NCBI GenBank assembly: GCA_025356575.1
Contig: JANXSP010000095.1
Location: forward strand, 1,503 to 65,502
Reading direction: 5' to 3'
Length of the DNA stretch: 64,000 bases
Source: Novosphingobium sp.
GTDB lineage: Bacteria > Pseudomonadota > Alphaproteobacteria > Sphingomonadales > Sphingomonadaceae
Numbering within the stretch: position 1 is the first letter of the stretch; each line of letters opens with the position of its first letter. Made by a program: the position numbers and the translations under genes. The notes under the pieces were generated by a model that had not been told where the DNA came from, ran no database searches, and saw nothing but the letters and a program-made list of their open reading frames with translations. Of this stretch, positions 1 through 64,000 are shown piece by piece.

Positions 1-947
1 CCCAGCACGGTCCGGGCATGTGCCGAATTGTTCTCGCGGATCCGGCCGACTTCGCCGACGAGCTGGCGCGCCGGCGGCATGAACATCGCGAGGACGCGCA
101 CCCCCCAGTCGGGCATCGCCCGCGTCGGCACCTTGCGCGCCTGCGAGCCGAGCTGCTCGCGCAGGATACGGGCAACATCGGCGAACTTGAAGAACGGTCC
201 CGAACTGCCGATGAAGCGTTCGCCGCGCACGGTCTCGTCGCTCGCTTCGAGGCAGCGGACGTGCAGATCGGCGATGTCGCGCACATCGACGATCGAGAAG
301 CCGACATTCGGCAATGCGGGGACCGAGCCGTCGATCAGGCTTTTCACCACTTCGATCGAGGCCGCGAAATCGTCGCTCTCGACCGGGCCGAGCACCGCCA
401 CCGGGTTGACTGTGCAGAACACCATCGCGCCGCCCTCACGCGCCACCCAGTCACGTGCGGCCCGCTCGGCGATCGTCTTGGACTTCACGTAGGGTTGAAC
501 CCCCGGCGCATCGACATCGGTCCAGTCGTTTTCATCGAACAACGTCTTGCCGGGCGGGTGCCCGTACGCGATCGCCGCGGAAGAACTCGTCATCACGAAC
601 CGTGTGACTCCCGCGGCCTTGGCAAAGCGCAGCGCACGCAGCGCGCCTTCGCGCGCGGGTACGATCAGATCGTCGGGATTCCTGGGGACCGAGGTCGGAA
701 ACGGCGAGGCGATATGCGCGACATGGCTGCACCCCGCCATCGCCTCGGCCCAGCCGGCATCGTTTTCCAGATCGGCGGCGAAAATCCCGAGTGTCTCGCT
801 CGTCCCGCCAAGCTGCGCGCGCAACGCCGCTTCCTTGGCCAGACTGCGCACCGTCGTATTCACCCGCCAGCCTTTGGCCAGCAGCTGGCGGATGGTTTCG
901 CCGCCGATATAGCCGCTGCCCCCCGAAACGAATACTTTGCCTGGCAT
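1..947 (-). CDS. NAD-dependent epimerase/dehydratase family oxidoreductase (aldehyde/dihydroflavonol-reductase-like); 3' end lies outside the window
   Basis: Own minus-strand translation from ATG at 947: MPGKVFVSGGSGYIGGETIRQLLAKGW... It has a GxxGxxG Rossmann motif and PYVKSK (YxxxK). It is open to the window edge, so it is absent from the ORF track. Confidence 0.8.
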   Translation of the reverse strand, partial: MPGKVFVSGGSGYIGGETIRQLLAKGWRVNTTVRSLAKEAALRAQLGGTSETLGIFAADLENDAGWAEAMAGCSHVAHIASPFPTSVPRNPDDLIVPAREGALRALRFAKAAGVTRFVMTSSSAAIAYGHPPGKTLFDENDWTDVDAPGVQPYVKSKTIAERAARDWVAREGGAMVFCTVNPVAVLGPVESDDFAASIEVVKSLIDGSVPALPNVGFSIVDVRDIADLHVRCLEASDETVRGERFIGSSGPFFKFADVARILREQLGSQARKVPTRAMPDWGVRVLAMFMPPARQLVGEVGRIRENNSAHARTVL

Positions 948-1045
948 GCCTGCTCTCCCGCTTGCGACCCGCGTATTGAGTTTTATTGGGCAACCTAATA
1001 CGCTTGTCAAACGCCAGGGTGCGCCAAGCTGACAAGGACGAACCG

Positions 1046-1915
1046 ATGCTGATCGTGATGACAGGCGCCACTTCGGGAATCGGGGAAGGCGCGGCGACGC
1101 GCCTGATCGCGGCAGGCCATGAAGTCATTGCCGGGACGCGCGGCACGCCCGCGCCATCCGGAGTGCGCGAGCTTCCGCTCGATCTCGCCAATCTGACCAG
1201 CGTCCGCGCGTTCGCCGCGCAGTGCCCCGATGGCATCGATGCGCTCGTACTCAACGCCGGCATGCAGGTCCACACGATCGAGCAACGAACGGCCGAGGGT
1301 TTCGAGCTGACGTTCGGGGTGAACCATCTGGCGCATTATCTGCTCGCGCGGTTGCTGCTGCCCAAGATCATCGATGGTGGGCGCATCGTCTTCACTTCGA
1401 GCGGGACGCACGATCCCGATGAGAAAACGGGGGTGCCCGCCCCGCGTCATGCCGACGCGCTTCGCCTCGCCGATCCGGCAACCGATCCGGAGGCAGGAAA
1501 ATCCGGGATCGGATCGGGATTGCGGGCCTACTCCACGTCCAAGCTGTGCAACCTGATGACCGCGCGGACGCTCGCAGCGCGGAATGAAGTGACGGCGCGC
1601 GGTATCGCGGTCCATGCCTACGATCCCGGGTTCATTCCCGCTACCGGGCTTGCGCGCAATTCGCCGTGGCCGGTGCGGGCGTTGGTGATGCCGCTGCTGT
1701 CCCGCCTCCCGCTGGGCAAAGGCGCCAACCGCCTGAGCGATGGGGCGGATGCGCTGGCCGGGCTCGCCGATGGAACAATCGCGAACGACCGCGTCTACAT
1801 GTCACTTCGCGGCGGTAAGCCGACCTGGCCCGAACCCTCCAAGCTTGCGCGCGACGATGCGCTATGCGCCAAGCTGTGGGCAGACAGCGCAGCGATGGTG
1901 GGGCTGACGGCCTAG
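1046..1915 (+). CDS. short-chain dehydrogenase/reductase (SDR) family oxidoreductase
   Basis: Track ORF 986..1915. The internal ATG at 1046 gives MLIVMTGATSGIGEGAA (TGxxxGxG). A YSTSK (YxxxK) motif is present. Confidence 0.8.
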   Translation: MLIVMTGATSGIGEGAATRLIAAGHEVIAGTRGTPAPSGVRELPLDLANLTSVRAFAAQCPDGIDALVLNAGMQVHTIEQRTAEGFELTFGVNHLAHYLLARLLLPKIIDGGRIVFTSSGTHDPDEKTGVPAPRHADALRLADPATDPEAGKSGIGSGLRAYSTSKLCNLMTARTLAARNEVTARGIAVHAYDPGFIPATGLARNSPWPVRALVMPLLSRLPLGKGANRLSDGADALAGLADGTIANDRVYMSLRGGKPTWPEPSKLARDDALCAKLWADSAAMVGLTA

Positions 1916-3363
1916 CGCATCAGCACCAGTTCCTCCGCCATCGAGGGATGGAGCGCAACCGTCGCATCGAAATCCGCCTTGGTCAGCCCGGCGCGCACCG
2001 CGATCGCCGCGGCCTGGAGGATCTCGGGCGCCTCGGGTCCGATCATGTGCAGCCCCACGACCCTGTCCGTCGCGGCATCGACGATCATCTTGTAGAGCCC
2101 GCGTTCGTGGCGTCCGGCGAAGACGTTCTTCATCGGGCGGAAGTCGGACGAAAACACCTTGATGCTGCCAAGCGTTTCGCGCGCCTGACCCTCGGTCAGC
2201 CCGACGCCCGCGAGCGGCGGCTGCGAGAAGACCGCGCTGGGGATGAAATCGTAGTCGATGCTGCGCGGATTGTCCCCGAACACGGTGTCGGCGAACGCCT
2301 GGCCCTCGCGGATGGCGATCGGGGTAAGCTGGACGCGGTCGGTGACATCGCCCACCGCGTAGATGCTTTTGCACGATGTCCGGCTGAATTCGTCGACGGG
2401 GATTTCGCCCTTGAGCCCAAGCTTGATCCCGACCTTGTCGAGCCCGAGCCCATCGGTATTGGGCTTGCGTCCCGTAGCGACCATCACGAGGTCGGCGCAG
2501 AACGGGTCGTGGCCCGCCAATGTCACTTGAAAGGTCCCGTCCTCGTTCTTCGCGACGCTGTCGAACGGGCAGTTGAATTTGTACTCGATCCCGCGCGCCA
2601 TCGTGATCTGGAGCAACCGGTCGCGCAGGCTTTCGTCATAACCACGCAGGATCGCATCGCTGCGGTTGACGACGGTGACGTGGCAGCCGAGCGCGTTGAA
2701 GATGCCCGCGAATTCGAGCGCGATATAGCCCGCGCCCGCGATCACCACGCGCTTGGGCAACGATGGCAGGTGGAACACTTCGTTCGAGGTGATGCAATGT
2801 TGCGCGCCTTTGAATTCGGGGATCACCGGCCATGCGCCCGTCGCCACCAGAATGGTCTTGGCGGTATAGGTCTTGCCGCTGGCGAGCTTCACCGAATTGG
2901 GACCGGTGATCGTCGCGCGCTCAAGAAACCGCTCGACCCCGTGGCTTTCGAGAGTCGTGGTATATGCCGCGTTGAGCCGGTCGACATCGCCGAGCACGGT
3001 ATCGCGCAGCACGTTCCAGTCGAAGCTCAGCTTGCCGATGGTCCAGCCGTAATGCGCCGCGTCCTGCAGTTCCTCGGCGAAGTGTGAGCCGTAGACGAGC
3101 AGCTTCTTGGGCACGCAGCCGCGGATGACGCAGGTCCCGCCAATGCGGAACTCCTCGGCCACCGCAACCTTGGCACCGTGCGCCGCGGAAACGCGGCTGG
3201 CGCGGACCCCGCCAGAGCCTGCTCCGATGACGAACAGATCGTAGTCGAACGCGGGTTTTTTGGCGGCCGGAGATTTCGACGAGGACGCCGGCTTCGTGGG
3301 GGGAGCGGGCTTCCTGTCGGGAGCCGGCTTCTGGGCGACTTTCGGCTTCTTGGCGGCGGGCAT
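1912..3363 (-). CDS. gor: glutathione-disulfide reductase with a ~38-aa Lys/Pro/Ala-rich N-terminal extension
   Basis: FDYDLFVIGAGSGG FAD motif, GGTCVIRGCVPKK redox-active disulfide, C-terminal HPSMAEELV. AGGAG lies 6 nt upstream of the ATG at 3363. Confidence 0.9.
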   Translation of the reverse strand: MPAAKKPKVAQKPAPDRKPAPPTKPASSSKSPAAKKPAFDYDLFVIGAGSGGVRASRVSAAHGAKVAVAEEFRIGGTCVIRGCVPKKLLVYGSHFAEELQDAAHYGWTIGKLSFDWNVLRDTVLGDVDRLNAAYTTTLESHGVERFLERATITGPNSVKLASGKTYTAKTILVATGAWPVIPEFKGAQHCITSNEVFHLPSLPKRVVIAGAGYIALEFAGIFNALGCHVTVVNRSDAILRGYDESLRDRLLQITMARGIEYKFNCPFDSVAKNEDGTFQVTLAGHDPFCADLVMVATGRKPNTDGLGLDKVGIKLGLKGEIPVDEFSRTSCKSIYAVGDVTDRVQLTPIAIREGQAFADTVFGDNPRSIDYDFIPSAVFSQPPLAGVGLTEGQARETLGSIKVFSSDFRPMKNVFAGRHERGLYKMIVDAATDRVVGLHMIGPEAPEILQAAAIAVRAGLTKADFDATVALHPSMAEELVLMR

Positions 3364-3430
3364 ATTCAGCTCCTGTTAGGCGCCGCGATATGGCCTCCGC
3401 TCCCGGCAATGCCAAACGCTTTCGGCGCGC

Positions 3431-4960
3431 TTAACCGATCCCCGCCGCGGCGAGCAGCGCGGCGGTGCTGGCGTCGAACTTGCTCCCGCCCGCCTCGATC
3501 GCGTTGGCGATCTCCTTGCCCAGTTCGACCCCCCACTGATCGAAAGGGTTGATCTCCATCAACACTGCATTGGCGAACGTGCGGTGTTCGTGGAACGCGA
3601 TCAGCGCGCCCAACGTCGCCGGATTTAGTTCGTCGATCAGCATGGTTGCCGAGGGCCGGTCTCCGGGATAGGCGCGCGCCGGGTCGCTGCTTGCCTTGCC
3701 CGCCATCAACGCCGCGCCCTGGGCAAAGCAGTTCGAAAGCAGGATCCGGTGGTGCGCTTCGTCGAGCACGTCGCCGGGCGCGATCGCGGCGATGAAATCG
3801 ACCGGCACGATGTTGGTCCCCTGGTGGAGCAGCTGAAACACCGCATGCTGGGCATCGGTGCCGACCCCGCCCCAGGTTATCGGTGCCGTCGGCCCGTGGA
3901 CCGCCCCGCCATCTGCGGTCACCGACTTGCCGTTCGATTCCATCTCAAGCTGCTGCAGATAGAACGGCAACAGCCGCAGCCGCTCGTCATAGGCGAAGCA
4001 GGCCCGCGTCTGGCAGCCGCGCAGACGGGAATAGAACTGATCCGCAAACGCTGCGAGCAGCGGCAGGTTGGCCGGTCCCTCCTCGTCGAGGAAGTGGCGG
4101 TCCATTGCCGCCGCGCCGTCGAGAAGTTCGGCGAATTGCTCCCAGCCCAGCGCCAGCGCAATCGGGAACCCGATCGACGACCACAACGAATAGCGCCCCC
4201 CCACGCTCGCCGGGAACGGCAACACGCGGGTCTCGTCGACCCCCCACTCGACTGCCTTTTCGGGTGCGGCGGTCAACGCGACGACCCGCCCGAAACCGTC
4301 CTCGATCCCGTTGTCACCGAGCCATGCCAGCGCACTGGCGGCGTTGGTCATCGTCTCCATCGTGGTGAATGTCTTGGAGGCGACCGCGATCATCGTCGTC
4401 GCCGGATCGCAGGCAGCGAACGCTTCCTCGAGCGCGCAACCATCGATGTTCGAAACGACGTGAACCGCCACCCGCGAGTCCTCCCGGGCCAGGGCATCGA
4501 TCGCCAGTTTGGGCCCGAGCGCGGACCCGCCGATGCCGATGTGGATCAGGTGCTTGACCTCGCCCAGCACGCCGTCGTGGATCGCCTCGACCAGCCCGCG
4601 CATGCGGGTGTGTAGCGCGGCCGCTTCCTCGACGCTGGTGTCCTTGCCAAGCCCGCGCTGGGCCGTGTGCTCGGCGGCCCGATGCTCACTGGGATTGACG
4701 ATCTCGCCTGCGAACAGCGCAGCGCGCCGCGCCGCGAACTGCGTAGAGCGGGCGAGCCGCTCGAACCCTGCGACATGCGCCGCGTCGAGGTGGGTTTTCG
4801 ACCAGTCGAACCGGATCGTTCCGCCCGGCAGATCGAGCGCGGTGCTGAACCGCTGCAGTCGTCCGGGATCGCCGAACAGCGCGCTCAATGTCGGCCGGGG
4901 GAGCGCCGCGAGTTCGGCCCACAGCGCGGTTGGGAGATCGCCGGGAAGGTCGGTCATCGG
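3431..4960 (-). CDS. pgi: glucose-6-phosphate isomerase
   Basis: Track ORF 3431..5038. IGIGGSALGP and other PGI motifs. Likely start is MTDLPGDL at 4960. Confidence 0.9.
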   Translation of the reverse strand, partial: PMTDLPGDLPTALWAELAALPRPTLSALFGDPGRLQRFSTALDLPGGTIRFDWSKTHLDAAHVAGFERLARSTQFAARRAALFAGEIVNPSEHRAAEHTAQRGLGKDTSVEEAAALHTRMRGLVEAIHDGVLGEVKHLIHIGIGGSALGPKLAIDALAREDSRVAVHVVSNIDGCALEEAFAACDPATTMIAVASKTFTTMETMTNAASALAWLGDNGIEDGFGRVVALTAAPEKAVEWGVDETRVLPFPASVGGRYSLWSSIGFPIALALGWEQFAELLDGAAAMDRHFLDEEGPANLPLLAAFADQFYSRLRGCQTRACFAYDERLRLLPFYLQQLEMESNGKSVTADGGAVHGPTAPITWGGVGTDAQHAVFQLLHQGTNIVPVDFIAAIAPGDVLDEAHHRILLSNCFAQGAALMAGKASSDPARAYPGDRPSATMLIDELNPATLGALIAFHEHRTFANAVLMEINPFDQWGVELGKEIANAIEAGGSKFDASTAALLAAAGIG

Positions 4961-5063
4961 GTCGCTTTCGATCAGGTCCCGCGTTCTATGACGCGTTGCC
5001 GTACCTGCGCCAAGTGTGCTGCAACCGCGAAGCGACAAACGCTTTGCGGCAAACCGGCCAATC

Positions 5064-5085
5064 GTGTATTACTAGAGCAATACAC
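5064..5085. promoter_or_regulatory. perfect 7-bp inverted repeat GTGTATT-N8-AATACAC in the pgi/lepB divergent spacer (candidate operator)
   Basis: Read directly from the sequence. It is the only AT-rich palindrome in this GC-rich spacer. Confidence 0.25.
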
Positions 5086-5117
5086 CAAGCGACTTGACGC
5101 CGCCCGCCGCGGCCAAC

Positions 5118-5987
5118 ATGGACCAGCCGATGAACCAGACGACCCTCAACGCCGACGCCACTGGCGGTCAGCCGATCGAACCAGCTTCGCTGACCTCGGC
5201 CAAGCCGGAAAAGAAGGAAGACAGCTTCTGGGTCTTTTTGCTCAAGCTGGTCGCGGTCGTCGCGATCTTCCGCAGCTTTTTCTTCTCGCCGTTCAACATC
5301 CCCTCGGAATCGATGCTGCCGGGGCTGGAAAACGGCGATTACCTGCTCGCGGCAAAATGGCCCTACGGCTACTCGAGCTACTCGTTGCCGTTCGGTTTGC
5401 CGCTGATCCCCGGGCGCATCCTCGCCCATCAACCCAAGCGCGGCGACGTGGTGATCTTCAAGGCGCCGCCCGCCAACGATTCCGATTACATCAAGCGCGT
5501 CATCGGCCTTCCGGGCGACCAGATCCAGATGATCGGCGGAGTGCTCCAGATCAACGGCAAGCCCGTTCCCAAGGTCCGGGTCGAGGATCTGGTCCAGCAG
5601 GTTTCGCCCAATACCGATTGCTTCGGCGGCCAATTCATGGTGACCGAGACGAGCGGCGCGAAGACCTGTCACTACCCTCGCTTCCGCGAAACCTTGCCCG
5701 AGGGCAAAAGCTATTACGTGCTCGATTTCGGGGCGCGGGAGCAGGATAACACCGCGCCGGTGGTGGTCCCGCAAGGCGCGCTGTTCCTGATGGGCGATAA
5801 CCGCGACAACTCGATGGACAGCCGCTTTCCCGCAGTCGAAGGCGGCGGGGTCGGGCTCGTCCCGCAGGCCAACCTGGTCGGCCGCGCCACCGTGATGATG
5901 TTCTCGACCGACGGTTCCTCGGCCTGGCTAAAGCCGTGGACCTGGTTCACCGCTGCGCGCTGGAACCGCATCGGGACGGCCCTTTGA
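5118..5987 (+). CDS. lepB: signal peptidase I
   Basis: [10 protein letters not shown] (catalytic Ser box) and [12 protein letters not shown] box. Track ORF starts at TTG 5094; the ATG at 5118 is more likely. Confidence 0.9.
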
Positions 5988-6679
5988 GCGCATCCGCCGC
6001 GACTTCGGCGACCCTGTCTGCCGCGACGCGCGCGTTCGTCGGGTCGCTTGCGGGCGAAGCGATCGGCAGCGACGAACCCTACATCGATGCGCTGACCCAC
6101 GGGAGCATGGGCGAGCCGCGCAATTACGAACGGCTCGAGTTTCTCGGCGACCGCGTGCTCGGCCTGGTCATCGCCGAATGGCTGTTCGAGAAGGAAGGCG
6201 ATGCCGAGGGCAAGCTCTCCCAGCGGCTCAACGCGCTGGTCAGCCGCGAGATGTGCGCCGAAATCGCGCGCGACATCGGCCTGGCGGCGCACATGCGGCT
6301 GGGCAAGCAGGCGCGCGACGACGGCGGTGCGGACAGCGACAACATTCTTGGCGATGTCATGGAAGCGTTGATCGGCGCGCGCTTCGTCAGCGCCGGGTTC
6401 GGCCCGGCGCGCGCCATGATCCGCGAACTGTGGCGCCACGCGGTCGCAGGCAAGGCCGGAAAATCCAAGCACCCCAAATCGGCGCTGCAGGAATGGGCTG
6501 CGGGCAACAAGCGCAAGGTGCCCGAATACCAGGTCACCGGGAGATCGGGCCCCGACCACGCGGCCAGCTTCACCGTGACGGTCGCGATCCCCGGAGTGGG
6601 CGAGGCGGCAGCCGGCGGCGCGAGCAAGCAAGACGCCGAGACCGCCGCCGCGGCCGAGTTTTTGAGGCGGTTCGGATGA
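5984..6679 (+). CDS. rnc: ribonuclease III
   Basis: [12 protein letters not shown] RNase III signature plus a C-terminal dsRBD. Track ORF starts at GTG 5936. TTG 5984 overlaps the lepB stop and gives a typical 231 aa. Confidence 0.88.
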
Positions 6680-7580
6680 CGCGAAGATGCGGTCTCGTTG
6701 CGGTGCTCGGCGCGCCGAATGCGGGCAAATCGACGCTCGTCAACGCGCTCGTCGGCCAGAAAGTGGCGATCGTCAGCGCCAAGGCGCAAACCACCCGCGC
6801 CCGGCTCATGGGTATCGCGCTGGCCACAGAAGGTGCGGACGAAGTCCAGATCATCCTCGCGGACACTCCCGGCATTTTCGCGCCCAAGCGCCGGCTCGAC
6901 CGGGCGATGTCGCCGCCGCCTGGGAAGGCGCGAGCGATGCTGACGCGCTGATGCTGCTGGTCGATACCGTCAAGCAGCGCCGCCACGAACTCGTGCCGAT
7001 CCTCGAGGCTTTGAAAGACCGCAAGGAGCGCAAGCTGCTCGTGCTCAACAAGGTCGATGCCGGGGCCAAGGAGCCATTGCTCAAGCTGGCCGAGGAATTC
7101 GTTGCCGCTGCCGGGTTCGACGAGGTGTTCTTTGTCTCTGCGCTGACCGGTGACGGGGTCCCGGAACTCAAGGCGCGCCTCGCCGAGCTGATGCCCGAAG
7201 GCGAATGGCATTATCCCGAGGACCAGGTCTCCGACGCCAGCGAGCGGCTTCTGGCCGCAGAGATCACCCGCGAACAGCTCTACCGCCAGCTTCACGACGA
7301 ACTGCCCTACGATGCCGCCGTCCGGCCCGAAAGCTACACCCAGCGCGCCGACGGCTCGGTCGAAGTACGCCAGCAGATCGTCATCGCGCGGGCCAGCCAG
7401 AAGCCCATCGTCCTGGGCAAGCAGGGCAGCCGGATCAAGGCGATCGGCGAAGCCGCGCGGATGGAACTTTCGGCCATCCTCGGCGTCCCGGTCCATCTGT
7501 TCCTGCACCTCAAGGTCGACGAGAAGTGGGAAGACAGCCGCGAAATCTACGACGAAATCGGGCTCGACTGGGTGAAGTGA
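6676..7580 (+). pseudogene. era: GTPase Era, interrupted by an apparent 1-nt deletion near 6909 (or an assembly indel)
   Basis: G1 [10 protein letters not shown]2 TTR and G3 DTPG lie in the frame of ORF 6178..6951, ending ...RRLDRAM. G4 NKVD and the KH domain lie in the frame of ORF 6687..7580, beginning [12 protein letters not shown]. The two frames share nt 6909. Confidence 0.85.
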
Positions 7581-7594
7581 CGGTCCGCGCCAAG

Positions 7595-7774
7595 CTAGCG
7601 CAACTTCGCGATCCCGATGCTATCGGCCTTGGCGCGGTCTTTGGTCGATTCCTCGCTTCGGTTCAGCGCCTTGGCAATTTCCTTTAGTCCCTTGCCCTTG
7701 CCGGCGAGCGTCTTGAGCTTCTGTAGCTCTTCGGGCTTCCACGGCTGCCGGTGGCGGGTGAAGACTTCGCTCAT
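7595..7774 (-). CDS. small hypothetical protein (59 aa), Myb/SANT- or GcrA-N-terminal-like HTH pattern
   Basis: Own translation: MSEVFTRHRQPWKPEELQKLKTLAGKGKGLKEIAKALNRSEESTKDRAKADSIGIAKLR. The ATG overlaps the topA TGA as ATGA. About 80% G/C at third codon positions, by my own count. It is below the track length cutoff. Confidence 0.55.
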   Translation of the reverse strand: MSEVFTRHRQPWKPEELQKLKTLAGKGKGLKEIAKALNRSEESTKDRAKADSIGIAKLR

Positions 7775-10323
7775 TTGGCCGCGGCTTTCTTGGGCGCTGC
7801 CTTCTTCTTGGCCGGAGCTTTCTTCTTCGCGGGGGCGCGCTTCTTGCCCTTGGCCGGGCCCTTGGCGGCGCGCTCGTCGATCAGCGTCACGGCCTCCTCG
7901 GCGGTCAGTTCCTCGGGCTTCTTGTCGCGCGGGAGCGTGGCGTTGGTCGTACCGTCGGTGACATAAGGGCCATAGCGCCCGGCCATCAGCTTCATCTCGC
8001 CGCCCGAGGTGGGGTGCGCGCCGAACACCGCGATCGGTTCAGCTGCCGCGCGGGCGCCGCGCCCGCCCCCGGCAGCCGCTTCGGCCAGCTTGGTCACCGC
8101 GCTGTTCATCCCGGTCTCGAACACTTCGGCGGTCGCACGCAGTTTTGCGTACTTGCCAGAATGCGCGAGGTACGGCCCGTAACGTCCTATACTGGCAGTG
8201 ATCGGTTCGCCGCTTTCGGGATGCGCGCCGATCGTGCGCGGCAGGCTGAGCAGTTTGATCGCCCATTCCAGATCGAGCTCGGGAATGTCCTTGGGGATGG
8301 AGGAGCGCTTGGCCTCCTTGCCCTCTCCCATCTCTATATACGGGCCGAACCGGCCGACCTTGCGCGTGATCGGCAGGTCGGTTTCGGGATGGATCCCGAT
8401 CGCGCCGTCGCCGGCATCGGCCTCGCCCCCGGGCTGTGCAAATTTGCGCGTGTATTTGCACTCGGGGTAGTTCGAGCACGCGACGAATGCGCCGAACCGG
8501 CCGCCGCGCAGCGCCAGTTCGCCGCCTTCGCGCCCTTCGGCGACACAGGCCGGGCACTTGCGCGGATCCGATCCGTCCTCCTTGGGCGGGAACAGATAAT
8601 CGGCCAGAAACAGGTCGAGCGCCTTGGTGATGTCGGACGGCTTCTGCTCCATCACCTCGTCGGATTTGGGCTTGAAATCCTTCCAGAACGCGGCGAGCAC
8701 TTCCTTCCACGCGGCGCGGCCGCCGGAGACCTCATCGAGCTCGTCTTCCATCCCCGCGGTGAACTCGTAGGCCACATAACGTTCGAAAAACCGCTCGAGA
8801 AACGCGGTCAGCAACCGCCCGCTTTCCTCTGCGAAGAAACGGTTTTTCTCGGTCCGCACATAGTTTCGGTCCTTGAGGACCTGGAGCGTCGCGGCATAGG
8901 TCGAAGGCCGTCCGATGCCGAGTTCCTCGAGTCGCTTGACCAGGCTGGCCTCCGAATAGCGCGGCGGCGGTTGGGTGAAGTGCTGTGCGGCATCGACCGC
9001 GCGCTTGGCCGGGGCATCGCCCTTGACCATCGCCGGAAGAAGCGCGCTGTCTTCGTCGTCCCCGCTCGCCCCGACGTCGGTGCTTTCCTCGTAAACCGCC
9101 AGGAATCCTGGGAACTTGATGACTTGACCGGTGGCGCGCAGCTCGTGCTGGCCGGTGCCGTCCAACAAGCTGACGCTGGTCCGCTCGATGAGTGCCGAGG
9201 CCATCTGACTGGCCATCGCGCGCTTGTAGATCAGATCGTAGAGCCGCGCTTCGTCGCCGTTGCTGAACTTGTCCCTGGTGAACTCGGTCGGGCGGATTGC
9301 TTCGTGGGCTTCCTGCGCGTTCTTCGCTTTGGTTTCATAAATGCGTGGTTTGTCAGGGAGATAGTGGCCGTTGTAACGGTCGGTTATCGCCGCGCGCGCG
9401 GCCGAGATGGCGCTGTGATCCATCTGCACGCCATCGGTCCGCATATAAGTGATCGCGCCCGCCTCGTACAAGTTCTGGGCCACGCGCATCGTGTGGCTCG
9501 CCGAGAAGCCGAGCTTGCGCGCCGCCTCCTGCTGGAGCGTCGAGGTCGTGAACGGCGGATAGGGATTGCGCCGCTGCGGCTTGACCTCGACATCCTCGAC
9601 CCGGAACACCGCGCCTTCGACCGCAGCCTTGGCGCGCATCGCGGTGCCTTCTTCGCCCAGGCTCAGCCGGTCGATCTTGTCGCCCGCAAACCGGACCAGC
9701 CGCGCCGCAAACGCGGTTCCGCCCTGCTCCAGCGTCGCGACAACCGACCAGTACTCCTGCGGCTTGAACACCTCGATCTCGCGCTCGCGCTGGACGATCA
9801 GGCGCAGCGCGACCGACTGCACCCGCCCCGCCGATTTGGCTCCGGGCAGCTTGCGCCACAGCACCGGCGAGAGCGTGAACCCGAACAGATAGTCGAGCGC
9901 GCGCCGGGCGAGGTAGGCATCGATCAGATCATGATCGAGATCGCGCGGCGCTTTCATGGCGTCGGTCACCGCCTGCTTGGTGATCGCGTTGAAGGTGACC
10001 CGCTCAACCTCCTTGGGCAGCGCCTTGCGCTTGGCGAGCAGTTCGCGGACGTGCCACGATATCGCCTCGCCTTCGCGGTCGGGATCGGTCGCGAGGATGA
10101 GCCGGTCGGCGGTCTTGGCGGCATCGGTGATCGCTTTGACGCGGCTCGCCTTGTCGCCGTACATTTCCCAGTCCATCGCAAAGTCGTCGTCGGGGCGGAC
10201 CGATCCGTCCTTGGGCGGAAGATCGCGGATGTGACCGTAACTGGCGAGGACCTTGTAGTCCTTGCCGAGGTAACCTTCGATGGTCTTGGCCTTGGCGGGC
10301 GATTCGACGATGACGAGTTGCAT
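7771..10323 (-). CDS. topA: DNA topoisomerase I (type IA) with a Lys/Ala-rich C-terminal tail
   Basis: MQLVIVESPAKAKTIE Toprim start, zinc-ribbon CPxC repeats, 850 aa. Confidence 0.95.
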   Translation of the reverse strand: MQLVIVESPAKAKTIEGYLGKDYKVLASYGHIRDLPPKDGSVRPDDDFAMDWEMYGDKASRVKAITDAAKTADRLILATDPDREGEAISWHVRELLAKRKALPKEVERVTFNAITKQAVTDAMKAPRDLDHDLIDAYLARRALDYLFGFTLSPVLWRKLPGAKSAGRVQSVALRLIVQREREIEVFKPQEYWSVVATLEQGGTAFAARLVRFAGDKIDRLSLGEEGTAMRAKAAVEGAVFRVEDVEVKPQRRNPYPPFTTSTLQQEAARKLGFSASHTMRVAQNLYEAGAITYMRTDGVQMDHSAISAARAAITDRYNGHYLPDKPRIYETKAKNAQEAHEAIRPTEFTRDKFSNGDEARLYDLIYKRAMASQMASALIERTSVSLLDGTGQHELRATGQVIKFPGFLAVYEESTDVGASGDDEDSALLPAMVKGDAPAKRAVDAAQHFTQPPPRYSEASLVKRLEELGIGRPSTYAATLQVLKDRNYVRTEKNRFFAEESGRLLTAFLERFFERYVAYEFTAGMEDELDEVSGGRAAWKEVLAAFWKDFKPKSDEVMEQKPSDITKALDLFLADYLFPPKEDGSDPRKCPACVAEGREGGELALRGGRFGAFVACSNYPECKYTRKFAQPGGEADAGDGAIGIHPETDLPITRKVGRFGPYIEMGEGKEAKRSSIPKDIPELDLEWAIKLLSLPRTIGAHPESGEPITASIGRYGPYLAHSGKYAKLRATAEVFETGMNSAVTKLAEAAAGGGRGARAAAEPIAVFGAHPTSGGEMKLMAGRYGPYVTDGTTNATLPRDKKPEELTAEEAVTLIDERAAKGPAKGKKRAPAKKKAPAKKKAAPKKAAAK

Positions 10324-10426
10324 GGAAGTTCAGGGTATCCTGCTTGGCGAAGCGCGGTTTGCCTCGTGTGTACGTGTACGTGAGGGTGGTGGGCATACAT
10401 CCGCCCCGTCAAGCGCCTTCGAAAAA

Positions 10427-11557
10427 TCAGCCCTGGCTCAACCCGACCCGTCCCGCCGCGTGACGGACCAGCCGACCGCCAAGCTCCAGCTCGAGCAGCG
10501 CAAGCTGCACCGCCGCGGCGCTTTGTCCCGACTGGCGGATCAGCTCGTCGATCGCGACGGGCGCGGTGGTGAGCAGGCCGGCGATATCCGCGGGACCTTC
10601 GGCCAGTTCGCCGGCATCGTAGGCAAAGGCATGTGCGGTATCGCGGAAGTGCGAGCGCGGGGTTCCGGCGAACCCTTCGAGCAGTTCGATCACGTCGGCG
10701 GGCGACTGGACGAGCACCGCCCCGTCGCGAATGAGCTGGTTGCAGCCTTGGCTGCGGCTGTCGAGCGGTGAACCCGGGATCGCCATGACCTCGCGCCCGG
10801 CCTCGCCCGCCAGCCGCGCCGTGATCAGCGAGCCCGACCGAGGCGCCGCCTCGACCACCACGGTCCCTGCGGCGAGCCCGGCGATGATCCGGTTGCGCGA
10901 TGGAAAGTGGCGCGCCAGCGGTTCGGTTCCGGGCGGCTGTTCGGCGATCAGCAGCGCCTCGCCGGCGATCTGTTCCTGGAGATCGCGGTGGTCGGGCGGG
11001 TAGGCGATGTCGATCCCGCTGGCGATGACCCCGATCGTGCCGCCGCCTTCCGTTCCGGCCCCGGACAAGGCCCCGCGGTGCGCCGCGCCATCGATCCCGC
11101 GGGCCAGACCCGAGACGACGATCAGCCCGGCTTCGGCCAGCGCCGCGCCGAAATCGCGCGCCAGCTTGACCGCCGCTGCCGACGCGTTGCGCGCGCCGAC
11201 GATCGCCACCGCGGGCTGTGCCAGCAGGGCGGTATTGCCGCGCACCGTGAGGATCGGCGGCGCGCTGTCGAGTTCGGCAAGCAATCCCGGGTACTCGGGC
11301 GAATCGAGGAACAGATAGCGCGCGCCGGTCTTGCGCACCGCGGAAATCTCAGCGGCAATGCGCTCCGCCGGTGCGGGGCGGTATGAGCCGCCGCGGCGTC
11401 CGGCGAGATCGGGCAAGGCCTCCAGCGCCGTTGTCCCACTGCCGAACCGTGCGAGCAACTGGCGGTAGGTGATCGGGCCCACGTTGGGCGAGCGGAGCAG
11501 ACGAATCCGCGCAAACGCTTCATCCTGCGTCAGCGTTTCGGGGGGCGCCAGGCTCAT
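10427..11557 (-). CDS. dprA: DNA-processing protein DprA (Smf)
   Basis: C-terminal 376 aa of track ORF 10427..12913. GARNASAAA...SGLARGIDGAAH Rossmann-like DprA motifs. The ATG at 11557 overlaps the plsY stop (ATGA). Confidence 0.88.
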   Translation of the reverse strand: MSLAPPETLTQDEAFARIRLLRSPNVGPITYRQLLARFGSGTTALEALPDLAGRRGGSYRPAPAERIAAEISAVRKTGARYLFLDSPEYPGLLAELDSAPPILTVRGNTALLAQPAVAIVGARNASAAAVKLARDFGAALAEAGLIVVSGLARGIDGAAHRGALSGAGTEGGGTIGVIASGIDIAYPPDHRDLQEQIAGEALLIAEQPPGTEPLARHFPSRNRIIAGLAAGTVVVEAAPRSGSLITARLAGEAGREVMAIPGSPLDSRSQGCNQLIRDGAVLVQSPADVIELLEGFAGTPRSHFRDTAHAFAYDAGELAEGPADIAGLLTTAPVAIDELIRQSGQSAAAVQLALLELELGGRLVRHAAGRVGLSQG

Positions 11558-12138
11558 CGCTGCTTGCCGCCGACGCGCGGTTCGGTCCCGGCGCGCAGGC
11601 GGGCAATGTTGGCCCGGTGGCGCCACACGACGACCAGCGCGATTCCCGCCAGTGCTGCGATCAGCTCTCCCCGCCCCAGTGCCCAGGCGGCGATCGGGCC
11701 GACGGCAGCGGCGCTCATCCCCCCGAGCGACGAGATCCGCGAGGTTGCGAAGACCGCGAGCCACACGCCCGCGCAGGCCAGCGCTATGGGCCACGACAGC
11801 GCCAGCGCGACGCCGAGCGCGGTGGCCACGCCCTTCCCGCCCTTGAACCCCAGCCAGACCGGAAAGCAGTGTCCGACGATCGCGGCAAGCCCCGCCAGCG
11901 GCGCCCATTGCGGCCAGAAGTACGCGGCAAGCACCACCGCCACGCCGCCCTTTGCGGCATCGAGCAGCAGCGTCGCGGCGGCCAGGCCCTTGCGCCCGGT
12001 GCGCAACACGTTGGTTGCCCCGATGCTGCCCGAGCCAATGGCGCGCAGATCGCCCGCGCCGAACATCCGCGTCAGGACCAGCCCGAACGGGATCGAGCCG
12101 AGCAGATAGGCGAGTGCGAGGGGGATAACCGCGTCCAT
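11554..12138 (-). CDS. plsY: glycerol-3-phosphate acyltransferase PlsY
   Basis: LLGSIPFG...GSGSIGATNVLR PlsY signature. 194 aa polytopic membrane protein. Confidence 0.9.
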   Translation of the reverse strand: MDAVIPLALAYLLGSIPFGLVLTRMFGAGDLRAIGSGSIGATNVLRTGRKGLAAATLLLDAAKGGVAVVLAAYFWPQWAPLAGLAAIVGHCFPVWLGFKGGKGVATALGVALALSWPIALACAGVWLAVFATSRISSLGGMSAAAVGPIAAWALGRGELIAALAGIALVVVWRHRANIARLRAGTEPRVGGKQR

Positions 12139-12171
12139 GTCCGATCCCTATCCGTTCGGGCCGAGCTTGTC

Positions 12172-12261
12172 GAAGCCCTGTCCCCTGTGGAAGCCCTGTC
12201 CTTTGTCGAAGCCCTGTCCCTTGTGGAAGCCCGGTCCTTTGCCGAAACCCTGTCCTTTTCT
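12172..12261. repeat. tandem repeat, 5 x 18 bp (consensus GAAGCCCTGTCCYYTGTS), in the plsY/murI divergent spacer
   Basis: Units read at 12172, 12190, 12208, 12226 and 12244. They are contiguous, with no spacers. Confidence 0.9.
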
Positions 12262-12316
12262 GCGCGGCGGTGCGAAGGAAGGACCGTGCTTCGATACGCT
12301 CAGCACCAACGGGGTT

Positions 12317-13150
12317 GTGACAAAGTTGGATTTTCCCAAGGTCGATCCCGCCGCCCCGATCCTGTTGTTCGATTCGGGGGTCGGCGGGCTGTCGGTTCTG
12401 GCCGAGCTCAGAAGACTCCTGCCCCAGGCTCCGATCGTCTACGCCGCGGACAATGCCGCGCTGCCCTACGGCGACAAGAGCGAGGCGCAAATCGCGGCGC
12501 GGGTCGCCGGGCTGCTGGGGCGGATGACCGAGCGGTTTGCCCCGCGGCTGGTGTGCATCGCCTGCAACACCGCCTCGACCATTGCGCTGGCGATGGTCCG
12601 CGAGGTGCTCGAAGTGCCGATCGTCGGGACAGTCCCGGCGATCAAGCCGGCTGCGGTCGCGACACGGACGGGCACGATCGGCCTGCTCGGCACCGCGGCG
12701 ACGATCCGTCAGGGCTACGTCGATCGGCTGGAGGCGGAATTCGCGAGCGGCAAGCGTCTGCTCCGGGCGGCCGCACCCGGCCTGGTCGCCGCAGCCGAGG
12801 CCAAGCTGCGCGGCGACACGGCCGATCCTGCGGCGATTTCGGCCGCGGTCGCCGCGCTGCGCGATCAGGCTGGCGGCGGACAGATCGACGTCGTGGTCCT
12901 CGCCTGCACGCACTTCCCGCTCCTGAGCGAAGAACTCGCCGCAGCGTTTGGCCCGGCGGTTACCCTGGTCGACGGCGCGGCGGGGATCGCCCGGCGGATC
13001 GCGGTGCTAACCGCGGACCAGGGATTTGCGCGCAACGGACCCGACCTTGCAGTTTTCACGCGGTGGGACGAAGATGCCCGGCGGCTGGGACCCGCGCTGG
13101 CAGCGGCCGGGCTCGGCCGCGCCGTCCAGTTCGGGAGCGCTACGGTATGA
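12317..13150 (+). CDS. murI: glutamate racemase
   Basis: ILLFDSGVGGLSV, CIACNTAST and LACTHFPLL motifs. Track ORF starts at 12137; GTG 12317 gives a typical 277 aa. Confidence 0.85.
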   Translation: MTKLDFPKVDPAAPILLFDSGVGGLSVLAELRRLLPQAPIVYAADNAALPYGDKSEAQIAARVAGLLGRMTERFAPRLVCIACNTASTIALAMVREVLEVPIVGTVPAIKPAAVATRTGTIGLLGTAATIRQGYVDRLEAEFASGKRLLRAAAPGLVAAAEAKLRGDTADPAAISAAVAALRDQAGGGQIDVVVLACTHFPLLSEELAAAFGPAVTLVDGAAGIARRIAVLTADQGFARNGPDLAVFTRWDEDARRLGPALAAAGLGRAVQFGSATV

Positions 13151-14055
13151 AACGGACTACGCGGATATTCCTGCTGATCGCGGCGATTATCGGCATCCCG
13201 TTTTATTGGCTGCTCGTGTCGAATGCGCCGGGTCTCCAGCCCGGGCAGGGCGTGACGATCGCGCAATTGCGCGTCCTCGCTGCGCAGATGCCGGGAAAGC
13301 ATCCGACGGCGATCGAGGCCGCAGTACTCGATAAGCGCGACGTGCCGGGCGATCTGCTGGCCGCGGGAACGGGCATCGCGCGGCTGACCGCCGGGGTGAT
13401 GAGTTTTCACCTGCTGGTTCCGGGATCGCGCGCCATCGTTATCGACAGCGGCTTCGATCGCGCGACCGCGCGCCAGATGGGCTACGAGCGGTTCAATTCC
13501 GAAGCGGGCGGCCGGGTCGAAGGCTGGCTGCGCAACGCCGGATTGATCCTGCTGACGCACGAGCACCCCGACCACCTCGGCGGGCTCGCCGCACTCGGCG
13601 ACGATCCGCAAGTCATGGCCCGCGCCTTGTTGCCCGCGGCCCAGCTGACCAAGCGTCCGGCGAACCTGGGGCCCGCCTGGCCCACTCCCGCGGCTCTGGC
13701 TTCGGTGCGGCGGATGCGCGATCTGCCGCTCCAGGCTGTCGCGCCCGGCGTCGTCGCGATCCGCGCGCCCGGTCACACTCCGGGTTCGATGATGTATTTT
13801 GTCGCGCTGGGCGATGGCCGAGAGTACCTGTTCGGCGGCGATACCGTGACCACGGCGGCAAGCTGGAAACAGGGCCGCGCCCGCTCGCACTTGCTGGCGG
13901 ACTGGATCGCCCCCGAGGATCGCCGGGCAGTGCTATCGTGGCTCACGACGGTGCGCGCGCTCCACCGCGAAGCGCCGCGGATGGAAATAATCCCCGGGCA
14001 CGACATCGACTCGATCGCACAGACGCCGGGCAAGCAGGGCATTCTCCTGCAGTAA
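13147..14055 (+). CDS. MBL-fold metallo-hydrolase with an N-terminal membrane/signal segment
   Basis: THEHPDHLGG (HxHxDH) motif. The ATG at 13147 overlaps the murI stop (ATGA). C-terminal part of track ORF 11617..14055. Confidence 0.8.
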   Translation: MKRTTRIFLLIAAIIGIPFYWLLVSNAPGLQPGQGVTIAQLRVLAAQMPGKHPTAIEAAVLDKRDVPGDLLAAGTGIARLTAGVMSFHLLVPGSRAIVIDSGFDRATARQMGYERFNSEAGGRVEGWLRNAGLILLTHEHPDHLGGLAALGDDPQVMARALLPAAQLTKRPANLGPAWPTPAALASVRRMRDLPLQAVAPGVVAIRAPGHTPGSMMYFVALGDGREYLFGGDTVTTAASWKQGRARSHLLADWIAPEDRRAVLSWLTTVRALHREAPRMEIIPGHDIDSIAQTPGKQGILLQ

Positions 14056-14175
14056 TCGAGCGCGCGATTCTGGTCTGGCCTTGGCGTGCGCAGGGCGTTA
14101 AAGGCGAGCAGCGGCACAGTCTGGACCGGAGCCGCCCTCCCCCGCCGCGGTGCGGGAACATGGCAGGGGAAGCGC

Positions 14176-15396
14176 GTGAACTACGATCAGGTTTTCGACG
14201 CAGCGATCGATCGTCTGCACGACGAAGGTCGGTACCGCGTGTTCATCGATATCCTGCGCAACAAAGGTGCCTATCCCAACGCGCGCTGTTTTGCCGGGCA
14301 CAACGGGCCCAAGCCGATCACGGTGTGGTGTTCGAACGATTACCTCGCAATGGGCCAGCATCCCAAGGTCATTGCCGCGATGGAAGAAGCGCTCCACGAT
14401 GTCGGCGCGGGATCGGGCGGCACCCGCAACATCGGCGGCAACACTCATTATCACATCCAGCTCGAGCGGGAATTGGCCGATCTTCACGGCAAGGACGGCG
14501 CGCTGCTGTTCACCTCGGGCTACGTCTCGAACGATGCGACGCTCTCGACCATGGCCAAGGTCCTGCCCGGCTGCGTGATCTTTTCGGACGAACTGAACCA
14601 CGCCAGCATGATCGCGGGGATCCGCAATTCGGGCGCCGAGAAGAAGGTGTTCCGGCACAACGATCTCGTGCATCTCGAACAGTTGCTGGCCGAGACCGAC
14701 CCCGCAGTGCCCAAGCTGATCGCGTTCGAAAGTGTCTATTCGATGGACGGCGACGTCGCCCCGATCCACGCGATCTGCGATCTGGCGGACAAGTACAACG
14801 CGCTGACCTATATCGACGAAGTCCATGCGGTGGGGATGTACGGCCCGCGCGGCGGCGGGATTTCCGAACGCGACGAAGCCGCGCACCGGATCACGATCAT
14901 CGAGGGCACGCTGGGCAAGGCGTTCGGGGTGATGGGCGGCTATATCGCTGCGGATACCCGGATCGTCGATGTGATCCGCAGTTATGCGCCGGGGTTCATC
15001 TTCACCACTTCGCTGTCGCCCGTGCTGGTCGCAGGCGTGCTGGCCGCCGTACGCCATCTCAAGGGTTCGAACGCGGAACGCGAGGCCCAGCAGGCCAACG
15101 CTTCGGCGCTCAAGACCATGCTGGCCGAGGCCGGGCTCCCGGTCATGCCATCGACCACGCATATCGTTCCGCTGATGGTCGGCGACCCCGTCCGCGCCAA
15201 GCGGATCAGCGATATCTTGCTCGCCGAATACGGGGTCTACGTCCAGCCGATCAACTATCCCACGGTGCCGCGCGGGACAGAGCGGCTGCGCTTCACCCCC
15301 GGCCCGGCGCACACTGCGGCGATGATGCGCGACCTGACCGCGGCGCTGAGCGAAATCTGGCAGCGCCTGGCGCTCGAACAAGTCCGCGCCGCGTAG
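14176..15396 (+). CDS. hemA: 5-aminolevulinate synthase
   Basis: [14 protein letters not shown]..., [28 protein letters not shown] 14176 is preceded by GGGGAAG. Confidence 0.92.
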
Positions 15397-15546
15397 CCGC
15401 CGCGCGGCGAGCGAGGCCTTCAACGCGTTGGAGAATCCGTGCGGCCTCCCGTTTGGGATGCGGTATCAACGCGCGCGGGATTTGCCCGCGCGAATCGGGT
15501 CTGGGCAAATCGCCACCAGGCAAACAATAAAAAACGGGAGAGTGGT

Positions 15547-16704
15547 ATGGCCGAAGATTGGGCTGCAAACGTCAAGAAGTATGTCCCCGATGCGGACGAC
15601 GGCGCCATCGCCGGCATCGTCCGTTATTGCGGGATAGCGCTGCAAAAGCGCGATTCCTCGCTCGTTTCGATGGGCGATCCGGCCGAAACCTCGCGGGTCC
15701 GCGAAAATTTTCTCAAGAAGAAACTCGGGCTTACGCAAAGCGACGCCGATCTGGACGCCAGCATTGCCGAAGTCGGCCAGCGGATGAAGGGTGAAAACTT
15801 CAAGAACCGCGTGACGGTCTATTACCTGCTCGCCGAAAAGCACGGTCTGCTCGGCACGTTCCTCAAGCCCGCAGCAACCAAGGGCGCGGCTGTTGCTGGC
15901 GGCGCGGCCGCTGTTGGCGGCGCGGCCGCAGTCCTCGGCGCTGCGATGGAGCCGAGTTCCGCGCCTGCTGCTGCACCCGCCGCGATGGCGCCGGTGCCAC
16001 CACCTGTGGCGCCTGCTCCGGCCCCGGTCACGCCGAAAGTCGCGCCTCTGGCCGCTGCAACCGGTGCGGCAGCGCTGGGTTCGGCGGCGCTTGCCGCCGA
16101 TGCGCGCGAGACCGATCGTCCGGCCACGCCCACGACCTACGACCGCGAGCCGCTGGTGACCGACACAGCCGATTCCGGCGGGCGCGGCTGGTTGCCGTGG
16201 TTGCTGCTCGGTGCCGGCATCCTCGCGTTGATCCTGCTGCTGAGCCGCTGCGGCCACCACGATGCCGACGATGTCGCACCGATGGCGACCGACACTGCCG
16301 CGGCCAGCGCCATGGAAACCCCGACCGGGACTTCGGCCCCGGTGGTAGTGCCGACCGGTGCCGGGATAACGAGCGAGACCCGGGCCGGCAAGCCGGTGCT
16401 GGTGACCTACTTCGACACCGGCAAAGCTGCAGTGGCCCCGGCATTCGCCGAGGCAACCGCGCCGCTGAAGGACTATCTCAAGGCCAACGCCGGCAGTTCG
16501 CTGGCGGTTTCGGGCTTCACCGATGCGACCGGCAATGCCGCCGCGAACGCGGTCCTGTCCAAGAACCGGGCTGCTGCGGTCAAAGCCGCGCTGGTTGCCG
16601 CGGGAATCCCCGAAGCGGCCATCGCCATGGTCAAACCAGCCGATACGACCGGCGCCTCGGGCAACAACGCCAACGGCCGCCGGGTGGAAGTCACCGTCAA
16701 GTAA
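15547..16704 (+). CDS. DUF2853 domain / Ala-Pro-rich linker / TM helix / OmpA-like peptidoglycan-binding domain fusion protein
   Basis: N-terminus ...NFLKKKLGL...RVTVYYLLAEKHG resembles DUF2853. TM segment WLPWLLLGAGILALILLLS. C-terminus ...VSGFTDATGNAAANAVLSKNRAAAV...GRRVEV is OmpA_C-like. GGGAGAG RBS lies before the ATG at 15547. Confidence 0.75.
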   Translation: MAEDWAANVKKYVPDADDGAIAGIVRYCGIALQKRDSSLVSMGDPAETSRVRENFLKKKLGLTQSDADLDASIAEVGQRMKGENFKNRVTVYYLLAEKHGLLGTFLKPAATKGAAVAGGAAAVGGAAAVLGAAMEPSSAPAAAPAAMAPVPPPVAPAPAPVTPKVAPLAAATGAAALGSAALAADARETDRPATPTTYDREPLVTDTADSGGRGWLPWLLLGAGILALILLLSRCGHHDADDVAPMATDTAAASAMETPTGTSAPVVVPTGAGITSETRAGKPVLVTYFDTGKAAVAPAFAEATAPLKDYLKANAGSSLAVSGFTDATGNAAANAVLSKNRAAAVKAALVAAGIPEAAIAMVKPADTTGASGNNANGRRVEVTVK

Positions 16705-16716
16705 GTTCGGTAAATG

Positions 16717-16758
16717 CAAAAACGGCCGGTCGGGAGCAATCCCGGCCGGCCGTTTTGT
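16717..16758. terminator. bidirectional intrinsic-terminator-like hairpin between convergent genes
   Basis: AAAAACGGCCGGTCGGG-AGCAAT-CCCGGCCGGCCGTTTTG: an ~11-bp GC stem flanked by an A-run and a T-run. Confidence 0.7.
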
Positions 16759-16788
16759 ATTCGAACCTAACGCCGGCTGTATTCGAAC

Positions 16789-17991
16789 CTAGCGCAGACT
16801 GACCACGTTGTCGCTGACCCGCGGGTCGCGGCGATTGCCGAGGTACTGGCTCGCCATCGGCTCGTCGCCAACCTCGACCACGACCGTCTCGCCGAAACCG
16901 TTGAAGCTCGTCTTCATCGCCGCCCCATACGCGCCGAGCATCCCGATCTCGATGAAGTCGCCCGCGGCGATATCGCTCGGCAGATCGAACGGACCCTTCA
17001 TGTAATCGGCGTCGTCACACGTCGGCCCGTAGAACGCGAACTCGGCAGTGGCCAACCCTCGATCGTCGCCAAGGTATTTGACCGGGAAGCGCCAGCCGAC
17101 ATGCGCGGCGTCGAACAGCGCTCCGTAGGCGCCGTCATTGATGTACAGCTCGTCGCCGCGGCGCTTCTGCACGCGCACGACCAGCGAGTTGTATTCGGCG
17201 CACAGCGCGCGGCCCGGCTCGCACCACAGCTCGGAAGAGTACGAGATCGGCAGCGATTCGGACGCCCGGTGGATCGCGCCGAAATAATCCTCGAGCGGGG
17301 GCGGTTCCATGCCCGGGTAGATCGAGGGGAAGCCGCCGCCGACGTCGATGATGTCGACCGTAACCGCGGCATCGACGATCGCGGCGCGCACGCGCTCGAT
17401 CGCCTGGACATAAGCGAACGGCGTCATCGCCTGGCTGCCAACATGGAAGCAGATGCCGAGCGCATCGGCGACCTGGCGCGTGGCCTGGAGCAGCGGCGCG
17501 GCATCGACTAGATCGACCCCGAACTTGGCGGCGAGGCTCAGCTCCGAATATTCCGACGACACGCGCAGGCGGACGCACAGGTACAGGTCGGTCGCCGCGA
17601 TCCCGCCGACGGTAGTCGCGGTGACGATCTTCTCGAGCTCGTCGATCGTGTCGAGGCTGAACACGCGCACGCCGTGGACCGTATAGGCCTCGGCAATCGC
17701 ACTGGCGGTCTTGACCGGGTGCATGAAGCACAGCGTCGCCTGCGGCAGCGCGGCGCGGACAAGGCGCACTTCGGCGATCGAGGCGACATCGTAATGCGTG
17801 ATTCCCGCATCCCACAGCACCCGCAGCAGATCGGGCGACGGGTTGGCCTTGACCGCATAGAGCGACTTGCCCGGGAACTTCTCCACGAAGAACCGGGCAG
17901 CGCGCGCAGCAGCCTGCGGACGATTGAGAATTACGGGTTCGTCGGGCGCAAGCGCCCGAACTACAGCCGATGCGTCAGGATGGATGTGCAA
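16789..17991 (-). CDS. ornithine/lysine decarboxylase (alanine-racemase-fold, group IV PLP-dependent decarboxylase)
   Basis: LYAVKANP (PLP lysine), HVGSQ, GGGFP and EPGRAL motifs. TTG start as in the track. Confidence 0.85.
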   Translation of the reverse strand: MHIHPDASAVVRALAPDEPVILNRPQAAARAARFFVEKFPGKSLYAVKANPSPDLLRVLWDAGITHYDVASIAEVRLVRAALPQATLCFMHPVKTASAIAEAYTVHGVRVFSLDTIDELEKIVTATTVGGIAATDLYLCVRLRVSSEYSELSLAAKFGVDLVDAAPLLQATRQVADALGICFHVGSQAMTPFAYVQAIERVRAAIVDAAVTVDIIDVGGGFPSIYPGMEPPPLEDYFGAIHRASESLPISYSSELWCEPGRALCAEYNSLVVRVQKRRGDELYINDGAYGALFDAAHVGWRFPVKYLGDDRGLATAEFAFYGPTCDDADYMKGPFDLPSDIAAGDFIEIGMLGAYGAAMKTSFNGFGETVVVEVGDEPMASQYLGNRRDPRVSDNVVSLR

Positions 17992-18132
17992 CTCAAGGGA
18001 CCCCCAAAGATCGTTTCAACAAGCTGCCTTGCGGTATGGAAGTCCCCTAGGGGCAGCGGAGGGTCGCTATAAGGACGGGTAGATTAATCGCAAGTGAAAA
18101 GGGGCCAGCTGCCGTCCCGAAACGGGTGGACC

Positions 18133-19380
18133 TCAGGACGTTCGGACCAGATGCTCGGCCAGCGCCTGATACGCGGGCAGCGATGCCGGATCGTTGCCCC
18201 CGTTGGCGGCCACCGGGTGTGAGGCGAAGCGCGCGATCGTCATTTCGGCGGCGGGGTCGACATGGATCGTCTGGCCGTGAATCCCGCGCCCGCTGAAGGT
18301 GCCGTGCGCGTTGTGGCTGACCCACCACTGGCCGCGGTACGACCAGCCCCGAAGCAACGGGAAGTCGGCTTTGGCAAAGTGCGCGGGATCGCCGCCGCCG
18401 CGAATATCGGCGATCACCGCCGCGGGAATGATCTGGCGGCCATCGACCAGCCCGCCCAGCCGCATCGCTTCGCCCATGCGGGCGAAGTCGGCGAGCACCG
18501 GGCACAGCCCACCGCCGGTGAACGGCATCCCCGCCGAATCGACCACGATATCGGCATCGCCTTCCATGCCCAGCGGCTGCCACAACCGCGCGGACAGCAC
18601 TTCATGGCAGCGCTTGCCCTCGATCCGCGCGATGATCCAGCCGAGCACTTCGGTGTTGACCGTGCGGTAGGTGAACGCCTCGCCGTGGGTGCCAAGCTTT
18701 TTCACCGCGGGAATGAAGCCGTACATATCGGTCGGCCCGGCGTACTGCGGCGGGCGCGGGGTCAGCCCGAGCGCGTTGCTGAACGCGCCGATGCCCGAGT
18801 TGGGATCGGTGTAATCCTCCGAATAGTCGAGCGCGGTGGTCATATCGAGGACGTGGCGCACGGTCGCGTCGGCGAACCCGCTTCCCGCCACTTCGGGCAG
18901 GTATTCGAGCACCGGTGCACCGGGATCGAGCTTGCCTTCGGCGATCAGCATCGCCGCGATCGTGCCGAAGAAGCTCTTGGTCACCGAGAACGCGATGTGG
19001 CGGGTCTGCGGCGTGGTCACCCCGAACCAGCGTTCGTACACAACCGTGCCGCGGTGGAGGACGAGGATCCCGTCAGTGAAATTGGCAGCGAGCGATTCGC
19101 TCCAGGTCATCTGCGCGTCGCCGCCCAGCGGGGCAAACGTCACCGCATCGAGATCATCCCGCAGCGCGCGCGGCAGCTCGGTGATCGTGCCCGTGCGCCG
19201 CCCGACCCGAGCGGTCGGCACGAATTCGCGCATGTGCGAGAACGCGTAGCGCGTCATCGGGAACCGCATGTGATCGGCGCGCGCGGCCAGGATGCGCTTG
19301 TCGGGCGCCGGAGGCAGCCCGTCCATCCAGCCCATCGCCGCGGGATCGCTGGTGACAGCGTCGAGGATCGTATCGGACAT
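18133..19380 (-). CDS. beta-lactamase-fold serine hydrolase (6-aminohexanoate-dimer-hydrolase-like)
   Basis: SVTKS (SxxK) and YRTVNT (YxN) motifs. 415 aa. Confidence 0.75.
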   Translation of the reverse strand: MSDTILDAVTSDPAAMGWMDGLPPAPDKRILAARADHMRFPMTRYAFSHMREFVPTARVGRRTGTITELPRALRDDLDAVTFAPLGGDAQMTWSESLAANFTDGILVLHRGTVVYERWFGVTTPQTRHIAFSVTKSFFGTIAAMLIAEGKLDPGAPVLEYLPEVAGSGFADATVRHVLDMTTALDYSEDYTDPNSGIGAFSNALGLTPRPPQYAGPTDMYGFIPAVKKLGTHGEAFTYRTVNTEVLGWIIARIEGKRCHEVLSARLWQPLGMEGDADIVVDSAGMPFTGGGLCPVLADFARMGEAMRLGGLVDGRQIIPAAVIADIRGGGDPAHFAKADFPLLRGWSYRGQWWVSHNAHGTFSGRGIHGQTIHVDPAAEMTIARFASHPVAANGGNDPASLPAYQALAEHLVRTS

Positions 19381-19392
19381 GGGTTTCGGCTC

Positions 19393-20670
19393 CTAGCTCA
19401 GTCGGTCGCGAAAGTCGGCGTAGCCGAAGCGCTTGACGCATTCGAGGCTGTCATCGGCGCTGTCCCATAGCCAGATCGAAGGCAGCGGGACGCCGTTGAA
19501 CGTGGTCGTCTTGACCATCGAATAATGCGCCTGGTCGAGAAACGCGAAACGCTGGCCGGGGACGGGCGGCGCGGCGAAGCGGTAATCGCCGATGACGTCC
19601 CCCGCGAGGCATGAGGGCCCGCCGAGGCGGACGGTAAGCGCGTTATCGCCTGAGGTCCCCGCCTGCGCGGGGACGCGGCTGGCTATAATGTCCCGCTCCC
19701 CCGCGAAGGCGGGGGCCTCGGGCGGGAAGTCACCACCCCCGGCCTCACCCAGCATCGCCGGGCGATACGGCGCCTCGATCACATCGGGCATGTGGCACGT
19801 CGCGGAAATGTCGGTGATCGCGAGGTGCATCCCATTACTGCCGGTATCGAGGACGGTGCCAACGAGGATCCCCGCGTCCAGCGCGACCGCCTCGCCCGGC
19901 TCGAGATAGATCTCACACCCGGTTTCGGCCTTCACCCGGCGCAGGAACGCGATCAGTTCGTCGCGCTGATAATCGGACCGCGTGATATGGTGGCCGCCGC
20001 CGAAGTTGAGCCACTTGAGCTGCGGCAGCCACCGCGCGATCCGCGGCTCGAGCGCCGCCCAAGTCCGTTCGAGCGGGGCAAAATCCTGTTCGCAAAGCGT
20101 GTGCAAGTGCAGCCCGTCGACCCCTTCCATATGTTCGTCGGCGAGTTGGTCGACCGGAAACCCGAGCCGGCTGTGCGGCGCGCATGGATCGTAGCGGGGA
20201 ACCTCGCCCTCGGCGTGGAGCGGGTTGATCCGCAGCGCGACGTCGAACACATCGCCGCCCGCCCGCGCCAGTGCGAGCTGTGGGAGGAACCGTTCGAGCT
20301 GGCCCGGAGAATTGAAGATCAGGTGGTCGGAAATCCGGCAAATTTCGGCCAGGTCCTCGGCTTTATAGGCCGCGCAATATGTCGCGATCTCTGCCCCGGA
20401 ACTAGAAACATAATGCTCTGCCGCGAGCAGCGCTTCCCACAGCCCCGAGGTGCAGACACCATCGAGATAGTCGCCCACCAGCGGCGCCACGCGCCACATC
20501 GAAAACGCTTTGAGCGCGGCGAGCACCTTGATCCCCGCGCGGTCGCGGACATCGGCGAGGATCGCGAGATTGGCGCGCAGCTTGGCGGCATCGACCACGA
20601 AAGCGGGCGAATCGACGCGGGCCAGGTCAAAGGTTGCGAACGCGCCCGGGTCGCCGGCTCTGGTTTCCAT
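19393..20670 (-). CDS. nspC: carboxynorspermidine/carboxyspermidine decarboxylase carrying an in-frame REP-like insertion
   Basis: SPAFVVD...LAALKAF, NFGGGHHITR, EPGEAV, PYRP...LGGPSCLAGD, FNGVPLPSI...FGYADF. Likely start is ATG 20670 (TGATG overlap with the upstream stop). Confidence 0.85.
   Translation of the reverse strand: METRAGDPGAFATFDLARVDSPAFVVDAAKLRANLAILADVRDRAGIKVLAALKAFSMWRVAPLVGDYLDGVCTSGLWEALLAAEHYVSSSGAEIATYCAAYKAEDLAEICRISDHLIFNSPGQLERFLPQLALARAGGDVFDVALRINPLHAEGEVPRYDPCAPHSRLGFPVDQLADEHMEGVDGLHLHTLCEQDFAPLERTWAALEPRIARWLPQLKWLNFGGGHHITRSDYQRDELIAFLRRVKAETGCEIYLEPGEAVALDAGILVGTVLDTGSNGMHLAITDISATCHMPDVIEAPYRPAMLGEAGGGDFPPEAPAFAGERDIIASRVPAQAGTSGDNALTVRLGGPSCLAGDVIGDYRFAAPPVPGQRFAFLDQAHYSMVKTTTFNGVPLPSIWLWDSADDSLECVKRFGYADFRDRLS
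19648..19725. repeat. REP/BIME-like double-hairpin element, copy A (intragenic, within nspC)
   Basis: GCCTGAGGTCCCCGCCTGCGCGGGGACGCGG...CTCCCCCGCGAAGGCGGGGGCCTCGGGCGG. It has two GC hairpins in inverted orientation. Confidence 0.85.
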
Positions 20671-21875
20671 CAGAACCCCAGCGGCCCGCCGAGTTCCTTG
20701 ACCTGCCACGGCAGCCCTTGGCTATTGAGCATGTCCATGTACGGATCGGGATCGAGCTGTTCGATGTTGAACACGCCCTCGCCGCTCCACACCCCCGTCA
20801 GCATCAACGCGGCGCCGATCATCGCGGGGACGCCGGTAGTGTAGCTGACCGCCTGGTTGCCGGTTTCGGCATAGGCCTCCTCGTGGTCGCAGATCTGGTA
20901 GATGTAGAACGTGCGCTCTTCGCTGTCCTTGAAGCCGGTGGCGATGTCGCCGATGTTGGTCTTGCCCTTGGTCGTGGCACCCAGCGACGAAGGTTCGGGC
21001 AGCACCGCCTTGAGGAACTGCAAGGGCACGATCTCGCGCCCCTCGTACATCACCGGGTCGATCCGCGTCATGCCGACGTTCTGGAGCACGGTGAGGTGCT
21101 GGATATAGGCATCGCCGAAAGTCATCCAGAAGCGGATACGCTCGATCTCGGGAAGGTGTTTCGAGAGGCTCTCGAGCTCCTCGTGGTACATCAGGTACAT
21201 GTTCTTCGGGCCGACGCCCTCGAACGCGAACTCCTGTTTGATCGCCATCGCCGGGGTCTCGACCCATTTGCCTGCCGACCAGTGGCGCGCCGGCGCGGTG
21301 ACTTCGCGGATGTTGATCTCGGGGTTGAAGTTGGTCGCGAACGGCTGGCCGTGGTCGCCGCCGTTGCAGTCGAGGATGTCGAGCGTGCGGATCGTGTCGA
21401 GCTTGTGCTTCTTGAGCCAGGTCGCGAACACGCTGGTGACCCCGGGATCGAACCCCGATCCAAGCAGCGCCATCAGCCCCGCTTCCTTGAACCGGTCGTG
21501 GTAGGCCCACTGCCACTTGTACTCGAACTTGGCTTCCTCGCGCGGTTCGTAGTTGGCAGTGTCCATATAGTTGACCCCCACCTCGAGGCAGGCGTCCATG
21601 ATGTGGAGATCCTGGTACGGCAGCGCGAGATTGACGACGAGTTTGGGCTCAAGCTGGCGGATCAAGGCGACCGTGGCGGGGACATCGTCGGCATCGATGG
21701 CATGGGTGGTGATCGTCTGCCCGGTCCGCGCCAGCACCGATTCGGCGATCGCATCGCACTTCGCCTTGGTGCGGCTGGCGAGCGCAATCTCGCTGAAGAT
21801 CGGCGCGTTCATCGCCATCTTGTGGACCGCGACCGAGCCGACACCGCCCGCTCCGATTACCAGAACCTTTGACAT
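20670..21875 (-). CDS. carboxynorspermidine synthase (saccharopine dehydrogenase family)
   Basis: MSKVLVIGAGGVGSV Rossmann start; strong resemblance to the CANSDH family. Real ATG at 21875 within track ORF 20670..21944. Confidence 0.85.
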   Translation of the reverse strand: MSKVLVIGAGGVGSVAVHKMAMNAPIFSEIALASRTKAKCDAIAESVLARTGQTITTHAIDADDVPATVALIRQLEPKLVVNLALPYQDLHIMDACLEVGVNYMDTANYEPREEAKFEYKWQWAYHDRFKEAGLMALLGSGFDPGVTSVFATWLKKHKLDTIRTLDILDCNGGDHGQPFATNFNPEINIREVTAPARHWSAGKWVETPAMAIKQEFAFEGVGPKNMYLMYHEELESLSKHLPEIERIRFWMTFGDAYIQHLTVLQNVGMTRIDPVMYEGREIVPLQFLKAVLPEPSSLGATTKGKTNIGDIATGFKDSEERTFYIYQICDHEEAYAETGNQAVSYTTGVPAMIGAALMLTGVWSGEGVFNIEQLDPDPYMDMLNSQGLPWQVKELGGPLGF

Positions 21876-21906
21876 TCTCACTCCAGAATTTGACGGACCG
21901 TTGCTT

Positions 21907-21981
21907 CCTCGCGAAGGCGGGGACCTCGGGCGGCCATGGACCACCAGGTGGCCGGAGGTCCCCGACTGCGCGGGGACGCGG
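21907..21981. repeat. REP/BIME-like double-hairpin element, copy B (intergenic, units in swapped order)
   Basis: CCTCGCGAAGGCGGGGACCTCGGGCGG-N18-CCGGAGGTCCCCGACTGCGCGGGGACGCGG. Confidence 0.85.
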
Positions 21982-22006
21982 TGTGGTCGCGCTTTAGGAC
22001 ATCACG

Positions 22007-22969
22007 ATGACCGATCCAAGTATGCGTTCCCCGACTGCCGAAGGCGTTGCCCGCGCATCCGCCAAGATCGCGGCGCTGCTTCCGATAACGCCGCTGATGC
22101 CGTTTTGGGTCCGCGGGGTGCAAGTCTGGGGCAAGGCCGAGTGCCTCCAGCCGATCGGCTCGTTCAAGATCCGCGGCGCTTGGCACCGGCTCAGCGACCT
22201 CAGCGAAGCCGAGCAGGCGTGCGGCGTGGTCGGGGTGTCGAGCGGCAACCATGCCCAAGGCGTAGCCTGGGCGGCAGCGCGGCTGGGCATCGCCGCGACC
22301 ATCGTGATGCCCCACGATGCCCCTGCGGTTAAGCTCGCCAATACCCGCGCATTGGGCGCCGAAGTCGTCACCTATCACCGCTACGACGAGGACCGCGACG
22401 AGGTCGCCGCGCGGCTGATCGGCAATTCGGGCGCGACCTTGGTCCACGCGTTCGCCGATCCGTGGGTAATCGAAGGCCAAGGCAGCGCGGGGATCGAGAT
22501 CGCCGCGCAATTGGGGCAGCAACCCACCCGGATCGCCGCGTGCTGCGGCGGCGGCGGGCTCAGCGCGGGACTTGCGCTCGCCTGCCCCGATGCCGAGATC
22601 GTGCCGGTCGAGCCCGAGCACTGGGACGACGTCCGCCGCAGCCTGATCGCGGGCGAGATCGTGAGCGTGGCCAAGGACGCTCCGCCGACCGCGTGCGACG
22701 CGCTCCAGACCCCGGCCACGCGTCCGATCAACTTCGCGATCCTGCGTGAACGCTGCGCGCCCGGGGTGGCGGTTACGCCGGCCGAAGTGCGCGCGGCGCA
22801 GCGGTTCGCGTTTTCGAACCTGCGGCTGGTGCTCGAACCCGGAGGCGCCGCCGCGCTGGCCGCGGTGCTCGCGGGTAAGGTGGCTGTGGAAGGCCGGACG
22901 GTGGTCATGCTCACAGGCGGCAACACCGATGCCGCGGCGTTCGCGCGGGTTCTCTCCAGCGACGACTGA
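22007..22969 (+). CDS. threonine/serine dehydratase family PLP enzyme (fold type II)
   Basis: PIGSFKIRGA (PLP lysine), SSGNHAQG, GGGGLSAG. Confidence 0.8.
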   Translation: MTDPSMRSPTAEGVARASAKIAALLPITPLMPFWVRGVQVWGKAECLQPIGSFKIRGAWHRLSDLSEAEQACGVVGVSSGNHAQGVAWAAARLGIAATIVMPHDAPAVKLANTRALGAEVVTYHRYDEDRDEVAARLIGNSGATLVHAFADPWVIEGQGSAGIEIAAQLGQQPTRIAACCGGGGLSAGLALACPDAEIVPVEPEHWDDVRRSLIAGEIVSVAKDAPPTACDALQTPATRPINFAILRERCAPGVAVTPAEVRAAQRFAFSNLRLVLEPGGAAALAAVLAGKVAVEGRTVVMLTGGNTDAAAFARVLSSDD

Positions 22970-23040
22970 TAGGTTGCCTTTGACAATCGACCGACCTGCC
23001 CGCACGTAGCGCCCGGGGATCGCAATTGAGGGGGAAGACG

Positions 23041-23487
23041 ATGCAGGCGCAAATCCTGGGACCCGCAGCCATATTGGTGTTGTGGTCGCTGATCATGTTG
23101 TTGTGGACAGGCGGTACGCGCTTTCCGGCAATGGCCAAGGCCGGAATGGACATCAACAAATCCGCTCCCGGCGGACGCGGTCAAGACCTCGAGACGGTGC
23201 TGCCCGCCAACGTAAACTGGAAGTCGCACAATTACAGCCATCTGATGGAGCAGCCGACGCTGTTCTACGCCGCGGTCGTCATCCTGGCGATCATGGGCGC
23301 GGGCGCGGTCGACGTGATGCTCGCCTGGGCCTACGTCCTTGTCCGCATTGTCCACTCGTTGTGGCAGGCGCTGGTCAACCGCATCCCCATCCGTTTCGCG
23401 CTGTTCGTCGTTTCGACCGCGTGCCTGATCGCGCTCGCGGTGCGCGCTGTCGTCGCAACGCTGTTTTACTCGGGAGCCGTGACATGA
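23041..23487 (+). CDS. MAPEG family membrane protein
   Basis: Four predicted TM helices; NYSHLMEQPTLFY and RIVHS motifs. GAGGGGGAAG lies upstream of the ATG at 23041. Confidence 0.7.
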   Translation: MQAQILGPAAILVLWSLIMLLWTGGTRFPAMAKAGMDINKSAPGGRGQDLETVLPANVNWKSHNYSHLMEQPTLFYAAVVILAIMGAGAVDVMLAWAYVLVRIVHSLWQALVNRIPIRFALFVVSTACLIALAVRAVVATLFYSGAVT

Positions 23488-23912
23488 TCGGGATGACGAT
23501 ACTCCAGCCGGTCGTTGCGCTGGCAGCATGGACGATGCTCGTGTGGGTGTGGATGTATATCACCCGCATCCCCGCAATGAGCGCGGCCAAGATCGATACA
23601 AAGAACCTGGTCGGCGGCACTGGGCAGAGCCTGGACCAGATGCTGCCCGCCAAGGTCCAGTGGGTCGCGCACAACTACAACCACCTCCACGAAGCGCCGA
23701 CGGTGTTCTACGCAGTGGCGCTGGTGCTGGCGATCGTCGGTGTGGGCGACGGGATCAACACCACGATTGCCTGGGCCTATGTGGCGCTGCGGGTGATCCA
23801 CACTCTGGTGCAAGTGCTGGGCAACCGGGTAATGGTGCGGTTCGCGGTATTCGCATTGTCGAGCCTGTGCCTCATGGCGCTGACCCTGCACGCGGGGATC
23901 GCGGTGTTCTGA
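23484..23912 (+). CDS. MAPEG family membrane protein (tandem paralog)
   Basis: NYNHLHEAPTVFY and RVIHT parallel the upstream gene. The ATG at 23484 overlaps the upstream TGA (ATGA). Confidence 0.7.
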   Translation: MIGMTILQPVVALAAWTMLVWVWMYITRIPAMSAAKIDTKNLVGGTGQSLDQMLPAKVQWVAHNYNHLHEAPTVFYAVALVLAIVGVGDGINTTIAWAYVALRVIHTLVQVLGNRVMVRFAVFALSSLCLMALTLHAGIAVF

Positions 23913-23951
23913 AGCAGGCAATAACGCCCGTTCCTCGCTCGTAAGGTCGAC

Positions 23952-25151
23952 CTAAGCGCGCACGAACAAACTCGCCAGTTCGACATGCGTCGACCAGCGG
24001 AACTGCCCGACCGCGCGGAGCTGCGCCAGGCGGTATCCCCCCGCAACCAGGGTCGCCGCATCGCGCGCCCAGCTCGCCGGGTTGCAGCTGATATAGACCA
24101 CCCGCGGCACGACCGACTTGGCGATGTGCGCAATCTGGTCGCGCGCGCCGGCGCGCGGCGGATCGAGCAGGACCGCGGCGAAGCGGTCGAGCTCGGCGGG
24201 CTGGAGCGGGTTGCGGAACAAGTCGCGGTGCAGGACGTGGACCGGCTTGCCGCTGCGCCCGGCCGCGGCCTTGCACGCCAGATGCGCCGCCTGCGCTGCC
24301 TCGACCGCGAGCACTTTTGCCGGGCCGGCCAGCGCGAAGGCGAAAGTCCCCAGCCCGGCGAACAGGTCGGCGATCGTCGCCGCGCCCGCCAGCCATTCAC
24401 GCGCCGCGGCAATCAGCGCAGCCTCGCCGTCGGCGGTCGCCTGGAGGAACGAACCCGGGGGCAGCGGCACCGGCACGCCGCCAAGCGTTACCGTGACCGG
24501 CTCGGGCTCCCACGTCGCCTCGGGGCCGTAGCCCTGATCGAGAGTCAGGCGTGCCAGGCCTTGCGTCCGCGCGAAATCGAGCAATGCCTCGATCGCGCTC
24601 AGCCCCTCGACGCTCAATCCCTTGAGCGCGAGGTCGACGCCTTGGTCGGTCAGCGTCAGCTCGGCGTCGACCGCGATCTTGCCCGGCTGGCGCGAGAGCA
24701 TTTTGCGCAGCGGAGCGACCAGCGCGAACAGTTCGGGCGCCAGCACATGGCATTCGCGCATATCGACGATCCGGTGCGATCCTGCCTCGTGGAACCCGAT
24801 CTTGATCGCCCCGCCGCGCCGCGCGGCGTGAAGTCCGGCGCGGCGGCGCGTGCGCGGGGGGGAAAGGTGCACCCGCACCGCTGCGGGGACGGCAAGGTGC
24901 TGGCCGTCCACGGCATTGCTCACCCGCTCGCCGACGAACCGCGCCAGCGTCTCTTCGTCGAGCTGCTGGAGCTGGCATCCGCCGCACTCGGGGAAATGGC
25001 GGCACGGCGGCACCATGTGGTGCGGCCCCGGGGTGATCGCGCCGTCCGCTGCGACCAGATCGCCGGGTGCGGTCAGCGCGACGTGTCGGCCCGAAGCGGT
25101 TACTCCGTCGCCGCGCGCGGCCACGCGAAGGATTTCTTCGAGCGCGCTCAC
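23952..25151 (-). CDS. class I SAM-dependent RNA (uracil-5)-methyltransferase, TrmA/RlmD family
   Basis: CRHFPECGGCQLQ Fe-S cluster cysteines, DLFAGLGTF SAM motif, ISCNP. GTG start overlaps the upstream stop (GTGA). Confidence 0.8.
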   Translation of the reverse strand: MSALEEILRVAARGDGVTASGRHVALTAPGDLVAADGAITPGPHHMVPPCRHFPECGGCQLQQLDEETLARFVGERVSNAVDGQHLAVPAAVRVHLSPPRTRRRAGLHAARRGGAIKIGFHEAGSHRIVDMRECHVLAPELFALVAPLRKMLSRQPGKIAVDAELTLTDQGVDLALKGLSVEGLSAIEALLDFARTQGLARLTLDQGYGPEATWEPEPVTVTLGGVPVPLPPGSFLQATADGEAALIAAAREWLAGAATIADLFAGLGTFAFALAGPAKVLAVEAAQAAHLACKAAAGRSGKPVHVLHRDLFRNPLQPAELDRFAAVLLDPPRAGARDQIAHIAKSVVPRVVYISCNPASWARDAATLVAGGYRLAQLRAVGQFRWSTHVELASLFVRA

Positions 25152-26545
25152 AGCGCAGCCCCGATCGCGCGGGACAGCGCTTCTGCAAGGGTTTGCGCGG
25201 TGAACGCAGGACCCGCCAAGCGCGCGGCTTCACCGTGCAGCCAGAGCCCCTGCCCCGCAGCTTCGATTGGCTCCAGACCGGTCGCAAGCCTGCTCGCGAT
25301 GGTGCCCGCAAGCACATCGCCCGTACCCGCGACGGATAACCAGCTCGGCGCCGGCGGAGCGACAACGACCGCACCGCCGGGCGCGGCGATGACGGTATCG
25401 GGCCCTTTGGCGACGATAATCATCGCGCTCGCCTGAGCCAGCGCCACGGCGCGCGCAACCTTGCTCCCGCCCGCAGCACAGCCGAACGCGCGTTCGAGCT
25501 GGACAAGCTCACCCTCGTGCGGAGTCGCGATGATCGGTGCCCGGCGCCCGGCGACATGACCCGGCCCGATCAGCATCAGCGCATCGGCATCGATCACCGC
25601 AGGGACATCACACGCCAACGCAGCGCGCAGTCGCGAATGCGATGTTTGCGATCGCCCGAGCCCCGGCCCGACCAGCAGCGCAGCGATGCGCTTGTCCGCA
25701 AGCTGCGCGGTCAACGCGCCAAGCTCGACCACCAGGTCTGCAGGGGCCATGACCGCCGCCTCCGCCAGCAGCTTGACGTATCCCGCTCCGCTGCGCTGCG
25801 CCGCCATGCAGGCGAGCAACGACGCGCCGGGCATCGTTCCGCCGACCACGGCGAGGAGCCCGCGGCGGTATTTGTGCGCGTCCGCAGTCGGAGGATCGAT
25901 CTGCGGACGAGCTAGCAGGCGCGCGGCGCCCGACACGTTGCCAACGCCGATCTCGACGAGACGCAGCTCGCCCAACCGAACGCTTGTTGGCATCAGCCAA
26001 TGCGCAAACTTCCAGGCGCCGAGCGCCAGCGTCACGTCGGCCCCGGGCAACCTTTCGCCGAACAGAGCGCCGCTGTCGCAATCGGTTCCACTCGGCAGGT
26101 CGATGGCGACAAGCTTGTGGTGCCGCGCGGCGAGCCGGCACAACAGCGCGGTATCCGGCGCGCCCAGCGGGCGGGTCAATCCGCTGCCGTAAAGGCAATC
26201 GACCAGCACGTCGCCGTGGCGCGACGCTGCCGCATCGAGCGTCTCACCCTGCCACAACGACCGGGCGTGCCGGGCTGCCGCGGTCTTGGGTGGTGCCGCC
26301 GCGATCACCATCACGTCGCCGCCGCGCTCACGCATCGCCTCGGCAATCACGTAGCCGTCGCCGCCGTTGTTGCCCGGCCCGCACAACACGGTGACTGCGC
26401 GCGCGCCAGCGATGCGCCAGACCCAATCGGCCGCGCCGCGCCCGGCGCGCTGCATCAGTTCGTCGACCGAGGTTCCGGCAGCAACCAGCGCTTCTTCCGC
26501 GGCGCGCATCTGGACCGCGGCAAGGATCTGGTCAGGGTTTGGCAT
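25148..26545 (-). CDS. nnr: bifunctional NAD(P)H-hydrate epimerase / ADP-dependent dehydratase
   Basis: LCGPGNNGGDGY (YjeF_N) plus a C-terminal carbohydrate-kinase-like domain with GTGDVLAG. ATG at 26545 within track ORF 25148..26653. Confidence 0.85.
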   Translation of the reverse strand: MPNPDQILAAVQMRAAEEALVAAGTSVDELMQRAGRGAADWVWRIAGARAVTVLCGPGNNGGDGYVIAEAMRERGGDVMVIAAAPPKTAAARHARSLWQGETLDAAASRHGDVLVDCLYGSGLTRPLGAPDTALLCRLAARHHKLVAIDLPSGTDCDSGALFGERLPGADVTLALGAWKFAHWLMPTSVRLGELRLVEIGVGNVSGAARLLARPQIDPPTADAHKYRRGLLAVVGGTMPGASLLACMAAQRSGAGYVKLLAEAAVMAPADLVVELGALTAQLADKRIAALLVGPGLGRSQTSHSRLRAALACDVPAVIDADALMLIGPGHVAGRRAPIIATPHEGELVQLERAFGCAAGGSKVARAVALAQASAMIIVAKGPDTVIAAPGGAVVVAPPAPSWLSVAGTGDVLAGTIASRLATGLEPIEAAGQGLWLHGEAARLAGPAFTAQTLAEALSRAIGAAL

Positions 26546-26888
26546 CGGGTATGCGCCGAGCGGTGAGCCGGTAGCGATCCCCGTCGATCGCCACTTCAAG
26601 GTCGTTGCCGGCCAATGCGCTGGCGATCTCGTGCGCGCCATCGGCGGCCACAACGCCGCGCCCGTCGTTCACCACCTCGAGCCGGTGAAACCCCCCGCCG
26701 GGGTTGTGGAGCACGATCAATTGCTTGCCTTGTGCGCTGCTGCGCTCGGCCGTGCAGTCGGATTTGAACGTGGTCGATCCGCCGAGCGCGCATTGGACCG
26801 GTTCGCCCGCCGGCACCTCGGCGGGCGCGCGCGAGCATGCCGCGAGCGTCAGAGCCAGCGCGAGCGCGCTAGATATCCGCGTAGACAT
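26532..26888 (-). CDS. hypothetical lipoprotein
   Basis: [18 protein letters not shown]: signal peptide with a lipobox (LAAC). Overlaps both neighbours in the same orientation. Confidence 0.6.
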
Positions 26889-28587
26889 GCGTTTCCTTTG
26901 CGCCGCCCGGGTGAGTCACCGCGCCCTTGCTCGCCGGGCCGACGTTCTGGGCATAGCGCCACAGCGCGCCCGAATTGTAGTCGTGCCCGCGCGGGCGCCA
27001 GGCGGAGCGGCGAGCGGCAAGGATGTCCTCGGCGACCTCGAGGTCGATTGTCCCCGCCTCAGCGTCGATCGCGATGATGTCGCCCTCCGCGATCAGCGCG
27101 ATCGGGCCGCCATCCGCCGCTTCGGGCCCGACATGGCCGATACAGAAGCCGCGCGTCGCGCCCGAGAACCGCCCGTCGGTGATCAGCGCGACTTTTTCGC
27201 CCATCCCCTGGCCGTAAAGCGCCGCGGTGGTCGAGAGCATCTCGCGCATCCCCGGACCGCCCTTGGGTCCTTCGTTGCGAATGACCACAACGCTGCCTTC
27301 ACGGATCGTGCGCGCCTCGACCGCGGCGAAGGCGTCTTCTTCGCACTCGAACACTTGCGCCGGGCCGGTGAACTGAAGCCGGTGCATCCCCGCAACCTTG
27401 ACGATCGCGCCGTCGGGCGCGAGCGAGCCGCGCAGACCGGCCACGCCGCCAGTGGGCGAGAGCGGTGCCTTTACGTCATAGATCACCTTCTGGTCGGGGT
27501 TCCAGGTGACCTCCTCGATATTCTCGCCGATGGTCTTGCCCGTGACGGTGATCGGCGTGGGATCGAGAAACCCGCCGTCGAGCAGCGTCTTCATGACCAT
27601 GTAGACACCGCCCGCGTCGTACATATCCTTGGCGACGTACTTTCCGCCGGGCTTGAGGTCAGCGATGTAAGGCGTTGATTTAAATATCTCGGCAACGTCG
27701 AACAAGTCGAACTCGATCCCGCATTCATGCGCCATTGCGGGCAAGTGCAGCGCGCCGTTGGTCGACCCCCCCGTCGCCGCAACCACGCGCGCGGCATTCT
27801 CGAACGCGGCACGGGTGCAGATGTCGCGCGGGCGCAGATTGTGCTCCAGCAGCGTCATCACCTGGCGTCCTGCAGCGATCGCCACTTCTTCGCGCGATTT
27901 ATACGGGGCGGGAGCCATGTTGCTGTTGGGCAGCGACAAACCGATCGCCTCGGCGACGCAGGCCATCGTGTTGGCGGTATACTGTCCGCCGCACGCGCCG
28001 TGTCCAGGACAGGCGACTTTCTCCAAGGCGGTCAGGTCCTTGAGCGGACAGTTCCCCGCAGCGAACTGGCCGACCGCCTCGAACACGTCGACCACGGTGA
28101 CATCGCGGTCGGCAAACCGCCCGGGCAGGATCGAACCGCCATAGACGAAGATCGATGGGACGTTGAGCCGGAGCATCGCCATCATCAACCCGGGCAGGCT
28201 CTTGTCGCACCCGGCAAACCCGACGATCGCGTCGTAGCAGTGCCCGCGCACCGACAGCTCGACCGAATCGGCGATAACTTCGCGGCTGACCAGCGAGCTT
28301 TTCATGCCCTGATGGCCCATCGCGATCCCGTCGGTAACGGTGATGGTATTGAACCGCCGCGGCGTGCCCCCGCCCGCCTCCACGCCCTGGCGGCAGATGT
28401 CGGCCTGCATATCGAGCAAGGTGTTGCACGGCGCGCTGTCGTTGCCGGCGGACACCACCGCGACGAACGGCGCCGCGATCTGCTCCTCGGTCATCCCCAT
28501 GGCGTAATAATAGCTGCGGTGCGGCGCGCGCTCCGGCCCGACCGAGACGTGGCGGCTGGGCAGGCGCGATTTGTCGAAGCGGGTCAT
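26869..28587 (-). CDS. ilvD: dihydroxy-acid dehydratase (IlvD/Edd family)
   Basis: [14 protein letters not shown] and ITDGRFSG motifs. 572 aa. Confidence 0.88.
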
Positions 28588-28629
28588 GTGTGGTCCTGAC
28601 GGCGCGAAAGGCGAGGCGCTGCCCTGCCT

Positions 28630-29352
28630 TCAGCCAAGCGCGAGCGCAACCCTGTTGCCGATCCGCGCGAGCCGCTCTGCCCACTGCGCCTGGCCGGCGG
28701 CGGTGCCGATCTGATCCTGGCGGATTTCGACACCCAGATACGGCCGCCCTTCGGCCTCGGCGTGGCGGTTCATCGTCGCGTTGAGATCGCGCCCCGAATA
28801 GGGCTGCTGGTCGCCGACGTTCAGCCCCTCGGCAGCCAGCAGCGGGATCGCGAGCCGCGCCGCGCGGTCGTCCTGATTATACAGCACACCGACCTGCCAC
28901 GGGCGCGCCTGCGCCGGATCCGTCGCCATCGCGGGGGTAAAGCTGTGGAGCGACACGATCAGCGCTGGCGGCACCGCATCGAGCTGCGCCGCCAGCGCAT
29001 CGTGATACGGCCGATAGAACCGCGCGAGCCGCGCTTCGCGGTCCGCACCGACATTGCCGGGGATGGCGTGGCCGTCGCTGACTTCGGGGATCAGCCCGGC
29101 GCGGTCTTCCTCGCGATTGAAATCGCAGACCAGCCGGCTGGTGTTGGCAAGGAACGCGGCGATACCTGCGTGCCCGGCCATGATCTCGGCAACCCCGGCC
29201 ACGCCGATGTCGACCGCGATATGCTGATCGAGCAGTGCGGTATCGATACCAAGCTCGATGTCGGCAGGAACGCGGTTGGACGCGTGATCGCCCACCACCA
29301 GGATACCGCCGAAGCGCGGCGTGCCGACCAGGCGCCAGGCCTCGCCGCTCAT
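28630..29352 (-). CDS. N-formylglutamate amidohydrolase family protein
   Basis: ILVVGDHASNRVP...SLHSFTP pattern. The ATG at 29352 overlaps the ispE stop (ATGA). C-terminal part of track ORF 28630..29763. Confidence 0.7.
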   Translation of the reverse strand: MSGEAWRLVGTPRFGGILVVGDHASNRVPADIELGIDTALLDQHIAVDIGVAGVAEIMAGHAGIAAFLANTSRLVCDFNREEDRAGLIPEVSDGHAIPGNVGADREARLARFYRPYHDALAAQLDAVPPALIVSLHSFTPAMATDPAQARPWQVGVLYNQDDRAARLAIPLLAAEGLNVGDQQPYSGRDLNATMNRHAEAEGRPYLGVEIRQDQIGTAAGQAQWAERLARIGNRVALALG

Positions 29353-30161
29353 CGCAATGCGCCTTGCATCTGCCACCACTCCGGATGGGCCACGGCCAGC
29401 GCGTCCGCGGCTTTGCCCAAGGCAGCGCGCGTATCGAACAGCGCAAAGCACGTCGCGCCCGACCCCGACATCCGGACCAGCCACGCGCCGGTCTGGCGCA
29501 GCGCGGCGAGCACTTCGGCGACTGGGGGGCATAGCGAAATGGCCGGTGTTTCGAGGTCGTTGCGCCCCGCCAGCGCAATGGCGCGCGCGTCGCCGCCGGG
29601 CAGAGCGCCGCGGTCGATGCCGTCCCAAGCGGCGAACACCGGCGCGGTGGCGAGCGCGACATGGGGGTTGACCAGCAGCACGGGGGTTCCTGCGAGGTCG
29701 CTCGCCACCGGCGCAAGCGCGGTTCCCGTGCCCCGGCCGATGCAGGTTTCGCTGGCGACGCATGCGGGAACGTCTGCGCCAAGCTTCGCCGCGCGCTCGG
29801 CCCAGTCATGGGGAAGTCCGTGGAGTTCGCGCACGATCCGGAACACCGCCCCCGCATCGGCCGAGCCCCCGCCGAGCCCCGCTGCGACGGGCAGGTTCTT
29901 TTCGAGATCGATCCGCAACCCGCCCGCGCGCGGCAGCTTGGCCAGCGCCTTGGCGACGATGTTGCCGAACGGGTCGCTCAACGCGCCAGCGAACTCGCCG
30001 CCGACGTGGAGCGAATCCTGTGCGGCCGCGCTGGCATGCAACACATCGCCGCGGTCGACGAACGCGAACAGCGTCTCGAGCTCGTGATACCCGTCCGCCC
30101 GCCGCGCCCTGACATGAAGCGCGAGGTTGAGCTTGGCGTAAGCGGTTTCGCGCACGCTCAC
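29349..30161 (-). CDS. ispE: 4-(cytidine 5'-diphospho)-2-C-methyl-D-erythritol kinase
   Basis: AYAKLNLALHV, NLPVAAGLGGGSADAGA (GHMP kinase motif). GTG 30161 overlaps the upstream stop (GTGA). Confidence 0.85.
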   Translation of the reverse strand: MSVRETAYAKLNLALHVRARRADGYHELETLFAFVDRGDVLHASAAAQDSLHVGGEFAGALSDPFGNIVAKALAKLPRAGGLRIDLEKNLPVAAGLGGGSADAGAVFRIVRELHGLPHDWAERAAKLGADVPACVASETCIGRGTGTALAPVASDLAGTPVLLVNPHVALATAPVFAAWDGIDRGALPGGDARAIALAGRNDLETPAISLCPPVAEVLAALRQTGAWLVRMSGSGATCFALFDTRAALGKAADALAVAHPEWWQMQGALR

Positions 30162-31804
30162 ATATTCGGGTAGTTCGGTCCGCCCCCGCCCTCGGGGGTG
30201 ACCCAGGTGATGTTCTGGTTGGGGTCCTTGATGTCGCAGGTCTTGCAGTGGACGCAGTTCTGGGCGTTGATCTGGTATTTGGGGGTGCCGTCGGGGTTCT
30301 CGAGCCATTCGTAGACCCCTGCCGGGCAATACCGCGTCGATGGCCCGGCGAACTGGCCGAGCTCGCTGATCCGCTGCAGTTCCATGTCGTTGACGATCAG
30401 GTGGACCGGCTGATCCTCGGCATGGTTGGTGAACGATTGCGCCACGCTGGACAGCCGGTCGAACGTCAGCACGCCGTCGGGCTTGGGATAGACGATCGGC
30501 TTGAACAGGTCGGCGCGCATGGTTTCCGAGGCATCGGTATGATGCTTCATCGCCACCGGCAGCCCGATCCGCAGCGTGCGCATCCACATGTCGATCCCGG
30601 CGACGACCGTCCCGACATCGCCGCCGAACTTGGCCACCGCGGGCTGCGCGTTCTGGACGAGCTTGAGCTCCTTGGCGATCCAGCTCGCGCGCACCGCGGC
30701 GTCGTATTCATCGAGCGCATCGTGCGCGCGCCCGCCCGCGACCGCCGCGGCAATCGCTTCGGCGGCGAGCATTCCCGATTTCATCGCGGTATGGCTGCCC
30801 TTGATCCGGGGCACGTTGACGAAGCCCGCCGAGCACCCGATCAGCGCGCCGCCGGGGAACGCGAGCTTGGGCACCGACTGCCACCCGCCCTCGTTGATCG
30901 CGCGCGCGCCGTACGACACCCGGCGCCCGCCCTCGAGGATCGCGCGGATCGCCGGGTGCGTTTTCCAGCGCTGGAATTCCTCGAACGGATAAACGTAGGG
31001 GTTCTTGTAATCGAGCGCGGTGACGAACCCGAGCGCAACCTGGTTGTTCGCCTGGTGATAGAGGAAGCCCCCGCCCCAGCTGTTGCTTTCGGATAAAGGC
31101 CAGCCCTGCGTATGGATCACCCGTCCGGGCGTATGCTTGGCCGGATCGATATCCCACAGTTCCTTGATGCCGAGCCCATAGACCTGCGGCTGGCAGTCGC
31201 GTTCCAGATCGAACGTCTTCTTCAGCCGCTTGGTCAGATGGCCGCGCGCGCCCTCGGCAAACAGCGTGTACTTGCCGTGGAGTTCCATCCCCGGCTGGTA
31301 GTCACCCTTGTGGCTGCCATCCTTGGCCACGCCCATGTCGCCCGTCGCAACGCCGGTGACCGCGCCGCTTTCATCGTGGAGCACTTCGGCAGCGGGGAAG
31401 CCGGGGAAGATCTCGACGCCCAGCCCCTCGGCCTGTTCGCCCAGCCAGCGGCAGAGGTTGCCGAGGCTTCCCGTGTAGTTGCCATCGTTTGACAGCAGCG
31501 GCGGCATGAACAGATGCGGCAGGCCGTATGACTTGGTCTCGCTGAGCACCCAGTGCCAGTTGTCGGTCACCGGGGTCTGCGCCATCGGGCAGCCGGTCTT
31601 GCGCCAGTCAGGCAGCAGCTCGTCGAGCGCACGCGGATCGACCACCGCACCCGAGAGGATATGCGCGCCGATTTCCGAGCCTTTTTCCAGGATGCAGACG
31701 GTGAGCTCTGCGTTGACCTGCTTGAGGCGGATCGCAGCGGCGAGGCCAGCGGGGCCGCCGCCGACGATCACCACGTCATAGGCCATCGATTCGCGTTCGC
31801 TCAT
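30158..31804 (-). CDS. electron-transfer flavoprotein:ubiquinone oxidoreductase
   Basis: YDVVIVGGGPAGL, C-terminal 4Fe-4S CVHCKTCDIKDP. ATG at 31804. Confidence 0.9.
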   Translation of the reverse strand: MSERESMAYDVVIVGGGPAGLAAAIRLKQVNAELTVCILEKGSEIGAHILSGAVVDPRALDELLPDWRKTGCPMAQTPVTDNWHWVLSETKSYGLPHLFMPPLLSNDGNYTGSLGNLCRWLGEQAEGLGVEIFPGFPAAEVLHDESGAVTGVATGDMGVAKDGSHKGDYQPGMELHGKYTLFAEGARGHLTKRLKKTFDLERDCQPQVYGLGIKELWDIDPAKHTPGRVIHTQGWPLSESNSWGGGFLYHQANNQVALGFVTALDYKNPYVYPFEEFQRWKTHPAIRAILEGGRRVSYGARAINEGGWQSVPKLAFPGGALIGCSAGFVNVPRIKGSHTAMKSGMLAAEAIAAAVAGGRAHDALDEYDAAVRASWIAKELKLVQNAQPAVAKFGGDVGTVVAGIDMWMRTLRIGLPVAMKHHTDASETMRADLFKPIVYPKPDGVLTFDRLSSVAQSFTNHAEDQPVHLIVNDMELQRISELGQFAGPSTRYCPAGVYEWLENPDGTPKYQINAQNCVHCKTCDIKDPNQNITWVTPEGGGGPNYPNM

Positions 31805-31886
31805 GGTCCTGCCGTCCCCTGCCTCGCCGCATTTTTGCGGAGCCCAAGCCTTGATTGCTGGGCCACCGCGGGTCAAGAGCCTTCCC

Positions 31887-32639
31887 ATGTCCGCCGCCCC
31901 TTCCGATGCTGCCCGCACGCTCGCGCAAGACATTGCCGGGGCGCTGGCGTGGTGGCGCGAAGCGGGCGTCGATCAGGGCTTTGCCGATGTACCGACGCAG
32001 TGGATCGCCGAAGACCCGGCGCCCGAGCCCGCCGTGCAGCACGATGAAGCAGCAGCTCTCCCGCCGCCCCCGCCCATTGCGCAAATCGGCGGCGACCGGG
32101 CAGGCTGGCCCGACACGCTGGCCGATTTTGGCCAATGGTGGCTGCGCGAGCCGTCGCTCGATCTGGGCGGATCGGGCGCGCGGATCGCGCCGCGCGGTCC
32201 GCTCGGCGCCGCGGTCATGGTGCTCGTCGCCGAACCCGAAGCGGGCGATGGCGCGACGCTGCTCGCGGGGCCGCAGGGCAAGCTGCTCGACTCGATGCTG
32301 GCCGTCTGCGGGATCGCGCGCGATGACGCCTATGTCGCCAGCCTTCTCCCGCGGCACACACCGATGTGCGACTGGGACGCGGTGGCGCAGGCGGGGCTCG
32401 GCACGATCGCGCTGCATCACCTGGCGCTGGCGGCGCCGCAGCGCGTTTGGGTGTTCGGCCAGACCGTCTTGCCGCTCATAGGCCACGACCCGGCGAAAAG
32501 CCCTGCCGATTTACAATTTTTAAACCATGAAGGTGGCAGCGTAGCGGTGCTCGCAGCGGGCGATCTTGCCAATTTGCTCGCACGCCCGCGAGCACGGGCG
32601 GCGTGGTGGGCGCGCTGGCTGGAATGGACGGGGAACTAG
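31887..32639 (+). CDS. uracil-DNA glycosylase superfamily protein (family-4-like)
   Basis: VMVLVAEPEAGDG...LAGPQGKLLDSML resembles the UDG family-4 core. ATG at 31887 within track ORF 31803..32639. Confidence 0.6.
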   Translation: MSAAPSDAARTLAQDIAGALAWWREAGVDQGFADVPTQWIAEDPAPEPAVQHDEAAALPPPPPIAQIGGDRAGWPDTLADFGQWWLREPSLDLGGSGARIAPRGPLGAAVMVLVAEPEAGDGATLLAGPQGKLLDSMLAVCGIARDDAYVASLLPRHTPMCDWDAVAQAGLGTIALHHLALAAPQRVWVFGQTVLPLIGHDPAKSPADLQFLNHEGGSVAVLAAGDLANLLARPRARAAWWARWLEWTGN

Positions 32640-32682
32640 CGGTTTGGGATTTTCGAGGTTTGCGACAATCGGCAGGGATCGC

Positions 32683-34452
32683 GTGCGCCGCGGCGTGACG
32701 CTTGCCGCTGCCTGCGCCGGGCTCGCCCTGCCCCACGCCGCGCAGGCCAATAGCGCCGCCGCCGATTATTTCCGCGCCCGCGCGGCGCGCAGCGAAGTGC
32801 CCGCATTGCTGACCCAGGACGAACGCAGCTATTACCGCGATCTGTTCACGGCGATCGAGCGGCAGGACTGGACGCGGGTCCAGGCGATGTTTGCGGCCAA
32901 GGCCGAAGGTCCGCTTCATTCGGTGGCGCGGGCCGAGTATTACCTCGCGGCGGGGTCGCCCAAGGTCGAGCTCGATGCGCTCAACGCATGGATGGCAAGC
33001 GGAACGCAGCTTCCCCAGGCGGAACAGATCGCCGCATTGGCGCAGCGCCGGGGCGCCGCGGCGATGCCCGCTCTGCCGAGCACGCAGCGCCTGATGACCG
33101 CGCCGGGCACCCCCAAGCGCACCCTCCCGCGCGCGATCAGCGACGGAACGATGCCCGCGAGCATCGCCGCGGCGCTGTACGACAGGATCAAGAACGACGA
33201 TCCGGTGGCGGCGCAACAGCTGCTCGACGGGATCGACGCGGCGCTCAGCCCGTCGGCGCGCGCCGAGTGGCGCCAGCGCGTCGCCTGGGCCTATTACATC
33301 GAGAACGACGATGCGCATGCTTACGCCGTGGCCCAGACCGCGGCGGGCGGCGAAGGCCCGTGGGTCGCCGAGGGCTGGTGGACCGCAGGGCTCGCCGCGT
33401 GGCGCCTGGGCGATTGCACCGGCGCCGCCGAAGCCTTCGCCAAGACCGCCGCGGGCGCGGACAACGCCGAACTCGCCGCCGCCGCACACTACTGGCGCGC
33501 GCGGGCACTGGTCCGCTGCCGCCAGCCCGAACTGTCCGCTGCGGCGCTGCGTTCGGCCGCGCTGCGCGACGAGACGCTTTACGGCATGCTGGCCGCCGAA
33601 CAGCTCGGCAGCGCGCTTCCCGCGACCCACGCCGCGGCCGATTTCACCCCCGCCGACTGGCAGCGGCTGCGCGATAACGGCAATGTCCGCGCCGCGGTCG
33701 AATTGGCCGAGATCGGCGAGGACGGGCTGGCCGATGAGATTCTGCGCTATCAGGCGCGGATCGGCGAGGCCACGCAATACCCGCCGCTGTCGCGCCTCGC
33801 GCGCGATCTCGGCCTCCCGCAAGCGCAGCTGTGGATGGCCGGAAACGTCCCCCGCGGAGCTTCGGCAGAGCCGGCGGCGCGCTTCCCCACGCCAAAGTGG
33901 ACCCCGCAAGGCGGCTGGCAAGTCGATCCCGCGCTGATCTATGCGCACACTTTGCAGGAATCGGTGTTCCGCACCGCGGTGACCAGTCCGGCGGGTGCGC
34001 GCGGGCTGATGCAAATCATGCCCATCGCCGTGCGCGAACATGCCGCCTCGCTGGCGATGAGCCCGGGTTCGGTCGATCTCGCCCGGCCGGAAGTCAACCT
34101 CGCGTTCGGCCAGCGCAACCTTGCGGCGCTGCGCGATTCGCCGGGCACTGGCGGGCTGCTGCCCAAGGTCATGGCCGCCTACAACGCCGGGCTGACCCCG
34201 ATCACGCGCTGGAACACCGATATCCACGACGGCGGCGATCCGTTGTTGTGGATGGAATCGATCCCCTATTGGGAGACCCGCGGCTACGTCGCGATCGTTT
34301 TGCGCAACTACTGGATGTACGAACGTCAGGCCGGCGGCACATCGGACAGCCGGGTTGCCCTGGCGCAGACGATGTGGCCAACCTTCCCCGGACTGGCCGG
34401 CGGCGGCGCCGTTAGGATCGCGGCAAACGGGGCGCGCATCAATGCCCATTGA
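32683..34452 (+). CDS. soluble lytic murein transglycosylase (Slt70-like)
   Basis: Signal peptide GVTLAAACAGLALPHAAQA. Catalytic ...ESVFRTAVTSPAGARGLMQIMP...AYNAG. The start is uncertain (track ORF starts at 32566). Confidence 0.85.
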   Translation: MRRGVTLAAACAGLALPHAAQANSAAADYFRARAARSEVPALLTQDERSYYRDLFTAIERQDWTRVQAMFAAKAEGPLHSVARAEYYLAAGSPKVELDALNAWMASGTQLPQAEQIAALAQRRGAAAMPALPSTQRLMTAPGTPKRTLPRAISDGTMPASIAAALYDRIKNDDPVAAQQLLDGIDAALSPSARAEWRQRVAWAYYIENDDAHAYAVAQTAAGGEGPWVAEGWWTAGLAAWRLGDCTGAAEAFAKTAAGADNAELAAAAHYWRARALVRCRQPELSAAALRSAALRDETLYGMLAAEQLGSALPATHAAADFTPADWQRLRDNGNVRAAVELAEIGEDGLADEILRYQARIGEATQYPPLSRLARDLGLPQAQLWMAGNVPRGASAEPAARFPTPKWTPQGGWQVDPALIYAHTLQESVFRTAVTSPAGARGLMQIMPIAVREHAASLAMSPGSVDLARPEVNLAFGQRNLAALRDSPGTGGLLPKVMAAYNAGLTPITRWNTDIHDGGDPLLWMESIPYWETRGYVAIVLRNYWMYERQAGGTSDSRVALAQTMWPTFPGLAGGGAVRIAANGARINAH

Positions 34453-34969
34453 TCCGTCGCGCACTTTCAAGCCGATCCGTATTGTCCTGCTCACCGTTTC
34501 CGACACCCGCACCGCTGACGACGATACTTCGGGCGATATCCTGGCGGCGCGGATCACGGACGCCGGGCACCAACTGGCCGCGCGCGCTTTGGAAAAGGAC
34601 GACGCTGACCGCATCGCCGCCCGGCTGCTCAACTGGATCGACGACCGCGAGATCGACGCTGTGATCGTCACCGGCGGCACCGGCCTGACCGGACGCGACG
34701 TCACTCCCGAGGCGCTCGACCGCGTGAAAACCCGCGACATACCTGGGTTCGGAGAGCTGTTCCGCTGGCTCAGCTTCCAGAGCATCGGCACCTCGACCAT
34801 CCAGTCGCGCGCCTGCGCGGTGGTTGCGCGCGGCACCTACATCTTCGCGCTGCCCGGCTCGAACGGCGCGGTGCGGGACGGCTGGGACGGGATTCTCGCC
34901 GATCAGCTCGATAGCCGCAATCGCCCGTGCAACTTCGTCGAACTGATGCCGCGGTTGCGCGAGGTTTAA
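34442..34969 (+). CDS. moaB: molybdenum cofactor biosynthesis protein B
   Basis: LTVSDTR...TGGTGLTGRD...GFGELFRWLSFQSIGTSTIQSRA...RPCNF closely parallels E. coli MoaB. Confidence 0.85.
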   Translation: MPIDPSRTFKPIRIVLLTVSDTRTADDDTSGDILAARITDAGHQLAARALEKDDADRIAARLLNWIDDREIDAVIVTGGTGLTGRDVTPEALDRVKTRDIPGFGELFRWLSFQSIGTSTIQSRACAVVARGTYIFALPGSNGAVRDGWDGILADQLDSRNRPCNFVELMPRLREV

Positions 34970-35013
34970 GCGCGAACCTTGCGCCTCTGTTCCCGTTGTG
35001 TTCTATCGACTCG

Positions 35014-36114
35014 ATGGATCGCCGCGAATCGCCAAGGGTAGCCGGACGCGGCGCGCAATCGGCGCTGGTGCCAGCGCGCTTCGGGTTGAACAGCCGCGAG
35101 GCCGACCGTGACTGGCTTGACGATGGGGCGGTTGTCGACGGTGCGCCGCCGCGGCTGGCGACCACCGTCACGATCGAACACCCCCGCTCGATCATCAGCT
35201 TCAACCAATCGCCCGACATCGCGTTCGACCGATCGATCAATGCCTATCGCGGGTGCGAGCACGGCTGTGTCTACTGTTTTGCGCGGCCCACGCACGCCTT
35301 CCACGATCTTTCCCCCGGGCTCGATTTCGAAACCAGGTTGTTCGCCAAGCCCAACGCCGCGGCGCTCTTGCTCGAGACGCTGGCCAAGCCGGGATACAAG
35401 CCCGCGCCGATCGCGATGGGCACGAACACCGATCCCTACCAGCCGATCGAGGGGCGCTACCGGATCACCCGCCAAATCCTCGAAGTCGCGCTCGACACGC
35501 GCCACCCGTTGACGATCACGACCAAAAGCGACCGGGTGCTGCGCGATCTCGACCTGCTCACCGAACTGGCCAGGTTGGGGCTCGTCGCGGTCGGGGTGTC
35601 GATCACCAGCCTCGACCCGCGGCTGTCGGGACTGCTCGAGCCGCGGGCCAGCGCCCCGTCCAAACGGATGGCCGCGCTGGGCAGGCTGGTTGCGGCGGGG
35701 GTGCTGGCGCATGTCTCGGTCGCGCCGGTGATTCCCTCGATCACCGATCACCATCTTGAGGCGATCCTGCGCGAGGCTGGTCGGCTGGGGGTGCAGTCTG
35801 CCAGCTGGATCATGTTGCGCCTGCCGCACGAAGTCGCACCGCTGTTCCGCGAATGGCTCAGCGTTCATTTCCCCGAGCGCGGCGACAAGGTCATGCACAT
35901 CGTCCAATCGGTGCGCTCCCATGCGACCGGGGGCGGAAAGGACAACGACGCCAATTTCTTCAGCCGGATGAAACCGCGCGGGGTTTGGGCCGATCTGTTC
36001 CGCGCTCGCTTCCGCCTTGCCTGCAAGCGCAGCGGGATTGGCCAGGTCAAGATCGGGCTCGATTGCAGTGGTTTCCGCAAGCCGAGCATCGACGGCCAGA
36101 TGCGGCTGCTGTGA
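35014..36114 (+). CDS. radical SAM protein (PA0069/COG1533 family)
   Basis: CEHGCVYCFARP CxxxCxxC motif. ATG at 35014 within track ORF 34927..36114. Confidence 0.8.
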   Translation: MDRRESPRVAGRGAQSALVPARFGLNSREADRDWLDDGAVVDGAPPRLATTVTIEHPRSIISFNQSPDIAFDRSINAYRGCEHGCVYCFARPTHAFHDLSPGLDFETRLFAKPNAAALLLETLAKPGYKPAPIAMGTNTDPYQPIEGRYRITRQILEVALDTRHPLTITTKSDRVLRDLDLLTELARLGLVAVGVSITSLDPRLSGLLEPRASAPSKRMAALGRLVAAGVLAHVSVAPVIPSITDHHLEAILREAGRLGVQSASWIMLRLPHEVAPLFREWLSVHFPERGDKVMHIVQSVRSHATGGGKDNDANFFSRMKPRGVWADLFRARFRLACKRSGIGQVKIGLDCSGFRKPSIDGQMRLL

Positions 36115-36185
36115 GCGAATAGATAAGGGTTTCACCTTAGACGCGGACGCGGCGTTCTAACCATATTTCCAGCTAAAGTCTGCGC

Positions 36186-37457
36186 ATGGCGACGCAGCTT
36201 CTCGATTTCGAACACGTCGCGGTCGAGGACGCTATCGCGCGGGATTTGCCGTTTCGCGCATGGCCCGTACCGCTTCGGCTTGCGGCCGCTGGCGAAGCGG
36301 CGCGCCGCGGCGGGGGCGAACTGCTCGCCCACAGCCTGCTCGGCGCGGCCATTTCGGCGTTGGCGGTGTTGATCGATGTTGCCAACGGCATCGGGACCGA
36401 AGGCCTGCGACTGCGCGGCCTGATCGTCATGCCCGCCTTTCTGCTCGCAGCAGCCCTGGCCCACATAATCCCCCCGCGCTGGCGGATGAGCGCCTACGCC
36501 CTGCCGATGGCGGCGTTCGCGGCATCGTCGGTTTTGCTCGGCAACTTTGCTGCTCCGACAATCGCCGAGGGCTATGTCAGCGGTGCCGCGCTCTCGGTCG
36601 GGGTGATCGCGCTGTTCCTGCCCCTGCGCACCCTGGATTTGCTATGCGCCGAAGCGATTAGCTGTGCCGCGATGCTGATCGCCTATTTGTCGCATCATCC
36701 GCTCAGCGAACTGCGCGCTCCCGGTTTGACGATTTTTATGGTGATCGCGTGTTTCGCGCTAAGTCCGCTGGCGGCGCGCATCAACCGGTTCAAGGACCGC
36801 AACTTCCTGCTCGCGCTACGCACCCGGCTGGCGCAGGAAGAACTGCTTGCGGCCAACGACGCCCTGCGGAAGATGTCGGAATGCGACGCGCTGACCGGGC
36901 TTGCCAATCGCCGCAGCTTTGAGCGGATCTTCGACGAATCGTTCAATGCATCGCTCGACGCCGGGCTTCCAGTGGCAGTGCTGATGATCGATATCGATCG
37001 TTTCAAGCGGTTCAACGACGATTACGGCCACCAGGCCGGTGACGAATGCATCCGCGCGGTGGCGCAGGTTATCGGGCGTGAGGCGGAGGCCGCGGGGAGT
37101 ATCGCGGCGCGCTATGGCGGCGAGGAGTTTATCGTTGTCGCACCATCGGCCGCTGGCGGTGCCGCGCTGCACTTGTCCGAACGAATCCGCGCGCGCGTGT
37201 CCGAATTGGCGATCGCGGTGAAGCACGATGAGGCCGCCACAGTCAGCGTCGGGGTCACCGTCAGCATCGGGATCGCGGTAGGCGCGCCGCGGACCGTCCG
37301 CCGCAAGGACCTGATCGAGCACGCCGACCAGGCGCTTTACGCGGCCAAGCACGCCGGCCGAAACCGGGTGGCGATGCATGCCCGTCCCGCCGCTGCAGAC
37401 CGCGTCGCCAAGACCCCGCGGCTGGGCGATCTACGCGGCGCTGGCGGAAACGCCTGA
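36186..37457 (+). CDS. membrane-anchored diguanylate cyclase (GGDEF domain)
   Basis: About six N-terminal TM helices. DALTGLANRR and RYGGEEF active-site motifs. Confidence 0.88.
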   Translation: MATQLLDFEHVAVEDAIARDLPFRAWPVPLRLAAAGEAARRGGGELLAHSLLGAAISALAVLIDVANGIGTEGLRLRGLIVMPAFLLAAALAHIIPPRWRMSAYALPMAAFAASSVLLGNFAAPTIAEGYVSGAALSVGVIALFLPLRTLDLLCAEAISCAAMLIAYLSHHPLSELRAPGLTIFMVIACFALSPLAARINRFKDRNFLLALRTRLAQEELLAANDALRKMSECDALTGLANRRSFERIFDESFNASLDAGLPVAVLMIDIDRFKRFNDDYGHQAGDECIRAVAQVIGREAEAAGSIAARYGGEEFIVVAPSAAGGAALHLSERIRARVSELAIAVKHDEAATVSVGVTVSIGIAVGAPRTVRRKDLIEHADQALYAAKHAGRNRVAMHARPAAADRVAKTPRLGDLRGAGGNA

Positions 37458-37476
37458 CGGCATATCCATGTGCCGG

Positions 37477-37887
37477 CTAGCCTGCGCTCCCGAACCGGAT
37501 CAGCCTGCTATCCTTAACCGCGGCGGTGCGGTGCACCACGACATCGTCTTTGTACGCAGGATCGGTGACCATCGCGAGGAATGCGGCGCTGTTCGGGTAG
37601 CCCATGACAAAGGCCTCGTCCCACTCGTCCGCGGGGCCGGTGACTGCGGTTTCGAGGTTGCCCTGCCAGATCATCTTCGCGCCGAGTTTTTCCGCTATCT
37701 TGCGAAAACCGCTGGCGTACCTGGCATAAGCCTCGCGTCCGCTGACGCCCTTGCCGTGGTCTGGATGCCCCACGGGATACTGTGCCTGATCGTGGAACTT
37801 GATCAAGTTGAGCATGTCGATCGGCGTATCGCGCGGGAGCGCCTTGAACGCTTCCCAGTTTTTGCGGTCGGGATCGATATGGGCCAT
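37477..37887 (-). CDS. DUF1330 domain protein
   Basis: MAHIDPDRKNWEAFKALP...GYPNSAAFLAMVTDPAY pattern. ATG at 37887 within track ORF 37477..37989. Confidence 0.7.
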   Translation of the reverse strand: MAHIDPDRKNWEAFKALPRDTPIDMLNLIKFHDQAQYPVGHPDHGKGVSGREAYARYASGFRKIAEKLGAKMIWQGNLETAVTGPADEWDEAFVMGYPNSAAFLAMVTDPAYKDDVVVHRTAAVKDSRLIRFGSAG

Positions 37888-37888
37888 C

Positions 37889-39517
37889 TCAGCTCTCCAG
37901 CTTATAATCCCGAAAGCGCTCGCGCAGATCTTTCTTGCTGATCTTGCCGGTGCCGGTGTGGGGTATTTCGTCCACGAACTCGATCGCATCGGGCAGCCAC
38001 CACTTGGCGACCTGACCGCCGAGATAGTCGCGGATTTCGGCGCCGGTGACCTCGGCGCCGTCCTTTTTGACCACGATCAGCATCGGGCGCTCGTCCCACC
38101 GCGGGTGGTAGATGCCGATGGCCGCAGCCTCGGCGACCGCGGGGTGTCCGACCGCGGCATTTTCAAGCTCGACCGAACTGATCCACTCGCCGCCCGACTT
38201 GATCACGTCCTTGGTCCGATCGGTCAGCTGCAGCGTGCCGTCGGGAAAGATCACCGCGACATCACCGGTATCGAACCAGTTGTCGGTGCCGACAGCATCC
38301 TCGGCGGCCTTGAAATAGCGTTTGATCACCCATGGCCCGCGCACCTGCAACGCGCCCGAGGTAACCCCGTCGCGCGGCAGCTCGCGCTCCGGATCGTCGA
38401 GATCGACACAGCGCAACTCGACCCCGAACGCTGGGCGGCCCTGCTTCTGGACCAGCTCGACCTGCGCCGCCGGTTCCATCTGATCCCAGTCCCATGGGTA
38501 CGCCCCGGTAGTTCCGATAGGCGAGGTTTCGGTCATCCCCCAGGCGTGTGCGACGCGGACGTCGTTGGCCATCAGCCGCTCGATCATGAATTTGGGCGCA
38601 GCCGATCCACCGATTATCGCGGTCTTGAGCGGGCCGACGTCGCGGACATCCTGGCCCACCGAATCGAGGTAATTGAACATTGCCAGCCACACCGTCGGCA
38701 CCCCGGCGGAATGGGTCACTCCTTCGCGCTTCATCAAGTCGCACAGCACCGCCGGATCGTTGACGGCGCTGTAGACGAATTTGATCCCGGGAATGGTTCC
38801 CGCCCACGGCAGTCCCCAGCTGGCGGCGTGGAACATCGGCACCACGGGCAGCATCACGCTGCGCGAATCGAGGTCGAAGAAATTGGGGGTAACCCCGGTC
38901 ATCGCGTGGAGCATCGTCGAACGGTGTTCGAACAATACGCCTTTGGGATGGCCGGTGGTGCCGCTGGTATAACACAGCATGCACGGATCGCGCTCGTCGC
39001 CGGTGTCCCAGGTGGTGTCGCCATCGTAAGCGCCGATCCAGTCCTCGAATGCTGGCGCGTGATCCGCCGAATCGAAGCAGATGTAATGCTCGATCGAGGT
39101 CCAGCGGCTCTTCATCCGATCGACCACGCCCTGCCACACGGCGTCGTAGAGGAGAACTTTGTCCTCAGCATGGTTGGCGATGTAATCGAGCTGATCGTCG
39201 AACAGGCGCGGATTGATCGTGTGGAGCACCCCGCCGCAGCCGACCGCGCCGTACCACGAAACCAGGTGCCGGCTGTGGTTCATCGCCAGCGTCGCAACGC
39301 GGTCACCCTTGCGCACCCCCGCGGCACGCAGGGCCTGCGTCATCTTGAGAGCGTCGCGGCGGATGCCCGCCCAGTCGGTCCGAGTCTCGCTGCCATCGGC
39401 CCAGCGCGTGACGATCTCACGGTGGCCGTATTCGCGCGCTGCATGATCGAGGAGGTGCGTGACGCGCAGATCCCAATCCTGCATCGACCCCAGATCGCTG
39501 TACCCCGGATTGTTCAA
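37889..39517 (-). CDS. long-chain fatty-acid--CoA ligase (AMP-dependent synthetase)
   Basis: [15 protein letters not shown]-binding motif, [15 protein letters not shown]. Confidence 0.88.
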
Positions 39518-39544
39518 AACCGCCGTCTCCCGCCCCGCGCTATT

Positions 39545-43021
<3,477 letters not shown>

Positions 43022-43083
43022 TCACCGATGTTAGGACACGCGGCGCGATTCGTAAGGGGGTGCCGCGCGCTTATCCGCCAGCG

Positions 43084-43563
43084 TCACAGGAGTGCGGCGA
43101 TATCCTTGGCGATGTCATCGGGCTTGTCGGTCGGGGCGTAGCGCCGGACCACCTGGCCATCGCGTCCGATCAGGAACTTGGTGAAGTTCCATTTGATCGA
43201 GCGGCTGCCCATCAGCCCGGGCGCTTCCTTCTTAAGCCAGTCGTAAAGCGGCGGGGTGCCCGCGCCGTTGACCTCGATCTTGTCCATCAACGGAAACGAG
43301 ACGTCGTACTTGAGGCTGCAGAAACTGGCGATTTCCTCGGCGTTGCCGGGTTCCTGCGCGCCGAACTGGTTGCACGGGAATGCCAGGACCTCGAAACCTT
43401 GGGGTCCGTATTTGCGGTGCAGCGCCTCGAGCCCTTCGTACTGCGGGGTGAACCCGCATTTGGACGCGGTGTTAACGATCAGCACCACCTTGCCGAGCTT
43501 GTCGGCCAGGCTGGCTTCGCCGCCGCCGGGGAGCTTTGCGGTGAAATCGGCAATCGTGCTCAT
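43084..43563 (-). CDS. glutathione peroxidase
   Basis: NTASKCGFTPQY, FPCNQFG and WNFTKFL motifs. Confidence 0.9.
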   Translation of the reverse strand: MSTIADFTAKLPGGGEASLADKLGKVVLIVNTASKCGFTPQYEGLEALHRKYGPQGFEVLAFPCNQFGAQEPGNAEEIASFCSLKYDVSFPLMDKIEVNGAGTPPLYDWLKKEAPGLMGSRSIKWNFTKFLIGRDGQVVRRYAPTDKPDDIAKDIAALL

Positions 43564-43578
43564 GGTCGTTTCCTTTGG

Positions 43579-44265
43579 CTATTCGAGCCGGCCGTCGTGA
43601 AGCCGGAAGACGCGGTCCATGGCCAGCGCCAGGCGCTCGTTGTGGGTTGCAACGATCGCCGCACTGCCCTCACCGCGGACCAGCTTGACGAATTCGCCGA
43701 GCACCTTGTTGGCGGTGGCTTCATCGAGGTTGCCCGTCGGTTCGTCTGCCAGCACCAGCGCGGGCCGGTTGGCAAGCGCGCGGGCGACCGCCACGCGCTG
43801 CTGTTCGCCGCCCGAAAGCTGGCTTGGACGGTGGTCGAGCCGTTCTCCCAGCCCCAGCGCGCCGAGCAATTCGCGCGCGCGCTCGGCCGCTTGCTCGCGC
43901 GGCGCATTGGCCACTAGCTGTGGCAGGATCACGTTCTCGATCGCGCTGAAATCGGGGAGCAGATGATGGAACTGATAGACGAAGCCGATGTGATCGCGGC
44001 GCAGGCGCGTGCGCTCGTCGCCCGAAAGCGCGGCGGCATCGTTTCCGGCGATCGCGATGTGCCCGCCGAACCCGCCTTCGAGCAGCCCGATCGCCTGCAG
44101 CATCGTCGATTTGCCCGACCCCGAGGGGCCCAGCAGCGCGACGATCTCGCCCTGGCGCACAGTCAGGTCGACCCCGCGCAAGACCTCGATAGTCACGTCG
44201 CCCTGGCGGAACGAGCGCGTCAGTCCGGTAAGTTCGACGACCGCCGGGCTTGGCACGTCATTCAT
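43579..44265 (-). CDS. lolD: lipoprotein-releasing ABC transporter ATP-binding protein
   Basis: GPSGSGKST Walker [15 protein letters not shown] signature, [12 protein letters not shown] Walker B. Confidence 0.88.
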
Positions 44266-45499
44266 AGCGCAGCACCTGTACGGGGTCGGTGCTCGCCGCC
44301 TTCATCGCCGGGTACAGCGTGGCGAGGAAACTGAATACCAGCGCCATGACGCTGATCGTCGCGACCTCGACCGGGTCGGTCCGGCTCGGCAATTCGGTGA
44401 GGAAGCGGATCGATGGATCCCACAGGTTCTGCCCCGTCAGCATCTCGACCCCGTGAACCACCGGCTGGCGGAAATACAGGAACACGAACCCCAGCCCCAG
44501 CCCCGCCAGCGTGCCCAGCGCGCCGATTACCGAGCCGATCGTGACGAACACCTTGAGCAGCGAGCGCCGCGTCGCGCCCATCGTCCGCAGGATCGCGATG
44601 TCGCGGGTCTTGGCACGGACCAGCATGATCAGCGACGAAAGGATGTTGAACACCGCGACCAGGACGATGATCGAGAGGACCACGAACATCGCCACGCGCT
44701 CGACCGCGAGCGCCTCGAACAGCGAGGAGTTGATCGTCTTCCAGTCGGTCACCACCGCTTGCCCGGCAAGCTTGCGCTGGAGCGGGCGCAGCGTTTCCGA
44801 AACCGTATCGGGATCGGTAGTCTTGACCTCGATCATCCCGATCGAATCGCCGGTCAGCATCAGCGTCTGCGCATCCTCGATCGGCATCACCACGAACCGC
44901 TCGTCGTAGTCATAAACCCCGATTTCGAAGATCGCCGCAACGCGGTAGGCGATCTGGCGCGGGACCGTGCCGAACGGCGTGGCGCGCCCCTGCGGGTTGA
45001 TGATCGTGATCGTGTCGCCGACCCGCGCACCCAGGTTCTCCGCCAGCCGCGCGCCGATCGCGACGTTGCCCGCGCCCGGCGTAAGGTCGCCGAGGTTGCC
45101 CATCTGGAGTTGCGGCTGGATCCTGCGGATGTCCTCAGCGGTGTTGCCCCGCGCCAGGATCGCGGCGACCCGGCCGTTGAAGCTGGTCAGCAGCGGCTGT
45201 TCAATCAGCGGCGAAGCGCGCGTCACCCCCGGGGTCGCGCGCACTTCCTGGAGAACCTCGCGCCAATTCTCCAGCCGGCCGCCATACGCCTGGATCACGG
45301 CGTGGCCGTTGAGCCCGACGATCTTGTCGAGCAGTTCGGCGCGGAACCCGTTCATCACGCTCATCACGATGACCAGCGCGGCCACCCCGAGCATGACCGC
45401 AGCCAGACTGATCCCGGCGACCAGCGCGATGAACGCCTCGCCGCGCCCCGGCAGCATATAGCGTTTGGCGATAGTCCATTCGAAGGGGGAAAGGATCAA
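44258..45499 (-). CDS. lipoprotein-releasing system permease LolC/E family
   Basis: [13 protein letters not shown]...GRGEAFI N-terminus typical of LolC/E, with a FtsX-like C-terminus. TTG 45499 is the likely start (track ORF extends to 45649). Confidence 0.85.
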
Positions 45500-45737
45500 G
45501 CGGCGTGGCTCGTTTTCGGGGATGGACCGGCAGCCCGACCAAGGGCGGGGACGGCGAATAGGGAAGGCGCATGTACGAGGCGCGCGGGGCACTAGCAACG
45601 GGTTTCCCGGCCCGGGCCATCGTATAGCCGTGCGTATGCCCGGCCGCATCGTCTCCGCTCACCGCTGACAGCTTGCCTTCGCGCGGCTTTGCCGACAAAG
45701 CACGAGCGCCCACCCGCAGCATCGGTATCCGCGAATC

Positions 45738-47276
45738 ATGCCCCCCAGCGACTTGATCAGCGACCCGGCGCACCCCGTCGGCCCGGCCCATCGCACTACT
45801 CCGTTTCACGATGATGACGGGGACGTCCTGCATGAAGAGTGCGGGATTTTCGGCGTCATCGGTCATGCCGACGCTGCCGCGATGGTCGCATTGGGGCTCC
45901 ACGCGCTCCAGCATCGCGGGCAGGAGGCGGTCGGAATCACGAGCTTCGACGGTGCCGAGTTCTATTCGCGGCGCGGGCTCGGCCATGTCGCGGCCAACTT
46001 CTCTGCGGGCAGCGCGATTGCCGAACTGCCGGGCGAGATGGCCACGGGCCATGTCCGCTACTCGACCACCGGGGGCACCGGGCTGCGCAACGTCCAGCCG
46101 CTGTTCGCCGATCTTGCCTCGGGCGGGTTCGCGGTGGCGCACAACGGCAACATCTCCAATGCGATGCACCTCAAGCGCGATCTGGTGCGCAAGGGCGCGA
46201 TCTTTCAGTCGACGTCGGACACCGAAGTCCTCATCCATCTGGTCGCGACCAGCCGCTATCCGACCTTGCTCGACCGTTTCGTCGATGCGCTGCGGCTGGT
46301 CGAGGGCGCCTATTCGCTGATCTGCATGACCCCGCAGGGCATGATCGCCTGCCGGGATCCGCTTGGCATCCGCCCGCTCCAGATGGGCCGGATCGGTCCA
46401 AGGGATGGGGGCGCAGTGATCTTCGCCAGCGAGACCGTCGCGCTCGACGTGGTCGGCGCCGAGTTCGTCCGCGCGATCGAGCCCGGCGAACTGGTCGTGG
46501 TCGATCATGACGGCACAGTCTCCAGCCACCGCCCGTTCGGCGCCTGCGCCCCGCGTCCGTGCATCTTCGAACACGTCTATTTCAGCCGCCCGGATTCGGT
46601 GCTCGACGGGCGCTCGGTCTATGCGGTGCGCAAGGCGATCGGTGCCGAACTGGCGCGTGAGGCCCCGGCTCCGGTCGATCTGGTGATCCCGGTACCCGAC
46701 AGCGGAGTCCCCGCGGCGATCGGCTATGCGCAGGAATCGGGGATCCCGTTCGAACTCGGGATCATCCGCTCGCACTACGTCGGCCGCACCTTCATCCAGC
46801 CGTCGGACGGCGCGCGTAACGCCGACGTCAAGCGCAAGCACAACGCCAACCGCGCGCTCGTCGAGGGCAAGCGGATCGTCCTGATCGACGATTCGATCGT
46901 TCGCGGCACGACTTCGATGAAAATCGTCCAGATGATGCGCGATGCCGGCGCAGCCGAAGTCCACATGCGCGTCGCCAGCCCGCCGACCGAGCATTCGTGC
47001 TTCTACGGGGTCGATACCCCCGAACGCTCCAAGCTGCTCGCCGCGCAGATGGACATCGCCGCGATGGCCGATTTCATCCACGCCGACAGCCTCGCTTTCG
47101 TCAGCATCGACGGGCTCTACCGCGCGGTTGGCGAGGCCGGGCGCAACGCCAAATGTCCGCAGTTCTGCGATGCCTGCTTTACCGGCGATTATCCCACCCG
47201 CCTCACCGATCTCGGCGAACGCGAGACCCCGGCGCAGCTTTCGTTCCCCGTCGAAAGGGTCGAGCGGGTCGCATGA
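45738..47276 (+). CDS. purF: amidophosphoribosyltransferase
   Basis: Propeptide then CGIFGV Ntn cysteine. DSGVPAA and VLIDDSIVRGTT PRPP motif. C-terminal Fe-S cysteines. Confidence 0.93.
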   Translation: MPPSDLISDPAHPVGPAHRTTPFHDDDGDVLHEECGIFGVIGHADAAAMVALGLHALQHRGQEAVGITSFDGAEFYSRRGLGHVAANFSAGSAIAELPGEMATGHVRYSTTGGTGLRNVQPLFADLASGGFAVAHNGNISNAMHLKRDLVRKGAIFQSTSDTEVLIHLVATSRYPTLLDRFVDALRLVEGAYSLICMTPQGMIACRDPLGIRPLQMGRIGPRDGGAVIFASETVALDVVGAEFVRAIEPGELVVVDHDGTVSSHRPFGACAPRPCIFEHVYFSRPDSVLDGRSVYAVRKAIGAELAREAPAPVDLVIPVPDSGVPAAIGYAQESGIPFELGIIRSHYVGRTFIQPSDGARNADVKRKHNANRALVEGKRIVLIDDSIVRGTTSMKIVQMMRDAGAAEVHMRVASPPTEHSCFYGVDTPERSKLLAAQMDIAAMADFIHADSLAFVSIDGLYRAVGEAGRNAKCPQFCDACFTGDYPTRLTDLGERETPAQLSFPVERVERVA

Positions 47277-47986
47277 GCGGGCTTGCCGGACAGCTCGCGC
47301 TCGTCACCGGGGCGAGCCGCGGGATCGGCGCCGCCACCGCCGAAGCGCTTGCCGCAGCGGGCGCGCATGTCGTCCTCACCGGGCGCGATACCAAGGCGCT
47401 CGAGGCGGTCGAGGAACGGATTTTCGCGGCGGGCGGGAACGCCACGATCGCTCCGGTCGATCTGGCCGAGCCCGACGGGGTCGCCCGGCTGGCCAGCGCC
47501 ATTTCCGGGCGGTGGAGCGCGCTCGATATCCTTGTGATCGGCGCGGCGGTCCTGCCGCAGTTGTCGTCGGTGGCCGATATCGACGGTCAGGCGTTCAACC
47601 GCGCGCTTACGGTTAACGTCCTCGCGACCCAGGCGCTGATTGCCAATTTCGATGCGATGCTGCGCAAATCGGCGCGTGCGCGCGTGATCGGGCTGACCAG
47701 CAGCGTCGGCGCCGAACCGCGGCCGTACTGGGGGGCCTATGCCGCAACCAAGGCGGCCTTCGACAATATCATGGCCAGTTATGCGGCGGAAACCCGGGCG
47801 ATCTCCAACGTTCGCGTCGCCATCGTCGATCCCGGTGCAACCCGCACCGCGATGCGCGCGCGCGCCTATCCCGGCGAAGACCCGGCCAGCGTGAAGCCGC
47901 CCGAAGCCGTCGCGGCCGCGATCGTCCGCCTGATCGGCGAGGATTATCCCAGCGGGCACCGCACGCGCATTAACCAGCCCGGATAA
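47273..47986 (+). CDS. SDR family oxidoreductase
   Basis: LVTGASRGIG, YAATKAA (YxxxK). ATG overlaps the purF stop (ATGA). Confidence 0.8.
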   Translation: MSGLAGQLALVTGASRGIGAATAEALAAAGAHVVLTGRDTKALEAVEERIFAAGGNATIAPVDLAEPDGVARLASAISGRWSALDILVIGAAVLPQLSSVADIDGQAFNRALTVNVLATQALIANFDAMLRKSARARVIGLTSSVGAEPRPYWGAYAATKAAFDNIMASYAAETRAISNVRVAIVDPGATRTAMRARAYPGEDPASVKPPEAVAAAIVRLIGEDYPSGHRTRINQPG

Positions 47987-48009
47987 CGCGGCGGTAAACC
48001 CATCGCTCC

Positions 48010-48432
48010 ATGATCGAGCAAGCGTCCGGGCCGATCCGCACGCCAATCTCGAGACGGGAATTCACGATGAGCGATCTGATGACGGTTACATCGTCGGCCA
48101 ATCGTTACGAGATTGCCGCACAGGAAGATCGATCCGCCCCGCGCACCCGGCTGGCGATTCCCGCGTCGTTGCGTGCCTCCGGCACGCGCAGTTTCCAGAC
48201 CGTGGTCCACGATCTTTCGCTGAGCGGGTTTTCTGCCGCGTCGGTCAACCGGATGCATCCCGGGTCGCTGTGCTGGCTGACCCTGCCCGGCCTCGAGTCG
48301 CTCCAGGCCGAAGTGGTCTGGTGGCAAAACAGCTTGGTCGGCTGCGGCTTCTCCAACCTCCTCAGCCCGATCGTCCACGACAACGTCCTCAGTCGCTGGC
48401 GCGGCGACGGGGTCTTTCGCACTGTCGCCTGA
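48010..48432 (+). CDS. PilZ domain protein (candidate c-di-GMP receptor)
   Basis: PRTRLAIP (RxxxR-like) and DLSLSGF (DxSxxG) motifs. An alternative ATG lies at 48067. Confidence 0.65.
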   Translation: MIEQASGPIRTPISRREFTMSDLMTVTSSANRYEIAAQEDRSAPRTRLAIPASLRASGTRSFQTVVHDLSLSGFSAASVNRMHPGSLCWLTLPGLESLQAEVVWWQNSLVGCGFSNLLSPIVHDNVLSRWRGDGVFRTVA

Positions 48433-48454
48433 TCGCCGGCTGAGCCTGGATGGG

Positions 48455-49801
48455 TCAACCGCCCTTCACCAGCGTGACTTGCGAAACATCGATCCCGCCG
48501 CCGCCGAAACCGCCCTCGCAGTACATCAGGTAATAGCGCCATAGCCGGACGAACTTGTCGTCGAAGCCCGCGGGCAGGCGCCCTTCCTCGACCGCGGCGT
48601 CGAAGTTTGCGCGCCAAGCCTCGAGCGTGGCGGCATAGTGATTGCCGAAGCTGACCTCGTCGTGCCAGATCAGCCCGCGCGCTTCGGCCAGGGCGCGGAA
48701 TTCCGAGGTGCGGATCAGCATTCCGCCAGGGAAGACATAGGTCTGGATGAAGTCCGCACTGGCGGCGTAGGCATCGAACAGATCGTCGCGGATCGAGATA
48801 TACTGGATCACCGCCCGCCCGCCCGGCCGCAGCGCGCCCGCGACCACACCCAGGAACGAGGGCCAGTAGGCGCGGCCCAAGGCCTCGACCATCTCGATGC
48901 TGGCGATGGCGTCGTAGGTGCCCGAAACGTCGCGGTAGTCGAGTTTGCGGAACTGGAGGTTGGCGGACGTGTTCCGAGGCTTGCCTTCACGGGGCTGGCC
49001 CTCGAGGGGCTGGCTATCGCGGGGCTGGCCGCCCAGCTCTTGCCGGCGGCGGCAGTAGGCGAGTTGCTCATCCGACAGGCTGATCGCTTCGACCGATGCC
49101 GCGGTTCCCGCCAGCGCGGCTGCCAGCGCCCCCCACCCGCACCCGATCTCAAGCACGCGTGACGTGTGGTCGACTTTCATTCGGGCGATGACCGTGGAGA
49201 TTTTGGACAACTGCGCGAAATCGAGCGGCGACATGTGTTGCTGCCAGCGGCTGGGTGCGGGCTGGTCTTCGAACATCGCGCTCGAATAGACGCGCAGCTC
49301 GCCCAGCCAGGCTCCGTAGAAATCATTGCCGAGGTCGTAGTGCGCCGCGACGTTTCGCGCCGCGCCGCCGTGGGTGTTGCGGCGCAGCGCGTGGAGCGTG
49401 CGCATCGCCAGCCGCCATGGACCGCGCGCGCGCGCGGCCCCGCCCAGCGTGGCGGCGTTGGCCATGAACAGCGCGAACAGAGGGACCGGATCGGGACTGC
49501 TCCACTCGCCCGCTTCCCATGCCTGGTACCACCCGACCGATCCGCCCGTGGCAAGCCGGATCAGCGCGTTCCAGCTGTGCAGCGTCACGATCGCGGTGAA
49601 CCCCGGCGCCCGTCCGCCCAGCACGCGGATCGTTCCATCGGGCAATGTCGTCTCGATCCGGCCGCTCGCCAGCCCGCGGTCGATCCGGTCGAGCACGCGC
49701 TGAAACCCGCCCGCGGCGAGCCGCGCGAGCCAGTGCGGCCCGATCCCGATCCGGCCTGCCTGCAGCAGCTCGGCTCCCCTTACCGGCGATTGCGCGTTCA
49801 T
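48455..49801 (-). CDS. cfa: cyclopropane-fatty-acyl-phospholipid synthase family SAM-dependent methyltransferase with an internal pentapeptide-repeat insertion
   Basis: HYDLGNDFY, LEIGCGWG, SIEMVEA. ATG at 49801 within track ORF 48455..50014. Confidence 0.85.
   Translation of the reverse strand: MNAQSPVRGAELLQAGRIGIGPHWLARLAAGGFQRVLDRIDRGLASGRIETTLPDGTIRVLGGRAPGFTAIVTLHSWNALIRLATGGSVGWYQAWEAGEWSSPDPVPLFALFMANAATLGGAARARGPWRLAMRTLHALRRNTHGGAARNVAAHYDLGNDFYGAWLGELRVYSSAMFEDQPAPSRWQQHMSPLDFAQLSKISTVIARMKVDHTSRVLEIGCGWGALAAALAGTAASVEAISLSDEQLAYCRRRQELGGQPRDSQPLEGQPREGKPRNTSANLQFRKLDYRDVSGTYDAIASIEMVEALGRAYWPSFLGVVAGALRPGGRAVIQYISIRDDLFDAYAASADFIQTYVFPGGMLIRTSEFRALAEARGLIWHDEVSFGNHYAATLEAWRANFDAAVEEGRLPAGFDDKFVRLWRYYLMYCEGGFGGGGIDVSQVTLVKGG
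48971..49030. repeat. in-frame tandem repeat, 4 x 15 bp, inside cfa (encodes GQPRD-SQPLE-GQPRE-GKPRN)
   Basis: Plus-strand units GTTCCGAGGCTTGCC / TTCACGGGGCTGGCC / CTCGAGGGGCTGGCT / ATCGCGGGGCTGGCC. Confidence 0.8.
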
Positions 49802-49841
49802 CGCGTTCCTATGGCGCGCAGGAAGCTTGCCCGCAATCGCC

Positions 49842-51218
49842 TCACGCGGGTTTTGCCTTGATTGCACGATAGGCCGCCAGCGCCCGTTCGCGCGCCGCGA
49901 CATGGCTGACGATACGGGCGGGATAGCCGGGCGAAAGCGGCACGGCCTCATGGATCGCGGCGTCGGGCAGCCCCGCCAGTTCGGGCACCCATTCGCGGAT
50001 ATAGGCCGCGGCATCGAACTTGGCCGACTGCGTCAGCGGCGCCATGATCCGCGTAAACAGGCTGGCATCGGCACCGCTCCCGGAAATCCACTGCCAGTTG
50101 GTCGCATTGTTGCCGAGATCGGCATCGACCAGCGTATCCCAGAACCAGCGTTCGCCTTCGCGCCAGTCGATCAGCAGATGTTTGACCAGGAAGCTGGCCG
50201 CGATCATCCGCACGCGGTTGTGCATCCAGCCCGTTGCCCACAGCTGGCGCATCCCGGCGTCGACGATCGGATAACCGGTGCGCCCGCGCTGCCAGGCCGC
50301 GAGGTCCTTGGCGGCGGCGCGGTCCTGCGCGGGATAGCGCCAGGCCAGCATTTCGTATTCGCGGCGATATCCGCGGTCTCCGTAATCGGGGAACTGCGCG
50401 ATCAGGTTTTGCGCGAAGTCTCGCCAGACGATCTCGCGCAAGAAGCTCTCGGACTGCCCCCGCGCGAGCGCGTGCCACACCTGTCCCGGCGATAGCTCGC
50501 CCCAGTGGAGGTGGGGTGAGAGCCGCGAGGTGCCGCCGACCGAGGGCAGATTGCGCGCGCGATCGTAGGCCGCGACGTCATCGGCGAACTCGGTGAGCCG
50601 GGCATGGGCCGCGTTCTCGCCCACCTGCCAGAACCTAGCGAACCCGGTCGACCAATCGGGATTGGCCGGTAGCAACGACCAGTCGGCAAGGATGTCGGAA
50701 ACCGGCCACTGCGCCGGTGAGTCCAGTACCGGCACGGGCAGCGGTGCGGGCGGGGGCATCGTATCGAGGAGGCGGCGGTAGTACGGCGTAAAGATCCGGT
50801 ACTGCGTGCCCCCGCCGGTCTTCACGGTTCCGGGCGGCGTGAGGTAGTTGCCATCGTGCAGCGTCAGATCGAGTCGCGCCGCCACCGCAGTTTCCGCCGC
50901 GCGCCACCACGGCTCGTAGTGGTGGAGTGCATGAACGCTGCGCGTCCCGGCCTCCTGCGCGATCTCGGCCAGCACCTGCGCCGCATTGCCCCGCCGCAGC
51001 ACCAGCCGCGAACCGCGTGCCTCCAGCGCCTGCGCCAGCCAGGACAGCGAATGGTGCAGCCACCAGCGCGACGCACCGCCCAGCTTGCGCGCGCCCGCCC
51101 CGATATCGTCGAGGACATAGACCGGGATCACCGGACCCCGCTCCGCAGCGGCGACCAGCGCGGCCTGATCGGCCAGGCGCAAGTCGCGCCGGAGCCAGAC
51201 GATCTGCGCCGCGCTCAT
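49842..51218 (-). CDS. phr: deoxyribodipyrimidine photolyase
   Basis: IVWLRRDLRLADQ, TGYPIVDAGMRQL, WMHNRVRM and NNATNWQW motifs. ATG at 51218 within track ORF 49842..51371. Confidence 0.9.
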   Translation of the reverse strand: MSAAQIVWLRRDLRLADQAALVAAAERGPVIPVYVLDDIGAGARKLGGASRWWLHHSLSWLAQALEARGSRLVLRRGNAAQVLAEIAQEAGTRSVHALHHYEPWWRAAETAVAARLDLTLHDGNYLTPPGTVKTGGGTQYRIFTPYYRRLLDTMPPPAPLPVPVLDSPAQWPVSDILADWSLLPANPDWSTGFARFWQVGENAAHARLTEFADDVAAYDRARNLPSVGGTSRLSPHLHWGELSPGQVWHALARGQSESFLREIVWRDFAQNLIAQFPDYGDRGYRREYEMLAWRYPAQDRAAAKDLAAWQRGRTGYPIVDAGMRQLWATGWMHNRVRMIAASFLVKHLLIDWREGERWFWDTLVDADLGNNATNWQWISGSGADASLFTRIMAPLTQSAKFDAAAYIREWVPELAGLPDAAIHEAVPLSPGYPARIVSHVAARERALAAYRAIKAKPA

Positions 51219-51338
51219 CGCCAGACCGCCGAAGTTGACGCGGAAGCTGACGAAATTGACGGGGTCCAGGAAACAGAAAAAATCGGCTCGATCCTCGGTT
51301 GGCGGGCGGCGCAGGCATCCGGTTTGCGCGTTTCTGCC

Positions 51339-51412
51339 TGAGGCCTCCGCCTGCGCGGGGCCGCGGTGCATGTGCGCTCACGATCCTCCGCGAAGGCGCG
51401 GGCCTCAGGCGG
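51339..51412. repeat. REP/BIME-like double-hairpin element, copy E (intergenic, same architecture as copy A)
   Basis: TGAGGCCTCCGCCTGCGCGGGGCCGCGG-N18-CCTCCGCGAAGGCGCGGGCCTCAGGCGG. Confidence 0.85.
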
Positions 51413-51527
51413 CAAGACGCTGATATTCCTTCCCGGCATCGCTCGGTTGTCACAGAGCGAACCGCTGTAGGACACCCGCTGCGCCCCGGCAAACTTGCGC
51501 TGACATCGCCAGTGCGTAGAACGCCCC

Positions 51528-52169
51528 ATGCCGTTTGCCATCTACAGCCTTCCCGCCTTGCTCGCCGCGATCGCCTGTTTCGCCGGGTTCTTCGTCCTCG
51601 ACCTGCTGGTCAAGCGTGGACGGACCAAGGCGTTCGATATCCGCGGGATCACATCGCTGCGGCTGCCCGATGGCACGCCGCGGTTGGGGATGGGCTGGGC
51701 ACCGGTGATGCGCATGCTGACCCAGTTGGGCGGTCCGGTGCTGCGTTATGCCATCGCCCTGCCGCTGGCCGGCTGGCTTTACACCCAAGGCTATGCGCCA
51801 AACGCCTTGTGGCTGGTGGCAGCCCTGGCCAGCGGCTGGCTTATCGATGGGGTCGTCAAGAAGGTGTTCAAGCGCGAGCGCCCGACGGTGGTGCCGCACC
51901 TCGCCCAGGCCGGTGGACCCAGTTTTCCGAGCGGACATACGCTCAACGCCTCGCTGGTCTATTGCGGGTTGGCGCTGGCCTGCGCCCCGCTGCTCGGCGC
52001 GTGGCTGGTTCCCGCGGTGATCGGCGGCGTGGCGATATCGTTCGCGGTCGCCTTCAGCCGCGTCTGGCTGGGCGTCCACTGGCCCACCGACATTGCCGCC
52101 GGGTGGCTGCTCGGCACGGGCTGGTGGACCGGCGCGTTTGCGCTGGGCGGTGCGATGCTCGGCGGTTGA
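51528..52169 (+). CDS. PAP2 family phosphatase (membrane)
   Basis: KRERP...PSGH...SRVWLGVHWPTD: the tripartite acid-phosphatase motif. Confidence 0.85.
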   Translation: MPFAIYSLPALLAAIACFAGFFVLDLLVKRGRTKAFDIRGITSLRLPDGTPRLGMGWAPVMRMLTQLGGPVLRYAIALPLAGWLYTQGYAPNALWLVAALASGWLIDGVVKKVFKRERPTVVPHLAQAGGPSFPSGHTLNASLVYCGLALACAPLLGAWLVPAVIGGVAISFAVAFSRVWLGVHWPTDIAAGWLLGTGWWTGAFALGGAMLGG

Positions 52170-52220
52170 GGGGGTGCCCGGCGCCGGGGAACGGACAGCG
52201 CCAACAAGGATTGAAACGCG

Positions 52221-53003
52221 ATGACCAACGATCAGCCCCGTCCCGCCGAAACGATCGCTTTGCCCGCGCGCGGCTTCCGCATCGATCCGCGCCATGCGTT
52301 GATCGCTGCGGCGGTACTGTGGACGGCGTTCGGCGCCACGGTGGTTGCAGTGCGCAGCGGATCGAGCGCCGGGTTCGATAGTGCGGGGATGATGTTCTGG
52401 CGCACCGGCGCCGATTTTCACCCGCGCGGCGCGGCGTGGCTGGGCGAAGGGGTCCGCGATTTCACCGCGCTGGGCGGCGTGCTCCTGCGCCACATCGTCG
52501 CGCTGGGAGCGATAGCCGCGCTGCTGTTCCTGCGGCTGCGGCGCGAAGCCGTGCTGCTGGCGGGGACGATCGTCGGCGGCTGGATCGTCGACAGCGCGAT
52601 CAAGCATTTCGTCGGCCGCCCGCGCCCGACGATCGTGCCGCACCTGACCCAGGCCGGTGGGACCAGCTTCCCCAGCGGGCACAGCTTCAATGCGGCAGTC
52701 GTCTACATCGGTATCGCGCTCGCCTTCGCGGCGCTGAGCCCGCGGCAGAGCGTGCGGGCGACCCTGATCGCCAGCGCGATGGTTTTATCGCTGCTGATCG
52801 CGCTGAGCCGCGTGTGGCTCGGGGTCCACTGGCCAACCGACGTGATCGCCGGCTGGACCGGCGGCGCCGCCTGGGCCTTCACCGCCTCGGCGCTGCTCCA
52901 CCGTCCGGCCAAAGCCGTCGCCGAACACGCGCGCGATGCCTTGGAGGGAGCGACGCCGGGGGAGATTGGTGCGCCGCCCGCACCCCCACCCCGTTCATCC
53001 TGA
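52221..53003 (+). CDS. PAP2 family phosphatase (tandem paralog)
   Basis: GRPRP...PSGH...SRVWLGVHWPTD. Confidence 0.85.
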   Translation: MTNDQPRPAETIALPARGFRIDPRHALIAAAVLWTAFGATVVAVRSGSSAGFDSAGMMFWRTGADFHPRGAAWLGEGVRDFTALGGVLLRHIVALGAIAALLFLRLRREAVLLAGTIVGGWIVDSAIKHFVGRPRPTIVPHLTQAGGTSFPSGHSFNAAVVYIGIALAFAALSPRQSVRATLIASAMVLSLLIALSRVWLGVHWPTDVIAGWTGGAAWAFTASALLHRPAKAVAEHARDALEGATPGEIGAPPAPPPRSS

Positions 53004-53048
53004 GTAGGCCAAGCCCGTGTGAAAGACTGCGCGCTCCGCTAGCGATAG

Positions 53049-54089
53049 CTAGCCCTGATGCCCCGCACCCGCATCGACAGTCCACGTCTGGCCCTTGGCC
53101 AGCAGCGCCGCCATGTCGGGCACCTTGCCCTTGGCGGCCGCGGCGTTCTGGGAGCGAACGGCTTCCTCATACGTCGGACGGGGGTCGTCGTAGATCACGC
53201 CGAGCGCCATCGGGAATGGCCCGAACGGCAGTTCGACCAGCATGTGCGCGACTGAGCGATTGGTCACATCGTGGACGATAACTCCCGCCGTTTGCCAATC
53301 GCCATCGATTACATCGACGACCTTGAGGGTCAGCGCTGCGACATCCAGCGCAATCCCCTTGGTGCCTTTGGCGAATAGCATCGGCTCGCCCGCCTGGACC
53401 CACAACTGGCGGTCCTCGGCGCCCTTGGGCATCGCGAAATCGTTGAACACGTCCTTGTTGTAGACGATGCAGTTCTGGAAAATCTCGATGAACGCGGCGC
53501 CCTTGTGCGCGTGCGCGGCCTTGAGCACGTCGGGCAGGTTCTTCGAAATATCGAACCCGCGCGCAACGAACCGTGCGCCTGCGCCCAGCGCGAACGCGCA
53601 CGGGCTGGCGGGGCGGTCGACCGAGCCCTGCGGGGTCGACGGGCTGGTCGTGCCGACGCGGCTGGTGGGCGAATACTGCCCCTTGGTCAGCCCGTAGATC
53701 TCGTTGTTGAACAGCATGATCTGGCAATCGAGATTGCGCCGCAGGACATGCATCGTGTGGTTGCCCCCGATCGACAGCGCGTCGCCATCGCCGGTGATGA
53801 TCCACACGTCGAGCTCCGGATTGGCGAGCTTGATCCCCGTCGCCACCGCGGGCGCGCGGCCGTGGATCGTGTGGAACCCGTAGCTTTCCATGTAGTAGGG
53901 AAACCGGCTCGAGCAGCCGATCCCGCTGACGAACACGGTGTTTGCCGGGTCCGCGCCGATCTCGGGCATCGTGCGCTGCACCGCCTTGAGGATCGCGTAG
54001 TCGCCGCAGCCTGGGCACCAGCGGACCTCCTGGTCGGTTTCCCAATCCTTGAGCGTGGTCACCGCGGCGATCTTGGTCATTTCGTTCAT
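53049..54089 (-). CDS. korB: 2-oxoglutarate/2-oxoacid:ferredoxin oxidoreductase subunit beta
   Basis: WCPGCGDYAI, GIGCSSRF, GDGDALSIGGNH (TPP binding). The ATG at 54089 overlaps the korA stop (ATGA). Confidence 0.88.
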   Translation of the reverse strand: MNEMTKIAAVTTLKDWETDQEVRWCPGCGDYAILKAVQRTMPEIGADPANTVFVSGIGCSSRFPYYMESYGFHTIHGRAPAVATGIKLANPELDVWIITGDGDALSIGGNHTMHVLRRNLDCQIMLFNNEIYGLTKGQYSPTSRVGTTSPSTPQGSVDRPASPCAFALGAGARFVARGFDISKNLPDVLKAAHAHKGAAFIEIFQNCIVYNKDVFNDFAMPKGAEDRQLWVQAGEPMLFAKGTKGIALDVAALTLKVVDVIDGDWQTAGVIVHDVTNRSVAHMLVELPFGPFPMALGVIYDDPRPTYEEAVRSQNAAAAKGKVPDMAALLAKGQTWTVDAGAGHQG

Positions 54090-56041
54090 GGGTTCACAGC
54101 CTCGATACTGGGCAACTGGGTCGTATCCGCGTCGACTTCTCCGCCGAAATCGCCGCCTCGGGGCGTGCCGAGGGCGTCGCAGATCGCGTCCTCGATCTCG
54201 GCGATCGTGAACGGCTGACCGCTGGTCTTGGTTAGCGGCTGGGCATCGACGAGGTATTGATCGCGCAGCACCGTCTTGAACTGGCCGGTGTTCATCTCGG
54301 GGACGAGGATCCGCGCGTAACCCCTTAGCAAGTCGCCCAGATTTGCCGGCAGCGGCCAGATGTGGCGGACGTGGATGTGGCTGACGTCCAGCCCGCGCCT
54401 GCGCATGCGCAGCACCGCCTGGTGGATCGGGCCGTAGGTGCTGCCCCAGCCGACGACCGCAAGCTTGCCGCTGGTATCGCCGAGGCAGACGTCCTGCGCG
54501 GGAATATCCTGGGCGATCCCGTCGATCTTGGCGCGGCGCGCGTCGGTCTGCGCCTGGTGAGTGGCGGGCGAATAATCGATGTGGCCGGTGTCGATGGCTT
54601 TCTCGATCCCGCCGATGCGGTGCATCAGCCCCGGCGTCCCCGGCTTGATCCACGGACGGGCACCGCTGGCGTCGCGCTTGTACGGAAGCAGCTCGTCGCC
54701 GGCGTTCTTCTCTTTTAGAAACGACACTGGGAACGGCGTGTAAGTGCTCGGATCGGGGACTTTCCACGGCTCGGCGGCGTTGGCGATGTAGCCATCGGTA
54801 AGGAGGATCACCGGGGTCATATAGGTGACCGCGAGTCGAACCGCCTCGATTGCCGCGTCGAACGCATCGGCCGGGCTGCGCGCGGAAACCACGGGCAGCG
54901 GCGCGTCGCCGTTGCGGCCATAGACCGCCTGGTAGAGGTCGCTCTGCTCGGTCTTGGTCGGGAGGCCGGTCGACGGCCCGCCGCGCTGCGAATTCACGAT
55001 GACCAGCGGCAGTTCGGTCATGATCGCCAGCCCCATCGCCTCACCCTTGAGCGCGATCCCCGGTCCCGAGGAGGACGTCACCCCAAGCTGGCCGGCATAG
55101 CTCGCGCCGATGGCCGAGCATATCGCGGCGATCTCGTCCTCGGCCTGGAACGTGGTGATCCCGAACTCCTTGAGCCGGACGAGATGATGCAGGATCGCCG
55201 AGGCCGGGGTAATCGGGTAGCCGCCGAAGAACATCGGCAGGCCGGCAAGCTGCGCGCCTGCGACGAGTCCAAGACTTACCGACTCCGCCCCGGTCACCGT
55301 CCGGTAAAGCCCCGGCGCGCTTTCGACAGGGCCGATCTGGCGCTGGCGCAGCGGGCCGGAAAGCTCGGCGGTTTCACCATAGGCGTGCCCCGCGTTGAGC
55401 GCGGCGATGTTGGCCTGCGCCAGCACCGGCATCTTGCGGAACTTGTCGTTGAGCCAGTCCACGATCGGCGCGCGGTCGCGGTCGAACATCCACAGCGCCA
55501 GCCCCAGCGTCCACATGTTCTTGCAGCGCAGCGCTTCCTTGTTGCCCAGCCCGAACGGCTTGACCGCCTCCAATGTCAACGCGCTGATGTCGAACGCCAT
55601 GACCTGCCATTTGGCCAGGCTGCCATCGTCGAGCGGGCTGACCGCGTACTTGGCCTTGTCGAGGTTGCGCTTGCCGAATTCGCCGGTGTCCGCGATCACC
55701 AGCCCGCCGGGCTTGAGCGCGCCGACGTTGGTCTTGAGTGCGGCGGGGTTCATCGCCACCAGCACATCCGGAGCGTCGCCGGCGGTATCGATCTGGCTCG
55801 ACCCGAAGTTGATCTGAAAGGCCGAGACGCCGAACAACGTGCCTTGCGGCGCGCGGATTTCAGCCGGGAAATCGGGGAACGTGGCCAGGTCGCTGCCCGC
55901 CAGCGCGGTCGACAGCGTGAACTGCCCGCCGGTAAGCTGCATCCCGTCGCCGCTGTCGCCGGCAAAGCGAACGACGACGTTTTCACTCTCGGGGTTTGTC
56001 ACAGGCTCGGGGGCGGCGGTTTCGGCGATCTGCGTGGCCAT
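54086..56041 (-). CDS. korA: 2-oxoglutarate/2-oxoacid:ferredoxin oxidoreductase subunit alpha
   Basis: 651 aa. Gamma-like N-terminal domain (GDSGDGMQ) fused to a pyruvate-flavodoxin oxidoreductase core (GYPITPAS). Confidence 0.88.
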   Translation of the reverse strand: MATQIAETAAPEPVTNPESENVVVRFAGDSGDGMQLTGGQFTLSTALAGSDLATFPDFPAEIRAPQGTLFGVSAFQINFGSSQIDTAGDAPDVLVAMNPAALKTNVGALKPGGLVIADTGEFGKRNLDKAKYAVSPLDDGSLAKWQVMAFDISALTLEAVKPFGLGNKEALRCKNMWTLGLALWMFDRDRAPIVDWLNDKFRKMPVLAQANIAALNAGHAYGETAELSGPLRQRQIGPVESAPGLYRTVTGAESVSLGLVAGAQLAGLPMFFGGYPITPASAILHHLVRLKEFGITTFQAEDEIAAICSAIGASYAGQLGVTSSSGPGIALKGEAMGLAIMTELPLVIVNSQRGGPSTGLPTKTEQSDLYQAVYGRNGDAPLPVVSARSPADAFDAAIEAVRLAVTYMTPVILLTDGYIANAAEPWKVPDPSTYTPFPVSFLKEKNAGDELLPYKRDASGARPWIKPGTPGLMHRIGGIEKAIDTGHIDYSPATHQAQTDARRAKIDGIAQDIPAQDVCLGDTSGKLAVVGWGSTYGPIHQAVLRMRRRGLDVSHIHVRHIWPLPANLGDLLRGYARILVPEMNTGQFKTVLRDQYLVDAQPLTKTSGQPFTIAEIEDAICDALGTPRGGDFGGEVDADTTQLPSIEAVNP

Positions 56042-56254
56042 TCGGATTCCATCTGCGAGGGGCTCCCGCGCCGCGTGCGGCCGGTCGCGGGGTCCCTATT
56101 CCTCTCCCGCCGCCGTGCAATCAAGAATTTCTGTCGCACGATCAACCGGCCGATCAGCGTCGGAGCGGTGAAGCCGCTAGTCAAGGTGCAAATCGCAACC
56201 TAACCAGTGGGAAACACGCCAAGCCCGGACGAGGCGGCTGCCGAGAGGATGACG

Positions 56255-57202
56255 ATGACCGAACACTACACCCGCCCCGATGTGAAGGCCTTCCTGGCGT
56301 TCCTCAATTCGGTCCCCGGCCCCAAGATGCACGAAATCTCACCTGCAGAGGCCCGGGCGCAATACGTCGCGATGGTCCCGCTGGGTGAGGCCGAACCGCA
56401 TGCGCTGGCGGTTATCCGCGACCTCATTTGTCCGGGAGCCGCGGGCGACATCCCCCTGCGGCTCTACGACACGCGCGAAACCCGCGAGCCCGGCCCCGCG
56501 GTGGTGTTCTTCCACGGCGGCGGGTGGGTGATCGGCGATCTGGAAACCCACCACGCGCTGTGCAGCGATATCGCCGCCGCGCTCGACCTGCCGGTGATCG
56601 CGGTCGATTACCGCCTTGCCCCTGAGCATGCGTTTCCCGCGGCGCACGACGATTGCGAGGCAGCGGCGCGGTGGATCGCGGGCAATCCATCGGCGCTGGG
56701 GCGCGAAATCACCGGGCTGATCACGATGGGCGACAGCGCGGGGGGCAACATGGCAATCGCGGTGGCCGAGGCTCTGCGCGACACCGTAGCCGGCGTTCCG
56801 GTGATCCTCCAGGTGCCGCTGTACCCCGCAACCGACGAGAACCTCGACCATCCCTCATACAGCGACTTTGCCGAAGGGCACCTGCTCACGCGCGATTCGA
56901 TGAACTGGTTTCACGATGCCTACGCCGCAAAGCCGGGCGACAAGCGCGCGTTTCCCCTCCTCGGCACGCACACCGCCGCTCCGCCGACAGTGCTCGTCAC
57001 CGCCAGCCTCGATCCGATCCGCGATCAGGGCCGCGCCTATGCCAAGGCGCTGATCGACGCCGGCCGCGACGTGACGTTCATGGAAATGCGCGGCTCGATC
57101 CACGGGTTCACCACGCTGCGCAAGGCGCTGCCGAGCGCGCAGGACGATATGCACGCGATTTACGGCGCAATCCGCTTGATGCTGGAGCGTAAGGGCGGGT
57201 AA
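56255..57202 (+). CDS. alpha/beta hydrolase, hormone-sensitive-lipase-like esterase
   Basis: FFHGGGW oxyanion motif and GDSAGGN nucleophile elbow. ATG 56255 has GAGAGG 6 nt upstream (track ORF starts at GTG 56207). Confidence 0.85.
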   Translation: MTEHYTRPDVKAFLAFLNSVPGPKMHEISPAEARAQYVAMVPLGEAEPHALAVIRDLICPGAAGDIPLRLYDTRETREPGPAVVFFHGGGWVIGDLETHHALCSDIAAALDLPVIAVDYRLAPEHAFPAAHDDCEAAARWIAGNPSALGREITGLITMGDSAGGNMAIAVAEALRDTVAGVPVILQVPLYPATDENLDHPSYSDFAEGHLLTRDSMNWFHDAYAAKPGDKRAFPLLGTHTAAPPTVLVTASLDPIRDQGRAYAKALIDAGRDVTFMEMRGSIHGFTTLRKALPSAQDDMHAIYGAIRLMLERKGG

Positions 57203-57213
57203 CGCGCGCCGTC

Positions 57214-57717
57214 ATGACAATCGATCCAGCCACTTTGCCCTACCGCCCGTGCGTGGGCGTAATGCTCGTCAACGCCGCGGGACGCGTCTTCGTGGGCCAG
57301 CGCATCGATCGCGCGGTCAATTCCGGTTCGGGAGAAGGCGACTTCTGGCAGATGCCGCAGGGCGGCAGCGACGACGGAGAGGATGTGACCGCCGCGGGCC
57401 TGCGCGAACTGGCCGAAGAAACCGGGATCGGCGCGGACAAGGTCGTGATCCTGGCACAAACCCGAGAGGAGCTGTTCTACGACCTTCCGCCCGAACTGCT
57501 CGGCAAGCTGTGGAAGGGCAAATATCGCGGCCAGCGCCAGCACTGGCTTCTCGCACGGTTCACCGGCGAGGATGCCGACGTTCGCCTCGACGCGCACGAT
57601 CCGGCGGAGTTCTGCGCGTTCAAATGGGTCGAAACCGGCGAGTTGGGCGACTTGATCGTGCCGTTCAAGAAGCGCGTCTACCGCGCGGTGATAGACGAGT
57701 TCCGCGACCTGATCTGA
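57214..57717 (+). CDS. rppH: RNA pyrophosphohydrolase (NUDIX)
   Basis: WQMPQGG...AAGLRELAEETGI Nudix box. Confidence 0.88.
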   Translation: MTIDPATLPYRPCVGVMLVNAAGRVFVGQRIDRAVNSGSGEGDFWQMPQGGSDDGEDVTAAGLRELAEETGIGADKVVILAQTREELFYDLPPELLGKLWKGKYRGQRQHWLLARFTGEDADVRLDAHDPAEFCAFKWVETGELGDLIVPFKKRVYRAVIDEFRDLI

Positions 57718-57742
57718 CGCTAAAATCAAATGCCGCAACGGC

Positions 57743-57816
57743 GTCCCCGTGCAGGCGGGGACCTCGTGAAGTCAGATCAGACCTCGCCGCCTGAGACCCC
57801 CCCTGCGCGTGGGAGC
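57743..57816. repeat. REP/BIME-like element, copy C (intergenic; second unit degenerate)
   Basis: GTCCCCGTGCAGGCGGGGACCTC ... TGAGACCCCCCCTGCGCGTGGGAGC. Confidence 0.7.
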
Positions 57817-57835
57817 AGTGAGTGCTGGCCAGCGC

Positions 57836-58339
57836 TCAGTTCTCGCTCGCCACCGGCTTGGGCGTGACGTCCGCCGCGGTGACCACCACCGGTGCCGGGC
57901 CGCGCGCGATCGCGGCGGCAAGCGTGCGGGTGGGTTCGCAGGAATCGCCGCACAGACCCTGGAGCCGGGCGAGGTTGCGCTGGGCCTTGGCCACCGCGCC
58001 TTTTTCGACCAGCGCCACGCCTTCGCCCGATATCGCCACCAGGTTTGTCGGATCGACCGCCAGCGCGGCACGGTAATAGCGCAGCGCCTTGCCCTGAAGG
58101 CCCTGGCGGCGCGTGGCATCGGCGAGATCGAGATAGATCGGCAGCGCGCCGGGCTGGATCGTCAGCGCGGCTTCGAAATCGGCGACCGCGCTATCGGCAT
58201 CGGAAGCCGCCAGCGCAGCATGCCCGGCAAGCGCGAGCGCGGCGGCGCGCGGGTCGAGCGGCTCGGGCGCAGCCTGCCCGGTGCTCGCCGTAAGCACAGC
58301 GACCAGCGAGAGCGCGGCGGCGGCAAACGTATAGCGCAT
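57836..58339 (-). CDS. secreted tetratricopeptide-repeat protein
   Basis: Signal peptide MRYTFAAAALSLVAVLTASTGQA, TPR-like helices, GGAGAA RBS. C-terminal part of track ORF 57836..59251. Confidence 0.65.
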   Translation of the reverse strand: MRYTFAAAALSLVAVLTASTGQAAPEPLDPRAAALALAGHAALAASDADSAVADFEAALTIQPGALPIYLDLADATRRQGLQGKALRYYRAALAVDPTNLVAISGEGVALVEKGAVAKAQRNLARLQGLCGDSCEPTRTLAAAIARGPAPVVVTAADVTPKPVASEN

Positions 58340-58401
58340 CAATTGTTCTCCGAACGAGCGCGGATCGGAACGCGCGGCGCGTTCCAGCGACCCGTTCGCT
58401 A

Positions 58402-59577
58402 TCACACGCGCACCAGCCGCGCGACGAAAAATCCGTCGCAACCATCGGCCAGCGGGGTCAATCGCAGTCCCGCCCCGCGCGGATTTCCGGCGGCCAGCAG
58501 CGGGGTCTGCGCGCGCCAGCCGGGGGTGCGATCGAGGTACGCCGCGATCTGATCGGCGCCTTCGCGGTCGAGCAGCGAGCAGACGATATAGACCAGCCGT
58601 CCGCCCGGGGCGACGAGCGGCGCCGCCAGGTCGAGCAGCCGCGCCTGGAGCGCGACGTGGCGGTCGAGATCGCGGGGGGTCAGCCGCCAGCGCGCCTCGG
58701 GATTGCGCCGCCAGGTACCGGTGCCCGAGCACGGCGCATCGATCAGCACGCAATCGGCGCGCGCGGTCCACGCGGCGAGCTGCACGGCTTCCTGGTTGGG
58801 GTTGAGCAGCATCGTCTCCGCAATGCTCAACCCGGCGCGCGCCGCACGCAGCGGCAGGCGCTGGAGCCGCCCGCGATCGGTATCGCACGCCAGCAGCACG
58901 CCGCGATTCGCCATCGCTGCGCCCAGCGCCAGCGTCTTGCCGCCGGCGCCGGCGCACAAATCGATCACGGTTTCGCCGGGCTGGAGTTCGGCAGCCTCGC
59001 ACACCAGCTGCGAGCCGCTGTCCTGAACCTCGATCAGGCCCTCGTTGAACGCGGGCCACGTCTCGACGGGCGTTCCGGCGGGCAGGCGCAACCCGTTGCG
59101 AGCGACAGTCGGCTCGGCCGGAACGGGCAGTTCGATCGTGTCGCGCGCAGCTTTCAGCGAATTGACCCGCACATCGAGCGCGCCGCGGCCGAGCAGCGCG
59201 GCGGCCTCGTCCCCCGCGATGCCCGAGGCCGTCAGCGCCTCGACCAGCCACTGCGGCGCGATCCCGCCTTGCGCGACGGGCTCATCGACGATCGCGGGTG
59301 GGCCGTGCCCGCCGGTGCCGAACAGCGCGGTAAGTGCCGCGTCGCCCTCGGCCAGCCGCAGCATCGTGCTGCGCCCGTGCTGGGGCAGCGGGCCGCAGGC
59401 ACGGATCGCGGCATAGACCAGCTCGCGCACCGCGCGCCGGTCGCCGCTTCCGGCAAAGCGCCGCGTGCGGAACCATTCCGAAACGATGCGGTCGGCGGGC
59501 GCGCCCTGATTGCCCGCAGCGGCGACAATCAGGTCGAGGATTTCAATCGCAGCCTGAACCCGCGCGGCGGGGGTCAT
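58402..59577 (-). CDS. RsmB/NOP2/Sun family RNA cytosine-C5 methyltransferase
   Basis: DLCAGAGGKT SAM motif, DAPCSGTGTWRRNPE and YIVCS catalytic cysteines. Confidence 0.85.
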   Translation of the reverse strand: MTPAARVQAAIEILDLIVAAAGNQGAPADRIVSEWFRTRRFAGSGDRRAVRELVYAAIRACGPLPQHGRSTMLRLAEGDAALTALFGTGGHGPPAIVDEPVAQGGIAPQWLVEALTASGIAGDEAAALLGRGALDVRVNSLKAARDTIELPVPAEPTVARNGLRLPAGTPVETWPAFNEGLIEVQDSGSQLVCEAAELQPGETVIDLCAGAGGKTLALGAAMANRGVLLACDTDRGRLQRLPLRAARAGLSIAETMLLNPNQEAVQLAAWTARADCVLIDAPCSGTGTWRRNPEARWRLTPRDLDRHVALQARLLDLAAPLVAPGGRLVYIVCSLLDREGADQIAAYLDRTPGWRAQTPLLAAGNPRGAGLRLTPLADGCDGFFVARLVRV

Positions 59578-59589
59578 TCCCTACCCGCC

Positions 59590-59716
59590 TGAAGTCCCCG
59601 ACTTCGCGGGGAAGCAGCAAAGTAGAAGCAAAGATCAGTGCTCCCCCGCGCAGGCGGGGGCCTCAAGCGTGATGGCTTGACCGCCGCCCGAGTTTCCCAC
59701 CTTCGCAGCGAAGCGG
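59590..59716. repeat. REP/BIME-like cluster, copy D (three hairpin units in alternating orientation)
   Basis: TGAAGTCCCCGACTTCGCGGGGAAGC-N25-CTCCCCCGCGCAGGCGGGGGCCTCA, followed by a degenerate third unit GCCCGAGTTTCCCACCTTCGCAGCGAAGCGG. Confidence 0.8.
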
Positions 59717-59728
59717 CATAAAGTCTGC

Positions 59729-61255
<1,527 letters not shown>

Positions 61256-61296
61256 CTAGGGGGCGCAACCGGTTATTTGCGCCCCGGTGCGCCGGG

Positions 61297-62778
61297 TTAT
61301 TTGCGCGGAAGCGGGACTTTGCGCGAGTCTGCGAACCACCGCACCAGCGCGACGTGGAACACGGTATCCTCCGCAGCCCCGCCCAGCTCGAGTCCGGGCT
61401 TCACCTGGTCGCTCGGGCGGTGATAGTCCTTGTCCATATAGGCCTCGAGCCGGGTCATGTTGCCATAGGCGCTGGAAATCATCACCGCGGGAATATCGTG
61501 CTGGAGCAGCGCCCAACCGTCCTGCCGCCTGAGATAGGCGTTGGGCGCATCGCTCTGAAGGATCTGGCGGCGCTGCGCTCGCGCGACCGCGGCGATCCCA
61601 GCATCGAGCGTCGTGCGCCCCTGCCCGACCACACCGAGCGGGGTTCCCGCGGGATTGATCGCGACCGTGTCGATGTTGAACGCCGCGACAATCTGGGTGA
61701 GCGGCAGCGGCGGATTGTCCGTGAACGCCTGCGCGCCGAGCAGCCCGAGCTCCTCGCCCGTGGTGGCGAGAAAGATCACGTCGCGGTCCATCTGCGGGAC
61801 CCGCGACAACCGCCGCGCGATCTCGGTCAGCACCGCGACCCCGCTGGCATTGTCGACCGCGCCGTTGCAGATCGTGTGTTCGGCGGGAGGTTGCGCGCAG
61901 GTCCCGAAGTGATCCCAGTGCGCGACCAGCAGGACCGCGCCGGTTTCGGGGCGCCGGCCGGGCAGCCGCCCGATCAGGTTATGGGTCTTGATCGTGGTCG
62001 CCCGCGTCGTCGCTTCGAGTGAGACCGCCAGGTCGATCGGGTGGGGCACGAAATCCGCAGCCGCGGCGGCACGGCGCAGGCCGGCGACCGATTGGCCCAT
62101 GCCGGTAAGGATGCGGTCGAACGCCGCGCCGGTGACGAACGCGTCGAGATCGCCCCCGGTCGCGTCGCTGGCCAAGGCATAGCCTAGCCGCCGGCGGCGG
62201 GCGGAAACCTGCTCGAGCGTGCGGTCGCCGTCGAGCACCGTGAGCACCGCCGAGGCGCCGCCCGCCAGCAGCGCATTCTGGCGTATGCTGTTGTCGATCC
62301 CGCCATCGAGGATCAGTGCGACCCGCCCGGCCATATCGGCGCGTGCAGGTACTGCCCCCGCCCCCTTGCCCACGAACAGGACCGGCGCATTTTCCACCAG
62401 CGCGCGTTCGCCCGACGTCAAAACGAGCTGCGCATCCGCAGGAACGTACAGCCGCCGGCCCTTGCGCGTGAACGCTGCGCTTGACGACGCCGGCACGCGC
62501 GCCACCAGGGTTACCGGGGCAAACCATTCGTGCGCGGGATCGTTGGTCCCCGATTCGAGCCCGATATCGAACCACTGGTGCGCCAGATAGCGCAGCGTCT
62601 TGGTCTCGCCCTCGGTCCCCGGTTCGCGCCCGCCATAATCGTCGCTGGCGAGCACGGTGATATGCGCGAGCAATGCCGCCTCGAGCGCGTTATCGCGGCG
62701 CGGCGGGCTCGCGGCGATGGACGCGGCGGCGAACAGCGCAAGCAACCATCCGTTCGTCGTGCGTATGCGCCGTTTCAT
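61297..62778 (-). CDS. M28 family metallopeptidase (secreted aminopeptidase-like)
   Basis: Signal peptide MKRRIRTTNGWLLALFAAASIAA. HWDHFG, GAVDNASGVA, TGEELGLLGA. Confidence 0.85.
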   Translation of the reverse strand: MKRRIRTTNGWLLALFAAASIAASPPRRDNALEAALLAHITVLASDDYGGREPGTEGETKTLRYLAHQWFDIGLESGTNDPAHEWFAPVTLVARVPASSSAAFTRKGRRLYVPADAQLVLTSGERALVENAPVLFVGKGAGAVPARADMAGRVALILDGGIDNSIRQNALLAGGASAVLTVLDGDRTLEQVSARRRRLGYALASDATGGDLDAFVTGAAFDRILTGMGQSVAGLRRAAAAADFVPHPIDLAVSLEATTRATTIKTHNLIGRLPGRRPETGAVLLVAHWDHFGTCAQPPAEHTICNGAVDNASGVAVLTEIARRLSRVPQMDRDVIFLATTGEELGLLGAQAFTDNPPLPLTQIVAAFNIDTVAINPAGTPLGVVGQGRTTLDAGIAAVARAQRRQILQSDAPNAYLRRQDGWALLQHDIPAVMISSAYGNMTRLEAYMDKDYHRPSDQVKPGLELGGAAEDTVFHVALVRWFADSRKVPLPRK

Positions 62779-62839
62779 CGCGCGATCAATACACGATGCC
62801 AGAACTGCCACAAGCTGAACGCGGTGAAGCGGTTGCGCC

Positions 62840-63595
<756 letters not shown>

Positions 63596-63673
63596 AATCG
63601 ACTCCGCGTCGTTGATGCCGCACAACCCGTCCGCAATCGCGGCGCGAAGCCCGCGTGTCTAGGAGGAATGCCG

Positions 63674-64000
63674 ATGCGGCTCGACGATTTCGATCCCAAT
63701 TCCGTCAACGTCGAGGACCAGCGCGGTGGCGGCGGTTTCTCGATGGGGGGAACGGGCGGCAAGATCGGTTGCGGCAGCATCGTCATCGCGCTGATCGGCG
63801 CGCTCGTCTTCGGCATCTCGCCAAGCGACACACTGGGCACTTTGCAGAACATGGGCGGAGGCAGCAGTACGACCACCGCCGCCGCGCCCGGAGGAAACAG
63901 CGCGACCACATCGTGCAACGTCGACGCCTTGAGCCACGAGAGCTGCAACACGCTGTCCTCGCTCAACAAGACCTGGGCACCGCTGTTCGCGCAGGCGAAG
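63674..64000 (+). CDS. putative neutral zinc metallopeptidase (YpfJ-like); N-terminal part only, continues beyond the window
   Basis: Own translation: MRLDDFDPNSVNVEDQRGGGGFSMGG...GCGSIVIALIGALVFG. AGGAGG lies upstream. There is no stop in the window, so it is absent from the track. Confidence 0.65.
   Translation, partial: MRLDDFDPNSVNVEDQRGGGGFSMGGTGGKIGCGSIVIALIGALVFGISPSDTLGTLQNMGGGSSTTTAAAPGGNSATTSCNVDALSHESCNTLSSLNKTWAPLFAQAK

Follow-up and report, generated by a model that had tools for sequence, protein, structure and literature searches.

The gene for the GTPase Era is read in two different frames in the Novosphingobium sp. DNA examined here, which raises the question of whether this bacterium has truly lost, split or recoded the protein, or whether a single letter is missing from its draft genome. 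An earlier note, made from the letters of this DNA, had located a single-nucleotide frameshift in era and had offered three readings of it: an assembly or sequencing indel, a very recent inactivating mutation, and a split or recoded gene. The window, that is, the whole stretch of 64,000 nucleotides that was analysed, belongs to a draft genome (G000) of 178 contigs and 2,620,105 bases (2.62 Mb) that is 99.53% complete and 1.15% contaminated. Our results place the frameshift at the site claimed, and point toward the first reading as the probable one, in which the loss of the G would be due to an error of one base, or to a non-representative variant, that became fixed in a low-coverage metagenome assembly.

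The break in era and its surroundings

No uninterrupted era frame of about 300 codons is present in the window; the frame changes at 6909 (Table 1). The last in-frame codon of the first piece is the ATG at 6907-6909 (...RLDRAM), and the codons read at the site are GCG ATG TCG CCG CCG CCT GGG. The translations and the alignment to NF000908, the NCBIfam equivalog profile of Era with 291 positions, agree on the place of the break. The first piece covers profile positions 2-73 and the second covers 74-290; the break is a clean junction, at which no residue is lost except through the shift. In agreement with the earlier note, the N-terminus of Era lies in the frame of the open reading frame 6178..6951, with its stop at 6949-6951, and the remainder of the protein (NKVD...DWVK) lies in the frame of the open reading frame 6687..7580, starting with the codon at 6909-6911 and stopping at 7578-7580. 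Against the NF000908 cut-off of 237 bits, the first piece scores 108.7 bits and the second 208.5 bits. With the profile TIGR00436 (cut-off 116.25), the second piece alone passes at 133.4 bits, and the first reaches 78.1.

The motifs GAPNAGKS and DTPG are found in the first piece and NKVD in the second, and we take these to be, respectively, the G1 P-loop, the G3 DxxG and the G4 NKxD motifs of the N-terminal G domain of Era. The SAL and KH-domain region is carried by the second frame. Particularly, the C-terminal KH domain (PF07650) is precomputed for P0003, a protein of 301 residues from ENA metagenome assemblies (2 contigs) whose sequence agrees with the window's second piece at all 223 residues (100%). 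When compared to the first piece, P0003 is identical at 77 of 78 residues, the difference being R4K. If the indel is set aside, no sign of decay is seen in the window's era, R4K, a conservative change, being the sole difference in 301 residues. A working gene would read ...CGG GCG ATG GTC GCC GCC GCC TGG... at the site, giving an Era of 301 residues.

Table 1. Features of the window around era, with their coordinates and strand.
Feature	Coordinates	Strand	Remarks
pgi	3431-5038	minus	
lepB (signal peptidase I)	5094..5987	plus	upstream of rnc; NCBIfam TIGR02227, 145 bits vs cut-off 47
rnc (ribonuclease III)	5936..6679, true start uncertain	plus	NCBIfam TIGR02191, 189.1 bits vs cut-off 166.25
era, both frames	6676-7580	plus	
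era, first frame	6676..6951	plus	residues 1-78 genuine Era, then 13 off-frame residues; TGA at 6949-6951
era, second frame	6909..7580	plus	-1 relative to the first frame; V79 to K301, 223 residues; stop at 7578-7580
lesion	6907..6911	plus	ATGTC in the window vs ATGGTC/ATGGTG in all 19 relatives; one G short
59-codon open reading frame	7595-7774	minus	between era and topA; no known family
topA	7771-10323	minus	

The stop codon of rnc, the TGA at 6677-6679, overlaps the ATG of era at 6676-6678 (ATGA). Most likely, the organism's era is an ordinary single-copy gene in the usual lepB-rnc-era arrangement. Further downstream, the protein of the 59-codon open reading frame reads MSEVFTRHRQPWKPEELQKLKTL..., and the end of this reading frame overlaps the start of topA by 4 bases; an NCBIfam search with it gave no match at E 1e-10 or better.

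Relatives, copy number and frameshift background

A DNA search found era in 23 of 30 relatives, including all 18 same-genus genomes, the best matches being only 79% identical. The earlier note had proposed a comparison with the era of related bacteria, and this comparison bears its reading of the site out: in a codon alignment from DTPG onward, made with the era frames of 19 relative loci (L010-L028), every locus has the G that the window misses. The site reads GCN ATG GTC in 16 of them and ATG GTG in three; next come a variable codon and GCN GCN/GTG TGG. Counted from nine residues before the P-loop, one open era frame of 295-305 codons is found in 18 of the 19. The era of the same-genus genome G002 (L026, contig C94) was considered as a frameshift and rejected, the interruption being a run of 37 N, that is, a scaffold gap or a masked stretch. 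The two pieces of that gene lie in different frames and correspond to residues 4-202 and 221-301 of P0003.

These alignments bear on the idea that the shift is real and tolerated, either by means of a -1 ribosomal shift near 6909-6925 or through pieces of 91 and 209 residues that reassemble, an idea that we consider very improbable. A shift of -1 is indeed the direction that restores the era frame. In addition, the TGA that closes the first frame shares a base with an ATG that is in frame with the second (TGATG, 6949-6953), an arrangement that fits termination and reinitiation, and a product of 209 residues (MLLVD..., from the ATG at 6951) is annotated on the window's contig. However, 6800-6951 contains no X_XXY_YYZ heptamer in any frame, in line with the earlier note, which had seen no slippery heptanucleotide at the junction, and era contains no homopolymer of five or more. 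The shift occurs in none of the 19 relatives and the near-identical copies described below are uninterrupted, which argues against a conserved recoding site. As to the TGATG, the intact gene uses these letters to encode Leu-Met, and the overlap is therefore probably incidental. A two-piece Era obtained by such a restart would consist of a 91-residue piece with G1-G3 and a 209-residue piece with G4, G5 and the KH domain. It would have its G domain cut between DTPG and NKVD and would be missing residues 79-92, which are conserved in all 19 relatives, and its reassembly into a working protein is hardly to be expected. With no slippery site, no shift in the relatives and intact near-identical copies, the split or recoded gene that the earlier note had listed is disfavoured.

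The copy number of era was assessed by a back-up search of all 178 contigs with the TIGR00436 profile (cut-off 116.25), which gave 11 matches. Two of these, at 74.8 and 132 bits, are the neighbouring era pieces of the window's contig. The other nine score at most 59.6 bits, below the cut-off, and cover G-domain positions only; they were taken for other GTPases. A second era copy elsewhere in the genome, which the earlier note had suggested looking for, is therefore not found above this cut-off. According to excerpts of the review PMC10582724, Era is essential in E. coli, nearly all non-reduced bacteria retain it, the exceptions being a few genome-reduced phyla, and mutations in its G motifs are lethal or severe; the earlier note had likewise described Era as essential or near-essential. 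Since Era is essential in E. coli and kept by most bacteria, and since this genome has no second copy, a fixed null era allele is unlikely a priori.

The frameshift background of the assembly was evaluated with 37 stretches (~722 kb) of a same-genus genome (G013), which yielded 3606 six-frame open reading frames of at least 100 codons. A GC3 filter dropped 3121 of the 3606 and kept 485 coding-like reading frames, which were compared by tblastn with the window's genome. In this sample, which covers less than a third of the genome, 347 of the 485 had matches and 221 of them qualified as orthologue-like, with an identity of 55% or more over at least half of the query. Seven adjacent different-frame pairs were flagged; a smaller earlier run had flagged four, of which one (C135) was not flagged again. 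Among the approximately 221 orthologue comparisons, era was the only clean frameshift, with a subject gap of 0 and a query gap of 1. The other seven flagged pairs were rejected as off-frame upstream extensions of stop-to-stop reading frames, as spurious reading frames, or as the effect of a hybrid kinase query that matched neighbouring kinase and regulator genes. There is thus no frameshift background. The assembly is not of the noisy long-read kind, and the event in era stands alone. The fact that era is the only frameshift among 221 comparisons counts against an artefact, as there is no background of such errors. In itself, an isolated event of this kind is compatible with an assembly error that is rare and local as well as with a rare real mutation, and does not separate the two.

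The tblastn alignment of a pyruvate-kinase-like gene (G000:C21:2591-4117) includes a stop (KGY*VAK). As a lesion, this stop was rejected, given that it lies in a poorly matching stretch ahead of the conserved part and upstream of the likely true start.

Intact copies in protein collections and metagenome contigs

P0003 scores 332.9 bits against the NF000908 cut-off of 237. Its 90% cluster includes two further intact proteins, P0123 and P0124, each of 301 residues, each one residue away from P0003 and each from 2 contigs, the longest of 128,561 bases. All three read RAMVAAAW across the junction, and the window's two pieces match them at 299 or 300 of 301 residues. The earlier note had calculated that one extra G would restore an Era of about 301 residues, and these near-identical intact copies have exactly that length. 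The same cluster also contains P0125, a protein of 209 residues that starts with MLLVD and comes from a contig of 66,188 bases; as G000 has a contig of this length, P0125 is taken to be the gene call made on the contig of the window itself. The 91-residue product forms a singleton cluster and, by exact look-up in about 15 billion proteins, comes from the same 66,188-base contig only; the 297-residue product of the open reading frame 6687..7580 is absent from about 15 billion proteins by exact look-up. Judging from these sequences, the intact allele is that of other assemblies of near-identical populations, and the deleted allele is private to the window's assembly. In practice, the deposited genome has two short coding sequences, of 91 and 209 residues, in place of a single era. 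Split records of this kind would mislead surveys of gene content or essentiality, and both pieces are already in protein collections.

A search for sequencing runs that hold the stretch listed 21 runs, from 16 studies; 20 of them contain some of it and 5 contain at least half of its sampled words. The listed runs are sediment, rock, soil or unlabelled metagenomes, with the exception of one marginal organism-labelled row (share 0.04), and the genome is therefore metagenome-derived. No RNA run is among the 21 listed holders. For four of the runs (X1, X2, X5 and X6), Logan contigs, whose assembly is independent of the window's, were aligned to 6300-7700 (1401 bases). Word depths around era are only about 4-14 in these four runs, and such contigs drop rare variants and give no allele counts or frequencies. 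The sole indel reported over the 1401 bases is a G put in behind 6908. In this regard, the earlier note had held that an additional G at 6909/6910 would mean an intact era; such a G is present at the level of assembled contigs in X2 and X5.

In X2, the inserted G is carried by a 400-base piece (contig depth 5.75) on 6891-7289 with two other letters, which has 18 letters to the left of the G as compared with the 31 per side required to count as bridging. In X5, it is carried by one contig of depth 16.7, which is absent from the listed pieces and may derive from a relative at least 90% alike. Furthermore, the left-hand contig of X2 extends 9 letters beyond 6909 that misfit the window, and the right-hand contigs of X5 and X6 have 7 letters ahead of 6909 that misfit it as well. 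The misfitting letters in these three runs are those expected from the ATGG reading. The window's own form across 6909 is found in none of the listed contigs of X1, X2, X5 and X6.

The best holder, X1, shows neither form across the site: a 612-base contig ends exactly at 6909, the next one starts exactly at 6909, and nothing crosses. Contigs that stop and begin on one and the same G would be expected of a de Bruijn graph with both T and G after ATG, and would also be expected if the crossing words had been removed as too rare, so that the pattern may be read in favour of an artefact as well as of a real deletion. To the left of 6909, the X1 contig (6300-6909) is identical to the window over all 610 bases; to the right, the window differs from the X1 contigs at 6941, 7302, 7496 and one further place. 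This match on one side and mismatch on the other is a weak hint of a contig stitched from different strains at 6909.

At the strain level, single-base differences between the window and the near-identical contigs of the four runs are seen at 6686, 6699, 6941, 7022-7023, 7302 and 7496. The change 6686 G>A, which accounts for R4K in Era, is present in X2, in X5 and in all three intact ENA proteins, and the window's T at 6941 is common only to X2. The letter combination of the window equals that of no single aligned run.

Searches with short patterns were carried out as well. A pattern of 40 bases that admitted both forms by means of one optional base gave 0 matches in JGI metagenome contigs, and a 24-mer of the deleted form gave 0 matches in species-representative genomes. 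The sole match of this 24-mer in metagenome contigs (L029) was rejected as chance, having no similarity to 5001-9000 of the window.

Error, private mutation and known systems

The observations on X1 also bear on a real event, namely a very recent private mutation, fixed in the strain or present as a sizeable population allele, that would inactivate or cripple era. We regard such a mutation as possible but less likely than an error. X1 contains the window's left haplotype (G at 6686, T at 6699), on the contig covering 6300-6909 with 0 other letters. If the break of that contig on the G reflects a de Bruijn graph with T and G continuations, as we infer, the deleted form may exist in X1. Moreover, assemblers normally keep the better-covered path and a path due purely to error should be rare, the assembly has no general excess of frameshifts, and further damage to era is not to be expected if the event is very recent. 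Set against this, Era is, in excerpts of PMC10582724, essential in E. coli and nearly always retained by non-reduced bacteria, and it has no second gene in this genome. The GTPase domain is itself interrupted by the break, which lies between DTPG and NKVD, and neither piece is a whole domain. In addition, none of the listed contigs of the four runs spans the site in the deleted form, the truncated product comes from no other assembly among about 15 billion proteins, and near-identical populations are intact.

Together, these findings favour an error, or a non-representative variant, of the assembly, given the extra G in contigs of X2 and X5 and the intact, near-identical Era of other assemblies. 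The assembly or sequencing indel put forward in the earlier note gains weight from the same two observations. The assembly graphs of several samples break at this site, and as a mechanism we propose that the error may have arisen at a graph junction and that the source reads would also carry the G. Against this explanation, the change of GG to G is no classic context of short-read error, and X1, the best holder of the stretch, shows neither form across the site. If the deletion were true, it would represent a natural case in which a GTPase considered essential is lost or split, with relevance to research on ribosome assembly; the evidence points the other way, and the split era is probably ordinary, with nothing new biologically.

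With respect to the Era family (NF000908/TIGR00436), the window's gene is alike in that its pieces jointly cover positions 2-290 of 291, carry G1, G3, G4 and the KH domain, and follow lepB and rnc, and is unlike it in being laid out in two frames, with one G missing at 6909/6910. Programmed ribosomal frameshifting is known from genes such as dnaX (-1) and prfB (+1). The window's era resembles these in that one gene occupies two overlapping frames and in that a -1 shift would restore the product; unlike them, it has no slippery site, its shift is conserved in 0 of 19 relatives, and near-identical copies are intact.

A further parallel is that of spurious pseudogenes. According to excerpts of PMC11017572 (Cooley and Wright, BMC Genomics 2024), many of the 'pseudogenes' that bacterial assemblies show through a frameshift or a stop are errors of assembly, and their occurrence depends on the assembler, the platform and the coverage. 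In line with the cases treated in those excerpts, the window's era is a conserved gene shifted by a single base in a draft of low coverage, and independent assemblies of near-identical sequence contradict the shift. The excerpts deal with isolate genomes and per-genome counts of pseudogenes, whereas the case described here is that of one gene in a metagenome-derived genome, judged from independent contigs and protein records.

Follow-up and report, generated by a model that had tools for sequence, protein, structure and literature searches.

A CGTC-1-type REP dimer in frame within a variable loop of nspC in Novosphingobium sp., and palindromic repeats in the same loop of other Sphingomonadales

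The gene nspC of a Novosphingobium sp., encoding a putative carboxynorspermidine/carboxyspermidine decarboxylase, carries a 78-nt repetitive extragenic palindrome (REP) dimer in frame within its coding sequence. The dimer was found in a contiguous stretch of 64,000 nucleotides, called the window in the following. The element is recognizable as a dispersed repeat, it is absent from sister alleles, its host gene is under purifying selection and the same loop has received palindromic repeats in other lineages. Judged from the sequences compared here, a CGTC-1-type REP dimer was very probably inserted into nspC and is kept as a tolerated passenger in a permissive loop, not as a functional module.

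The nspC gene and the repeat within it

The following features of the nspC locus are needed for the description.

19393..20670, minus strand: nspC (carboxynorspermidine/carboxyspermidine decarboxylase) coding sequence, 425 aa, ATG at 20670
20670..21875, minus strand: carboxynorspermidine dehydrogenase gene (saccharopine dehydrogenase family; Pfam PF03435, PF16653), the L081 gene call agrees
19647..19724: CGTC-1 REP dimer, 78 nt, tags facing inward (type TT after Di Nocera et al., 2013), in frame within nspC
19648..19678, plus strand: REP unit 1, stem 19655-62 / 19667-74, loop CTGC, tail GCCTGAGG
19679..19692: inter-unit spacer, 14 nt, AT-richer, coding strand GACATTATAGCCAG, holds an ATA codon
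19693..19723, minus strand: REP unit 2, stem 19698-704 / 19709-15, loop GAAG, tag degenerate (CGCTC)

The mechanically called open reading frame (19393..20709, minus strand) starts at a GTG at 20709, upstream of the nspC ATG; the gene call of a near-identical protein (P0001) begins METRAG. The dehydrogenase gene lies directly upstream of nspC in an operon-like arrangement. Searches against the PDB matched the nspC product to 9eaf (E = 1e-111), 36gy, 3n29 and 3mt1. The HMMER alignment to 9eaf covers both halves of the protein flanking the insert and leaves query residues 327-349 unmatched, and the AlphaFold2 (AF2) model of the protein aligns to 9eaf with TM scores of 0.75/0.85 (Foldseek). The protein keeps both the catalytic cysteine motif GGPxCLAGD and the HMPDV specificity helix, the invariant alignment columns include C354 and H293-D296, and the catalytic motifs downstream of the insert are conserved. 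With full-length similarity to solved enzymes and these motifs, the product is predicted to be a carboxy(nor)spermidine decarboxylase (NspC/CASDC).

The two units of the dimer are 31-32 nt long with about 80% G+C. They form inverted arms of 32 nt (19647-19678 and 19693-19724) which are 84% complementary and separated by 14 nt. Each arm contains a GC hairpin with a 4-nt loop, one of 8 bp (GTCCCCGC/GCGGGGAC, 19655-62 / 19667-74) and one of 7 bp (CCCCCGC/GCGGGGG, 19698-704 / 19709-15). An earlier note on this DNA had described a palindromic element at 19648-19725 with two such hairpins; the sequence reads exactly as given there, and both hairpins were found again. Unit 1 carries the tag GACG at 19672-19675 (reverse complement CGTC). 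As single-stranded DNA the element folds with -37.5 kcal/mol (z = -5.3), and none of 200 shuffled sequences was as stable; the mRNA fold reaches -85 kcal/mol (z = -4.7). So stable a hairpin within a coding region might plausibly influence translation or the decay of the mRNA. A scan of the element against Rfam gave no match, and a scan for terminators and promoters revealed no such site at the element.

For identification of further copies in the window, a 22-nt core (GAGGYCCCCGCCTKCGCGGGGA) was used, allowing up to 3 mismatches. It matched 9 times in the 64 kb, where 0.01 matches are expected from shuffled sequences. Unit 1 of the nspC dimer matches without mismatch (nhmmer E = 5.6e-8) and unit 2 with one (E = 5.6e-7). 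Two further degenerate units were contributed by nhmmer, which brings the total to 11 units in 5 clusters. Only the nspC cluster is intragenic; the other four, listed below, lie between ORFs of high GC3, and the homologous units which the earlier note had placed in four intergenic spacers are all real.

21902..21982: intergenic REP dimer, tags outward, flanked by the carboxynorspermidine dehydrogenase and PALP-family genes, whose starts diverge; dimer also found in L081
51336..51411: intergenic REP dimer, tags inward
57739..57819: intergenic REP dimer, tags outward, second unit degenerate
59586..59716: intergenic REP trimer, third unit degenerate

The insert in the protein

Within nspC the element is translated as PPEAPAFAGERDIIASRVPAQAGTSG. 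The insert adds 26 residues to the alpha9/beta12 loop, consisting of PEAPAFAGERDIIASRVPAQAGTSG and residues on its flanks. The 78 nt correspond to 26 codons, a multiple of three; two of the three coding-strand frames are open, and the one that is translated runs through the insert without a stop. The ATA codon, noticed earlier as rare, is located in the spacer, and ATA accounts for 19 of 13,057 codons in 25 ORFs of the window.

The loop is bounded by EAPYRP and RLGGPSCLAGD. Between PYRP and RLGG the window protein has 43 aa and the majority of about 190 relatives have 12-22 aa; relatives with 74-80% overall identity to the query have loops of 12-22 aa without palindromes. The insert explains the excess in spacing, as the earlier note had suggested. 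The common NspC loops of 21-22 aa were also checked as possible decayed REP remnants, and no convincing palindromes were found in them. Even the closest allele without the insert shares only about 80-86% protein identity; its loop is unalignable and too diverged for nucleotide-level insertion boundaries or target duplication. The left junction (GGTGACTTCCCGCCCGAGGCC) was matched twice in a metagenome scan, both times by chance in unrelated sequence.

A first AF2 run with 47 sequences, all at least 80% identical, gave a mean pLDDT of 63 with values below 50 throughout the C-terminal domain; it was discarded and repeated with a wider alignment. The second model, from a 150-sequence alignment including C-terminal fragments, has a pTM of 0.80. 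Residues 314-340 are predicted as coil with pLDDT below 50, flanked by strands 302-304 and 345-351. In the paper on the C. leptum structure, alpha9/beta12 is named as the variable loop of CASDC/NspC enzymes and described as attached to the substrate-specificity helix alpha9 (PMC11866407). Insertions of 27 aa in Akkermansia muciniphila and of 6 aa in C. jejuni are located there, and in both the dimer interface is undisturbed (PMC11866407). These insertions share the position of the window insert but have no reported repeat origin, whereas the window insert is an identifiable dispersed palindromic repeat. The data support an insertion site in a surface-type variable loop of the C-terminal beta-barrel domain. 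The earlier note had asked whether the segment is lineage- or strain-specific and lies in a surface loop: it is absent from close relatives, it falls into the variable alpha9/beta12 loop, and the element is in frame inside an ORF which is intact.

Selection on nspC and on the insert

The window and the locus L081 are 98.9% identical at the DNA level over 20 kb and therefore belong to the same species. Both carry the nspC insert, and the L081 allele has an extra third unit of 42 nt, corresponding to 14 codons, which is also in frame. This three-unit allele was recovered in the assemblies of two separate samples. The two nspC genes differ at 34 synonymous and 7 non-synonymous positions. The resulting dN/dS of 0.064 shows that nspC evolves under purifying selection, and judged by sequence conservation NspC with the insert is probably made and active. 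The insert itself shows no sign of selection. In L081, each of two units has one stem-breaking substitution, both of them residue-changing (P to T, V to D), and the REP copy in the nspC loop of L085 is strongly degenerate; the lack of an Rfam match and of a terminator-like site agrees with this.

Family assignment and earlier descriptions

The nspC element matches the CGTC-1 REP family, judged by the text description and the encoded peptides in Di Nocera et al. (2013, PMC3733652). CGTC-1 is described there by a CGTC tag, with TGTC and CCTC variants allowed, an 8-bp stem, a 4-nt loop and a short tail of about CCA. Unit 1 carries CGTC and unit 2 a degenerate tag; the CGTC tag is also present in window units at 21955 (plus strand) and 57744 (minus strand). 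The stems of 8 and 7 bp and the loops CTGC and GAAG fit as well, since CGTC-1 repeats have the loops GAAG/GCAG and their complements. Like the window repeat, CGTC-1 occurs mostly as inverted dimers and mostly between genes; within the 64 kb the repeat is multi-copy, mostly intergenic, and all clusters are dimers or a trimer. The family is concentrated in Alphaproteobacteria, including Sphingomonas, Sphingopyxis, Erythrobacter, Sphingobium and Novosphingobium, which fits the host of the window. The tail of the window units (CCTCAGGC / CCTCGGGC) is conserved among copies but longer than the 3-nt CCA described for CGTC-1. The window copy has its tags inward, which for CGTC repeats is a rare arrangement according to Di Nocera et al. 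(2013, PMC3733652).

In-frame intragenic behaviour of CGTC repeats in related bacteria was already catalogued in 2013, and nspC is an added gene. In that catalogue, intragenic CGTC copies occur in frame as singletons, as dimers and in groups, with 8-80 aa encoded, and those of CGTC-1 are tabulated for Sphingomonas wittichii, Sphingopyxis alaskensis and Erythrobacter litoralis (Di Nocera et al., 2013, PMC3733652). The tabulated peptides include VVPAKAGTS...EIPASAGMT and RHPREGGDP, as well as VVPAKAGTSLGQSAKTNEIPASAGMT in GlyS of E. litoralis and AAPAFAGAT and VAPAQAGA in S. alaskensis (PMC3733652). The peptides of the nspC loop are nearly identical to those of the table. In the nspC insert, VPAQAGTSG corresponds to VVPAKAGTS and VAPAQAGA, and PEAPAFAGE to AAPAFAGAT and EIPAFAGMT; FPREGGDLG of related nspC alleles corresponds to the RHPREGGDP of tabulated CGTC-1 copies. 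The novelty which the earlier note had implied for a GC-rich alphaproteobacterial REP does therefore not stand. The decorated genes listed by Di Nocera et al. (2013) do not include nspC, and the term "decarboxylase" has no match in its supplements (PMC3733652).

The one addition to prior knowledge is the recurrence of insertions in the nspC loop. Di Nocera et al. (2013, PMC3733652) report recurrence at one and the same site for Xanthomonas recB only, and in the same gene for truB and dnaE2; a series over many lineages and several repeat families in one loop is without description there.

Rickettsia palindromic elements (RPE) had been proposed as an analogy. Like the window insert, they are palindromic repeats inserted in frame at surface-compatible positions of host genes which remain functional (Ogata et al., 2000). 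The relation is even closer than an analogy, since Di Nocera et al. place RPE-6 of R. conorii in CGTC-1 and RPE-4 in CGTC-4 (PMC3733652). RPE-1, in contrast, is described as 105-146 nt long, AT-rich and found in reduced obligate-intracellular genomes (Ogata et al., 2000), whereas the window element is a 78-nt dimer of 31-nt units with about 80% G+C from a free-living-type sphingomonad, with 1 of 5 clusters intragenic in 64 kb. Size, composition and host thus separate the nspC element from RPE-1, and the tie to Rickettsia is the assignment of RPE-6 to CGTC-1. REPINs and the BIMEs of E. coli share with the window dimer the inverted REP pair with a short spacer which can form a single long hairpin (Bertels and Rainey, 2011, PMC3116915), and they are likewise multi-copy and mostly extragenic (PMC3116915). 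However, REPINs are of the GTAG type and tied to a RAYT transposase (PMC3116915), while the window units carry CGTC instead of GTAG. CGTC repeats "apparently lack a dedicated transposase", in the words of Di Nocera et al. (PMC3733652).

Recurrence of insertions in Sphingomonadales

Besides the window and L081, CGTC-1 dimers were found in the same nspC loop of six alleles (L084, L011, L023, L052, L085 and L086), and two other palindromic families occupy the loop in L015 and L083. All observed insertions are in frame. Apparently, at least about seven independent palindromic-repeat insertions from three repeat families have occurred in the nspC loop of Sphingomonadales. Independence was tested for four alleles (L084, L011, L023 and L052). 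For each of them an insert-free sister is nearer than any of the other carriers, with dN values of 0.036-0.077 to the sister and 0.107-0.22 to other carriers. In a neighbor-joining tree, the window/L081 pair and L015 adjoin insert-free alleles. The loop copy is the sole CGTC-1 copy within 7-13 kb in L011, L023, L052 and L084. The inter-unit spacers of the loop dimers vary by lineage (12, 30, 30 and 33 nt), and the positions within the loop also differ. A protein search with 100 aa centred on the loop contributed two insert cases (P0122 and P0138); it returned fragments of up to 175 aa only, missed known full-length carriers and is not a census.

A single ancient insertion common to all carriers was rejected. 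The carriers are scattered among insert-free sisters, the arrangements differ in tag orientation (inward or outward) and in spacer length, and the REP units have only 0-3 mismatches to the 22-nt core while synonymous sites of the host genes differ at 51-59%.

All six tags-outward dimers in the nspC loop are read in one frame, with ..GGDL.. followed by ..PAFAG... The Arg-rich frames are never used by them, and the nspC loop is otherwise acidic. In L052 the stems of the units are preserved via paired substitutions.

Origin and maintenance of the insert

A CGTC-1 REP is a dispersed, non-coding and presumably mobile alphaproteobacterial repeat, and as mode of insertion we infer that a dimer of this kind entered the nspC coding sequence. 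It would have survived there by keeping the frame with its 78 nt, by containing no stop codon and by landing in the naturally length-variable alpha9/beta12 loop. With these properties the insert could be tolerated as a flexible surface excursion of 26 residues on a still working enzyme. It would be neutral or slightly deleterious, functional neutrality being suggested by the comparison of alleles, and selection would merely maintain the open frame and remove disruptive peptides. That no insertion took place at all, the segment being an ancestral lineage-specific loop which resembles REPs by chance or part of a decaying pseudogene, is hardly conceivable. Length and composition of the loop do vary intrinsically within the enzyme family, but nine near-exact core copies in the window, the complementarity of the palindromic arms, the short loops in relatives lacking the segment, the low dN/dS of the intact ORF and the conserved catalytic motifs after the insert refute both versions. 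A permissive loop most likely explains the recurrence. The recurrence of CGTC-1 dimers and two other families, the proximity of four alleles to insert-free sisters and the isolated loop copies would also be expected if the DNA of the loop were a preferred integration site for palindromic repeats, so that recurrence would reflect mechanism and not survival alone. This is unlikely. Positions and spacers vary between lineages, three unrelated repeat families speak against one sequence-specific mechanism, no shared target motif was found among the insertions, and 4 of 80 species-level loci fits a modest enrichment at a permissive site. In addition, loop length varies without repeats and in distant taxa, and a selection filter therefore suffices.

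Recruitment of the insert, either at the RNA level (translation pausing, mRNA protection) or at the protein level (substrate choice), is quite improbable as well. The loop joins the specificity helix alpha9 and its length could therefore tune substrate choice; the very stable mRNA structure, the shared frame of the tags-outward dimers, the paired substitutions in L052 and the near-consensus units in diverged host genes point in the same direction. However, an insert-free sister exists in every case in which a sister was identified, and the insert is therefore dispensable. The substitutions in L081 and the decay in L085 argue against a conserved role, and purging of basic peptides explains the frame bias equally well. 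Should L011, L023 and L086 go back to a common insertion, 4 events remain behind this bias (p about 0.04). Units near the consensus are the expectation for recent independent insertions. Insertion into many unrelated proteins was taken as evidence against functional constraint by Di Nocera et al. (2013, PMC3733652). The repeated insertion into this loop in other lineages together with the use of one frame by six tags-outward dimers could mean more than passive tolerance. A broader reading, in which the alpha9/beta12 loop is a recurrent landing pad where repeats remodel the loop at the specificity helix, through an integration hotspot or through selection on frame or RNA, is possible but rather doubtful. 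It draws on the number of insertions and repeat families, on their in-frame position, on the one non-basic frame of the tags-outward dimers and on units near the consensus in host genes whose synonymous sites are almost saturated.

Significance and annotation

nspC joins the existing catalogue of Sphingomonadales genes in which CGTC-type REPs are translated. Of greater use is the replicated series, consisting of independent insertions, a polymorphism of two versus three units in one species and decayed copies. The whole series sits in a single, structurally defined loop, and structures of the enzyme have been solved, which makes it a convenient system to ask how proteins absorb selfish DNA and whether loop evolution beside an active-site element is seeded by it. 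Palindromic repeat insertion is said to be a source of new protein loops, an idea of Claverie and Ogata. If the landing-pad reading were true, the nspC loop would provide a natural replicated series for this idea. For annotation, repeats termed "extragenic" are able to inflate protein length, and the insert may weaken Pfam domain calls. In the window protein, PF00278 scores 24.1 bits and is barely above the cut-off of 23. The precomputed PF00278 match is present in many NspC relatives and absent in many, and loop length is no clean separator between the two groups.

Palindromic repeats in the window

The element in nspC had been described from the sequence alone as a REP/BIME-like palindrome, and our plus-strand reading of 19648-19725 agrees with that description exactly. 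It consists of two 32-nt arms (19647-19678 and 19693-19724), which are 84% complementary and separated by a 14-nt gap. As claimed, each arm holds one small hairpin with a 4-nt loop, the stems being 8 bp (GTCCCCGC/GCGGGGAC) and 7 bp (CCCCCGC/GCGGGGG). The region folds with -37.5 kcal/mol as DNA (z = -5.3 against shuffled sequence) and -85 kcal/mol as mRNA (z = -4.7); Rfam and terminator scans found nothing at the element. For its 22-nt core GAGGYCCCCGCCTKCGCGGGGA the window holds 9 matches with ≤3 mismatches (0.01 expected), and an nhmmer profile of the REP units added two degenerate copies. The four related units reported near 21907, 51339, 57743 and 59590 are real and all lie between genes.

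REP clusters in the window (intergenic location by GC3-based gene map and ORF lists)
19648-19723: inside nspC, the sole intragenic cluster of the five
21902-21982: intergenic
51336-51411: intergenic
57739-57819: intergenic
59586-59716: intergenic

REPs have been divided into GTAG- and CGTC-tagged superfamilies. CGTC-1 units, for the most part paired as dimers, combine a stem of 8 bp with a 4-nt loop and a short tail; they are found chiefly in Alphaproteobacteria, apparently without a dedicated transposase (Di Nocera, De Gregorio and Rocco, 2013; PMC3733652). The nspC units resemble them in the CGTC tag (GACG, 19672-19675, plus strand), the 8-bp stem and the loops (CTGC/GAAG). Dimers with tags outside (HH) predominate and those with tags inside (TT) are rare (PMC3733652); the nspC dimer of the window has its tags inside, the arrangement rare for CGTC repeats. 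In both intergenic tags-outward dimers of the window the inner distance is 33 nt.

In-frame insertion into ORFs was thought in the earlier note to be undescribed for this kind of GC-rich alphaproteobacterial REP, but it was already published in 2013: Additional file 3 of the same study tabulates CGTC-1 copies that lie in frame within genes of S. wittichii, S. alaskensis and E. litoralis, with the peptides VVPAKAGTSLGQSAKTNEIPASAGMT in GlyS and AAPAFAGAT, VAPAQAGA and RHPREGGDP, and R. conorii RPE-6 is equated with CGTC-1 (PMC3733652). Essentially the same peptides are found in the nspC translations. nspC is absent from the genes with intragenic REPs listed there (PMC3733652), and the nspC insert is a fresh instance of this phenomenon.

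The host gene and the site of the insert

The ORF 19393..20709 (minus strand) encodes a carboxynorspermidine/carboxyspermidine decarboxylase (PDB 9eaf, 1e-111; also 36gy, 3n29 and 3mt1). Translation probably begins at the ATG at 20670 (METRAG...), the start also called in the 95%-identical homologue P0001; this codon adjoins the stop of the carboxynorspermidine dehydrogenase gene upstream. The element lies inside this ORF, which stays open as proposed, and is translated as PPEAPAFAGERDIIASRVPAQAGTSG; the rare ATA codon (19 of 13,057 codons in the window) is located in its spacer.

Polyamine cluster, window 16789-21875 (L081:8339-13924)
Carboxynorspermidine dehydrogenase gene
19393-20670, minus strand: nspC
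18133-19380: beta-lactamase-family protein
16789-18015: Orn/Arg decarboxylase-type gene (assigned by the Pfam labels given to L081, which is near-identical)

In another species (L049), a single degenerate CGTC-1 unit (2911-2932) precedes the nspC start at 3001 by a short distance and falls at the dehydrogenase gene's 3' end or just past it.

The distance from EAPYRP to RLGGPSCLAGD is 43 aa, and the excess over relatives holds: values of 12-22 aa prevail in 120 protein homologues and at 80 species-level genome loci. The HMMER alignment with 9eaf is broken around query residues 327-349. The AF2 model (mean pLDDT 77.7, pTM 0.80; TM 0.70-0.86 to 9eaf, 3n29 and 3mt1) orders helix 294-298 (HMPDV), strand 302-304, a coil and strand 345-351, with pLDDT <50 at residues 314-340. 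The family has two variable regions, of which the alpha9/beta12 loop is one, as described with the 9eaf structure of the Clostridium leptum enzyme; insertions reported in this loop measure 27 aa for Akkermansia and 6 aa for C. jejuni, and the loop is joined to the specificity helix, not to the dimer interface (PMC11866407). Given the low-confidence coil and this published variability, the insert site is a known permissive loop.

Selection on nspC within the species

L081 and L082, metagenome contigs from two different samples, share 98.9% identity with the window over about 20 kb and therefore belong to the same species. Their nspC carries the dimer of the window plus a third REP unit; as this adds 42 nt (14 codons), the reading frame is preserved. 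Of the nspC differences between the window and L081, 34 are synonymous and 7 non-synonymous (dN/dS 0.064), which indicates that purifying selection has acted on the gene while it bore the insert. Two units of the L081 insert each contain a single substitution that breaks the stem, and both substitutions change the residue (P to T, V to D), a pattern that would be expected of unconstrained sequence. The earlier observation is confirmed and its interpretation is supported. Very probably, the element is a selfish insert tolerated in a permissive loop.

Recurrence in the same loop

Palindromic repeats were also found in this loop of other nspC alleles, and carriers make up 4 of the 80 species-level loci.

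Repeats in the nspC loop (L-numbers: nspC-bearing loci)
Window, L081: CGTC-1 dimer, tags inward; 14-nt spacer
L011: CGTC-1 dimer, tags outward; units abut, stem-to-stem inner distance 12 nt
L023, L086: CGTC-1 dimer, tags outward; abutting layout as in L011, judged by eye
L084, L052: CGTC-1 dimer, tags outward; inner distance between stems 30 nt
L085: CGTC-1 dimer, tags outward, decayed; inner distance between stems 33 nt
L015 (3936-4047): different family, 26-nt and 15-nt inverted arms, hairpins CCTCCCCC..GGGGGAGG plus GCTGACGGAGGGGGC; 62-aa loop
L083 (1484-1563): third family, 33-nt arms, hairpin CCCCTCCCC..GGGGAGGGG; 38-aa loop

The measured inner distances in L011, L084, L052 and L085 are all multiples of three. 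Hairpins resembling the third family occur at three L015 sites outside the loop (2887, 2962 and 5697). The idea that 21-aa loops are old REPs was dropped, as no convincing palindromes were seen.

In an NJ tree calculated with the loop left out, carriers are scattered, each adjoining insert-free alleles. This is confirmed for four of them, since dN to the insert-free sister (L084-L008 0.036, L011-L021 0.037, L023-L036 0.070, L052-L079 0.077) is below that between carriers (0.107-0.22). Neutral relics of one ancient event are excluded: 51-59% of synonymous sites differ between carriers (dS 0.86-1.18), yet their REP cores are only 0-3 of 22 positions off consensus. Counting L011, L023 and L086 conservatively as one event, about seven independent insertions result. 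Insertion boundaries were not definable by sister-allele alignment, the loops being too diverged, and a metagenome scan for the left junction gave two matches, both unrelated chance matches.

The simplest reading of this recurrence is a selection filter, in which REPs would insert anywhere but would last only as in-frame copies in loops that tolerate them. Junction positions vary between alleles and three repeat families are involved, which speaks against a single site-specific insertion mechanism at the loop. Room for alternatives is left by two observations. All six tags-outward CGTC-1 dimers (L011, L023, L052, L084, L085, L086) use the same one of three possible frames, reading ..GGDL.. then ..PAFAG.., and Arg-rich frames are never seen in the acidic loop (p about 0.004 if events are independent and frames equally tolerated; about 0.04 with four events). 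Furthermore, the stems of both units in L052 (3957-4036) are maintained by paired changes (CCCAGC/GCTGGG; CCCCTGC/GCAGGGG), which is due either to a REP variant particular to this lineage or to selection acting on the hairpin. Both observations also fit a purging of basic peptides and lineage-specific REP variants. The recurrent series in one nspC loop is the new part of these results and the only one a specialist might pursue.

Further differences between the alleles

Repeat copy number is polymorphic within the species, with three REP units at L081:10990-11075 (also in L082) and two in the window. The third unit is not a fresh duplication, as 5 of 42 positions differ from the adjacent copy; the window allele equals the L081 allele after precise loss of the first copy. 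At L081:9547-9998, a 452-nt AT-rich insertion separates the dehydrogenase stop from the nspC start, whereas the genes abut in the window (~20670). It holds a small ORF with a hydrophobic helix at its end (ITVLVLLIIAAYFWIAL) and looks like a small, recently acquired gene splitting the operon. The nspC differences (window 19393-20670, L081:10001-11320) are concentrated at codons 4-27 and 174-192, and identity over the 5' 1 kb of nspC is 96% versus 98.9% in the flanks; this suggests that tracts of a more divergent allele were acquired by recombination.
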